Positions 1 to 63,126 are shown, numbered from the whole stretch's first letter. The stretch: DNA of 63,126 nucleotides, filler included, from Hyphochytrium catenoides (GCA_900088475.1; 6 parts of 6 records of this genome joined end to end with filler, not necessarily neighbours in it); one strand, 5' to 3'. The notes: a model not told the origin generated them from the letters alone. Numbers and translations: made by a program.

Positions 1-53
1 GCTGCTGTTGCTCCTCCTTGATGGACTGTTGGCGCTGAGGTTGTTGCCTCTGT

Positions 54-84
<31 letters not shown>

Positions 85-523
85 TGGCAGGGGACTGGCT
101 CTGGCTCTTCTGCTGCTGTTGCTCCTCCTTGATGGACTGTTGGCGCTGGGGTTGTTGCTTCTGTTGCAGCTGTTGCTGCTGTTGCTGCTGCTGCTTGGCA
201 GGGGACTGGCTCTGGCTCTTCTGCTGNNNNNNNNNNNNNNNNNNNNNNNNNNNNNNNNNNNNNNNNNNNNNNNNNNNNNNNNNNNNNNNGCTTCTGTTGC
301 TGCTGTTGTTGTTGTTGTTGTTGCTGCTTGGCAGGGGACTGGCTCTGACTCTTCTGCTGCTGTTGCTCCGCCTTGATGGACTGTTGGCGCTGAGGTTGTT
401 GCTGCTGTTGCTGCTGTTGCTGCTGCTGCTTGGCAGGGGATTGGCTCTGACTCTTCTGCTGCTGTTGTTCCTCCTTGATGGACTGTTGGCGCTGAGGTTG
501 TTGCTTCTGTTGCTGCTGTTGCT
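1..523. repeat. ~105-111 bp tandem repeat plus (CTG/TTG)n microsatellite (coding)
   Basis: ccttgatggactgttggcgctg recurs at ~16, 127, 371 and 473; assembly gaps fall inside the array. Confidence 0.85.
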
Positions 524-919
524 NNNNNNNNNNNNNNNNNNNNNNNNNNNNNNNNNNNNNNNNNNNNNNNNNNNNNNNNNNNNNNNNNNNNNNNNNNNNN
601 NNNNNNNNNNNNNNNNNNNNNNNNNNNNNNNNNNNNNNNNNNNNNNNNNNNNNNNNNNNNNNNNNNNNNNNNNNNNNNNNNNNNNNNNNNNNTGTTTGTC
701 CTCTTTTTGCTGCTGTTGCTTATTGGCAGGGGAGCCCGCTTGTTGCTGTTGCTTTTTAGCCGGAGAGGGGGACTGCTGCTGCTTTTCCTCCAGCTTTATA
801 GACTGCTTGCGCTGTTGTTGACCTTCCACTTGTGTCTTGGCAGGAGATTGGGGTTCCTGTTGTACTGCTTGCTTTTGTTGTTGCTGCTGTTGTTTCTGCT
901 GCTGCTGTTGCTGTTTCTG

Positions 920-954
<35 letters not shown>

Positions 955-1344
955 GCTGCTGTTGTTGCTGCTGCTGCTGCTGCTCTCGCTTCGGTGGTGA
1001 AGGAGGCATAAGGGGCTGCTTATTGGTCAGATTCACCTCAGTGGAATCCTGCAGACCAGCTTTGATGGCCTCATTAGCAGGCCTAAAACATCGGAGTCAG
1101 TACGTTGCAGCCAAGACAATATGCTCTTGAGGAAAAGCAAGGCTAGCACGATAAAGAAAAAGAAGGGCATGCGCTACCTTCACCTATACATAAACATTCC
1201 GCTATATAGACGAGAGGAGCATCCCAGTAAAGTTAAAAAGCAAGCCCAATCCATAGATGTAGAATGGTTTCAATGGAGAACAGCAAGGAACAGAAAAGTA
1301 TCTTACTTGCTAGGCTTGCCCGAAAAGATCTTGAAGATGTTCAT
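1..1344 (-). CDS. Gln-rich tandem-repeat protein, 3'-partial, 2 exons visible
   Basis: ATG 1344; exon1 1344-1307 (MNIFKIFSGKPS+AA); GTAAGA donor; TTTTAG acceptor with exon2 from 1082. Spliced product reads K-PANEAIKAGLQDSTEVNLTNKQPLMPPSPPKRE then polyQ and repeats QKQQPQRQQSIKEEQQQQKSQSQSPAK. Runs through N gaps to the window edge. Confidence 0.7.
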
Positions 1345-2288
1345 GGTTGTTGCTTTGCCTTAGCTGGTGATGGGAAGGCTTAGTGTAAGACGAAGCTGCT
1401 GACGGGATCAGAGTTGTTTGTCGCGCAGAGAAGATCACAAAGTGACGTTGCTCAAAAGTGAATCGTTGCAGAGCAACGGACAGAGCTTAGGCTTCTTGCT
1501 TCCCCTTCCTGTGTCCTCTCCTTCGGCTCGCTGTGTTTCTCTACATCGTCCTTAAGGCCTCAGAACCCCTTCTTCAGCCTCTTCCTCTCTCTTTTCCTCG
1601 AGATCATCCACGCCCTCGAAGGTGATGGTGTTCTCCTGGGAGGGAAGTATGAGCCAATGTCTAGAGGTAGATCCATAACCGCCAGCTGCCTCCTAGCAAA
1701 GTCAAAGAAACCAGAGGGACAAAGCCTCTAACTCATCAGTTTCCTAACGGCATGACTAGAGCGCAAGCTGGGCTATCGCACTGGACTGGCGACCAGGGAC
1801 GCCATAGCCTGGTCCGACTATCAGGGAAGCCTCAGAGCGAGGGCGACGGAGGAGACGAATGCGTGAGGCCGAGCTGCTGGTGAGTTCAGTGGCCGCGACA
1901 GAGCGCGACGTAACAACGGGTGATATGCGATTAGACAGAGCCATCATTGAGAGAGACAGGTACTACTACAGATGTAGGGACAGCAAATAGACAGAGTAAG
2001 TGATAGATAAGACCACGAAATTATGTAAGATTCAAACCTATTGAAGTATTCACGGAAGGTTTCAGCCAAAGGCATATTTATATAAAGGCTTTTAGGTCTT
2101 CGTTTGGAGGGTGTGAAGGACCTCTGAAAGGTTCGGGAATATTTCTGTCCGTTACACTAGTGTGGCTCACTTCTGACCATCGCTTACAAGACTTTATAAC
2201 CAGACGAGGAACAAACACTGCGAGATGCTCAGAAACTGCACTTTGAACCGAGGAACAAGGGATCAAGGGACCAGATAGAGACGACGAT

Positions 2289-2329
<41 letters not shown>

Positions 2330-2543
2330 CAAGGGGAAATAGATAGTTAACTAGGCACATGATGAGAAAGTCTGTTAGAGAAGAAAATGTGAGAGCTGAC
2401 ATTGAACCGTGAGGATGTGAGTAAAATGGATGGGGACAAAGTAAGAGGAGGAGTTGGAAGGAAGGAACATCTCGTCTTCTCTTGGAGCGACCCTATGAAC
2501 GTGGCGACTGCCATGTCAATCACCAGCTGCAATGGCTGAGAGA

Positions 2544-5500
2544 TCACTTCCGTCCTCTGCTACGGCCCAGCAATGCATGCTCATCAGACTCCTCCTCAGC
2601 TTCAGCCTCGGACTCTGACGTGGGTCGGCTGAGGGGAAAGTGAAGCGTGAGAGGGGGCGGAAGAAGTCATCAGGTCAATGAAAGTTGCGCGTAGTGTATA
2701 TTCTGGCTGTGAATAGCGAGGAAAAGGATAAGTGGAGGGAGTGGATATTTGGAGGATGGAAAGCTTCCAAGGACATAACCCTGTGGAAGCTGGTGACAAG
2801 AGCCATCGACCACTATCTTACCTCACAGACGGGCCAGATCTTGCAGCTCGACGGAGGTCAAGGGAGGGGCGAGCGCGTCGTCTCCGAGACGAGTAAGAGA
2901 ATGCAAATAGAGCCAGCATCACCAGCAACGTTAGGGCCAAGAACAGGCCCATATTGCTTACTTCTAGATCTTCCTCCTGCTCATTGAACAGAGCCTCCCC
3001 GCGAATTTGTGAGGGAGATGGAGAGGTAGTGAAAACTTCCTCCTTCTTCACCTCTATTTCAGACATAGATGACTCCTTTTGGGCTAAGAGAGTCGCAGTC
3101 GTGGGTGCGACATCTTTATCTGTAGACTTCTCTTTGTTGGAGACACCGTGTTCTTCACCTGCAGGCAGTGTAGTGACAGCGATAGGTATGTACGTCGCGT
3201 TTTGCCTTCTCTGTGTCCCCAGCGTGTATGCAAGGACATTTATCCGATAAATAGTAGCAGGATGAAGATCCATCAGGATGAGCGATGTCTCATCTCTGTC
3301 CGTACTTTTATATCTGACGCCTGTGTCAGATCGTGATGTCGTTGCAATTTCTAAGCCGCAGGAAGTATGAAAGACCGTGTGCGCCGGGACCTTTGCATCT
3401 TCTCCATAGAACACTTTATAGCGCACCGCGGAGCTTTGGGACTGGTTATCTTTTTTAGAGGTCAGGTGGGCAGGGGACCACGAGACTCTGAGAGTCGTAG
3501 GCGACAGAGGTTCGGCCAGGATTTCCTCTTTTGTTGGCGCAAGTACCGGTGTCTTAGACGTGAGAGCGTGGAGAAGAAATTCGCTTTCTTCGCTTTGTGT
3601 GTTCTCAACCGTAATGTAGAAGATGTCTATTGCATCCGGCAGAAAGAGGACAGGGAGAATGCCCCTCTTACGGTCCCCCAAGGCCTTGTAGTCATGGGAA
3701 CCTTTAGCAGAGGACGGGTTTCGAGGGTCTGAACAGTGGGACGCATTGAGCGCACAGGCGTAGAGGTCTACAGAGCCGAGACAGGGCTCTGCGAAGACTA
3801 TAATGTCTTCCTGTGCTCCTTCTTCCTCTTTACCACCTATGTCGCCGCCTACTGTCCTGTCATTCTCTTGCTCCTCAGCTCCGCCTAGAAACAGCTCAAA
3901 CTTGGTTGAAGCGTATGGTGACTCTCTATACCTTCCAAGTGAGCAGGGAAAGGCGGCGTTCTTCACACAGCTCTCAGAGATTATTTGATATCCAGCTGTG
4001 GAAGAGAGAGCAACAGAGAACTCACTGCTTCTGCCGCCATTCTCCTTCTCCTCTGTTAGATCTACCACCGTGAGGTAGACGAAACAATCGCCCGAAGAGA
4101 GAGAGCAGTTACCAAGCGAACCATCATGTGTACTGAATTGGAGAGAAGAGGAAGAAGAGCCTTCACTCGAAAGGTTGAGGACGAGGGAATAGTGCTCGTT
4201 ATTTGGGTAGTGGTCTGCCATTGTACAGTTCTTGGATGAACAAACAGAACCAAAGACGGTCAATCCTGCAGTAGAGATTGTGTGAGGGGTAAAGGAGAGA
4301 AGGTACTCTGCGCCCTCTGCTCCTGAGGGAAACTGCATCTCGAAGAAAGAAGCCTGCAGGAACCAGTGACAACTCTAGTTAGAGCAAGGAAAAGTCACGA
4401 TCAAAGGGACCGTCTGAGGAACAAGAAACTCCGTTGCCCCCTTATGTCGTGACTTCTGTGAAGCACACCCTACTCTACACCCAGCAGCGTCCACCGACAG
4501 TTCGACTCTCGTATGGATGGCGGCGATCACACGTCTTGCCGATCAGCTTCCACTCCATATATTCCGTTGATTGAGCCCTACCACTAATGCGGGCCGGTAT
4601 GTAACCTCTAGCAAACGCCCTTCCCAACAGCTAATCATGTCGTCTTCCTTGATCACCAATTGTCTGACCTGATAAACCTTCCATTCCTTGACGTCCGGTC
4701 CACACCTCCCTGTTTCAGCCTGCCTTTCCTTGCAGAACACCTCTGCGGTGGTCTGGAGTGAGAGCACAGATCCATCCACTAAGTGAACGTGCTGCCCATG
4801 AGTCGCCATCAGAATGTTGAAGATGCTGTCTTTATACCCAAACACGGATGCCACCAAATAGCTGTTCCTCACTTCAGATGCATCGCATCGCCTGCTGTTC
4901 GGCGCATTGACTGCGGTTAGGCACGGATCTTCAGTAAGAAGTTGTATCCTCTCCAATTGGCCTATTATAGGAGGAAGCGCACGTCAATAAGATGTATGTG
5001 GATGAGTGCCAGGGTTGTCGGAACTGTGAAGTCGGCAGAGCATAGGATTTGAGACAGAGAGAAGCAAGAGAGAAAGCGAATAAAAACAGGACCTGAGGGA
5101 AAGGCGTGGGTAAGCAGAAAACGGGCCATAGTGGAACCCTTTTAAAGTAAGAATGCATCAAAGTGTAGGGATGCTGATGTAGGTAGTCACAAGCGATGAA
5201 CTGAATAGAGGAGACGTGTAAACCAATCCGTCCCCACCTGCTCCCTTGGTACTTCTCCAGTCAAACTCTGAGCAATGAGCTCTCAACCCTGTCTCCAGAC
5301 GTACAGTTTCGTCGGCAAAATAACAGAGAGGAAGGTGGCTAGAGTCCGAAGGACCATAGGAAAGAAAGAGATCTGGATCTCCTGAAAGAGGGGTGACCGA
5401 CAGTGTAAGGCCCCCTACGTCTTCTGGAAAGGGGAAGTAGAAGTGGATTGTGCCTCCCTTCGGAACGTGGTGCTGAGGGGAAAGAACACCAGGCACCAAG

Positions 5501-8500
5501 AGAATGGCGCTACCTGCCGAAGAAGCTAACAGCGAGAAAGTGGACTTGCTGTGCTCTGCCAGATTCTTTACCGCGATTACATAGACAGGAGCATTCTCCT
5601 CCGGACCCTCAGATTCCTCCTTCTTTCCTGTGGGACTGCTATTGCTAGATGCCGGTATTACCACCCTTCCGCGGGCCCTTGTCCCTGAACGGGATGACCA
5701 AGTGAAGAAATGCTCGGTTGGGAGCTCTTGTTCCAAGTCATTTATATCGCATGGGATCTCCTTGTTACCGGGAAATAACGTGGAACGTTTTCCGTCTGCC
5801 CTGCTGCATCTCTCCCCACCAACAGCAAAGCACACGCCGTTATCTTGCTCCACTTCCTCGTTATCTCTTATCATGCCCCTTGAACAACCAGGAAGGTAAC
5901 CGTCATAGCCGTAAGGCCCTTGAGGACGGCAGAAGCAGGGATCAGCAGAAGACTCATCCCCTTTCTCCTTAATCACGAAGATCTCTACATCTCCATAAAG
6001 TGCCCGTACGGTAATGGAGATCTCTTTGTCCGCACCATTGGCTGGCTGAAAGGTGTACCACTTGTACTGTCCACCCTCTCCCCGTTCTCCCCAATGCACT
6101 GTTCCTCTTTCTTCGATTCCATCATGAAGGGACACCGTCCTCCCAGTAGAGAGCTGACTTTGAAGGCGGTAGGTCGTAGTCTGCTGTGCCTCGACGGCTA
6201 TGTAATAGACTGCGTTATCTTCCTCGTAATAGCAGGCCTTGGGGTCGCTGTGGGCGATGGTAACGTAGCCTCCTCTTCCTCCATTCTGGTGTCCGAGCTC
6301 CCAGTCATAGTTCTTCGATGAAGGTGCATTCAGTCTATGAGGGCGCGGATCATAGTCACACGCTACATAGAGAGAAGCCTCTCCTTTCTCTATGTGCAGA
6401 CGAAGAACGAGGTCTGCCTCATCGCTGGAAACAAGGACTTTGTAATAATCTTTCTGCCCTTTAGGTAGAGTTCTCCAGATGGCCTCGTTATGCTGAAGAG
6501 AGATTAGGGGATGAAGCGACGATAGAAGGAGAGTGACAGAAGAGTCTCGAATAGCTTTGATTTCTACGCGAAGCTCCCCTTCTTCCTGGCCGACAAGTGC
6601 CTGGTCTATACTATATTCCAGAAGCTGATCGAAGCCCGTTTTCCCTTCCCAAAGAGTGAGAGATAGATTACCCTCTCGTCTGAAGGATGAGACCGAGACC
6701 GCGAAGGAAGATGCCGAGGACCTCGGGAACACACTTAACGTGTAGTTCTGAAGCAAAAAGTTAAAGCAAGAACGAATATGATAAGAAGGTAGCAATGGAA
6801 TAAGAAGAAGCATAAACCTGAGCGGCAAGTACTTATGACTAACGGAGAAGGAAGGCGTGTAAACAGATGCAACTTCCAAGTCAAAAGTTGTAGCAGTTCA
6901 TTGTAAGCACTGTCAAGTGTACGCGTCCGGACTCTGCACTCACGATAGAGCGAAGATGTGGACTCCTATCAATAATGCGGAGAAGGTTTTCCTTTCAAAA
7001 AGCGGGACCACGAACGTACCTTGACACCTCTGGAGCCTTTAGGGAAAGTGAAGAGCCGACTGGACTTCCGCGGTAGCTGAAAAGAGAAAGGCCGGTCCAC
7101 TGCTATCATCAGGGGCTTCTCGACCTCAGTAATCACGATATCAAAGTCACAATGACCAGGAGCATATACAGACAAATATAGTACTGAGTGCTCCCCGGTG
7201 TTGAGCACTAGATGCTCACTCCCTCTAGATCTTGAAACGAAGGAGGAGGTGGAAGCATTCGATCGGGCCACCGAAAATGAGGCGTATAGGCTGGGATCAC
7301 CTTCAAAAGGACCAACATCAACCCTAACCTCTTTGTCTCCTACATCCTGCGGAATTCTCCAAGAGAAGTAAGCCCAACCGCCCCCTTCCTCTGAATCTGT
7401 TCCCTTGATCACCACCGAGCGGAGAACACCCAGAGTGAGGGGGATGTCCCTGCTAACCCCAAGAATGGTCCCGTCACAGTCCACATCAGCAAACCCAATG
7501 CGATGCTTCCTGCTATCGATCGTCACTAGCTGATTTTCATAGCTCGTGGTCCCCAGCACTGCCCTTTCTCTTTCTGTTGAACCAGTAAGAGGAAGACAGA
7601 AATCGCCTCCTTCTTCTCTATACAGAACCAGGTCAAGAGCAAAAATGATGTTACCCAGCTCAAAGGTAACAGAAGGAAGGTCAAGAATGGATGCCGCTTC
7701 TCTTGCATTAACTATCCCTGTCCCGTCAAAGCACTGCATCTTGCCTTCAGTCTCGCAGACTTCCTTTACGTCTGCCTTTCTTGCAGCTTGCTGGCATGTA
7801 GGGGTGTCCTGGCACTCTTTTTTGAAGGCTGTCATCACCTTATGACAGAGGGCAGAAGGAAGAATATTGATTCTTGAAGCGAGAGAAAGCTCCATAGAAA
7901 TAGGATTGGCCCCTAATAGTCCTTCACTTTCTCCCACATAAACCTCTGACAGGATAAACGTGAAGGGAGCCTGCTGTACATCGACAAGGTTGACATAGCT
8001 GAAAGGTGAAGTGGTCTTTTCTTGATCCGTGGAGCCCAAGATTAGTGAACCTCCTCCAGGATATAGGCAAAGGGCGAAGGCTGCCGTGGCGATGTGTCCT
8101 GGACAAGGGATAGGACAGAGAGAATGAGGAAGGATGACATGGGTGCAGGGAACGTAAAGATATCAAAGGAAAAGCCTAAGAACTCTATGGACAGGTGACC
8201 ACGATCGTCATTGGAAGAGGCGGAGGAGATGGCAAGGAGAAGAGATAAGCTGATAAAAGCGGGGATATAGACAGAAAGCTTAGCAAACTCAGTGAAGACA
8301 TCGTACCTTCATCCTCCATCTTGCGTAGCAAAGAGACTGGTCGGGGTGTCTTCACGCTTGACCATAACCCCAGTAGTCCGTACCTAAAGTTGGCCGTCTC
8401 CTCATCAGGAGCGAAAGAGGGCTGACAGCCCATCGTGATATTGAGATATGATCCCTTCCCCTTCACATCATCAGCCACAAAGATCTTTTCGTCGATAAAG

Positions 8501-9063
8501 TAACCGGCAGATGTGGATGAAGAAGAAGTTATAGAGAATGCCTCAGGAAGGTCTCGCAACCCATCAAGAAAAGAGCAGGAAGAGGACGAGGAGTCCTGGC
8601 AGTCAATGCACCAGCGAGCAGCGGCTGGACATGGGATTGGAGAATAGGAAGTTAGCGACGCCGCCTCCGTTGGATGCTGACAGTCAATGACGCTGACATT
8701 GCTGGAGAGCGAGACAAAGAAAGGTAGTGCGTCTGGCTGCTGGCTTAAGGAGAGATTGACATAATACCCATTTCCTTGCGTGACGGACTGCCCCTTCCAG
8801 TGGGTCAAGTGCCACTGCTTTGATTTTGGCTTATCCTCTCGAGAGCGAGCCGATTCCAGTAGGTCCAAAATAGACGGCTCTGTGCCTTCTGATGTTGAAG
8901 AAGAGGAAGAGGACACTGAGAGGGATCTCAGCCTAGGCAAGGAGGAGCCAGAAAATGCAGCGTGGGTGATCTGCATGGCTGCAGCGGATTTGCAGACTGC
9001 AGCTGGCACTCCAACCGTCAAAAAGACGCTGCAGAGGCGCAGCATAGCGTGCATGACTGCCAT
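2544..9063 (-). CDS. Multi-exon type-I membrane protein: signal peptide, inactive A1 (pepsin/TAXI-like) domain, PPC-like beta repeats, FN3-like domain, TM helix, short acidic tail
   Basis: Approximate exons 9063-8307, 8098-7020, 6747-~5220, ~4962-4667, ~4354-2820, 2628-2544; most junctions are in-frame GT-AG, the ~5220 donor is uncertain. A1 hallmarks: GYYVNLSL, YGLLGL, FALCLYPGGGSLILG, LPSVTFEL, FCL, AVLG, IDSRKHRIGFADVDC. Repeats GDPSLYAS/GEASLYVA/GDVEIFV/GDPDLFLS. FN3-like LRVSWSP...LHPATIYRINVLAY. TM GLFLALTLLVMLALFAF followed by RRRR. Confidence 0.8.
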
Positions 9064-9375
9064 CCTCCCTCCAACTTCAAGCTTCCCGGGATCCTTGCTG
9101 TCTCCTTCACCGCGTTAAGATCAGTGCATGCCAGGCACTGTCCAGCCCAACAGACCGGACTTCATCGTCGTGACTTGATGCCAGCTTAGCAATGGGTACC
9201 TAGGTGCCAATCTCCTTCGCGTGGGCCAGGCCTTAACTTCGTCAGTCCAGCTGTCAAGCTGCAGATGGCCAGGCAGCGGTCTGGGCGAGCTGATGGGCAG
9301 AGAGGATGCAGACAGCGCTTCGTGAGGGAAAAATAGAGATTCTCAAAAGCTCCTGTCATACGGATTCAGAATTAC

Positions 9376-9720
9376 ATACCATAATTTCGTACGGAAAGCA
9401 GATTGTACCAGGTATAATTACGAATATAGACCGAATTGTCTACTAGCCACAGGTACTTCCACATTCCTTCCCAATCCTTTGCCGCTTCATGGTTGCTAAG
9501 CTGATAGAAAAGGTCAATCAAACCCAAGAAAGCGCCGTCTGGGTCTTCTCTCCAGAGATCGAAAGGATGGATTCCTGTTCTGTCGGTTCTGAAGCTTCAG
9601 TGAACCGTCACAAGGCGGCGAAGCTGTCACCCATCAAACAATAACTACCTAGGAAGGTTCCTAGAGTTTGATGGTCCGTCCGCCGATCTGAGGCCTTCGC
9701 CTACTTCTGATGCCTGACGC
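9376..9720 (-). pseudogene. Possible decayed coding relic of unknown family
   Basis: One frame reads ...NLPR*LLFDG*QLRRLVTVH*SFRTDRTGIHPFDLWREDPDGAFLGLIDLFYQLSNHEAAKDWEGMWKYLWLVD..., protein-like and broken only by TAG/TGA. Confidence 0.3.
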
Positions 9721-10402
9721 AGAGCTCAGACAGGATTCTTTTCCAGATCGTAGCAGAGCCATTGTCCACTTCTGGCTTTTATAAAAGAGTCAACCAAGTT
9801 TTAAGAGTGCAGGATCCATTGTTACTGAGGAAGAAGGATTCTTGTCCCTTCTGAAGCCTGAGCCGTCATGGTGGAGCTGTCACTGACTCTATCTACAGAA
9901 AACTTGACCTCTGGTGGTTGTTGTTCGATGATAATCACCCCTCATCAAGTTGATTCGTAAAGTCTCCGGAGTGAGTCCAAGTCTAACTCAGACCTCACAG
10001 AGGATACTAGAAAGTGATATTGTTGTCCGGCCATCTTTGGCTGTCATGAAGCCTGGAAACGCGAAAGGATTTTAATTGTGACTGAAGTCATCATAGCACA
10101 TCTAGTCAACTCGTGACGCCCGTCTGCGATGTGGTGCAATTGCAGAGCTCTCTTTAGGTTACTCTTATCCCTCTCAAGTTTGTACCAAGGTATTCGCACG
10201 TACTTGGCAAAAAGTCTAAAGTCTTCTGGGTACGTTAAGTAGCCCGATGCAAGTTGTCCGTTGCAATGGATGCCTATCGCAAATCTGCCGTCGCCTCATG
10301 CTACTCTCTAAACTCAACCTCCACATGGAAGTTTATCTTGCACAGGTAACTGATGCAGGAGCGGATTGGCGCATACTCGCTTATCCCTGCGTCTAGTGGT
10401 CA

Positions 10403-13400
10403 TCAGCGCTTGGCATGTGTTGACGTTAATGAGACCTTAGTCCCTTGGATCTCTGCCTTTAACCCCATTTTGCGCATCTCTTCCGTTTCAACGACTTGGT
10501 TAGGCTGCAGCTCCTCGATGAAGGCCTAATTTAGGGGGAACGGGGCCCGAGAGAGTATGTGAGATGGGCTTTAAGACAGCGATGGCCACAGAACCTATCC
10601 CGAGGCGCCTTAGTGGCCCCAGGTGCATCCTTCCTGATACGCGGAGTGGAGGAGACTAACCGCTTTAAGATAAGACAAATAGGAATCCCAAAAGTGCACC
10701 TAGAGGCGGCAACAAGCGTGGAAAAGCCATACAAATGGGGGAGGAGGACAGGTAGCATGGACGATACAGAGGGTAATAGTCAAGCGCTGCAGCTCTTTTC
10801 CTCCTACCTGGTTCTTGGCATTAGCAAGGCAGAGATTCCTCACGCACATGATACCCCATTCCCTCAGCAGGGGACGATTCATATCCAACCGGCAGTGATT
10901 TAACACCACCGCCAGACCCTGCAAGTCCCTCACTCTATCCCTACACGAGGGATAGATGTGACAGAGGTTGGATATAACTCTCAGAGCTTGGACACAAGGG
11001 AGCTGACTTGGCGAGGAAGTTGACTCCCTTAACCCTGGCTCTGACTGATGTAAAACGCCTAGCATTTCTTCTAGCAGTGTTGATTGCACCTCTTCCTCTT
11101 CAAGGGCGGGACTGGGCTCCAATGTCATGTCGCCTGCGTTTGCATGTCAATCAGGATGAAGCCAAGCATGGTTGCGAAACCTCCCCCTTCTCGGTTCCTC
11201 AAGCACCTCCACAAACCCTTCCTATACCACTGGCGTGGCAGTCTCTCGCAAGCCAACAAAGTCGCACCGCACCCACCGGCTGGAGGTGCCTCAACTGAAG
11301 GCTACCCCTGCCAGCATGCAACCCGTCTCAGCTCTTCTTTCTCGATTGTCCCCAGCTAACCCTCTATCATCAATAGGAAGTTACCTAAGATATCCGTCGC
11401 TATAGTCAAAACATGAAGCTCCAGGGAAGTCCGCGCCTGATCCTTATCTTGGTCTCTCGCCGATGCGGAGGAGGGTTGAGATAAGGAAGCCATCGTCCTC
11501 TTGATTAGTTCCAAAAGAGCCAGAGAGATTCCATCCCTCACAGCTGGCACCAAGGCTGGACTTCCTATCTGACCAGGATCCTGCAACGGTCCTCCTGGGA
11601 GCCCCAGAAAAGCGAGGACCGAATATTGCCATATGAGTACCTTTGCGGAGGAACCATCAAGACAGGTATTGGGTCTAATGGTATCTGATACGACGGAACT
11701 GCTAGGTAGAGAGAGAGGCAGCACCACAGATAACATTTCAAGCAGCTTGCTTACCCGTAAGACGGGCAAGGACTCTGAGAGCTATCAGTTGCTGGGGGGT
11801 TGCGGCCCGCCACACTTCTCCTTCCGTCTCAGAAGGAGCTAAACTTGACAGCAGGGAGGGAAATAGCTGGCACTGAACGATCTTGGAGAGAAGTAGAAGA
11901 GTTCCCTCCAAAGCAGGGTCATCTTCTTCCTCCACGTCCTGGTCCCGCAGAGCTTCGTCTACTCCTTTATGTTCGGTAACGCATCGCTCGAGGAAGGTTC
12001 TTATAACGTTTTTTTCAACCAGCTAAGGGCAGAGGACATAAGCAGAACTCCAACAACCAGTCAAGTCCAGCTCATGGGTGGAGAACATTCCCTTCGCCCT
12101 TTCGCTGTCCGCTCACCAGGGCGTCTGCCATTGTGTTTGCTGAACCAAACTAATCCTGTCGTAACGCGTTTCCTTACTCTAGTCCGTTCCCGTGCTGCGA
12201 TATTGGTCCTTGTTCTGCTTCTCTCATGAAGCTCACAGGCCTTCTCTCCCCAGTTTACGTACCAGCTTGCCAACCGACGTCTCCTGAGCACTAGCTGTAC
12301 CCGAGTGCAGGGAGTTATATAGCACCATTGCTAGAACACCAATGAGCTTCCTGTCTCTAGTGGAGTTAAGCACAGTCTAGGGAAGGGCGTTAGTACTCTA
12401 ACCACCGTCTCTCACGCTGCCCCGTTTTACCCCTCAGCTATATTAGTGCCTCTCGCCATCTAGATGCTCAGCACTTTTTTCACTACCTCTCCGTGGCACA
12501 CCCTACTAAGGATTATTAGTACTCACACTCACCAGAAACATATCTGGAAATAACCTATCCATGGTATATTCTTTGTTTGCGGCATGGCCTGTGTGAAAGT
12601 TAGCCCAGCATTGCAGGCCGACAGTCGCCATAGTCAGAAGCTTCCTGAAGTTTGACAATACAAAGGTCAGAACACATCCCAGACGCCACGAGTGGGCCTG
12701 ACGGAGCTAGTTAAGAGCCCAAACGGAAGAAAGGAATCATGAACAGAGACGCCAAGGTCTCGGCCAGAGCGTAAACTGCTGGAATCCAAGAGTTTGCCTA
12801 CCTCCCTCCCTCGCTTTCCTCGTCAGAAAGTTGAACTGCCGCCTGAATAAGCTTGCATATCTAGAAGTCAGCGTGGTTAAATCCTTTCCTTCTTGGACAT
12901 GTATCAATCCCTCTCCACGCCATTAAAGTTATGTTATTCCTTCCAATTGCCTACTCTTGGGGTCCTTGCTGGTCTTACTTCTCTCAGGCTCTACGTTCAT
13001 AGTGCAGTCTTTCATCCTATATTACTCCTGGCGGTATAGATTGGGGTAGCCCCATGACAGGAAGACTCAAGGTACAAAATCCCCGTGTGCGATTACCTCT
13101 AGAATTGCTCCGTCCTCACGGAGGAAGTCCTGGACTTCTGGACATACCGCACAGAGGTTACGCAGCGCACGAAGGAGTCCCGCAACCCCATCGACAGCTT
13201 CATAAAATGTGTTTGAAGGACTTCTCTGCGCGTGCGAAGAGCTCTTGCGGTCTGAGTCTATGCTATAAACCATCAGCTGGTCGTCCAACTCTTTCATCAC
13301 AACTTTCTCCAAGATTCTGAAAACCTTTAAGAGGCCTTTCCAGATCTCCACATTTTGGGACAAGTCTGACTTTGGGCATGTTCGACAAAGAAACAGCACA

Positions 13401-13519
13401 CGCCGGACCACTTCCTGGAGCTGCCCATCAGGTCCGAGAACAGCGGTGTCCGTCCCCCGCTCAAGTTGTTCGACACAGTGCTGCAGCCGGGCACACAACT
13501 CTGTAATCTGTTCGGCCAT
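10403..13519 (-). CDS. ATXN10: Ataxin-10 family ARM-repeat protein (multi-exon)
   Basis: C-terminal signature VRDLQGLAVVLNHCRLDMNRPLLREWGIMCVRNLCLANAKNQ, CAG|GTAGGA donor, last exon 10525-10403 AFIEELQPNQVVETEEMRKMGLKAEI...*. N-terminal LLRALRNLCA. Middle exons not fully resolved. Confidence 0.85.
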
Positions 13520-13985
13520 TTGGAGCGGGCCTCGTCTCCAAAGAGAGCTTCAGCCCTCAGCAGGATAAGCACCCAGAGAACGAAGAGCTTCTAGGCACTA
13601 CGGAAGGAGGACGCCACAACCACCTGTGGGACCTCGACGTTGTCACCTTCTAGCGTCCGCTTCTTCAATCCATCTTGAGCCCTGCCCTGGATAGCGATCA
13701 CCTCTCCCAGGCTCTAACTCTTCCGTTGTCCCCGCAATGCTTCAGAAGCAGAACTGGACCAGCTATCGTCAAGGGCCTGCCTCGTTGGTCTCCCTAGGGC
13801 TGCCCCTGATGGCTCTGCCAGCAATCAAAAGCTCTTTGACCTTGACCTTGAGACATGGCGGAGACAAGAACATCAGAATCAGTCGTATCATGAATGATAA
13901 GTGCCTAAATGCCACTTATTACAGCGTTATATCGTTCCTATTACGAATAGTGGATACATGACATGAATCTCTTCAGTCTCAAGCG

Positions 13986-15551
13986 TCAGTTGGGTTCATC
14001 CTCTCCCTGTGGCCATTGCGCAGGATGATGCCCGCGAGGAAAGGACTGCAAGTCAAGCCTTCGAGGCGTGTCTGCGACCGTGACAAGCGGAGCCACATGC
14101 TCTATGAAGCCATGCGGCGTGTCTGTCCGGAGCAGGTGCTGCTTCACGATGAGTTCATGCTTCGCAAGGATATCACTTGCGTTAAGAGGAAGATTGTCGA
14201 GTCTGTCGGCCTCTTTCATCCATTCGCAAGTCCGAGCAAGACAAAGGTCGACCCTGTAGCTTCCACCGGAGACTGCTCTTTGAAGGATGCCCGTCATAGC
14301 ACCGAAAGCAGCCAGATAACCAGTAACATAGTCCAAGAGCTGTGCAGGCAGGTGCTTGGGGGTCCCGGCTTCTGAGGCTGTTCTTCCTTGGTACTCTGCC
14401 ACTCCTGACACGCACTGCACTAGACTGTCAAACCCTCGCTTTCCTGCCCAAGGCCCAGTGACGCCGTAAGCACTGATGTTAACCACGACTATTCCTGGAC
14501 GTAGACGGTGCAGCTCGAGGTCGGTAAGGCCAAACTTCTCAAGAGAACCAGGCCTGTAAGAGTTAATAAGAATATCCGTCTCCTTCAAAAGGTCTTTCAA
14601 GGTTTGAAGGTCCTCCTTTCTCCTGAGGTCAAGGAAACAAGAGAGCTTTCCAAACCCTGTGTCTATGACAGCGCCCTCCACAGCTGGCAAGTGCGCAGCT
14701 GATACATTCAGCACCGTCGCCCCCTGCTCTGCCAATGTCTTAGCGGCTGTTGGGCCTGCCAGGACATGCGTAAGATCCAATACTTTGAGACCATGAAGAG
14801 GCTGTGAAGAGAGTGAGAGAGGCGAGAGGCCGGAAAGTGGAGCAAAAGGACGAGGGGCAGCATCTGCTATCTTGCTAAAGCCGACAAGAGGATGAGAGAG
14901 GATCGCTGACCGCTGTGGATGAGCTGCCCATTCCTCTTCCGTCCGCACCATTGCTGCACAACCACCCATCGATGTGATTTTCTCCTCTAGTAGTTCTGTG
15001 TCTTTCATTCCTTTTATTGCCTCCGCGACCCTGCCCCGCAGACCCTCATCCTCTGAATATGTCACGTCCAGCGCTTTGAGAGCAATGTCTCGGTGATGAG
15101 GATAGTTGCAATGTAATTGCAGCCATCGCCCGTCCCCGGCATGGTACAATCCTGACACTGGGTCCCAGAGAGACAAGCTCTTTCCCTTATCTAGACGCTT
15201 GCAGAACTGGATGGTGCGTACTGCTAAGGCGGCACGGTGCAGATCGATGTCTGTCCTGAGAGCTATTTCCGGTTCTGCCCTGGAACCTGCAGCTGCCAAA
15301 CGAGCTCTAAGTATCTGGCAGAGGGCGAAGCCTACGCAGCCTAGAGCTGCCGCTGAAAGGGAGGCAAGAGGTATTCTGGACGGTAGAATGGGCTCCGAAG
15401 GAGATGACAGAAAGCTGACAGACTGCCCAGCGAATCGCCTCACATCAATGGGGGAGGATGAGCTGGTGCCGCTCAGGAGCGCCCCCTGATCACGCACCGA
15501 GTCAAGAATCCCAAAGAACAATTTCTGGGTACGTGAGGTTCCTGCTGACAT
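13986..15551 (-). CDS. CoA-transferase family III (CaiB/BaiF), long bipartite form, intronless
   Basis: PLHGLKVLDLTHVLAGP, DTGFGKLSCFLDL, NSYRPGSLEKFGL, SAYGVTGPWAGKRGFDSLVQ (catalytic Asp retained), LPAQLLDYVTGYL; N-half DGRWLQLHCNYPHH. Confidence 0.92.
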   Translation of the reverse strand: MSAGTSRTQKLFFGILDSVRDQGALLSGTSSSSPIDVRRFAGQSVSFLSSPSEPILPSRIPLASLSAAALGCVGFALCQILRARLAAAGSRAEPEIALRTDIDLHRAALAVRTIQFCKRLDKGKSLSLWDPVSGLYHAGDGRWLQLHCNYPHHRDIALKALDVTYSEDEGLRGRVAEAIKGMKDTELLEEKITSMGGCAAMVRTEEEWAAHPQRSAILSHPLVGFSKIADAAPRPFAPLSGLSPLSLSSQPLHGLKVLDLTHVLAGPTAAKTLAEQGATVLNVSAAHLPAVEGAVIDTGFGKLSCFLDLRRKEDLQTLKDLLKETDILINSYRPGSLEKFGLTDLELHRLRPGIVVVNISAYGVTGPWAGKRGFDSLVQCVSGVAEYQGRTASEAGTPKHLPAQLLDYVTGYLAAFGAMTGILQRAVSGGSYRVDLCLARTCEWMKEADRLDNLPLNASDILAKHELIVKQHLLRTDTPHGFIEHVAPLVTVADTPRRLDLQSFPRGHHPAQWPQGEDEPN

Positions 15552-15719
15552 TTTCCACCTGGCTTCTCTCTCCGCAGACTAACTCCTCAGGACCTATGGC
15601 TCGGCAAACATAAGGCAAATTTGGATTAGATCAGAGTGCCGAGGGAGCATCTCCTTCAGCCAGAGCGGTGGATGTGGCGCTGGCTTGTGGGGGAAACGGA
15701 GCGCTTACTAGCAGTTCTT

Positions 15720-16834
15720 GGGAAATTCTTATGGTGCTCCTCGCCCCGTCAGAACCGTGAGAGCTGCTCTACGTTGACTCTTGAGCTTCTTCTTCGGCTT
15801 CTCTGTGCTAAACTCCTTGTCCTCCTCTTCCTCTTCCTATCACCTGCTGGCTCGCCCTGTACCAAGTCTGCAGAGAAGAGGTCGTAGCTTCAACCTTCTG
15901 ACCATCTCAGGGAGCCGCTAACCACCTGGTACAGAGGTGAAAATGGAGGTCATCTTCTTCTTGCACCTTTCTTTAGTTGACATGCGGACATCAGGAAGAT
16001 GCCACAACTGTTTAGCAAGACGAGGGTCCTGCTAGCTTCCTGGGTCACGGGCTGCGAGAGACTTCACGCACCTCTCTTATTATCCATTTCCAAGTCAACA
16101 ATGGCTTGCTGTCGCATAAGAAGGCTTTTTCCCAAACGGAAGGTTACTAGGCAGAGAAAGGTAGCACTAGAGAGGGACCCAAGATGGTGGATGTAACTCA
16201 CAGAGTTAGGCGTTGGGAACTCCTTCTCCTTCCAGATGGGAGAGGACAGAGAGCAAGCTTGAACAGGAAGTAAGTGAGCGATATGCATAGAGTATCAGTG
16301 TTAGATATCTGTTTTGAAGATAGTTACATTGAGCAAGGCGTCGCTGCTCGCCAAAGATTTTATCTACAGCCGGCTAAGGTTGGACAAACGGAAGTCACGC
16401 AGATGTCATAATAAGCAATGTGAGCAACGCTAGCCAATGGAGGTAGGCATTGCAGAGACCTCGGAGTCACCATAGGTGGGAAGTGGAGCTCAGCCAGAGA
16501 AGAGAAGCAATAGAAAGCGAGAAAGGACGTTCGACAGAAGTTATACAAGTGCCAGGCGAAACAGCTTTCTCTAACGTGTCCAAAGGTGTCAGAGATGACA
16601 GAAACCCACAGCTTCTTTGGCTGTGAGCCAACGACAGCTGTACAAGAAGCAGAGAAGAGTGAAGGACTGCGCGAGAAGGGGCAGCGCAGAGGGCCAAGAG
16701 CCAAATCTACAGTTATACCGCTGCCACCTCCTCGTCGTCAGACTGTGCAGGCTTCGACAGAATGAAGACGTTCTCCTCCTCTCCCATCCGCCTTGACCGC
16801 CGCCCCAAAGATATCCGTGTGCTATTGAGAAGCC
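15720..16834 (-). CDS. Possible 3' exons of an unidentified gene truncated by contig end
   Basis: Exon-like pieces (MGEEENVFILSKPAQSDDEEVAA|GT; CAG|QAIVDLEMDNKR|GT; charged terminal segment). Frame not resolved. Confidence 0.25.
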
Positions 16835-16878
16835 NNNNNNNNNNNNNNNNNNNNNNNNNNNNNNNNNNNNNNNNNNNN

Positions 16879-16890
16879 TTAATTAATTAA
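16879..16890. other. Artificial contig linker TTAATTAATTAA between N runs
   Basis: Identical six-frame-stop linker recurs at 26641, 38865, 56375 and 62001. Confidence 0.97.
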
Positions 16891-18686
16891 NNNNNNNNNN
16901 NNNNNNNNNNNNNNNNNNNNNNNNNNNNNNNNNNTTCGCTCGCTCTTCCTCCAGGCTCATCTTCTCAATGTCCTGGAGACCATTGTCCTTATAAAATGGT
17001 CTGTGCGATGGTGCTGAACGCGTCAATGGGGCACTGCGCCGCTTAACCTGAATAATGAAGAAGGCTGTTGATATTGCACATCATTACTGCTGCTGCTTGC
17101 CGTACCTGAGATGGGAAGAAGAAGGTAATAGGCTAGGATGATTATTGGATGTAGTGAATTGTCTACAGCTAGTAAAGAGAGTCAGAGAGTCAGACACTTG
17201 TAGAGATAAAACTGAGATCATCAATGCAAAGCAGCAGTGAGATCAGGAACGACTGATGAATGGCTAGTAGCGGATAGCGGACAGAAGGAGTAGTAGTAGG
17301 TGCTGCATGAACTTAGAAGTGAGTAAAAAAAGTAAGTGTAGTCGCCAGCAGGCGAAGAACTAGGGTCAAGCTAGTGAAGGCGTGAAAGCATAGTGAAGTG
17401 GACACTACTAAAGGGGTGAAGGAGATTTCGGGCCAAGGAGCATAAGAAAGACGAGCAGGAGTGGAGGCAGCGAGACCACCGAGGAGGTCATCTATCAGCA
17501 ACAAGCCTCCTACTCTACTAATTCTAGACTAGAGGACTGAGAGGACAAGATGATTGTGCTCCCAGCAGCGAGAAGACGAGCTGAACTAAGCGTACAGTCG
17601 CCATGAAAATGATTGTTAGTAGGCCGACGACTGCCTTCATAAGACGGAGGACGTCGACTCACCACAAAGAATAATAAACCAGCTTGTTCTCGGAAAGAGG
17701 GCCGACCATCTGTCTTCAGGGAATATGCTCCACGTCAGATGTTCAGTCAGCTAGCTTGCGGCGATGCCACGGACTATAAGGCGTCTTTACAGAGGTGTTG
17801 AGCTGCCGCTAAGACTTTGTGCTAAGTCAGCCGTCCTGCCAGTTCATTCTCTCCGCGCCGTCAAGAGTCCGTGGTGTCTATTTCTACAGCGTATGCAATG
17901 TCGGAGGATGGACGATTTATTATCTGGCAGAAGTGATGAAGGTCGACATAGTCTATTGATGATGAGTTCTAGGTGAAGATCACTACTCCTAACTGCAGAG
18001 TTGAGGATGCTAAGGCAGAAGGAGAAGTCCTAGTAGCCTCAACAGAAGTGGTTAGACTCTTGAAAAAAGTAGTGTCTGTCATCACTCGTTATCAGTGTGA
18101 GGTCACCAGCAGCTTATAAGGAGGGCCAAGTCGGGGAAACCCACCAGCAGCAAGCAAGCAACAGTTTGGTGTTAGAGCAGCATCGTCATAGATGGTCCTT
18201 CTCGACTACTAGAGCCCCGACGACTGCCTTCTGACAGGCTGGTATATCCAGTGAGATTTGGTGGTCCTGCATCAACATCGCCTACCCAGGATGATCAATC
18301 ATAGCCGAGTGGCTCTTTCACTGCCCGGGAAGGCCTCTCATGACTCGGGCGTACACGAGTAGCTCAATCGAAGGCAGGAAAACTTCTACACAGCCAATGG
18401 CTCTGCCCTTGCTAGACTCTCCTCCATCCGAAGACCCCATAACCAACCAAGGCACGAGTACTCTATCATATCGACCGCTACTACTCTGTCCTAATCAGTA
18501 ATAGGGCGATGGGACGTCAAAGAGTCCAGGGTCATAAGAGCAAAAGAAGTGACTGCATCAACTTTATGAAATATAAAGCTAGCGCCGGATTGCCCAGTTA
18601 TATAAGAGAATCATCTCTTGGCCGGTTCCATTGTCCAAGGAAGGCATAGAAGCTAGAATGGAACGGAAACATGCCGTCTTCTTTGT

Positions 18687-19037
18687 CTAAAGTCGTGACA
18701 ACCACCACGGGCCATCAAGCTCTGCTAATTCCTTCAAGCTGAGACCAACAACCTTGTTACATTGGATCGTGGCACTACTTCGGTTAACGCCCCCGAACTG
18801 ACAGTGATATCCCACGAAGTCATCCGAGCCAGGATGTCCGCAGCCATAGAGATACGCCTTCGGATTGGCTACGGCGTAAGTGGCCGTGTTAGATTTTATG
18901 TACAGGACCAAGAAAGTGATGAAGAGCACTAGGAGCACAAGGTTGGCGAGAAGACTGATGGTGGTAAGGTTGAACTTCTTCGTCTTGCGTCCTTCTTTCA
19001 TTGGCGATTGGGCATCTTCCTCATCCTCCAGTAGCAT
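18687..19037 (-). CDS. Small type-II membrane protein, possibly frameshift-truncated
   Basis: MLLEDEEDAQSPMKEGRKTKKF, TM (ISLLANLVLLVLFITFLVLYI), Cys-containing luminal part. A shifted frame continues VVVTTLDKEDGMFPFHSSFYAFLGQWNRP. Confidence 0.45.
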   Translation of the reverse strand: MLLEDEEDAQSPMKEGRKTKKFNLTTISLLANLVLLVLFITFLVLYIKSNTATYAVANPKAYLYGCGHPGSDDFVGYHCQFGGVNRSSATIQCNKVVGLSLKELAELDGPWWLSRL

Positions 19038-22000
19038 CTTGAAAAGCAGCAGTGGCGCCACGCGGTGGGTTGGAGAAAGAGATATAATGGGACTGCTAAC
19101 AACTTTAGGATCACGTTGATACGTTAGAAAGAGTTCTTCTTGGTGGAGAATATGCACTGAGGAATGCTTCTGGCAGCGGCACGCGGCGGCGAGGATGGGA
19201 AGCAATCCTCATTTACTTTTGCACTCGTCATCGTCGTCAGTAGAGTGAGTCTGATCATGGAAACAGCTATCGAGACTTGTGTACATCCTTGTTGACATCT
19301 ACTTCCTATCCTCCTCTTCCTCTTACTGCTCGCAAGAGAGGATGAACCTAAGGCAGCTAGAATAACTTGTTAGCAGCAGTAGAAGAGACTAGGACATCAG
19401 GGTTACACGTCTTATTGAAGGTGAGCGAGGTCCATCATGCATCTCGTCCAAAGGTAGCCGGGCTGCGCTAGGCATCATGATGGCGGAATCCCTTCTTCTT
19501 CTTTCCCGTGCCCACACATACCTCTGAGATGCTGCCTCCAACAAATAGCACCACTGGAACAGCAAACAGCCACTTAGAGGGTACATTAGCCTCAGATGAA
19601 TAAACACTTTTGACAGCAGACCGTTGTCGACGAATGGCTTAGACTTGAGCTTAGAACTACCATCCACCAGGACCGTCATCAAAAGCTTTAGCTCTAGGCT
19701 CACAGCCTCGAAGCGTCCAAGAAGAAGCTGCCTCCTCCTCCCCACAAGAGATAGCGTCATCATAGAGAGAACAAGAACAAGAAGAAGTAGCTAGTCCGCT
19801 GCAAACTCTCTCTCATGAAGTCACTGAGAAGAGGAAGAAGGTTCATTATTAGCTGGTGACCATCAACAAATAACGTGATGGGGCTTTAGACACGTTGGAC
19901 GGCGGTATAAGGATGGGGCCGCCCCAGCCACTAACTTAGCAGCTGTACCTTCTGCCTTGAGTCCTCCATCCTAAAGGCCTCCTCCCACAGCCTCCTCAGC
20001 AGACTCAGCCTAGAAGATGGACAACATCCACCACCAAGAGGATGATAAAACGAAGAAGAAGAGTGATGAGCTTGCTGCACTGACGACCATGGGACGATGC
20101 CGGTCGGAAGATCATAGAGGCAGCCCTTCCATCTCTAGACCTGGAGGACGGACCTTCCTCTACTATGGGAGGGGTCGGGCCTCATTTCTTCTCTCCCATT
20201 TATGTCCTACCTGGGCGACAAGCGCCGCTTAGCCAGCATTGCCAGCAGCAGCAGCCTGTCATGCATTGGAAGGAATCCGAAGTGGATCTCTCCTTTCCAG
20301 AGTCTTCCAGGGAGCAAACCTTTAGAAGGATCATCATAGATGTTTCTTCAAGGTCAGCCCTCCTTGCCCAAAGAGCGTTATTTGGACCGTCCAACCAGAC
20401 AGACAAGCTTAGCTTCCTATACAGTACGACAAGGATGGGAGGTTATCATCATAGGAAGTGTTTCCATTGCTGGTTCTATCGCTGACGAACTATTTCTACT
20501 CCTCCCAAAGAAGCCAAGGAGGCCAAAGAAGAAGAAGAAGAAGAGGGAGAAAGTGGAGAAAGAGACAACAAGAAGTGCCCATTCTTCGGAAAAGAAGGGG
20601 GAAAGAACAAGGAAACCACCATAGTGCCGTGTTTAATACAGGAACCACAGGAAATGATGCGAACTGCAAAACAAGCTTTTTTCCTTTAGCTTTCCTGCTG
20701 CCTACCACCAAAAAATGGTGTGCCAAGGTCTTCGGCTTAAAGAGTTGCCAGGGCTTAATAACAGTAAGTTTGCGCAACCGCTGAAAGATGTGAGCTGGGA
20801 CCGCCAACCTCGACTTCTGGCGGATTTTATGACAAACTACGAGTTGGCGGCTTTGGTAGGGAGAAAGGCCCCAGAGAAGAGCTGATGGCTCAAGGTTCCC
20901 TTCAGCCAATCACAGCTCAGAAAGCTAAATGTTGTACGTTAGCACCCCTAACTGTTGCACGTTAGCGACTATGACCCCGGTTTCTATTGGCTGTTGGGAT
21001 TTTGAAGCGCTGTGATTGGTGGGATAATGGTTCCGCTGACCTTGGGGCCCAAAGTCACCAGCGCAGGCAGAGACTCCCCTTAGAATCCGCCCATGGAAAC
21101 TTGCTGGCGAAAGGTCATGAGTGGTGTGTTCTGATGGGTGATGATGGGCTGTTGAGCACGCAGTTCCTCCTCCGTCCTTCTATTCCTGTTGTCAGGCAAT
21201 TCATTATCTGTAGTGTACCTGTAGGGAGGAGGACAGATGGCAGTGATGACGAGCTGGCCGCCAGAAGACAAGAGGGCTTCTGCGTCTCTCGTGACTGTGG
21301 AGTCAAGTACTAAAGGAGCCTAGACCTTCCTGGTGCCGCATGCAGGTATGGCCAAAGGACGACGGAAGCTATTAACAGTATAAGGATTTCGACTCTGGTA
21401 TGAAGGAGACTCTGGTATGAAGAAGGCGTACAGCCGTTAGCAAGGCGAGACGAGCAGCAACCATGTGAGGCTGAGAAGTGTCATCATCAAGTGAAGAGCG
21501 ATGACATTGAAGCTTCACGGGCTGCTGCACACAGCATAGGACATACAGCATAAGAGCTGCTCCTAAAGACTGCGAAGCAAGAGGCGGGGCAATTGGCCAG
21601 GAAAGCAGAGGACCAAAAATTACCCTCTTGCTCTTCCTCCTCCACCAAGGCATCGTCTCTATGATAACGATCCTGTCTGAACTTCACGCCTTATAACTCC
21701 ATTCTCATTGATGATGAAGAAAGGTGATGTTGAGCTCTCACTCAGGGCCTGGCTTACCCATTGTTTAGAGATCAACTCGACAGCTCTGCAGGTGCATTGC
21801 AGATAGAAGGATGCCGTTTACACTCTTCTTTGTCATCTCATCCAGAGGAGCAACATCGGAAGCGTGCTTGCAGACGACGGCAACAATGAATCAAACTCTA
21901 TAGAATGACAAAGGTGATTGACTAACTATCTTCTTCACTGAGGGACCGCCCACTCGGCTATCTTCTGCCATTGCGTCAGCTTTGAAATCTATCCAACGAA

Positions 22001-23121
22001 ACTTGATAAGAAGACAACCATCCTCTGCTTCCTGCCTTGAAGATGAATGCCTCTCCAGTCCTCAAAGGCTAATGATTCATATCGAGATGCTAATAATAAG
22101 ACTGCGGCCGCACGAATGACGGTAACGACCGGCGCATCCTTTGAGCGTCACGTCCTCCTTTTGCTCCTCTTCTGGAGCGTTTAGAGCCTGCCCGAGTAAC
22201 TTCCCGAACACCCTTCTCTCCTCTCACCGTAGAGCTAATGGTAGGCACAGAGGAAGCCTAGGGAAAAAGAACACTCTAGCGCAGCTAGTCGAAGTGCAGA
22301 TCGTGGGTCTGGAAAATATGAAGTGAGACTACAGATTAGCGCGCGGCGAGCGCGGCAAGAGCACATCTCATGGTCATGCAGAACATGGAACAAGGTTGAG
22401 ACTGCTACCATCATCAGCAGCTACACATGCCAAAGGAGTGCCATCAAGAAGAGTATCGAGTGTGGGCTATTACTTCTGGAAACGGACCTGGCCCTTGGCT
22501 AGATGGAAACGTTCCCAATGCACCGATGAACAAGAGGAACTGCTAGATGCTCTGGAGCTTGAAGGCGCTTAGTCTCTTGACAAACATGGAAGACAGGGGC
22601 ATCCCCGTTCACACTCTCATTTCCATTTCTTCTCCTGCTGCTTTACTCTCAAGCACTGTAGCACTTAGCTTCCCTGCCTTTCATACTGCGTGCACAGTCC
22701 ACGTTCTCTTTGTGGGCCTGGCGGGCCGAAGTCTGCTTTGCATCTTGGACAGTAGCCTCCTTGAAGCTCTTCAGACCGCGCCCCACAGGGACATGTTGTC
22801 TGATAGTTTGCTAACGAGAGAATGAGCTTTGGAGGAAGGAAGATAGAACGGCCCTGATGCTGATGAAGCAAGAAAACTTTTAGCAATAGATTATATCTTA
22901 TGATGTGACCTTTATAAAGCAAAGAGGAGAGCAGAGTAGACCTATGCCTTGCCAGGGTTGAGATCCTTCGAGAAGTCTCAGAAAATCAATGCTTTCAGCA
23001 CAGTGCTGCCTCTTACATCGCATGCCGCTGCTGTGGCTAGGGTGGCAGGAATGCGCTTCTTCCCTATCTTTTTCTAGGGTTGTTTGGCGGGGACTTTAGT
23101 CCTCACTTGCCCCGTACCTCA

Positions 23122-24300
23122 TTATGGCATCATCACGACGCGAAGCCCAGAGACTGCCCCATTGAGAGTCTTCTTGCTCGATGCATTGACGTTACTCTTT
23201 AGCCAGCAGGTGCCGCCGTTAAAGTTTGTCCATGTCCAACCCTGGCATCCCGGGGTCCAGTCACATTCTGTGCAGCACTTGTCAAAAGTAGACGCAGCGA
23301 CAGAAAGCAAGTCATTGCCAAAGAAGTCCACATTCTCCTCGAGACCGGTGCAAGAAGGCCAGCGAATTGATGAAGGAGGTTCGTTGGCACCACTTCCAGA
23401 ATTCTCGCGTTGCCATCCGGATTTTGCGCCCTTGACGTGTGTCCTACCTGCCAGCTTGCTCTTCAGCCAGCAGGTGCCGCCATTGAAGTTTGTCCAGGTC
23501 CAGCCAGAACAGCTTGAGCTGGGAAATCTCCAGCAGAATTGGGGACACTTAGAATCATCTGCTGCAGGGAAGGAAGTGAAGTCGTTCCCGAAGTAGTCGA
23601 TGTCTTCTTCGACAGGGTTATAGCCCTCAAACCTGTTCAACACTCCGGCAGAATATGCATTTTGGTTGAACTTCACTTTGTCGAGCTTGCTTTTCAACCA
23701 GCACGTTCCGCCCTCATAATCGGTCCAGGTGTAGCCCTTGCAGCCCTCAGTCTCCCAGCATTCTTGGCAGCATGCGCTTCTGTCGCCTTTGACATGCATC
23801 AGGTCGTTGCCGATATAGTCGACGCCTTGCACTGGCCATCCGCAGTTCCCAGGTTTCGTGGAGGCCTTTTCGTACATTGCGGAAACGGCACCTGGCAGTT
23901 GCGTTTTGATGGTCATTGCGCTCTTGAGCCAGCAGGTGCCGCCGTTGAAGTTCGTCCAGGTGTAGCCTTCACACCGAGAGGTCTTTCCGCAGTGAGAGCA
24001 GCAGTCAGCGGCCTCCGCCACGTTACTAATGGCTTTCAGATCGTTCCCAGGGGAGTCATACCCTCTGAAGGGTATGGGGCAGGAGCGGCTGAACTCGGGT
24101 GGAGCGGATGTGGGAATAACGGTAATGCCTCCAGGCGGCACTTCTCCAGCTTGAGAAGGACCATCAGCTAGTGCGCGCAATGGACGGCTTACTGATTGAT
24201 CATCAGCATTCCCACGGAGGCTGCTGCTAGGTAGGGTATCTGTGCCTTCCGCAGCAAGGAGGCTGGTCCCTAGAACGAAGAGTAGTGCGGAGAGCTTCAT
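23122..24300 (-). CDS. Secreted protein with four PAN/apple domains (CBEL-type lectin-like)
   Basis: Signal peptide MKLSALLFVLGTSLLAAEG; four repeats of DxxGND...C..C.....C.G[YW]TWT...GGTCWLKS; intronless. Confidence 0.92.
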   Translation of the reverse strand: MKLSALLFVLGTSLLAAEGTDTLPSSSLRGNADDQSVSRPLRALADGPSQAGEVPPGGITVIPTSAPPEFSRSCPIPFRGYDSPGNDLKAISNVAEAADCCSHCGKTSRCEGYTWTNFNGGTCWLKSAMTIKTQLPGAVSAMYEKASTKPGNCGWPVQGVDYIGNDLMHVKGDRSACCQECWETEGCKGYTWTDYEGGTCWLKSKLDKVKFNQNAYSAGVLNRFEGYNPVEEDIDYFGNDFTSFPAADDSKCPQFCWRFPSSSCSGWTWTNFNGGTCWLKSKLAGRTHVKGAKSGWQRENSGSGANEPPSSIRWPSCTGLEENVDFFGNDLLSVAASTFDKCCTECDWTPGCQGWTWTNFNGGTCWLKSNVNASSKKTLNGAVSGLRVVMMP

Positions 24301-25519
24301 TGGGATGGGGAGATGCTGTTATCAGCGGTAACTGGGCCTCGGCAACGGTTGATTGATCTAGCTTGGTGATGGATTGTGACAGGCTGGTCCGGGTCTTCTG
24401 GGGCAGGTAGAGAAAAGAATAATGAGCCTGTGACGACTGGCATCGGGGCGGTGAAAGGGGACTTGAGATCTTGCTTCCTCGAGGGATCGTCCATGCATAT
24501 ATCGTGCTTGTTCTCTCTGGTGAGTGCTTCTCCCTGCTTGATGGTGAGACTAGAGTGAGGAGAGAGGTTGGGCCCGTCGTATCGTAGAACACTAGCAGAA
24601 GATCCAGGAGCCGAAAAAGGCGATCGACTTCTTGGTAGTGACTGACTGACCAGGGCTGTTGTCGCAGTCTTCGTCCCTGATCCACGGAGCTTGTCTAAGT
24701 TGAGTTACTAACGCCCCTAAACACTATGACTGATAGCCATCCTAGGCTCGCCTGCATCAACCCAGCAAATTTCTTTCAATCCGGATGAGGAGAAAGTGTA
24801 GGATCAGCAAGGACAAAAAGTGCAGGCGGATCGAAAGGATGACGTTGGAACGGCAAGAAGAAGGTGAAAGGAGAGGAGAAAAGAGAGAGCACTTTGAAGG
24901 AAAGAACGACCGGAGAGGTAGAAGAATAAGAAGATGGCTTCACGGCTGATAAATGCTCCTCTATATCGTCGCTCTCCTCGCTCATGAGTCAGTCATAAGT
25001 AAGGAAGAGGTTCTTGAGGTGCCGGGGAGAGCATGAGAAAGGCGTTCTTCTCTCTTCCTCAGCCGCTGCTCGTTCAAGTTCCTGTGCCATAACTAGATTC
25101 ACAATGCAGCAGCAGCGTCTTGGGCTCACCTCAAAAAGCAAGAGATGAGAACTAGGATAGTCTAGGGGACGGGCGCCACACCGCATGTTCCTACTTTTCT
25201 CTAGAGTTGTCTTGACGTTCAATGTCATCGAACGATGGCTGGTCCTCAACGACCAAGAGAGAGGAGAACTACTGGTACCTTCACCGACGATGATGATTGG
25301 ATTAAAGTCCTCCGTCCTCAGTCCACTAGTGCCTTTACTCGTGATCCCATTGGGACTGACGGGCGATCCAGTCCTAGATCTGAAGAGAGGGTCACGTTAC
25401 ATCGACTAGAGCAAGACCAAGACTCGAGGGCGGACAAGTAAGAGTTATTAGTCAAATAGCTAGCGTTTCGTTCCCTGATGGTGGGACTTATTACTAGGGC
25501 AACGCAGGTGTCGCAGCAT

Positions 25520-25985
25520 GAGACTGGCTGAATGGACTCATCAACTTCCTAGACCTACTGCCGTCGTTCTATTGCGCGGCCATCGCTTTGGGTTGGGTTG
25601 GTCGTTCTACGTTGTCTTCTACGAGGGTGCGATAGTGTTTCCAAGCTTCTCTCTGCGGGCCATAGCCCATCGCCCGGACAGAGGAGCAACAGCACCAAGG
25701 CCAACCACAGTGCAAACCTAGAGGAGACACTGGTTGATCATAGAACGACCGGAAACCTAGCAGTAGACAGGACATCACAAAGAAAGAACTACCTCGTATC
25801 AGGAAAGAAGGAATAAGATTCTTCTGAGAGAGGCAACAGCAGTTTCTACCAATAGACATCGATGAGTGACAGAAGCACCACCAGTGCTGTCAGAACGAAC
25901 GGCGGGAAGCCTTCGTACGCTGCTTGTATAGGAGACTACTCTGGGGCCAAGACAGCCGTGACACAGCCAAAAGAAGAAAGAGAAG
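25520..25985 (+). pseudogene. Possible decayed coding relic
   Basis: DWLNGLINFLDLLPSFYCAAIALGWVG...KKELPRIRKEGIRFF*ERQQQFLPIDIDE*QKHHQCCQNERREAFVRCLYRRLLWG. All 6 stops are TAG/TGA, but stop density is near random. Confidence 0.25.
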
Positions 25986-26640
25986 AGAAGGGGTACCGCG
26001 TCTCGGTCTCTTCGATCTCTCCTCTCCTCGAAATGACAGTAGTGGGAGAGAGAGAAGCGGAAGAAGGCGACCATCACACATCGTCATCCCTTACGAGAGA
26101 GGTTGCGGCAAAACAATAGTAGAACAAAGGTTTATAGATGTGCCATCAGTGACCCAAAAAGTTGTCCAAGGACCCTTCTGTGGGTAGGAAGAAGGCTGAG
26201 ATGGGCCCGGACGATGCAGCAGCATCTCGGCGGCTATGCCTGCATTACCTCTTGGCTGAGGACGCACTGGAGAGGTCCTTTATACTACGGATAACCACTA
26301 ATATCAAAGAGACAGACGAGAAAAGCCACAAAATATGCTGTCACTGGCCCTGTCACAGCTCAGCCAGCTTCCCTTCCCTTGCATTAGACTATTCATGACC
26401 AAGATCCATGACTGCAGAAGAGAAAGAAAGTCCTCTCTTGGCTGCTGTCAGCAGAAAAGGACTAATAGCTGTACTACTACCGTTTTACACCTGATGAGAC
26501 TAACAATCCAACCTCCATGGTGATCCAGCACGAGACTACAGCTAGCTTATAAGGGTCGCGTAGAGAGACGAGTCCTCTTGTACTGAAAGTGCTGTTNNNN
26601 NNNNNNNNNNNNNNNNNNNNNNNNNNNNNNNNNNNNNNNN

Positions 26641-26652
26641 TTAATTAATTAA
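26641..26652. other. Artificial contig linker
   Basis: TTAATTAATTAA flanked by N runs. Confidence 0.97.
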
Positions 26653-26696
26653 NNNNNNNNNNNNNNNNNNNNNNNNNNNNNNNNNNNNNNNNNNNN

Positions 26697-27430
26697 GCAA
26701 TCTCCTTGCCTCTCTCCTGTTCTCTCTCTCTTTGGGCTCTACCAAAGGGAGAGAGAGAGCCAGTTCTCGTGAGCCTTGCGGGGAGAGACACCATTCCCTC
26801 CTCAAATATCTCTGCAAAGAGAGCAACTTCTGAAGGAAGCAACGCTTGTCGTGGACAGCTCGGAGGCTTAACATTGACTAAGCAGTTGGCCTGATAGCTG
26901 CCTGCCCACAGTGTTCTAGCATTAGAGTCCAGATGAGGAGAAGGCGCGCACATGTTGATGATATGGAAGATCAGATCTTCATGGAGACGGTGCAGGAGGG
27001 TGCCAGGTCTCTGCTGCACTAGCAACAGGTTGGTCACGACGTTCTTGAATTCTTTGTCATAGTAGAGATGAGAGTCCTGCGTCCACTTTAGAGGCTCTAA
27101 GATGACTCGGGCTGTCATCTCAAAGTCCCCAGCATACAGCGGGAAGATAGTCACGCTGTAGTCTCTCTCCTGGTAGCCTCTCTCCTGTCTGACCTTCGAC
27201 GGATCATGCACTAATGGGATCGCGTGCCATGCTCCAGTGGGCGAGTGGCTGTCAGGGATGTTGCACCATAACTCTGTCTTTATATTCAGCAGCGTCCCAT
27301 CAATCTTTCCTGCCACTTTGACCGTCACAACTGGCGTGAAAGGCTGAAGAGGATGGAGAGAGACAGAAGACCGGAGCGCTGGCTTTATGCTCGATATCGC
27401 GATATCGACCGTGGGGAGATTTCGCACCAT
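26697..27430 (-). CDS. Hypothetical protein, 3'-partial at contig end
   Basis: >240 codons open with globular composition (IKTELWCNIP...GAWHAIPL...YAGDFEMTARV...LWAGSYQANCLVNVKPP) and an F-box-like stretch LHRLHEDLIFHIINMC. Confidence 0.6.
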
Positions 27431-28289
27431 CCTTTCTCTTTATCTAGCAAAGAAACAGCGCTTGAGCCGCGTCACCAGTCGTGCCTCAGCCTCTTTCAGG
27501 GCGATGACTGTTCAGATCTCAGCCAGACCTGAAGAGTTTTCTAACCGGCAAGGGAGAACGCTGACTGAGGGGATCACCAGAGTGAAGAGGGAAGCAGGTG
27601 CATTGGGAAGAGAGTGTAGAGAAAGACAGGTTGAGGTGAAGAAGAAGCTTCTGAGTTGAGGTTGGAAGGAGCAAGCGAGAGCGCCAGAGTTCGAAGGAAA
27701 TCTGACCGAGAGATGCTCTTGAGACCACTGATCTTGGTCACGGTAAAAAAAGAGCTAGGCACAAGGCAATGTGCGTCAACAGTGGCTCTCTGCGAGGTTC
27801 GAGGCTGAAAGATTGGAAGAGACTGTGCTCTCTGGCAAAGAAAGAGCAGGTCTTTATCTTCTACGAAGGGCAGAGGCTTGGGCAAAAGAAGAAGAGCCGC
27901 CCCAGAAATGGTTGTGGACGAGCGGCCACTAGCCGGTGCTTCTAGTTCACAAGCGAGGAGGATCACCAGAGGAGAAGAAGAGAGACCAAAGCGCCGTACT
28001 ATGTGGCAAACACCTTGAAGAAAGAAGAGAGCGTGAGGCGTAAGATCAATGGCAAAGACGAGAGAGAGAGAAAGAGAGAGAGAGAAGAGACCGCGGGCGA
28101 TATGTACAGGCAGCGCAGTCCAGGCACATTCGACACGCAGCCAGGCATTTAGCAACTGTGCGGGAGTGCTGTGAGCGCCGGGACCAGGGGAAAAGGGAAG
28201 AGAGAATCCTACTGCTGCTGCTGCTGCTGAGCGTCTTATGTGACCAAGCAGCTTGGTGTCTCCCAAGAGGTTCCGCTGCTTGGCTGTTC

Positions 28290-28322
<33 letters not shown>

Positions 28323-29793
28323 CCAGACTTGGGTGAATCAAGAAACGTTTACAGGGAAAGACAGGGGAAGGAAGGTGAATGCTGGAGAGGAAAGGACGCC
28401 TGGAAGAAAGGGCCCAGGAATGAAGAGTGGGAAGAAGGGAACAGAGAGAGAGAGAGAGACAGAGGAAGAGGGAGCGCGAGAGAGAATGAAAGCGAGAGCG
28501 CGAGAGAAGAGAGAAAGATTGAGAGAGAGGGGGGATAGAGAGAGGAAAAAAAAGAGAGAGANNNNNNNNNNNNNNNNNNNNNNNNNNNNNNNNNNNNNNN
28601 NNNTAATATTAGCTCCTAATCTTCCACACCATCCAAACAGGGCACAGGCAAGAGAAACCGTCGCGTTTGGAGACTATCAATATGCCCACCCATTCTCTCT
28701 ATACAGAGCTATAGGCCCTATGGCATCCCACCCGCCGGAAGCATCATCAAATTCCATAAGGGTTAGGATGGGTAGGTACGGTGTGGTTACAAAGACCCCG
28801 TTGCACTATATTCCGAAGCAGGTTCTATCTTTTTGGTCGCTGTTTTGGTGCACGTGGAACGAGGCCTTAGTTATTTACTACGGTAAATGTTAGCGGTGTG
28901 AGCAGTAGATGAAGGCGGGTGGGAGGCTGCCGTGCCAGCTGCACGAACACAACACCTCGTCCCAGTTGTTAAGTTTTCCGTAATTCCCATGAAATGTATT
29001 TTTGTTCCTTGCAACAAACGGAAATTACGGTGGAAGAAGGGTACCAATTGAAAGAATCAAGCTGTGGAATTTTGAAAAGATGACTATTTTCAAGGTCAAG
29101 GTTTGTCCGTTTGGCGGTCTGATGGACAGTGAGCCAAATGTTTTTTGGGTCCACGTGACTATGAAAAAGGTTCTTTGTACCCGCACTTCTATCACAAATA
29201 AGTTATTTTTCTATCCCCGAGAAAGGGACCGAATACATTTGCTATAATGGATCCGCATGGCCTCCGACCATTTTGTGCATAAAAGATGGACTCGCACAAA
29301 GGACCTCTTCCTATTGGTCGGACATGGATGACAGCGTGGGATCCAGCCAATCATCGCTTCTTTTTACCTCTTCCTTGAGCATTTCCTAAACCTCTAGGTT
29401 CTGGTACAGTAGAACTGTAACTAACAGCGAATGAAACCCAAAAATAATAGAACTAGCTCCTACATTCTCTAGTCAGGTACAAATTCTGGGCTGTCTAGTT
29501 CTATTGGACAGCCCATCAGCTGCTGTCCAATTATAAAAATGCAACCCAGAGAATCCATGATTCACCTCTCCATTGCCTCTGACTTCATTATTTGAGATTA
29601 TTTCTATGCGTTCATACATCTCTTTTCACTCTGTATCGGTTATGGGGTGTAACTCTTGAACTCTGTTCTTTACGTACAAGATGTGCACTTTCTCTTCTTT
29701 GGGTAGCGGTTCTGAGGATAGATCCATCATCTTTTATGATTCCTCCTCTCTCTCTCTCTCTNNNNNNNNNNNNNNNNNNNNNNNNNNNNNNNN

Positions 29794-29826
<33 letters not shown>

Positions 29827-30999
29827 TCAAGATCCTTACACAATCCTCTGCCGCTCTTCTTGACGGTCATCAGGGTTTCCCGTGTCCTACCAGTGAATCA
29901 ATGGCGCTGGGTCGCTACAGACGCAAGCACGCAGAAGAGCAAAGACGAGGAGAATGTAGCGAAGGTAGCGAGACCTTGACAGATGGAGACGTAGAGTCCA
30001 GAGTCCAGTTCATGGGGACAAAGGACGAGGCGGCTCTGGCGTGTGCCTCCACCAGCTGTATGGGCTCAGGATCTAAAGGCTATGTGCAACTCTTACCAGG
30101 TCTCTATCATCAGCAGCGTCATCAGTCAGACAAGGATGGAGATGAAAGCAACGGCAGATGATGAGATTGATGGTGGTTTCCTGCGCTAGACAGTCCATCA
30201 TAATGCCAGCCATGGCATGGGAAGGACGGGAAAGATTCCTAAGGAGAAAGACTCACAGTTGTGACAAGATCATAGCCGTGTCTCTTTACTGCTATGAGCT
30301 TGAAGGCTGGACCTCTAGGGACGGCTGTCTGCCGGGATGTGAGGCTGGCATATTTGTTGTTGTGGGCTCGTGCCCTGCAGGGTTATGAAAGAGCAAAGAA
30401 GGGTGGAATAAACAGAAGAAACCTTTGGCTCCGACGTCACTGCGGCGTGTCTGTTGATGTGTCCCCTTCCCAAGCTTCCCCACCGCCAATGTCGCTCTTG
30501 CTCCTCAAACCCGCTGTCATTAGCAGGCTGACCCCTTAATCAATGACCGTACCAAGCTCCTTTCTAAGTTTACTATCTGATGTCAGCTCTTCACCCATCA
30601 TCATCCTTGTCATTGGTGGCTGTGGTGCTCTCCGAGAAGGCAGCTGAGTTGCTGAGAGGGACGCTGCGCGTCAGCTCTCTACTTCAACAAGACTGTTAGA
30701 AATACTTGCTATTGGGTGGAAAGAATGAGAGGAGGAGTAACAAAGCCTGGTGATCGAAGAAGGAAGAAGGCCGGAGCTCTATTACATGGCTGGGCAGGAA
30801 CCGACATCAACTTGCCCCAGGCCCGCCCTGCGTCTTTTGCTTGGGAGCACCACGGGCATCTTACAACTATTTATAACGGAGATTATATTGCTCCTACAAA
30901 GTCTTCTCGTCGTAGTGTCTGCTTTGTCGCTTAAACGGAATAAGTTATATTATCCACAAGCTAACCTTTATGTGGCACATTCCCCTCATCTATACCGAT

Positions 31000-32229
31000 C
31001 ATTGTTGCCAGAAGATGACTGATGATGAGTCTGAGCTGTTAGCAGTCCCCTGTCTTCTTTGAAGCGAGGCGATAGACTGGTTCTTTACAATCTCCAAAGA
31101 ATAAGTAGTGTTGGTTCTTGATGATCTCTGTCACCGGTGATGAGTGGTACCTACATTTTAGCGGCTCTCATCAGCGGAGTTCGGGGGATCTGTAGGTAGA
31201 GGAGATCTAAAGGCGGCTAGGGCAACCATACACCGTGGTTCCCTGCCCCATCCTAACAGAAGAATAACTAGCTCGCTTGCTTTTGTTTGTGCCTCCGCAA
31301 GTCCGTCGCCGCCGTTTGACGAAGACGCAAACTCCCAGAGGAATAAATGTGACGGCCGGGGTGGCTATTACTAGCTGCCGCATGATCGCAATGCTCTTCT
31401 TCTTTTATTGGCTGGCAGAAATGCGCAGTAGTTGGCTAGAGCTCGATCTCCGCCGCCTGTACCGGACGCCGGTTCCAAGTGGCCATTCTGCCGGCCAACG
31501 TCGACTCTACATATCTTCTTGTACGTATACCTCCTGGCATAATCTACAGCTCTAAAAAAAATGAAGGGGAATTCCCTCTTCCAGAAGTACTCTACTACTA
31601 AGAGCGTGCTCCATTCATGCAAAACAGGTCTGACCGCCGGTGACCTCGGTAGGGATATCGCCGGCGACAATAAATGATAAAAAGGAAGTGCACGGCCGCA
31701 TTATTTCTCCTCCGTAGACGACGTCTAGCTATGGTCAAAGCTATTGGCCGCAACGCGCTGTCACTCAGTCATCCGCGAGGAGATATTAGCACATGAAGCA
31801 GCCTTGACGTTGTCATCAGTCTCTACGAACTCTTGATACACCGAGATAAAGATGGTAATAAGACGATGATAGCGATGGGTCGTAGTAGTTCGATGGCAGT
31901 GATGCTAGACATAATCATCAGTCGTTCTGAAGAAGTTTCTTCACAATGAGCTCTTCAAGAAGTCAGCACCAAAAAGCATAGACTTCGTTTCAGTCAATCA
32001 GCGTTCATTGCCTCTTGTTCTTGTTCCAGCAATGAGATCAACATCATTTCCCTCTTCGTCATCAGGGAGAAGCAATCACTCTCGCTCTAGCCGTATAATG
32101 CAATAGATTAAATTCCTTCTTCACGTCATCGGCGCTCCTCCATCAATAATCCGTCAGCTTCGCGGTGAGCTGCTCCTATCGTCAGACGCGAGGGCTTCCA
32201 GATCATCATTATGATCTCTTCATCGAGCT
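31000..32229. repeat. Degenerate direct repeat, copy 1 (pseudogenic segment)
   Basis: Colinear with 35904-37746 from ttgttgc[c/t]agaagatgactgatgatgagtct to gatctcttcatcgagcta, with indels. Confidence 0.9.
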
Positions 32230-33114
32230 ACATGTACGAGTAGTAGTGGTAGTAGAGGGATGGCGAGAGAGATGTTGGAGAACCTTCTGTTCCTCCTATG
32301 CCACGAACGGGGCGGGCCTTTTTCAATGAAGACCGTGAGACTACTGGCACTGGCTACATAGCCCAAATTGCGTTGAATATCAGTCCATCGACATCCAGAG
32401 AACCGCCGCGCAGCCTATGGCCTAGTGAGAGTACTGAAGGTGGTCCTAGAGCACCCCGTAGACCAGGAGAAACGCGCCAAGCATATCAAAAATGGGCTGG
32501 TACCGCCGCTATTGGCTGGAGACTTCGACGACGACATGGCTAACTGGATAATAGCTAGAAGACCAACTTTCCATCAGGGCCATCCCTTGGACAAGGGGGT
32601 CAGACCGTGTGGCTGATGATGATGATCGCACTGTCCGAGTTAGGAGGGAGAAACAGAAGAGAATCTGACCACGATTGGCCGCAGCTCCTTAGCTAACTTT
32701 AAGACTTAATCCTGCGTATGTGTGACTCATCCTCATCATCTAGTGTGCAGCTGCTGTGCCTGCCTATGCACTGCATGCGGGATACTACCTTTGCCTATCA
32801 TGCCACTCTAAGATTAAATAAAGCTCTTCTCTCCCTTAGTTCTTCTTAGCCGGTCGTGGCTTCTGCAGCCCAGCTAGCCTGCTGGCTTGTCGCCCTCCTC
32901 CGTCCAACAGTCAAGCGATACACAGGGAGGGAGGAACTGATAAGACTCAAGAAGAAAGCAGCCAACAAGATTGACGTTAACTCTAGTTCTGCTGCTGGGT
33001 GGTGAGGAAGGTAGTGCGTGGTGCCGTGGTAGCGAAGAAAGTCACAGAGAACCGAGCTGGCGACAGAGGTCATAATAGCACGAAAAGTTCTCCTTTGATC
33101 CCTCCTAGTAGTCA

Positions 33115-34923
33115 TCAACGTGGTGCCGCCGATACTAAGCCCTCTACAAATTTGAGCGATCGTACGTCCCAACTCGGCATGGTCTCTCCCGTCAGATCTA
33201 GATAGCTGCTGAGAAAGTCATTCTCCCGCACAAACTGGCTTCTAAAGGCGACTCCACCATTCTCATCGCCAGGAGAACTACCTACGCTGTTGCCTTCTTC
33301 GTCGCCAACAGCAGACTTACCATGAGCAATTGCCTCGTTTAACTGTCGGGTGCAAAGAATGATACGCAGCCTGTTTCTCCAGCTTGGAGAGCAGGCACAA
33401 GTATAGAGAAAGCGCCTCCAGTTTGGGGGTGGCGGGTCTGCGGCGTTGTGGTCGTTTGCTTGCTGCCCAGTCTGTCCACCACGTGCTGCCGATTTAGAGA
33501 CTGCAAAGGGCAGAGAGAGTAGAGGGTCCACAGAAGAATGATCTCTTGCCCTGAGTTGAAAAAACTCTGGATCAACCTGCGCAACTTCCTCCGTTACTTT
33601 AGCACCGACGTCTGACAACGTCCAGGACGGAGGAACAAAGGCAATGAGGTCATTGTCTATCCTCATCTTGTACCAGTTTTGCAGCGCAGGATCAAGCACC
33701 ACACGAAAGGCTGAGGGACTGCAAAGAGAGAACGCCTCTTGCTCAAAAAAGTTAAGATAGCTCAGAATGGTCACAGAGATGTCGGACTTGTTGATCATCA
33801 GCTCCTCTAGAGGGGAAAAAAGGGAGCGTTCATATGGGAGGATTGGAAGCTTGGGCATCCTTTGAGCCTCCCCCACCATCTGCTGTCCGTCCTTCTTTTG
33901 AGTCTTCTTTTGCCTTCCTCCTCCTTCAGTACTTGTCGCATGGAGGTGGCGAAGCTCCAGAGCGTTCATTCTTGGAACAGGACTCCATTGGTGGTAAGCC
34001 CCTGGATGAGCTTCAACATAGAAGCCGCTATAGTCATCCTCATACGAGTGCTGAAGGCGATAATGGTAAGATTCAACCCCTTCCACCGCTTCATAGTCGT
34101 AATCCATGCCGGAAGGAGCCCAGCACTCAGACAGGTAGAGGAACAGAGGCCACAGGATTGCCTGCTTCTTCTCCTCTCTTCGCTTCTTCTCCTCCTCCTC
34201 TTCAGCCAGCCCTCGTCGTTCTCTCATCTTCTCGTTTGGAGGAGACCTTCTTCCTTCTTGCTCTTTTGCTTGGTACTTATCAAAGAGTGTCGTCCCCACG
34301 TAGAGCTCCAGACAGGAGGCATGTGTACAGAGAACTCCACTTTCCCTAGAGTCAGGGGATGGACAATAGTATGGGTCCATGATATAATAAGTGGGAAAAT
34401 CATTGTCGTCGTGATGACAATAGAATTCAGGCTCCTCGCTCGTTCCGGCAAACCCTGCGTAGAGCTGTATAATCTTCTGTCCTTGATCGACCATCATCAT
34501 CTTAAAGGCTACCGCCCTCGAAGCGCTATAGTAATCATCGCGCGAGAGACCATGAAAGAACGATGTGTCTGGTTTACCCCACAGGTCCTCTTCATCGTCG
34601 TACTCCTCTTCTTCTTCTTGGTCTTCCTCCTCCTTTTGCTCTTCTTCTTCCACGGCGGCGTCTCCTTCTTCCACCTCCTCCTCCTGTTCCTGTTCCTCTA
34701 CTTCCTCTCCCCCATCATCTGCACTACGTCGAACCTCAGCAGCAGCATCAACAACATCGTGGTGATTACTATGGGAGGTCAGAGCTGCTTCAATTCTTCT
34801 CTGTCGTTGTTCTTCTTGATATTTGCGGTGCCAAGCTTCATAGTTCCCGATGCGATCTTCTGTTGTCATCCACCCGGAGCATACTCCACACCTTAGATTT
34901 ACGACCCCATCTTCTTCTTCCAT
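33115..34923 (-). CDS. 602-aa F-box-like protein with acidic N-terminal tract
   Basis: Intronless ORF. N-terminal CGVC and later HASC; F-box-like FSPLEELMINKSDISVTILSYLNFFEQEAFSLCS; C-terminal NWRRFLY...WRNRLRII resembling the tail of fungal-type F-box proteins. Confidence 0.65.
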   Translation of the reverse strand: MEEEDGVVNLRCGVCSGWMTTEDRIGNYEAWHRKYQEEQRQRRIEAALTSHSNHHDVVDAAAEVRRSADDGGEEVEEQEQEEEVEEGDAAVEEEEQKEEEDQEEEEEYDDEEDLWGKPDTSFFHGLSRDDYYSASRAVAFKMMMVDQGQKIIQLYAGFAGTSEEPEFYCHHDDNDFPTYYIMDPYYCPSPDSRESGVLCTHASCLELYVGTTLFDKYQAKEQEGRRSPPNEKMRERRGLAEEEEEKKRREEKKQAILWPLFLYLSECWAPSGMDYDYEAVEGVESYHYRLQHSYEDDYSGFYVEAHPGAYHQWSPVPRMNALELRHLHATSTEGGGRQKKTQKKDGQQMVGEAQRMPKLPILPYERSLFSPLEELMINKSDISVTILSYLNFFEQEAFSLCSPSAFRVVLDPALQNWYKMRIDNDLIAFVPPSWTLSDVGAKVTEEVAQVDPEFFQLRARDHSSVDPLLSLPFAVSKSAARGGQTGQQANDHNAADPPPPNWRRFLYTCACSPSWRNRLRIILCTRQLNEAIAHGKSAVGDEEGNSVGSSPGDENGGVAFRSQFVRENDFLSSYLDLTGETMPSWDVRSLKFVEGLVSAAPR

Positions 34924-35903
34924 AACCTTTCTTCTTCTTCTTCTACCTCCGTCTTCTTCCCCTCTTCTGTTCTGATAGTTAGTGGTGGTGAGTGGTGCTT
35001 GAATCTTCTTTGTCGTGGTGCGAGGATAAACAACAAAGCCGTCGCTCGTTTGCCGTCAAGAGCTAGCGAAGATGTAACACTACTAACTTGCTTTCGAATC
35101 TCATCAGCGGCGGCGGCCCCCGCCCGTCCTCTTATTGATCGCAATCTTTTAGAAAATAATGGTTTGATCTGCCAAGTCTGCCTCCTCCCATTGCCAACAG
35201 CAGCTCGTCATCAACGTCTCTCCTCAACGCCACAATGGTGTCAGATCCTCCTCTCTATAATAGATAGTGGCGCTACAGCCACCACCCCACTGGCAACCGC
35301 TGACAGCCGCAGTAAGAAAGGTTAAGATACGCCAACCAGCTCGTCAGGGGCTTTCCCCTCTGCCTTGGTAATAAACCCAGCCTTTGGCTAGGTCATGATG
35401 GACAATGGCTAACACTAAGAGTGGGCAGTAGAGCGGTGCGCCAGATCTGGGTGCAGGTTCCCCAGTTGAGTTTCCAGGTCCCACTGACCGCCGCCGCTCT
35501 TGAAGAAGTCAAAATTTCTGTAGTCCCACCTGTTGGGCCCTCCCGTGATGCCGTGATGTCTCTCCGGTCTTTGCTCCACCATACAGTTTCCACCGCAGAG
35601 AAGGCGTGACGTATTGTAGCGGAGACGGTTAGTGACAGGGATCGACACTCTCATAAGCCAAGGTTTGGACCCCAGGAAATGGTAGAATAACAGAAGACTC
35701 CGAGTCGCAAGGTTAATCTGGGGCGTTCGTTGTGTGAGAGAATGACAATCATTGGACCAAACGCAGACAGACACTTGGCTCGTAACGCTTCAAACCTTAG
35801 GCCACTTCCTCCTTTCTGCCAGCAGCAGCCTCTTGGCTTCAAAGTGAACAACTGGGCTCGCCCACCTTCCAAGTGGGCTCGCGACAAATATCTCCCAACT
35901 CCT

Positions 35904-37746
35904 TTGTTGCTAGAAGATGACTGATGATGAGTCTACTCTGACGGATGAATAACCTTATTTACGAGCACCAAGGAAGTATGTAGTATGTAGTTCTATAGGA
36001 GGAGGAGCGGTTATAGGTCTCCTGTCGTCTTTGAAGCGAGGCGATAGACTGGTTCTTTACAATCTCCAAGGATAAGTAGTGTTGGTTCTTGATGATCTCT
36101 GTCACCGGTGATTGGTACTTAGAGGAAATCTATGGGTGGTGGCTAGTGGGGCAACAACACACCGTGTTGCCCTGCCTCACCCCAACAGAAATGATTAGCT
36201 CGTCGTTTGCTCTTGCTTGTGCCTCCGCACCTCCGTCGCCTCCTCTGGTTGACGAAGATGCAATACCTGATTCGCGTGTCCCAAGTGTTTTTGATCTGCC
36301 GCCCTGCTAGTGGCCCAGTCAATCAATGAGAGATAACCATCAATCCAAAACACAGAAGAGGAATAATTAATAATGATGGCTTCGCTAAAAAATAACCGGC
36401 GTGTCATCAAACCGGACGGGCAGGGGGTTTCACTAGCTGCTGCAATAATGATGGTTATGCTCTTCTTTTATTAGCAATATTGCGCAGGTAGTTGTTGGCT
36501 ACAGCGTGATCTCCGCCTGTACCGGACGCCGGTTCCAGGTGGCCATCATGCTGCCCACCAACGTCGACTCTACATAGCCTGTAGGTCCGCCTCAGCTTCT
36601 GGCATCTTCTACAGCTATCAGTAAAGCTGAAAGGGAAATTGCCTCTTCTAGAAATACTCTACATCTAAGAGCTTGTCCCATCATGCGAAAGAGGTCCAAC
36701 GACGACAGGGGACCTCGGTAGGGATATCGCCGGCGACAAGTGACTAATAAAAAGAGGTGAATGAACGGCCCCATTATTCTCCTCCGTAGACGACGACTAG
36801 CCTATGGTCGAAGATATTGGCCGCAACGCGCTGTCAGCGGCCATCCACGAGGACGTAGTATTAGCACATGAAGCAGCCTTGACGTTGTCATCAGTCTCTA
36901 CGAACTCTTGATACACCAAGATAAAGATGGTAATAACGATGACAGCGATGGATAGATGGTGACTGATCATTGCAAGCAAAAAAGCAATAGTAGGAGGCGG
37001 CACGAAGGACAAAGCTTCCTTGTTGTTATACAATAAGGGCTGACCACGTGTTGTTATCAGCCGCGCTTCTGATAATCAATAGGGGTGTGTCATGTCAACC
37101 AACGAGCGAGATTTGAACCCGGCTGTCTTCCTTCGCGACACTCGGAATTAGCAAAGCTGACACTCGGGAAGTATTGGATGCAAAGAACCTCGGGTAATTC
37201 GGTGGTGGATCATCCATGACTCGTCGGTTGAAGAAGAAGATGGAAAAGGAAGCCTGATGTCTTGTTCATCATTCTTGTCCTCAGTGGCACGATCCCAGTT
37301 CACATAGTCTCACTGATCGCGCCAACGTATTCACCCTCTGTGGGTGCTTGCTGCTTTCCATCATCACTGCCATCGAGGTGGTTGTGAAGTGCTCGAGGAA
37401 CTTTGTTAGTTAGTGGTCGTAGTGGTTCGATGGCAGTGATGCTAGACATAATCATCAGTCGTTCTGAAGAAGTCAGCACCAAAAACCATAGACTTCGTTT
37501 CAGTCAATCAGCGTCCATTGATTGCCTCTTGTTCTTGTTCCAGCAATGAGATCAGCATCATTTCCCTCTTCGTCATCAGGGGGAAGCCAACAGTCTTAGC
37601 TCTAGCCGTAATATTGCAGTAGATTAATATCCTCCTTCACGTCATCGGCGCTCCTCCATCAATGATCCGTCAGCCTTGCGGTGAGCTGCTCTCATCCTCA
37701 GCCGCGATAGCTTCCAGATCATCATCAAGATCTCTTCATCGAGCTA
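35904..37746. repeat. Degenerate direct repeat, copy 2 (longer)
   Basis: Homologous to 31000-32229 and carries extra blocks (e.g. ~36955-37415). Confidence 0.9.
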
Positions 37747-38864
37747 GTATTGCGCCTTCTTGTTGAAGATTATTAGCGTAGAGAAAAGGCGCGGCTTGTT
37801 CTTGTTACGCCGTGCTACTTTATGGACAAACATCGTCCAACTCCCTTAAATTCGTTCGATCGTTTTTTATCAGAAGTAGAAGTTGATACAGTTTAGAATC
37901 ACAGTAAATTAGGACATTCGTGACAGAAAAATAATGTTCGGGTATGGAAACCACAAGCCAAAATCAAGAAATCCTCGATATTCTGAATAACACTTATTTG
38001 TGGGGGAATTGTTCCCACATGTTTGGTGTCTTATTCCTTATCCTCCCACTGTCATCAGAACAGTTGACATCATGTTCTGAAAGCTCTGAGTTGATGAGCG
38101 AAGGAGGCCCAAAAATCCAATAACAGGCCTCCGTTAGTAGTATGCTGCTCTCTGCACCCACATGTACGAGGAACTCCCTGTCAGGTCTTCCCATATAGTG
38201 ATTTCAGCAAGGGGTAGCCTTGCAGATTCAGTCCCGGTAGATCTGGTGCCAGCGTCAACCAGCACTAATCCTCTTGTTACCGCTTTGTGACGTAGTTGCG
38301 GCTCTCAGTCCGTTTTCGACTTCAACACACTTCGTAGTAGAGTCGGTGAGTTCAAGTTGGAGGTTCGGACTGCGATCAGACATTTGGATCTGCATTACGT
38401 GCTTGCTCTAATCTGCTTTCGGAGTTGTCTCAAACTCGGCACTCGGAAAAGATGTGGATGGGAAAAGCGGTAGAGAATCAAAGCAGACTTCAGGGTTCAC
38501 CTAGGAACTCATATACCAGCTACACCTCAGGGACAGGTAGACCTGCTAGGCACTTAAGAAGCTATCTCGATCTCTCTTATCCATTGTATCCCTTACTTCA
38601 CGGGCTTGAAAACCTAGTCCTCTGGGCAAGTTGTTAGGCTACCCGGCCTCTTTCCTTCCTTGGTGGTGCATTCAAGCCTAGTGTCTCCACATTTTATACT
38701 TGGTAGCTTCCCTACGTTGCTTTTTTGAGAGACCATCTTACCTGTCCCATATCTACGGCAGGCGGAGCAGGTGGCTTTGCCGCTCCAAGCTATAATAGAG
38801 GTGGAAGCCAGTCAGAAGGCNNNNNNNNNNNNNNNNNNNNNNNNNNNNNNNNNNNNNNNNNNNN

Positions 38865-38876
38865 TTAATTAATTAA
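38865..38876. other. Artificial contig linker
   Basis: TTAATTAATTAA flanked by N runs. Confidence 0.97.
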
Positions 38877-40968
38877 NNNNNNNNNNNNNNNNNNNNNNNN
38901 NNNNNNNNNNNNNNNNNNNNGAGAGAGAGAGAGAGAGAGAGAGACGGATAGGAAAGGGTGGGACAGGAGCATCAACTCTTATTCATTTAGCTGACAACGT
39001 TTCTTTTTTCTCTTTCCCCCCACTAATGTCCGCCCAAAAGTAGTCGACCTAACTTTCCCTTATTACTACTCCCAGTAAACGGAAACAAATCCATACAGTT
39101 GCTGTGTTGTAATGTGGGCTATTGTTATGACGAGTCCAGGTGGTTGAGCGCATCATGTCACCACGTTGTAAATTTTTCTTCAAGGAGGCGCTCTTACCTG
39201 AGTGTGAGACAGGCAAAACACAGAACTCAGGCCTTTCTCGGCTATCCTCCGGTCTATTTTCTTAGTTTGATGATATATACGGATTTTCCGTAGCAGAGAT
39301 GAATCAGCTTCCTTAGAGAATGCACGGCCCCGCGTGGAAAAAACCAATCAAAGAGAGTTAATTTACGTTTTCACCCATTAGATTGGACGACAACTTTAGG
39401 AGACAAAACCTATTTCCGTAATTGTGTGTCAGTTTTCGGTTTAGGAATGGGGTTCTCTGACCAATAGTTCTATGTGCAGACATTTCTAGTTGTTGATGGA
39501 TAGTTCTAGATACAGCCACCAACAAATCAAGTCCTTGCTTGTGCACGTCTTTCTTGCTACTGTACCCTAACCTTTTCCTTTTCTTCAAAAAGTTTTAGAA
39601 AGAATTAGGTTTTATACTGGCATATCTTTTAGGCCAGTTTATTCAGAATATAGGTTAGTGTGCGGTAATCTGTCTCTTTGTGGGCATACTTCTTACTCTA
39701 TTGCAAAATATCTCGTTGTTAATTTGGGGACCATTCTCAAAAGAGGGTGGTGAACATTTGGAGATTTTTATTTATTTGTGTAAAGAAATACGACGAAGGA
39801 AACCTGAAGAGATGATCAGAAAAAAATGAGTAAAGGTTCCTAGGGAAGGGAGCAGCTTGGAGAGAAGGAAGATGAGGGACAGACGAGAGGGAGAGAGGGC
39901 GAGAGAGACAGTGTGAGGGCGAGAGAAGAGAGCGAGCGAGAGAGANNNNNNNNNNNNNNNNNNNNNNNNNNNNNNNNNNNNNNNNNNNNNNNNAGAGAGA
40001 GAGAGAGAGAGGGAGAGAGGAGCAGGGAGAGAGAGGAAGAACCAGTCCATGGAGACGACCAGGGAGCCCTTCCCTGCACCCATCAGTCAGTAGTCTTGGT
40101 TCTCTGCCTTGTCATAGCTCTTTCTAAAGGTTGGTCCTTTCCCTTCTCTTCCCAAAGGTCGGACAATCCGGCAGCCAACCATAATCTCTGAATAGCAGAT
40201 TCCGAGCAGTGCGACAGAGATTGAACTTATAAAGAGAATGGGGCACAAACAGATGAGGAGGAAGACAGAAGAGAGCGAGCCGAGAGCACCTCTTTCTCTT
40301 GATGGACGGTAGCTACAGCACGAGACAGAAGGTGCGCATACGAGAGTCAATATCCTATCACCCACTAGCCATACAAAGGTGTCTGCTTTTGGTCGACAGA
40401 AATATGTGCTAGAGCTTTCTCCTGTCGCGCCGTCCGTTTGCCCAAATGACTCGCTTCTAAGGTGCCCAGAAGCGACTATGATGAGGTGAGCCAAATATTG
40501 AGAGGTAGGTGGACATGGTGAGACACTAAGAGTCCAGCATGCGATGAAACATAGAAGAAGAGAGAGAGAGAAAGGCACATATCTCTTCAGTGAGCGAGCG
40601 ATGTCCACAGACAGATTGCCACCAGACAAGACCAAAGAAGACGGGGAATAAATCCACAGAATTGAGAGACGATGGTCAGCATTGCCTCTTATCGCCAAGG
40701 ACATGTGCCATTGTCGTAGGACAACGAGGAGAAGAAGAAGGAAATTAAGAGTTATGGTGGTTGAGGGTCTTCGAATTAGGAACAGTGAACTGTCTGTGGA
40801 CATCGTAGTAGGATCCTTGTCTAGACAGGAGAAGAAGGTATCAGTGGTATGACGAAAGAAAGACGGATGATGATAGGAAGAACAGCTGTAATAAGGACAG
40901 CAGAGCCCAAGAATGAGAGACAAAAGAGATAGAAAAGATGAAGAGAGGATCCATTATGTGAGCTTTCG

Positions 40969-41053
40969 ATCAGCGATGCAGAGGTGGAGAGTTGTAACTG
41001 AGGAGGAGCTTCAATCAGCGATGCAGAGGTGGAGAGTTGTAAATGAGGAGGAG
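40969..41053. repeat. 45-bp tandem duplication
   Basis: atcagcgatgcagaggtggagagttgtaa[c/a]tgaggaggag at 40969 and 41014. Confidence 0.9.
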
Positions 41054-42787
41054 ACTCCGTCATCCTTTTGCTTTGCCGATGGGGAGTCTTATCGCTTAAA
41101 CTTTGGTAAAGTGCAAGTGCGTGCGGCAGAGGAGAAAAAGAGTGGGAGAGAAAGAGAAAGAAGGACTATCTAGGAAGCTCCAGTATTTCCAGCCTGAATA
41201 GAAGTAAGGCTTTGCGGTGTCGGCGGCAAAAAAGCAGAGCGTTGCTTGAGCGTTGCTTGCAAGGCTAAGAGGTTGAATGAGAGAGTATCGCAATTGTGAG
41301 TAAGGAGTGCACGGAAAGTGACACATAAGAGAGAGACAGCAAGAGCAGATCGCGGTCAGTCAAAGATCATGAAAGAGGAAAAGTCCATAACCTTCAGAAT
41401 GCGTGGCCATTCCAATGAGAAGGCTCGATGCTTATAGAAGACTTTTTCTACTGTTATATAGCGGCACACGTAGATCTCCTAATTCCACTCCTGTGTGCAA
41501 CAGGTCCCTGCATCTTCTGCCTTTTGCCTTGAAAGGCTAGCCAATCTACGCCTCAATGCCGCAAGGGGTAGAGAGAGAGAGTGAATGAAAGGCGCGCTGC
41601 AAGGAGAAAAATCGACTAGGAAGGGGTTGTACATATATATCGGTCCATGCTGAGAAGATATAGACAGCAAGCAAAGAAGATGTAGGAGAAAGGCAAACAC
41701 CGAGAGTACGAGAGCAAAAGACGGACACTTAACGACGGAAGAGAAATAGAGACAGGAGACAGCTACCCTAGTGACACAGTGAGGAACAAAATAACAAGAG
41801 CTTTAGAAAGAGAGACAAGTTGAGGACGAGAAAGGAGATCGAGGAAACAGAGAGAGATGTAGAGACCAAGAGAGCATATTGACAGAGGAGCCGTGATAGA
41901 CGAATGGCATGTGAGAGTAGAGACAAAGCGAGAGAGAAAGAGTATGATGAGAGAAAAGAGAGAGAGAGAGAAAGAAAAGCACCTCCCAGTCTCTCTCTCT
42001 CTCTCTTCTTCCAATGAAAAGGAGTGCGCTGGTGAAGCTGGTCGGTGGGGCCACCAGGAACTGGGTCTTTCCTTATTCTCCCTTACTTTTCGGTTTTGAA
42101 TACTCTGTTTCTCCTCTCTTTTAGGTGTTCGCTCTGCTGCGCGACGACTTTATTCTGTCCAACGCAGCTCTGTCGTCCTCCCTGTTTCATTCTTGGCTCC
42201 TTCGAGGGTCAACAAAGATTCTTATTAGCCTGTTTTGCTTCCTTTCTTCCGTGGTCTCAGTACCTTCTTCTGAGGCCATGGTATATCGTCCTCGCCTTAG
42301 TAAGCTATGCTCCGTATATGATCTAAGCTTTACGTCGTTTCGCCCTTTATCTGACGGAGACCGAGACGACGCCCAGCCCTCTTTGAAGGGAAGGTAGACC
42401 AGCAGGACAAGCAGTTTAGTATCGACAATGAAAGACGGCTACAGACTATCAGTCATAAAGCAAAAGTCCAGCTCAGGCTTGATTTGCGAGACTTGTTAGA
42501 CAAAGCTCAAGTGGAGCTCTAGCGTAGAGACTGTAGAACCTGACAAGAGCCATAAACGGAGATCTGACGAAGAAGGTTTAAAGGCCAAGAAGTTGATTTC
42601 TGAAGCAGCGATAAAAAATCTCTGTTTATGGTCATCGCGCAGAGCTGGCAACTGTGCGTCGTTGTTGTACGTATAAATTCATGAAGTTTAGACGGGCAGA
42701 ACAGGTAGTCTGTATCTGGGTTTGGGGATGTATCCGAATCTGAGCTTTAGAGCTGTATCATTGATGCGAATCTTATGTATGGTGCTC

Positions 42788-43017
42788 TGTCTCTCTCTCT
42801 CTCTCTCTCTCTGTTTCTCTCACTTTCTGTCTCTTTTTCACTCTCTCTAGCTCGCTCGCTCGCTCTTTCTCGCTCTCTCTCTCGCTCTCCCCCTTCAGCT
42901 CTCTCTCTCTTTTTCTCTCTCTCTGTCTCTACGCATACATAGTCTCTATCTTTCCTCCACCCTCCTTCTCTCTCTTTCTGTCTCTCTTTCTCTCTCTCGC
43001 TCTCGCTCGCTCGCTCG

Positions 43018-43064
<47 letters not shown>

Positions 43065-43630
43065 TTCAGCTGTCTCTCTCTCTCTTTTTCTCTCTCTCTG
43101 TCTCTACGCATACATAGGCTTTTCCTCCACCCTCACCCTCTCTTCTACCTCTCTCTCTCTCCATCTCTCTTTCTCGCACCTTTGAAAACCCCTTGAGGTT
43201 CTTTCCTCTCCCTGCCTCAGGGTGGTCTCACCCACACCAGGACGTGCGCTGTGTCTCTTCAGTAGCGAGGGCTTGCTCTCTCCGCCGCTGTCTCTTCCGC
43301 TGCTGCCAGGCCATTCTTGTCACACATAGGAGGTCGAGACCAACAGCTAAGACGGGAAAGGAGATAAAGAGAGAGAGACTGACGAACAGAGAGAGACAGA
43401 CAACGAGAGAGAGAGAGTCTGTGTGTGACTGGAGCATGAGGCCGTGAACATTGCAGCCAGACTGTAAAAGCCCAGAGAGAGAGAGAGAAGAGAGACAGAA
43501 AAGAGAAAATAGCCAGAGAACGAGACGTCTGGCGAAAGAAACCAGACAAACAGAGAGAGAAAGAGACAGACAGACAGACAAACAGACAGAGAAAGAGACA
43601 GGCAGACAGACAAACCGAGAGAAAGAGGAA
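42788..43630. repeat. (CT)n then (GA)n microsatellite block upstream of DPAGT1, with ~170-bp internal duplication
   Basis: cccttcagct...ctacgcatacatag...tttcctccaccctc at ~42891 and ~43062. Confidence 0.8.
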
Positions 43631-43632
43631 CT

Positions 43633-44311
43633 ATGAAGCTCTCCTCCGCCTTTCTCGCCATTCTTCCTCTTCTTCCCTTCTCGTTGGTGCTGCTCTGGGC
43701 GACTGAGAGCCCAGAATTCATGGACGAGACGGTCGCTCAGGTGCTGAGCGCGCTGGGACTGGGAGCGTTGGGCTATGTCCTCACGCTCATCACCATTCCC
43801 ATCCTCGCGCCTAAGATGCCCGCCATTCTGACAGGGAAGGATCTGTGTAAGAAAGGAACAACAGAGGGAGAGAAGCCGATGTCAGTACCTTGCTCTGGTT
43901 GTCTCTCTCTCTCTGTGTCTCTCTACTTGTTCCCCTCTCTCTCTCTTTCTTTACCTTTCTGTCTCCTTTACCTTTCCCTTCTGTTTCTCGCCAGCACGCG
44001 TTCTCTCTCTCTTTCTCTCTCTCTGTCTGCTGTACCTCTCTCTCGCTTCCCTTCCCTCTCTCTCTCTCTTCGTTTACCTCTCTCTCTCTCTCCGTTGTGC
44101 TTCTCTCTCTCTCTCTCTCTCTCTCGTCGTCTCTGTCACTGGTTTTCTGAGCCTCCCTCTACTCTCTCTTCTTCTCTAACTCTGTTCTCCTCGGTCATCT
44201 TTCTCGCAGCCATTATAGCTGTCTTTGCGCTTGTCTCACTCGCTGTTCTAAGTCTCCTCACCCCTCTCTGTCTCTTTCTTTCTTTCTCTCTTTCTTTCTT
44301 TCTTTTTTCTT

Positions 44312-44365
<54 letters not shown>

Positions 44366-44975
44366 TCGCTTTCTTCCCCACTTTCTACCCTGCTCTACCC
44401 TCCTTCTCTCTCTCTTTCTGGCCCCCTTGTGATTCCTTCTCTTCTATGTCTGGTACAGCCCGGAATCGATGGGCATCGCGTCTGGCATCTCTTGCCTCAT
44501 CTGCATCATCATCTCGCAGGTCTTCTTCGGAGAGACAGCGGCACAGGTGAGAGATTCTTTATGTCTCTCTCTCTCTTCCTGAGTTGGTTTCCTTGTTGCT
44601 CTTGATACTTCTCTCCTCTCCCTTTCCCTTCTATAGATTCTCGCTCTCAACTGTCCCTTTCCAGTTCTCCTTGTCTCGCATCTTCTCCACTCTTTTGCTC
44701 TCTCTCTCTCATACCATCTCTCTTCCCTGCTTCTCTCTCTTGCTCGACTATCTTTTCGCTCGGCTTTCTTTCCTTCGCTTTTTATTCTCTTCTTTTCTTT
44801 CTTTTCTGTCGACCTTTGTCCCCATCTACTCTATTTCGTGTTATCCTGACAGTTCTCCCTCCCTGTTTCTCTCAAAACGATGAGTCTCTGTTCTGTTTCT
44901 CCAACTTCTTTGACTTATCTCTTTTTANNNNNNNNNNNNNNNNNNNNNNNNNNNNNNNNNNNNNNNNNNNNNNNN

Positions 44976-45007
<32 letters not shown>

Positions 45008-45470
45008 ACTCTCTCTGCCCCGTCTGCTCTCTCTTTCCCTTCCTCCCCTTTCTCTTGTTCCCTCTCTCTCCTTCTCTCTCTCCTTCTTTCTTTCTTTCTT
45101 TCTCTCTCTCTCTCTCTCTCTCCTTGCTCTCCCTCGCAGCTGGCAATGTACAACGCTGCGCTGCTTTCAATCTGTTTCATGCTTCTTTTGGGCTTCTGTG
45201 ACGATGTGGTCGATCTGCCCTGGAGAGTGAAGCTCTTTCTCCCTCCGATCGCTGCGCTCCCTCTCCTCTGTACATATGACGGGATAACCTCCATTGTCCT
45301 GCCCAAGCCTGTGCGCTTTCTCTTTGACAATGACGGGATCCTGCAGAAGCCAGCAGACATTCTCTTTCAGGTGGATAAGAACTCGGGCGGAGCCATCATT
45401 GACCTGGGTGAGTGGCTGAGAGAAAGAGAGAGTGTGGGCGGGATAGGAAGGACAGAAAGGGAACAGACAG

Positions 45471-45501
<31 letters not shown>

Positions 45502-47742
45502 GGAAAGAGAGACAGAGAAAAGGAGGGGCAGACAGAGGTAAAGTGGCAGAAAAGTAGAGGTGGCATACAGAGATAAGGGCCAGACAGAGAGAGAGGGAGT
45601 GACAGAAAATTGACCGAGACGGGAGAGAAACAAAGAGATGGTGAGAGAGAGGAATCAAGGAGGAGAGAGAAGAGGAATAGAGAGAAAGAAAGGAGAGAAA
45701 GACGAAGACAGAAGAGGGAAAAGGTTGAAAGAAGGTAGGAAGTGGATTCTACAAGGTTGTTCATATTTTCTCCTCTCTTCTCGTCTGTGGATATCTCCGC
45801 AGTATTTCATTTCAGAGATGTCTCACTCCTCTTCTTTTTCTTTCCGTCGCTCTTCTTTCTCTCTCTTTTCTCTCTCTGTCTCTCGGCCGGCGCTTGGGGC
45901 TACCCTCAGGCATCTTTTACAAGGTTTACATGTTGGCACTCGCCGTCTTCTGCACCAACTCCATCAACATCTACGCAGGGATTAATGGGCTGGAAGCTGG
46001 ACAGGTAAGAGAGAAGGAGAGACGCGGAGAGCACCATTGAACGGGAAACCATAATTTGTTAATAAGAAAGAAGAAGAGAGAGAGAGAGAGAAGAGATGCA
46101 TAGCGAGATGACGCATGGACCGGGAGAACAATCGGGGAGACAGGTTGATCACCTGTAAGGGAGACACACAGAAAGGGCGAGGGGTTATGTCCAAGAGAGA
46201 GAGGCGTGTTCCCTAATCGGTCTTCTATTGGCTCGATGATCAAGGCTTTTATTATCGCCTGTGCGGTGGCCACTCAGAATATCATAGAGATCACTCGCTC
46301 TTATGACTCAGGTGCAGTGTGCTTCTCTCATCTGTATCGGCCCTCTCTCTCTTTCTTCTTTCTCTCTCTCTTTCTTCTTTCTTTCTCTCTTTCTTCTTTC
46401 TCTCTCCCGCTCAACCTCTCTGCGCGTCTCGGTCTCGTTCTCCTATGTAACAAATGTACCTTCCCTGGTCTCGTTAAATCATCTCTCCATCTCTCACTTC
46501 TTACTTGTCTTTCAACCTCGCAATCTTTCTCGCTCTACAGTCTCTCTCTGTCTTTTTCATCGTGATACCCTTTCAACTAAGGGAAGTGTCTCCTTTCTAT
46601 ATGACTCTCTCCCGGAGATAACCCTTATTCGTAACCTTTGACGTCTATCTTCTCTATGACCTCGTTGGAGCACAGAGCACTATCATCAGTTTTCTCTCGT
46701 GGTGATGATCCCCTTCATTGGATCCACCCTAGGCTTGTTGCGCTTTAACTGGTGAGAGAAAGAGAGAGAGAGACAATGAGAAAAGAGGAAGAGGACGGGA
46801 CATTTCCTTGTGTTCTTTGTCTTGGACTTGACCTTCAGTCTTTCATTCGCTATCTTCTGGGTCAATGACTTCTCTTTCCTTCTTGGAACTTCTCTTTCCA
46901 AGAAGCCATTCTCCTTCTCTCTTCTTTCCTCTTTCTCACGCTAAGTGCTTACCCTTCTCTGCGCCAGGTATCCATCACAAGTGTTTGTCGGAGATACCTT
47001 TACCTATTTTGCAGGAATGACCTTCGCGGTCGCGGGCATCTTGGGCCATTTCTCGAAGACTCTTCTCTTTTTCTTTCTCCCTCAAGTCCTTAATTTTATT
47101 TACTCTCTCCCACAACTTTTTAAGCTAGTGCCCTGTCCCAGACATCGCTTACCAAGGTAAGACTAAACCGGTGTCTCAGGGTACCTTGTCGCCAGAGGAA
47201 AGAGAGAGCGTGTGTGGGCGAGAGACAGAGCGAGAGAGAGAGAGAGAGAGGCGAGAGGAGGGGACCTACGCTGAGGAGGTGACAGGAGATTGGAGGGGAA
47301 AATGAAGAGAAAGAAAGAGAAAGAGAGAAAGAAGAAGCCACAGACACGGAGGGGGAGAATAGACGAGCGGAGACGAAAGGGCAGGGAACCAAGAAAGCAG
47401 TGCAGACAAGGAGAGGACAGAAGAGAGATCACTCCCTCTCTCTTTATCTTCGCTTTCTGGAACTATCGAAGCGTAGCGCTGGTCCCATGCCTCTGAGCCT
47501 TTTGTTTTTCTAACACGTCTCTCGTACCTCGCTCCATTAGGTACAATCCGGCCACAGGTCTACTGGAGCCTTCTATGATCCCAGGCACGCATCGGGCCAA
47601 TCTCACTCTTCTAAACCTCTGCCTCTCTCTCTTTGGGCCGATGAGAGAGAGGTCGCTCGTCCTTCTCCTTCTATCGTTCCAAGCCCTCTGCTGCGTCCTC
47701 ACCTTTGTCATTAGATATCAACTCGTCGGCTACCTCTACTAA
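43633..47742 (+). CDS. DPAGT1: UDP-GlcNAc:dolichyl-phosphate GlcNAc-1-phosphotransferase (8 exons)
   Basis: [112 protein letters not shown]...GPMRE; in-frame GT-AG junctions; TAA 47740-47742. Confidence 0.95.
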
Positions 47743-48385
47743 GGCTTGGAAGGATAGGAAAAGAGAGAGACAGAGAGAGAACGAGACGCCACGCACAGGC
47801 AGAAACCCAGTGACATCCTCCACTTATTCTTACTTGCTCAACAAGTCTAAAGGAAGGAACCTCGTGATAGGGGGAAAGGGGCCTGAGTCAGAGCAATATA
47901 TTGGCTTATAGATCAAGACAATCTTGTTTCTCTTCTCTTTATGTTTCACTTCTTGTTCCTTCTTAGGCTGCTGTCTTGCCCAGACCCAGCTAGCTCTTTG
48001 TAGAGCCGCTGGAGCTCACCGTTTAGTTGCATTCCGAGAGGAGTAACTAAGATGCCTTCATAATAAACCTATTATGAAGGCGAAAGACCAAGCGCAAAGG
48101 GGACACCTACTACAGGGAAAGAGAGACGAGAGAGAGAGATGTCTGCATCGGCAGAGACGACTTCAGGCAGGATCCGCATGGAAATATCAAAGATTTCCCT
48201 CTAAAACCCTGGACATATTCAGTGGCCTCGGACCGACAGATTCCTTTTACCTCTGGTGACAGAGAGAGAGAGAGGAGAAACTCTGCCCTTACAGGATTGT
48301 CTCTCCCTGGTTCTCCTGGGGCCGCTCTGCTTATCTATCAAAATGCTTGGCGTTTGCCGCTTGACGAGAAAGATTTTTGAGACAG

Positions 48386-49536
48386 TTACGCATTTCTTCT
48401 CTGCTGATCTACGTTGTGAGAGGGAAGAGACGCAAGCAGCGGCGCCCATGGGTCTGCTAAGAATGACTCTTTGAAGTAGGCGGAAGGAGGTGCTCTCTCT
48501 CCGGACCTACAATAAGGAGAGGATATGGAGAAGAGAAGGAAGATTAGCATTTGTGATGAGAGGAAGCACTGGACCTGCTCTACGTTGAATCAGAGAAGGT
48601 AATAAAAGATGATTCATAAGCACTGAACGGACATACTGGCCCAGACGAGAGAGACAAAGGGAGCCACAGAACCACGAAGAGAGAGAGAGAGAGAGACAAA
48701 GAGAGAGAGAGAGAGAGNNNNNNNNNNNNNNNNNNNNNNNNNNNNNNNNNNNNNNNNGAGAGAGAGAGAGAGAGACTTTCACACTAACAAACAGCAGGAC
48801 CGAAGAACAAAAGCAGACCTGCAGACGGTTGTTAGAACGACCTTTGTACATATCGAAGGTGGGGAAGAGAAAACGAAGTTGCCAAGCTAACGTCAAAAGC
48901 TTTGCTTACCGATGTTCTTGAGAACCTCTAGAGCCTCCTCCACCTCCATAATGACCTACTCATGTCCCGATAGAGGCCAAAGGGAACGAGAGAGAAAGAG
49001 GGAGAGAGAGAGAACAATAGGGAGAGAAATGCAGTTAGAGAGAGAAAGATACGAATGCGTTATCCCTAATGGTGAGCATGCTGAGGAACAGAGATTGAAC
49101 TTAGGAAAATCGAGGAACCTGAGAACCAAACAGATACGGAGAAATCAAGAGAAAGACTAGGGAAGGAAGGTGAGATGAGAGAGAGAAAGTGAAATGAGAG
49201 AGACAAACATTCATTGAAAGAGAGACACACATCGAAAGACATGTCTCTCTCTCCTACAGTCGATGATCCTCTTACCTCTTCCCGGCCTTGCTCCTCTCCC
49301 TCTTCCTCTCCCTCTCTGATGATGGTACGAAGGAGGCGCTCCCTGACTCCAGGCGGGCGGCGGGCCGTTCCACTGCATTCCGAAGGGAGGACCAGGAGGA
49401 GGAAGAAGGGAAGAACGAGGCCCAGCGGCAAAGACTCCGGCTCTTTCTGTTATACTTTGGGCTGGGAGGTAGCAAGCGGTACGAGTTCAAAAAGAGAAAT
49501 ACCATCAGTGTCAGAGACAGAACACACACCCAGAGG

Positions 49537-49572
<36 letters not shown>

Positions 49573-50678
49573 TAAGGAATGAACCGCGAGGGGAATGATA
49601 AAGAAGGACAGTCAGACAAACCAAATGGGAGATGAACTATTGATAAAGTGATGAGGAAAAAGAGAAGAGAGAGAGGGAAGATGAGAGAGAAGAGTCAAAC
49701 AAAGAGGGATATGGAAGAGAGCTCAGTGAGGAAGAGAGAGAGAGAGATAGACAGCGCCCCTTAGAGAAAGATCTGTTTCAGAAGACAGGTGCGAAATCCG
49801 AAAGAAAGAGAAAGGAGTCGAGCAAAGCAGTCGCAAGCACAGACGGAGAAGAGACAAAATTAAGAAAGAGTATGCGTGCCGCCCAAAGAAAAATAAGAGG
49901 GAAGGAGACAAAAAAGATAATAAGAAAGATGAAAAGACAACGAGGGAAAGGCATAGAGAGAAAAAGACGAAGGTAGAGAGGGCACAGCAAGAGGAGACAG
50001 AAAGAGAGAAAGAAAAAAAAGCAGAGAGGAGAAAACAAGGCAGCCAGCAAACTGAGAGACAGAGAGAGAAAGAAAGGGAGGAGTGAGGCAGGTTGGACAC
50101 CTTGTTCACTCAGAAGAGGAGGCGGAGGAACAGATTCAAGGCTATCTTTCTCTCTTGTTGGTTCGGTGAAGATCGTTGACGAAATGGGCGCCGAGCCGTC
50201 CACGAGCGGGTTGAAGAGACGAATCTTTTTGGCTGCAGTTTGGAGCGAGAGAGAGTGAGAAATAGGCGGGTGTTCGGGCCGCAGCGAGGGAGAGAGAGCA
50301 GTAGCAAACAATGCAAAGGGTTTGAGAGAGAGCCAGAGAAAGAGATAGAGAGAGAGCTAGCGGAAGACAAAGAGATATACGGGGTCGACCGGAGCAAGAA
50401 GAAAGGTCCGATGGATGCGATGAAGACAGAAGGGATGTGGGAGACAGTGAGAGAGAGAAAAGAGAGAGAGAAGGGGAGAGAGAGAACTGATCATGACAGA
50501 GAGACGGATCCTTACGACTCTTAGCTCCTGTTGTTGGCTCCCTTGGAGCTTGGGGAGAGGCAGACGAGGTGGCAACTCGGGCTCTCTCCTTGAGCAACGC
50601 TAGTCGAGCGCGGCGATCGGTTTGATTCTCTTCTCTCACGGGCTTCTCTTCTTCCTCCTCGGGTTCCTCATCTGCCAT
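48386..50678 (-). CDS. SICKLE/MPLKIP(TTDN1)-like Pro/Gly/Arg-rich protein (5 exons)
   Basis: Spliced model MADEEPEEE...DRRARLALLKERA...S|PKKIRLFNPLVD...EQ|AQSITERAG...PPPGPPFGMQWNGPPPAWSQGAPPSYHHQRGRGRGRGARPGR|GHYGGGGGSRGSQEH|RSGERAPPSAYFKESFLADPWAPLL...*. All junctions GT-AG and in phase; C-terminal YFKxSxLxDPW is the MPLKIP motif. Confidence 0.75.
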
Positions 50679-52844
50679 TCTCCTGCCGTTCCTAGGGCTG
50701 AGACCAGGGAGGATGGCAAAAGGATCCGAAGAGACCGCAAGAGAGACAGAGAAAAGAGTCAAAATGGAAAGAGAGAGAGAGAGAGACACAGACAGAGCTT
50801 TGAAGGATAATGAGAGTTGGCCTGTTGGCCTCTGTCAGCTGCTGAAGATTGTCTTCTCATGCAAGAAGCAAGCAGCAGAGCAACAGGAACTCTGTCTCTG
50901 TGACTTTTGTCCCCTCTTTTGAAGATAGATCATAGTGATGGCTCTCTTTCGGGCTCTATCTCCCTCATACTCTTCTCTCTCCTCTCTCTCTCTCTGCTCT
51001 CTCTCTCTCTCTGTGTTTCACTCTCTGTCTCTCTCTCGCTCTGTTTCGCTCACTCTCTCTCTCACTCGCTCTCTGTCGTTCCTAGCTTTCTCCCTTCTCT
51101 CTGTCAGCTCACTCTCTCCCTTGTCTCTCGCTCTTTATCATAAATTCTCTTCTCTGTCTCTCTCTGTCTCTCTCTCTCTCTCTGTCTCTCTCTTCCCCTC
51201 TTCTTTCTTCCTCATACAAAGCCGCTAACGGCTATCACGTCAGGTAACAGATGTACAACGCTTCTCGCCACCAGTGAGTTAGTGCTGTCGTCGTACAACG
51301 AACAGATTGTTTACTACTACCAGGCCGCGTTTCTTTCTTCTCCAGTTAGTTATTCCCTTCTTGCTTTCGTGGGACCTCCTCCTTTCTTCCTTTCCTTTGT
51401 TTTTCTCTCTATATGTTCTTCCTCTTCTTGTCTGCCTCGCCTCTTCTCCCTTTATAAAAAGAAGTAGTACTTTCATTCTTATCCTTTCCTCTCTTCTCCT
51501 CCCACCACTTTCTCTTCTTGTTATTTTTATCTTCTGCTCTCGATGACGATGATGGCCGATGTTGGTGTGTTGGTCATCATCATCAAAGATCAATATTTCC
51601 TATAGATAGTGTGTGGCTTCTTCTTCTTTCTGATTCTGGAGCTCCTCTTTCGGTTTGTTGTTCCTTTCCTTCTTGTTCACATCTTTCTGATTCTTATTGT
51701 TATTGTGCCAACTAACTACTACTACTCTAACTGCTGGTCGTCGTCGTTAGCTTAATCAACGATTTCATTGCCAAGAATAGAAGAGTTGATTGGTTCGTCG
51801 TATACCTTGCGCGGCGTTTTCACGTTCTGTTCTTACCTCCTCCATGGCTTACATCTCTCCATAATCATTCTCCGACTCCGTGAGACTCCATGACATCCTT
51901 CTCAACAGCGTAACGTTCCTCTCCTCCTGCTGTTTGTCCGCTCTTCTCATCATTTCTCTACTACCTCGGTTTCTCTTCCTTTCATCCTCCTCCTTACCTT
52001 TTTTTAATCATGATCTTCCTTCCCCAGTTCTGTCCTTCTTTCCCCTTTGACTATAGTCCTCGCTTGGGTATCAAAAGGAAGCCGCTACTGCTTCTTCTCC
52101 ATCCCGTGATGTGCTCCACTATGTGGCACCTCTTTCTCCCCACAGCTCCGGCTGAGCAGCACATCTTTGATCACCTATCTTTTTCTTCTACTGCTTCTCT
52201 CGTTGGTGGAGTAGGGACACAGCAGCAGCCCTCCGATATCTCTTCGTTTACCAGTCTCTTCATAACCAATCGGAAGTAGTGTTATTATTATTGCGTAGAA
52301 CCTCCTATCAATCATCTTCCGTAAGAGGAGGAGGAGCTTCTTCTTGCTGTCTCATAAATTTGATGATGATGAAGATCTTGGCCCACGGAGATGACTGCTG
52401 ACAACTCTGTTTTTGTGTCAATGTGCTCTGTCTCTTCTCTCGCTACTTTTGCTGCCGCTTCTACTTAAGGGCCCTGATTATCGGCACCCGTATACAATAG
52501 TACTGCATACGGGTCTGACCGTTAGCGCTCCTCCATACTGCCCTGTATGGCTGTACAGATTTCTGGCATGACTATCAGGATCTTGCTTGTACACTACTGA
52601 ATCGGGACGGTTAACGGTCTTATATGAGTTTCCCGCCAAAAGACTTGGCAACAAAGCTTTATCACATCTTCTCACACCTCCCATCTCTCCTCTTCTCCAT
52701 ACATTCTACGGCAGAACATCTTATCATCTCACACTGGCCGGGTCCTTCATCTATCATTTTCCAGATTACCAAGAGCTCGCCACAACAACAAGGACCAACA
52801 GCAACTATTGATTTTTCTTCTCCTTCGAGAGTGTGCATAATAGG

Positions 52845-54194
52845 ATGTCGACAAGTCCAGCAGCAGCATCAGGAGCAGCCGCTCTCTTGGTTGATGATGG
52901 CAAAGCTTCTGCCTCACCATCGCCTCGAGTCCAGCCAGCAGAGAGCTCTGGTGGCCTTCAAGATGCAACCGGTGGTGATGGTGGTACCAACAGTACCATT
53001 GAAGAGAGGATAAGGACGGAGACTTTGATGATTAACAGCGTGAAGGCTCATGATCTCAGGAAGGTGATGAAGACGGCAGGTCTGACGTACTACAAGTTGA
53101 ATACTGAAGAAATGAGGAAGAAGTACTTGGCTCACAGGATCGCGGAGATTGTCAGGCCTTTGTCTGACATTAAGGATAGCATCGCCAGGAGGGCCACCAC
53201 TGGGAACAGTCATGCTTCTGTGGCTGAAGATCAAGAAGTGTCAACCAGGAAGACGAAGAACTGCTCTCCTCGGTTAATCAACGTCATCTTCAGTGACGAC
53301 TTTGCCCCTCGGATTGAGGAAATCAACGGCTCTTCCTCCAGAACAGATATTGATGCTGGCATGGTCAACGGCAAGTCCCGATTCTGGGCGGATGTCACTA
53401 AAGCGTTCCAAACTGAGGAGCTCTCTTCGAACGCTATATATGGGAAGCTCTATGTAGAGTCGAATGATGACAAGAAGCTGTTCTCCGATATAGACCCTGG
53501 CGCGAAGCCCGTCCCTCGGCATTCATCCGAGAAGCTCATGGAAATATGGAAAGAGCTGACCGCAAGGTATAGCGAGTGTCTTGCGAACTTCACCAAATCT
53601 GGTACCAACGAGTACGACTTCTACAACTTTTGTCGTGGACGGCTTGATGTGTACTATCTTCGTCTGTGGCTCGCGAGGAGACCAGGCTTTCTGGATGCAT
53701 TTACAGGCAAAATGCCGGATGAAGCATCATTCACAACCCTTCAAACCCCCGAAAACAAGAGATCTACCGCCCATCAGGAAAAGAGTGATGCCAACATTAA
53801 GGGTGGAAGTAGAAAGAAACCAAGGGGATCGCCTGTTCATAATCAGCTTTTGGCTTCCTTCCACGACATGAACAGCAACGTCAAAAGGCTAGTTGATAAG
53901 ATGGTTACCTCTCAGTCGCCTGCTGCGGCTCGTGACAACAGCAATGAGCGCATCATGATGCTCATCGAAGCACAGGCGCAGTCTATGCAAACAAAGGCCG
54001 ACTCCGCACGTTACAAAGATATGGAGGAGCGCATTGAGAGGTATATGAAAATGATCAATAACTTAATCCGAGAGAAGGAAATCGAGAGCAACAGGGACAA
54101 CCCTTCTTCAATGTTGCTGACCTCTATAGATGGCGACATCCTCAGACTGACAGAATTGAAGACAGAGGTTTTCAGCCGACTTAGCAACATGTAG
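52845..54194 (+). CDS. Harbinger accessory DNA-binding protein (divergent Myb/SANT-like)
   Basis: Intact ~449-aa ORF inside the TIRs; RLINVIFSD...FWADV...KLMEIWKELTARYSE...SG pattern, basic NLS (SRKKPR), C-terminal coiled coil. Confidence 0.75.
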   Translation: MSTSPAAASGAAALLVDDGKASASPSPRVQPAESSGGLQDATGGDGGTNSTIEERIRTETLMINSVKAHDLRKVMKTAGLTYYKLNTEEMRKKYLAHRIAEIVRPLSDIKDSIARRATTGNSHASVAEDQEVSTRKTKNCSPRLINVIFSDDFAPRIEEINGSSSRTDIDAGMVNGKSRFWADVTKAFQTEELSSNAIYGKLYVESNDDKKLFSDIDPGAKPVPRHSSEKLMEIWKELTARYSECLANFTKSGTNEYDFYNFCRGRLDVYYLRLWLARRPGFLDAFTGKMPDEASFTTLQTPENKRSTAHQEKSDANIKGGSRKKPRGSPVHNQLLASFHDMNSNVKRLVDKMVTSQSPAAARDNSNERIMMLIEAQAQSMQTKADSARYKDMEERIERYMKMINNLIREKEIESNRDNPSSMLLTSIDGDILRLTELKTEVFSRLSNM

Positions 54195-54254
54195 TCAGCT
54201 CAAAACTCCTGAATCGATAAAATAGTCAATGCATTACTCGTGATTGACACCCCT

Positions 54255-55727
54255 TTATGGATTGCATTGCCTTCTAGCGATGTTATGTGCTGGGCGGACG
54301 AGGTTGAGATCCTCAATGTACTCCACCATGGCATCTCTAAGCCTACTCCTGCCAATCATAAATGATGTCTCTCCACCGGGGGTGGGCTCTTCCTCGTTGA
54401 CAGTGGAACTGTAGCTACACGTTATGTCTTCTGGACGCACGTGATCTTTTGGGTCCAGTCGTAGCCGCTCAGATATGCAGAAGTTGTGAAGGCGCATGCA
54501 AGTATGAACTATGAGAGGCACAGTATAGAGCCGGCACTCTAAAGGCTTCTTGAAAATTCTCCACTTGGTCACCAGATAGCCGAATGCCTGTTCAATTTTG
54601 ATGCGCAACTGTGACAGATAGAAATTGTAGCTATCGTGTCTCCTCATATCCTTTTGTGAACCCTGAAAAGGTGTCAGAAAGTGCTCACTTGGAACATATG
54701 CATTATCACCTATCAAGTAGACACCGTCCGGTAGCTGCTCCACAGTTTCAGGGAGGCGGGTGTGTCTGTATGCTGTGAGGTCGTTCGTTGACCCAGGACA
54801 TTCCATAGACACAAAGGTAAATCGGCTTTCCGCGTCGCACACTGCTTGGACGTTGATACCATAGCAAGAGTAATGTCCTGAGTAGTATTTTCTTACGTTC
54901 ATTGTCTCCTCTTTGCTTGGGACTTTGATCTTGCATAGCCAGCCGTCAATACATCCAACGCACCCATTGAATGCCGAAGACGTGCTGTAGGCCATAAAGG
55001 TCCGACACATTCGGTCCACTTCGGCTGGCGTCCCCGGAAAGGTAATTGCCAGGGATGATTCTTCCACTAGCGCAGTCATTACGATGCGGGTACACCTGTA
55101 GAAAGAAGCGTTACTGACCCCAAAGTGGTCAGTGATATCGTGGAGGGAGCCGCCAGCAAGGTATCTCAGTGTCATCCCCAGCATTAGCTCTGGAGTTATT
55201 GCTTCTTGTCCAGTCCTGATATGTGACATGTGCTCATCAATCGTAAGTTTGTCTCGGATCCTTGCCAATAGAATATTGAAGGAAGCTACTGACATCCGGA
55301 ATTTTTGCTCAAACTTGCCACGGATTTCTAGACTGCGAACATGAGCTGGCCAGTTGATTCTAATGACAGGATCTTCTTTGTAGAATTGTCTTCGGGAAAG
55401 GAGAACTTTTTGAAGATAGAGATTCATGGCTGCCGAAGATGACTGAGCAATAAGGGCGATGATTGCCTGCATTGTCTGCTGTCGTAACCTTTGCTCAGCA
55501 TCCTGGCGGTCAGTGATCTCGCTGAAGAGTGCCCACAGAAGCAGTGTCTGTTGGAAATTGGTATCCTCATCAGATGCTAGCGGGTAAGGGTCTTGTTCGT
55601 CGACAATACCATCCTCCTCCTCCTCCTCCTCCTCGCGCCTCCTCCGACCTAGTAATGAAACTCCATCATCACTATAATAGTCGTCATCATCTTCTGCTGT
55701 CGCTGCTGCTGGTGATAAGGATGCCAT
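54255..55727 (-). CDS. PIF/Harbinger transposase (DDE_Tnp_4, HARBI1-like)
   Basis: FRMSVASF, LGMTLRYLAGG HTH, GCVGCIDG (D), YSGHYSCYGINVQAVCD, PGSTND, LIGDNAY (D), RIKIEQAFGYLVTKW (E), LHNF. Confidence 0.95.
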   Translation of the reverse strand: MASLSPAAATAEDDDDYYSDDGVSLLGRRRREEEEEEEDGIVDEQDPYPLASDEDTNFQQTLLLWALFSEITDRQDAEQRLRQQTMQAIIALIAQSSSAAMNLYLQKVLLSRRQFYKEDPVIRINWPAHVRSLEIRGKFEQKFRMSVASFNILLARIRDKLTIDEHMSHIRTGQEAITPELMLGMTLRYLAGGSLHDITDHFGVSNASFYRCTRIVMTALVEESSLAITFPGTPAEVDRMCRTFMAYSTSSAFNGCVGCIDGWLCKIKVPSKEETMNVRKYYSGHYSCYGINVQAVCDAESRFTFVSMECPGSTNDLTAYRHTRLPETVEQLPDGVYLIGDNAYVPSEHFLTPFQGSQKDMRRHDSYNFYLSQLRIKIEQAFGYLVTKWRIFKKPLECRLYTVPLIVHTCMRLHNFCISERLRLDPKDHVRPEDITCSYSSTVNEEEPTPGGETSFMIGRSRLRDAMVEYIEDLNLVRPAHNIARRQCNP

Positions 55728-56143
55728 CGTTCTACCTGTAGTGGCAGCATCAGCACTGGTCCTCCCGCAGCAGGGTGTGATGTGATGTGAGACAACTATG
55801 AAAGACCTTTACTCGTCGTCTTTTTTTATCATCATCTCTGTCATCTCAAAAATCAATCATCACAAAAAAGAAGTCCGGCGCAGCAGTCGGTGGTGGCCGC
55901 TTTTTTCTGTTGCTGTCAGCTCCTACTTTGCTTGATTTATATCATCTCTCCCGCTGTCAAATGATCTAAATGCTGTGATTCTTTTGTACGGGCCTGTACA
56001 GGCCTGAACCGTATACGGTACGGGTAAAGGGTTACCGGTCTCACCCGTACGTGCGTTACCGGGTAGGCTTTCCGTTGAGCGGCTAGTTCCGTACAGGTCG
56101 GACCTGTACGGGTGTCGATAATTATGCCCCTCAGGGTCCAGAG

Positions 56144-56245
56144 CAGGGGTGGGCAATTATTTAATTTTAACTCCAAATTTTAATTTCCATAATCTAATAA
56201 GGAAGTTAATTGGAAATTACGGCGAAGGGTGACGAGCTCTAATAA
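56144..56245 (+). mobile_element. Probable hAT-family left terminus
   Basis: CAGGGGTGGGCAA start preceded by the 8-mer GTCCAGAG (resembles nTCTAGAn hAT targets), then AT-rich subterminal DNA. No partner end visible. Confidence 0.5.
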
Positions 56246-56330
56246 GAGCATCTCCACCGGGGAGCAGTAAACAGTATTTATAGCACCGTCAACGGCCACC
56301 TAATGCTGCGATCTGATTGGCTACAATATA
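56246..56330 (+). mobile_element. Truncated end of a relative of element B
   Basis: TAA|GAGCATCTCCACCGG, then TATAG..GTCAACGGC..TCTGATTGG shared with 56575-56670; cut by contig end. Confidence 0.85.
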
Positions 56331-56374
56331 NNNNNNNNNNNNNNNNNNNNNNNNNNNNNNNNNNNNNNNNNNNN

Positions 56375-56386
56375 TTAATTAATTAA
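56375..56386. other. Artificial contig linker
   Basis: TTAATTAATTAA flanked by N runs. Confidence 0.97.
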
Positions 56387-57534
56387 NNNNNNNNNNNNNN
56401 NNNNNNNNNNNNNNNNNNNNNNNNNNNNNNAAGAAGAGTTACACTAAGAAGACAGAGGAGATTGCACTTACCTGAGAAGATAGAACATAACACTTTAGGC
56501 AGACGACACTTCGTACTGGTAAAGAGCTAATGTCTTTTCAGTTGAGAAAAAGCAACGTGGCAAACAAGTGCTAAGAGCATCTCCACCGGTCAATGCTGGT
56601 GTATTCTATTTCTGGGCTATAGGGTTGTCAACGGCTACGATAACTCGAGCTCTGATTGGTGGGGCTATAGAATCGGCGTTAACCGCTTTAGAAATAGATA
56701 GCCCAATTGTGCCGCTCCACCGGCGATTTCAAGATCACCTTGGTCTATAGCTATCCTCAGTCTTCCTCTCCGACAATTCAGAACTCCCCTCGTTGCTTGC
56801 CCTCTGAAGTGGTCATATGCTTAACTGTGGTATTCGCAGGTATCCTCCACGAGATTTTTGATGCCAGGTCCATCACGAAAATAGGCTAATTTAATCTGAT
56901 ATTCTACCGAAGAAATCTGATTATTGTAATCGAGAATTAGTAAATCGATACATGATATAGAATACACCAGGCCAAAAAGGAGCCGGTACCGGCAGATTCT
57001 GGTGTATTTGGGGGTCGAATACACCAAAATCCGTCTGGTCTATCGCCGGTCTATAATAGACCACGAATAGACCAACCGGTGGAGCAACTTTTTGGTTTGG
57101 GCTATCTAAAATAGAATGGGGTTGTGTCATTTGCACGTTCGACGCTTACAGGAAGCCGGTACCCGCTAGCTGTTGGTGTCAAAATGCGCCGAAAGTTGTG
57201 TCATTCTCGTTTCTGTCCCGGCTGTGTTTACACAGCCGGTCCAGTCAGAGGTTCTCGCCGTTGGCGGCTATAATAGGTGTGCAAACACAGACGGAGCCCA
57301 AGTTGGGTTTCCTGTGTTTGCGCACCCCCGGAAACACCAAAACACATTGATGAAACACCTTACGACGGCTATGAAAGAGCTTGAACAGCAAAGATTCTGT
57401 CGAAGCATGCCTATCCATCGCAGTTCGTAACCAGCACAAAGCTTCATGAAAGGCAGAAAGGTCTTTTCCTTACACAGCAGCAGTGGGCCTTGACAAGAAT
57501 GTAGGTTAAGTGCGTGTCGTACCATCAAGTGAGA

Positions 57535-59413
57535 ATGATGCCAGTAGACGAGAAGGAGGAGGACCTTGATGATGACGTTGGTGCTCCCTGCAGAAAAAGA
57601 AGCGGAAGGGAAGCTGGAGAGTAAGAACAAGATGAAAGTCCTCCGGGTAATAGAAGGGCAAGAAAACTTGAGAAGGGGGAAGGCCACGTGTTTGTTAATG
57701 ATGTGCTCCCGATGATGGCCCACCAACAGGAGGAGGAGCAACTTAGTGACAAAGAGCACAGTCTAAATGGCGACGACGACAGCGTTCGGGGGGAGATGAG
57801 CGAGGAGGAGGAGGTTGAAAGCATGTTGGCTTGCCTTGAGACAACTACGTTCGGTCCTTGTGCTGCAATCGTCGAGAGCACGGTGAATGCTGTCTCTACT
57901 TTGCTGAAGAGCAGCCTCCTCTCAAAGAGGCAACTGCTCTTAGAAAGCTTCTACAGAGAGGAGATCCAAATGTCGGGCCACTCTATCCGCTTAGGAGATG
58001 CACTTGATCACCTTCTTAAGAAGGAGGATCAGCTTGCGGAACTTCTGTATCGAAGGAGCGAAGAAGAACCAGCAGCTCACGACCTGGTCCTTATGGCCTT
58101 AAAAGGGTTGATCGAAGAAGGTTAGTCGACTGAACTTCTCACGTTATCGTTAGCACTTTGGATAGAACTGAGAAGTTGCGTTGTCCACACGTAGAACTGA
58201 GAAGTTGCACTGTCTCCACGTAGATGAAGAGCGCGAGCAGCTTCTGAAGGAAGTACATCTTCGCTATCATGCTCTTCAAGAGTACGCAAGAGAAAGTTAC
58301 GAGTTCTCTATCACATTTTGCAACTCCTTGCGAGAGCAGTCACTCCATAAGAGATGCTCTCTCTTTGAGCTTGTATCTGATGATAGGATGTTGAGGTAGG
58401 ACTTCGATGTGATGCTTTCAGCAGACCGAATGGAAGAGGAACCATTGAGTCTAAGAGGTGGTCTCCATGCATCTGATGCTCCCTCTAGGTATCTTATCGG
58501 CATGGACCTAATGGAGTTTGACAAGCTTTATGGAGTGTCTTCCGAGGCCCTGAGAGATGTATTTCCACGTCTGAAGGAAGACCGGCAAAGTTATGCACCG
58601 CACAGTCATGCGTGGTCCACACTTCGCTTAATTCTCTTTCTCACTCTGCTGCGCCTGAGACACAACCTTCCGCTGAGGGCACTTCAAGGTCTCTCCGGGT
58701 TCACCTTCTCAAACATTGGGAAGCAGACCAACAAGGTAGAGATGGTGTTGATGGAAGTGTTGCGCACATCATATCTATATGCACCCTCCATTGACGAGCT
58801 GATGCTTGCGGGAACAGAATTTTATAGCCGAAATACTTTCCAAGGCCATCGCCACAAGATTTGCATGTGGTACGATTGTACTTACTGCTACATACCTGCT
58901 CCTTGCCATCAGAACATACAGGAGATATATTATTCAGGTTATGTCAAGGCCCACGCTCTCAAGTTATGTATCTTTGTATCGGCAGAAGAAGGGCGGAAAT
59001 GGGTGCATCAAATCTCTTGCACGACTGGCAAGGTGTCTGATGTGAATGGGGCATTTGCTTCACCTATAATGAGGACCTTAAATGGCACTGATCTAGTTAT
59101 TGGTGCGGACAAAGGTCTCAGCGGCTTCGACATCTTCGTCACTCCCTTTAAGGCGTCTGCAGTTTCTGTTGATTGTAAAAAGGTGAGCCAGCCAACAGCC
59201 AGGATAATCAGCGAAGAATGTGCTGCCTATAATAAAGCATTAGGAAAGAAACGTGTAAAAGTGGAGCAGGTTATTGGAGATCTCGTCAAGTGGGCAGCTG
59301 TCAGGGGAACAAGCGATAAACGGCGGGATCACAGTTTAGAGTATGCCGAAGTTAGAATTCAGCTATGCCGAGCCTTAACAAACTTTGTATATCGTCAGCG
59401 ACGGCAAGGGTAA
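57535..59413 (+). CDS. ISL2EU/IS5-like DDE transposase (HTH_Tnp_4 + DDE_Tnp_4), multi-exon, 5' part likely damaged
   Basis: LFLTLLRLRHNL..L HTH, WYDCT (D), YSGYVKAHALK, GKVSD, GADKG (D), YNKALGKKRVKVEQVIG (E). Probable introns ~58121-58223 and ~58396-58488 give DDRMLR|YLIGMDLMEFDKLY. In-frame TAA at ~57621; true start may lie further upstream (~57184). Confidence 0.8.
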
Positions 59414-59473
59414 TCGACTATATTCACGAGCGTCAATATAAATGGCGAAGGAAGCCACGTAGGGGTGCATCCC

Positions 59474-61412
59474 TCACAAGGACGCTTTGGCCCTATCTGT
59501 CTCCGAACCGCCATCAAAGGCTTGTTGTTCAAGAGCTTGAAGAATTGAATACTTTTCCCTAGCCTCCTCCACATTTTTGGTTCCCATCGCTATTTGCGTA
59601 AGAGCTGCCCGTCTACTGTTACGCTCTAGCTGCGCAACAATAGCAGCTCGGGTCTCTCTCTGAACATCCTGTGTTCCTGCCAAATTTTTTGACAGATCTG
59701 TCAATACATCCGCAAGACCATCCGCGCTGTTCCCCAAAGGCCTCAACGATAGTCCTTGCTCTGTTATCGGAGCCACGTTTTCTTTTGTATCGTCGTGAGC
59801 TGACCCCTGGGGCTCTGATAACGGGATTTGGAGATTGGGATCGACGGCAGCCAGGCGTGTTCGGTTGACACACCCTGGTGTGGTCGAGATGGGGGAAGTC
59901 TTCCATCGACAGACCTGATACTTGTGATCTGCCTCCCAAGCCTTCATCGCTTTGGATAACTCCCCTAATATCTGTCTTCCCGTTCTACTTGTAGCTCGGA
60001 TTCCTTCAGAGTCGGGAAATGGATAGGGCTCGTTCATACTAGGTCTGGCGACTGGTCCAGTTTGCTTGACTTCGTTAAGGTGTCGACCCAACCACCGTTC
60101 CTTGGCAGTTCTCTCCCACAGTACTGAGAGTTGACGTTTGTCCAGTGGACAAAGGTCACATCCTGGAATATTCTCTCGATTACCAAGAGTACAGGCGTCG
60201 ATAAACACCCTCCGTGCCAAGCCGTCGTGGTACTGCTCTCCACTCGATGCCTTTTCCGCGAGAAACTTGAAAAAGAGATAGCGAATCTTCATTCCCCTTG
60301 CGCCCGTTAGCTTGAACTGTGGGCTCTCCATGTCCAAGGGTGTAAGACGAGCGGGAGGACAATTCACTTGTTTTTTTACACTGTAGAGTCGGGTCATTGC
60401 TGCTGGGGATAAAGTCTCATCGTCCTCAATCCCCGGACCATCGCTGTCCCTCCTTTCAGGGCCATCAAGCTCCGCATACGGATGATCAAGACCTAAAGCA
60501 AGACACGCTAGATTAGACTTTTTCTAAGATCGTAGAAGCAGTAATGGTGTTCTACCGTAGACTATACATATGATCAGATAAAGCTGGTAAAGACTGCTAG
60601 GGAATGATCCGCTTGCAGCCAGTTTATCTGGCAAGTGCTTGTCTCTTACTAAGGCCATCAGGCCCTCTGCAACATTCTCAGGATCAAACGCCTCTCTAAG
60701 TTCCTCATTCTCCATTGCAAACCTCTTCCACTCCTGTTAGACAAAGTATGTTTGAGTTAGCTGTATCACTTCAAATGGCTGTGAAAAGTAAAGGACCAGT
60801 GCTCCTACATTTTCCAACTTTTCTCTGACCAATACTAGTGTGGCAGCATCCTCAGCATCCACCAGTAGACCCTCTTGCCCCTGACCATACTTTCTAGCCA
60901 AAGTGACAAGGCTGTCAATGATATCGTCATCAGTCTGACATTCATGGCCCAACAGCTCATCAAATAAGTGCCTCTCCTTGACAACCACCTCAGAGAACGC
61001 ACCAGTGATATGCCAAACCCACTCCCTAGTCAACGTCCTTAGAAAAGCTCCTATCATTCCCCTCTCACCAGCACCACTATCGTTACTATCGCTAGTAGGA
61101 GGGCTCTCTTCTTCCCCTCCTCCACCATGATCCAAGGCCTCTCCTATCCTTTCTCACTTGCTGCTGGATGATTATGTCAGGAGAGATCTTCTTCTTCATC
61201 ACTCCCGTCGCTTCACCTTCATCATCATCATTGCTAGTACTGCTGTCGCTCGGCGGTGCAGCTGCAGCGATAAGTTCCACAGCTGCAAGAGAAGTTTGGG
61301 GTGCTGCTGCGCCGTCACCACTACCACCATCATCATAGCGACGGCGTCTTTTTACTGGCGCTGCTAAATTCTTTGCCCCCTCTTCATCTGTGCATTTATG
61401 TTTTTTCTGCAT
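59474..61412 (-). CDS. Second gene of element B, unknown accessory protein (multi-exon, probable frameshift near 61150)
   Basis: 307-aa terminal ORF extends 5' to a TTTAG acceptor at ~60492. Upstream exon-like ORFs 60524-60734 (CTAACAG acceptor), 60737-61135 and 61092-61412 with NLS VKRRRR. C-terminal coiled coil. Confidence 0.6.
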
Positions 61413-62000
61413 CTCTTCTACGTGATGGCGAGCGATGTAGATGAATTAATGATGAGTGATGACTGAAGAATCTCAAAAAATAATTCAATTCAAAAGGAGG
61501 CTATCTGTAGAAGCGGCGCTGTCATGAGGACAAAATACTATCCTAGTCGGACAGTTGATATTCCCTCCATTTTACAACAGGCACAAAGACGCTACAATCT
61601 GGCTGAAACATTTCGAAAAGAACGTTTATTGCATTGAAACCTTTCAGGTGTGTTTTGCAAGACGTGTAAGGAGGGACAGGGAGTGTGCATGTGTAAACCA
61701 AGCCAAGCCTTTTGGTGTAGCTGGGGCCAGAAGCACATTGTGAATGTGTAAGCATCGCAGGTGCAAATGACACAGGCCCAATACACCACCGATAGCCCAC
61801 GGATACACCACCCGGTGGAGATGCTCTAAGTGTCAGACTGGTGACCAGAGAGAACAACTCTGTGCTAATCAACTCTAGACGGAATCTAGGTAACAAGGGA
61901 GAGGAACTTGTCCATCGCCCTCACCCATTGGATGGTGGCGAGAGGAGAGGCAGTCGNNNNNNNNNNNNNNNNNNNNNNNNNNNNNNNNNNNNNNNNNNNN

Positions 62001-62012
62001 TTAATTAATTAA
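62001..62012. other. Artificial contig linker
   Basis: TTAATTAATTAA flanked by N runs. Confidence 0.97.
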
Positions 62013-62056
62013 NNNNNNNNNNNNNNNNNNNNNNNNNNNNNNNNNNNNNNNNNNNN

Positions 62057-62958
62057 AATTCTGAGGAAACGAATCTGGGTATCTGGTGGTCTATGCTACT
62101 TGATACCACCCACTATCACGAGGGCTTAAGTGCCTCCTAACACAACTACAACTATAGTCCTCCTCCCAAACGCCTTCTTCCTCTTGTTGTTGTTGACTAT
62201 AACAACCACCACCACCACCCTCTTCTTCTTGTTGTTGTTCATCTTCATGGTCGTCTTCATCATCGCTGATGTCGTTGGGCATCGAAATACCAGCAACAAA
62301 ATAACGTTGAACACTGCGAGGTAAGGGCCTAGGCATTCGGCCTGTTGCTTCGTCCTTGGTGAGAGGAGGCACACTGGGGACGCAGGCGCTTGCGGAGAGG
62401 AGAAAATACCCAGGTTATTAGTAAGTAGTACTCGTACTGCAGAACAAGAACCCATCAGGAGGAGGAGGAGGAGGAGGAGGAGAAAGACGGAGATGAAGAG
62501 GGTTCTAAACCACAACAACCCATCTTCCTCTTTCATTGGGTGGACAGCAGGAGGACGACAAGAATGACCCGTTTGTGACCCTAAAAACGCGTGACGACCA
62601 TACAGGTAACATGACTTGGTTGATACCCGATAGAGACTTGAATGAGAGTCGGTCAGGACCCGTTCTATAAGGCTTTGACTTGATGAGGACCCGTGCCTGA
62701 CCCGATGGACAATTTCATGACTTGCTTGTGACCCGGACGACCTGCTCAAGACCTGAATGACTCACAGAAGACCCGAGCAGGACCCGCCAGCGACCCGAGT
62801 TACTTGAGACAATCTCCCTTGAAGACCGGGTCATGACCCGAATTACTTGACAAGGAGCGCCCGCCAGAGCAAGTCATGACCCGAATTACTTGACTGGCAA
62901 AGGGAAACTCCAAACGGGTCACGGGTCTTCAGTCGGGTCACGACCCGTCCGATCCTTG
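62057..62958 (-). mobile_element. Probable hAT-like element terminus with GACCCG subterminal repeats and degraded transposase start
   Basis: About a dozen GACCCG/CGGGTC motifs in 62565-62947; end reads CAAGGATCGGACGGG on the minus strand; inward ORF with YSCSC...SGW resembling a BED-type finger, then TAG. Confidence 0.5.
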
Positions 62959-63126
62959 CAACTTTCATCCACCATTTACCAGAGGCTGAAGGAAAGGCTA
63001 GATCATTCGGAACTACAAATTGCAAAGCTACTGCTGGCTGCCCCGATCGTCTCTAGCTACGGTAGCTTAAGGCGGAACCACTAAATGAATTACTCCCCAA
63101 AATGTCAGAATCTGGCCTCCGCTCAA

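Follow-up and report, generated by a model that had tools for sequence, protein, structure and literature searches.

A probable autonomous PHIS-superfamily DNA transposon with PIF/Harbinger-like organization in Hyphochytrium catenoides

Organization of the element

Within the window, a 63,126-nt stretch of Hyphochytrium catenoides DNA, we delimited an element of 5252 bp (about 5.25 kb) at positions 56575-61826. Both ends carry the same 15-bp terminal inverted repeat (TIR), GAGCATCTCCACCGG, with 0 mismatches, and matches to this sequence with up to three mismatches number 3, compared with a chance expectation of 0.19. The trinucleotide TAA lies directly outside each TIR, preceded by C on the left and followed by G on the right, which gives a C-TAA-G context and an empty site that would have read GTGC-TAA-GTGT. 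Between the TIRs lie two convergent genes whose stop codons are 60 bp apart; all exons of both are open, with canonical GT..AG introns of 52-103 nt. The perfect TIRs, the TAA duplication in C-TAA-G and the two convergent intron-containing genes described in the initial annotation are thus borne out, although the duplication, target preference, mobility and splice sites are read from a single copy of the element and by analogy. The features are as follows.

56572-56574, no strand: left target-site duplication TAA, with C before it at 56571
56575-56589, plus strand: left TIR GAGCATCTCCACCGG, 0 mismatches to the right end
56590-57340, no strand: left subterminal region with short repeats TGGTGTAT, TGGTCTAT and TGGGCTAT in both orientations (k-mer positions)
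57712-58120, plus strand: gene 1 exon 1, an acidic and helical N-terminal extension; no Pfam match, start uncertain
58224-58395, plus strand: gene 1 exon 2, after a 103-nt GT..AG intron (58121-58223)
58489-59413, plus strand: gene 1 exon 3, helix-turn-helix (HTH) and DDE catalytic core, stop TAA; after a 93-nt GT..AG intron (58396-58488)
59474-60492, minus strand: last and largest exon of gene 2, 338 codons and stop TGA; candidate three-helix region, helical C-terminus
60595-60733, minus strand: gene 2 exon 3, between a 75-nt intron (60808-60734) and a 102-nt intron (60594-60493)
60809-61105, minus strand: gene 2 exon 2; acceptor 61106, or alternatively 61064 (exon start then 61063)
61158-61412, minus strand: gene 2 exon 1, ATG at 61412, basic KRRRR cluster, acidic tract
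61713-61811, no strand: right subterminal region, with the same short repeats as the left side
61812-61826, minus strand: right TIR, perfect match to the left TIR
61827-61829, no strand: right target-site duplication TAA, with G after it at 61830

The subterminal short repeats, counted with at most one mismatch, occur 13 times where 3.25 would be expected, and 12 of the 13 matches fall in the two subterminal regions. The left region further contains an inner TIR-like pair (56709-56723 and 57076-57090), and its segment 57098-57150 recurs as an inverted copy, 75% complementary, at 61747-61799 on the right. The short repeats are candidate protein-binding sites.

Gene 1 encodes a DDE transposase

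Protein searches were run exon by exon for both genes. All transposase motifs quoted in the initial annotation were found in the open reading frame (ORF) 58409-59413; the first 27 codons of this ORF are, however, intron read in frame, and the exon start is 58489, which corrects the first reading. The exon 2/exon 3 junction agrees with uninterrupted relatives, and the end of exon 2 aligns to residues 110-135 of the relative P0010, just upstream of a conserved RYMCGMD block. An alternative start at ATG 57535 is possible only with an additional small intron.

Gene 1 matched the Pfam family DDE_Tnp_4 (E 1.2e-10, 42 bits) over the whole profile. With numbering that begins at the first full codon (58490), exon 3 carries the catalytic residues D129, D207 and E259 within the array D129, K158, D184, D207, P219, R255 and E259, which corresponds to the PHIS catalytic signature D..K..D..D..P..R-3-E (PMC4122938) and whose columns are conserved in 13 relatives. 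An AF2 model of exon 3 built with these 13 relatives (pLDDT 86.9, pTM 0.86) aligned over residues 102-307 to the DDE cores of piggyBac (Z 9.3), Tn5 (Z 8.5), and TnsB and retroviral integrases (Z 7-8), and over residues 6-94 to the HTH domains of sigma-factor region 4 (Z 5.5-6.2). The Pfam profile HTH_Tnp_4 was matched by 3 of 13 members of the transposase family, the window protein itself reaching only E 0.44. Gene 1 accordingly codes for a transposase that joins an N-terminal HTH DNA-binding domain to a DDE nuclease core of RNase-H fold.

No THAP domain was found by Pfam in any gene 1 exon or in the 13 close relatives, and the N-terminal exons returned only noise from Pfam at E <= 10. A sequence search of the PDB with the transposase gave no match, and Foldseek of the model against the PDB gave none at E <= 0.001. 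PHROGs and NCBIfam contributed nothing useful, NCBIfam giving a weak IS5 match (E 2e-4).

Gene 2 lacks a recognizable domain

Gene 2 comprises four exons, and its first GT..AG intron is 52 nt long, or 94 nt with the alternative acceptor. The KRRRR cluster in exon 1 could be a nuclear localization signal. Pfam at E <= 10 returned only noise for every exon, with no Myb/SANT, MADF, YqaJ or other domain, so that the earlier remark that the gene shows neither YqaJ nor a canonical Myb motif holds at the level of hidden Markov models (HMMs). The gene 2 sequence had no match in the PDB, and a word-index search with the large exon retrieved no relative, hence no host-type homologue either. Structure prediction of gene 2 had been proposed in the initial annotation; the single-sequence model (pLDDT 40.7) was unreliable and too poor for a fold search, and its low-confidence fold placed three helices at residues 33-112 of a 307-aa ORF. 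The nearest neighbours in a language-model atlas (scores 0.80-0.84, at which chance matches are common) were Myb/SANT-like, Myb_DNA-bind_4, DUF6818 and NAM-associated families; the last of these is the family that Table S1 of PMC4482050 gives for ORF 2 in a moss Harbinger.

Relatives of the transposase

An exhaustive search of 1.84 billion representatives yielded only about 67 true relatives of the transposase, none of which has a name and of which the closest is 41% identical. Marine protists and an ichthyosporean are among their sources. A word-index protein search with the transposase exon found no match, a profile of 26 relatives retrieved three proteins, none of them named, and no related locus turned up when a profile was run against JGI metagenome contigs, the genomes of bacterial and archaeal species, and viral contigs. 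Of the matches from the exhaustive search, P0005, which bears the annotation 'kinesin' in Diplonema, and P0022 were rejected as tandem-repeat false positives, and the diplonemid lead was dropped. Among the checked matches at E <= 0.001 (30 relatives looked up) there was no HARBI1, ALP1, plant PIF or other canonical named PIF/Harbinger protein, which indicates that the enzyme is not typical of the canonical clade. The distant matches P0067 and P0076 carry THAP, HTH and DDE domains. In the tree, the window's enzyme lies inside a 25-row group (SH-aLRT 99), and P0076, the sole THAP-HTH-DDE protein included, lies outside it. These sequence comparisons place the transposase in a eukaryotic branch of DDE_Tnp_4 that is sparsely populated, deeply diverged and as yet without a name.

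A family of small elements shares the end sequence

The end sequence GAGCATCTCCACCGG, as a 15-16-bp TIR, also heads more than 60 Tourist-like miniature elements (MITEs) of ~372 bp in eukaryotic, plant-like contigs from public metagenomes. Matching 3-bp flanks were present in 48 of 64 MITEs (TTA 22, TAA 22, TCA 2, TGA 2), in agreement with the earlier description of the ends and duplication as Tourist/PIF-type. The outer flanks were C and G on the two sides in 21 of the 48, compared with ~10% expected at the background C/G frequency by our own estimate; they differed from C and G in the remaining 27 pairs, which argues for a 3-bp rather than a 5-bp duplication. No homologue of either element protein was found in 120 MITE-bearing loci, and Rfam gave no match on ten of them. 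The MITE loci and the element have nothing in common beyond the 15-16-bp TIR, and we therefore rejected the idea that the MITEs are deletion derivatives of the element. A literature search with the TIR string gave no usable result, and the supplement of PMC4482050 contains no TIR sequences.

Interpretation

Very probably, the stretch 56575-61826 is a cut-and-paste DNA transposon that belongs to the PHIS superfamily, is autonomous and has the architecture of PIF/Harbinger or Nuwa elements. Behind its 15-bp perfect inverted ends lie the subterminal arrays of short repeats, and the two TAA copies within C-TAA-G correspond to a 3-bp duplication of the kind made by PIF/Harbinger-type enzymes. The gene 2 product would be the accessory protein that PIF/Harbinger-type elements normally need; it may bind the subterminal repeats and recruit the transposase, carry the transposase into the nucleus, or both. 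Because the ends and the duplication are perfect and every exon is open, the sequence suggests a young, possibly still active copy.

PMC4482050 describes a two-ORF layout and TWA or C|TNA|G targets for PIF/Harbinger and NuwaII. With PIF/Harbinger the element shares a 3-bp TWA duplication (here TAA), a short TIR starting with G, two ORFs, a transposase with HTH and DDE_Tnp_4 domains, a size of 5252 bp near the reported mean of ~4.1 kb, and a TIR identical to that of ~372-bp Tourist-like MITEs. It differs in that its transposase reaches no more than 42 bits against DDE_Tnp_4 and has no named PIF, HARBI1 or ALP1 relatives among those seen, and its partner gene has no recognizable Myb/SANT domain. 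Pangu/Harbinger2 elements (Han et al. 2015; Kojima 2025) likewise have two ORFs, the second without a known motif, but Pangu, which occurs in algae and heterokonts, makes ANT duplications like bacterial IS5 (PMC4482050) rather than TAA. NuwaI duplicates CWG (PMC4482050), again unlike the TAA here, and Spy, which inserts in AAA|TTT without duplication and has a single ORF (PMC4122938), contrasts with an element that has both a TAA duplication and two ORFs.

The initial annotation proposed a hybrid that combines Tourist/PIF-type ends with a transposase of ISL2EU type; what it states on ISL2EU and NuwaII is in accord with PMC4482050. The motifs ADKG and YSGY.K.H.LK do recall IS5/ISL2-like enzymes, the NCBIfam hit was to IS5 (weak, E 2e-4), and P0067 and P0076 combine THAP, HTH and DDE. 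Yet all the motifs quoted are part of a general DDE_Tnp_4 signature that every PHIS and IS5 group, ISL2EU included, has in common (PMC4122938). ISL2EU elements make a 2-bp AT duplication in A|AT|T, carry THAP, are partnered by YqaJ and have TIRs starting with GG (PMC4482050); here the gene 1 exons lack THAP, the gene 2 exons lack YqaJ, the duplication is TAA and not AT, the TIR begins with GA and not GG, and the THAP-bearing P0076 falls outside the 25-row group (SH-aLRT 99) that contains the window's enzyme. Given the general nature of the motifs, the lack of THAP and the exclusion of P0076 in the tree, the ISL2EU assignment does not stand, and we regard a hybrid joining an ISL2EU enzyme to PIF ends as very improbable; the layout is the ordinary one of PIF/Harbinger and Nuwa. 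Nor is it probable that gene 2 is a captured or unrelated host gene, which would make the element a one-protein transposon with a passenger. In favour of a passenger, the searches run gave it no domain, homologue or confident fold; against this, it lies inside the TIRs, is intact across four exons including one of 338 codons, and has no detected host-type homologue either. Its position is that of the second ORF present in most autonomous PIF/Harbinger, Nuwa and Pangu elements (PMC4482050), and its weak neighbours are known Harbinger partner families (Myb/SANT-like, NAM-associated).

Membership of the described Nuwa lineage (NuwaII type), perhaps in relation to the protist families near Nuwa in Kojima 2025, is a stronger contender that we nevertheless consider unlikely. 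NuwaII elements have a C|TNA|G target, a DDE transposase, a Myb/SANT partner and mostly GG-starting TIRs (Han et al. 2015, PMC4482050), their TIRs measure 13-46 bp and their duplications are ambiguous between 3 and 5 bp (PMC4482050), and Kojima 2025 places families from oomycetes, diatoms and red algae, whose duplications are of 3 bp, near Nuwa. The element sits in C-TAA-G, the target that defines NuwaII (n = 1), and has two ORFs and a 15-bp TIR within that length range; the same 3-bp versus 5-bp ambiguity holds for its single copy, and the duplications of the MITEs that share its TIR fit TNA, TCA and TGA among them, with an excess of C..G flanks (21 of 48 versus ~10% expected). Its TIR, however, starts with GA, a Myb/SANT partner is not demonstrable by Pfam HMMs, and 0 of 30 relatives looked up came from the annotated animal or plant genomes in which Nuwa was described. 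Zhang et al. are said to have reported in 2001 that maize PIF favours a C..TTA..G context; if that is right, the target does not discriminate PIF from NuwaII.

We consider the element a new family of an already known kind, a genuine if rather ordinary piece of mobile DNA set apart from ISL2EU, Pangu, Spy and NuwaI by their descriptions. A further reading, possible but held tentatively, is that it is the first full-length two-gene member of an undescribed deep PHIS lineage, apart from canonical PIF/Harbinger, Nuwa, Pangu/Harbinger2/HarbingerS, PHISTA, ISL2EU and Spy and thinly spread across protists, which would have kept PIF-type ends and targets while its accessory protein is not Myb/SANT and recruitment of the transposase is solved differently.

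Significance

The element offers a genomic anchor, with ends, target and partner gene, for a branch so far known as anonymous metagenome and protist-transcriptome fragments. If gene 2 proves not to be Myb-like, it would represent a second kind of accessory protein for PIF/Harbinger-type transposition. Beyond such uses, the element is an annotation entry for the repeat library of its host. The element could also explain which enzyme moves the Tourist-like MITEs with the GAGCATCTCCACCGG end, and an intact, probably autonomous copy with perfect ends makes the system directly testable, using the transposase with and without the gene 2 product.

Element ends and target site

The piece of the window at 56431-61956 contains a 5,252-bp element, at 48% GC, which is flanked by TAA on both sides, with C preceding the left copy and G following the right copy. 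Its terminal inverted repeats (TIRs) and its two genes are as follows.

Principal features of the element
56575-56589, + strand: left TIR, GAGCATCTCCACCGG
57712-58120, 58224-58395 and 58489-59413, + strand: exons of gene 1 (transposase), separated by GT..AG introns of 103 and 93 nt
61412 (start) to 59474 (end), - strand: gene 2, with introns of 52 or 94 nt (first), 75 nt (60808-60734) and 102 nt (60594-60493)
61812-61826, - strand: right TIR, exact reverse complement of GAGCATCTCCACCGG, 0 mismatches

Matches to the TIR with three or fewer mismatches numbered 3, against 0.19 in shuffled sequence, the third being an internal TIR-like site at 56709. The empty site before insertion would have read GTGC-TAA-GTGT. 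For this single copy, a 5-bp CTAAG duplication with 14-bp TIRs would fit as well, an ambiguity between 3 and 5 bp that is shared by published NuwaII elements (PMC4482050). We favour the 3-bp duplication because a family of MITEs with the same TIR argues for it.

These MITEs came to light in a scan of JGI metagenome contigs for CTNAG followed by the TIR, which gave more than 120 loci among the matches listed. The loci L001-L120 are mostly from samples Ga0116226-31, Ga0209208 and Ga0209611, and 73 of the first 80 listed come from eight related samples, which we take to be peat-moss-associated. The contigs that bear them are eukaryotic and plant-like (38% GC) and encode F-box/Kelch, MLKL-type kinase, SARAF and C78 peptidase proteins. 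Abundant in the listed loci is a Tourist-like MITE family, its members 372 bp long at the median and bounded by the same 15-16-bp TIR, GAGCATCTCCACCGG(T). Among 64 distinct MITEs from these loci, 48 have identical 3-bp flanks (TTA 22, TAA 22, TCA 2, TGA 2). The family prefers C..G flanks: outer flanks of C and G on both sides were found in 21 of these 48, where we estimate about 10% at background C/G frequency, one side being fixed by the query. The remaining 27 pairs lack this C/G combination, and a 5-bp duplication is therefore ruled out for the MITE family.

The MITEs have nothing in common with the element in the window beyond the TIR, so we rejected the possibility that they derive from this copy. 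Their contigs yielded no homologue of either element protein, and the 944 kb of contigs examined showed no autonomous partner. The MITEs are users of the same end sequence as the element. The initial annotation had described perfect TIRs of Tourist/PIF type and a TAA duplication within C-TAA-G, all of which held: the inverted repeat is exact, TAA stands at both ends and the same TIR heads Tourist-like MITEs with TTA/TAA duplications. The extended target of maize PIF resembles this one. A C|TNA|G target, which the annotation had attributed to NuwaII, is indeed the definition of NuwaII (PMC4482050) and matches the C-TAA-G of the element.

Within the left part of the element, an inner TIR-like pair is found at 56709-56723 and 57076-57090, matching the true TIR at 12/15 and 11/15 positions and arranged in left-end/right-end orientation. 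Its outer edges are 382 bp apart, about the size of a MITE, and it is flanked by ATT and TTT, without a clean duplication. Either an old MITE of a related family, nested within the element, or repeats that serve as internal binding sites could account for the pair.

Gene models

Translation in three frames and inspection of splice sites bore out the two convergent, intron-containing genes of the earlier description, with 60 bp between their stop codons. An apparent break in gene 1, an in-frame TAG at 58397, falls within the second intron. Once this intron is taken out, the last part of exon 2 aligns to residues 110-135 of P0010, a transposase relative, immediately N-terminal to the conserved RYMCGMD block that opens exon 3; the in-frame translation of the intron itself matched nothing in the alignment with relatives. 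The start codon of gene 1 is uncertain and lies at 57712, or at 57535 given one extra small intron. The copy looks intact because all exons are open. All searches and folds described below were made exon by exon, on unjoined exons. A 29-bp tandem duplication (58163-58220, 86% identity) is present within intron 1 of gene 1.

The transposase is an HTH-DDE enzyme

Exon 3 of gene 1 matched the full Pfam DDE_Tnp_4 profile (E 1.2e-10, 42 bits), with no other convincing match in Pfam or NCBIfam. It carries the D..K..D..D..P..R-3-E signature common to all PHIS and IS5 enzymes (PMC4122938) as D129, K158, D184, D207, P219, R255 and E259, counted from the first full codon at 58490, and these columns are invariant or nearly so across 13 relatives. 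An AlphaFold model of exon 3 built with these 13 relatives was confident (pLDDT 86.9, pTM 0.86). Its residues 102-307 superpose on the DDE cores of piggyBac (Z 9.3), Tn5 (Z 8.5) and TnsB (Z 8.0) and on retroviral integrases (Z 7-8), and residues 6-94 match sigma region-4-type HTH domains (Z 5.5-6.2); neither Foldseek nor a PDB sequence search found a close solved structure. The Pfam match, the signature and the superpositions together identify the gene 1 product as an HTH + DDE protein, the architecture listed for PIF/Harbinger transposases (PMC4482050).

A word-index protein search with the transposase gave no match. An exhaustive HMMER search against 1.84 billion representatives gave 69 proteins at E ≤ 0.001, 24 of them at E ≤ 1e-10, the best at 41% identity. 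Two long tandem-repeat proteins were set aside as false positives that scored because many weak repeat matches summed: P0005, annotated as a Diplonema papillatum 'putative kinesin' (E 5e-47), and P0022, a bacterial SdrD-like repeat protein (E 1e-11). None of the 30 relatives examined has an informative name. They come from metagenomes and SRA assemblies and include an MMETSP transcript (P0018), a protein of the ichthyosporean Pirum gemmata from EukProt (P0024) and a Tara Oceans gene (P0078); the MMETSP transcript shows expression of at least one relative in a marine protist. Bacterial and archaeal species genomes, viral contigs and JGI metagenome contigs yielded no relatives in a profile search. 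Judging by the sources and names of the relatives examined, the branch is eukaryotic, thinly spread and unannotated.

In a maximum-likelihood tree of 31 sequences, which contains no labelled reference from PIF, Nuwa, Pangu, ISL2EU or Spy and so cannot name the lineage, the enzyme pairs with its relative P0001 (SH-aLRT 95) within an 8-row clade (94) to which the Pirum protein also belongs. This clade is nested in a 25-row group (99), outside which lies P0076, the sole THAP-HTH-DDE protein in the tree.

The initial annotation had proposed an ISL2EU-type transposase on PIF ends. Its account of ISL2EU, an AT duplication and pairing with YqaJ, agrees with the published description, in which the duplication is AT in A|AT|T, the transposase is THAP-HTH-DDE, the partner is YqaJ and the TIRs begin GG (PMC4482050). 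The element has none of these four features, and the assignment is not supported; the motifs taken as ISL2EU-like are the signature common to PHIS and IS5.

Gene 2 and the subterminal repeats

No exon of gene 2 matched Pfam even at E 10, in keeping with the earlier failure to recognise YqaJ or Myb motifs, nor was there a PHROG, NCBIfam or PDB match. A word search found no relatives, and the description of gene 2 as an orphan refers to that search only. The single-sequence fold was poor (pLDDT 40.7), with three helices predicted between residues 33 and 112 of the 307-aa ORF and the C-terminus also helical. Language-model neighbours scored just 0.80-0.84, a range in which chance matches are common, and were mostly Myb/SANT-like, Myb_DNA-bind_4/MADF, DUF6818 and NAM-associated clusters. 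As a rule, PIF/Harbinger and Nuwa elements have a Myb/SANT partner (PMC4482050), and a moss Harbinger second ORF is recorded as NAM-associated (PMC4482050 Table S1). We consider gene 2 to be probably a diverged Myb/trihelix-type partner, a reading that draws mostly on the prior of element architecture. A KRRRR cluster in exon 1 could be a nuclear localisation signal.

Short subterminal repeats, TGGTGTAT, TGGTCTAT and TGGGCTAT, are candidate binding sites. Counting one-mismatch variants, TGGTGTAT occurs 13 times (3.25 expected), and 12 of the 13 lie, in both orientations, in the outermost 770 bp or so on the left or the outermost 115 bp on the right. The stretch 57098-57150 is an inverted copy of 61747-61799 (75% complementary). 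Such subterminal arrays would be the usual kind of binding site for a transposase or accessory protein. The stretch 57098-57150, which mirrors the right subterminal region, lies just past the inner TIR-like pair. Upstream of the transposase gene are two short inverted repeats able to form hairpins, at 57213-57244 (15-nt arms, 2-nt loop) and 57276-57326 (15-nt arms, 21-nt loop).

Mechanism and classification

The element combines an HTH-DDE transposase, TIRs, a 3-bp duplication and repeat arrays. In the mechanism that we propose, the gene 2 product, the HTH domain or both would bind the subterminal repeats, and the transposase would cleave at the TIRs and reinsert the element at TNA in C..G sites via 3-bp staggered cuts. 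By analogy with PIF/Harbinger, whose transposition is reported to need both proteins (10.64898/2026.05.26.728016), both would be required.

A new PHIS lineage seems to us less likely than not, and a poorly described family is plausible. The element is a real and intact PHIS transposon whose ends, target and layout are of PIF/Harbinger/NuwaII type, and we class it as a new family within a known kind.
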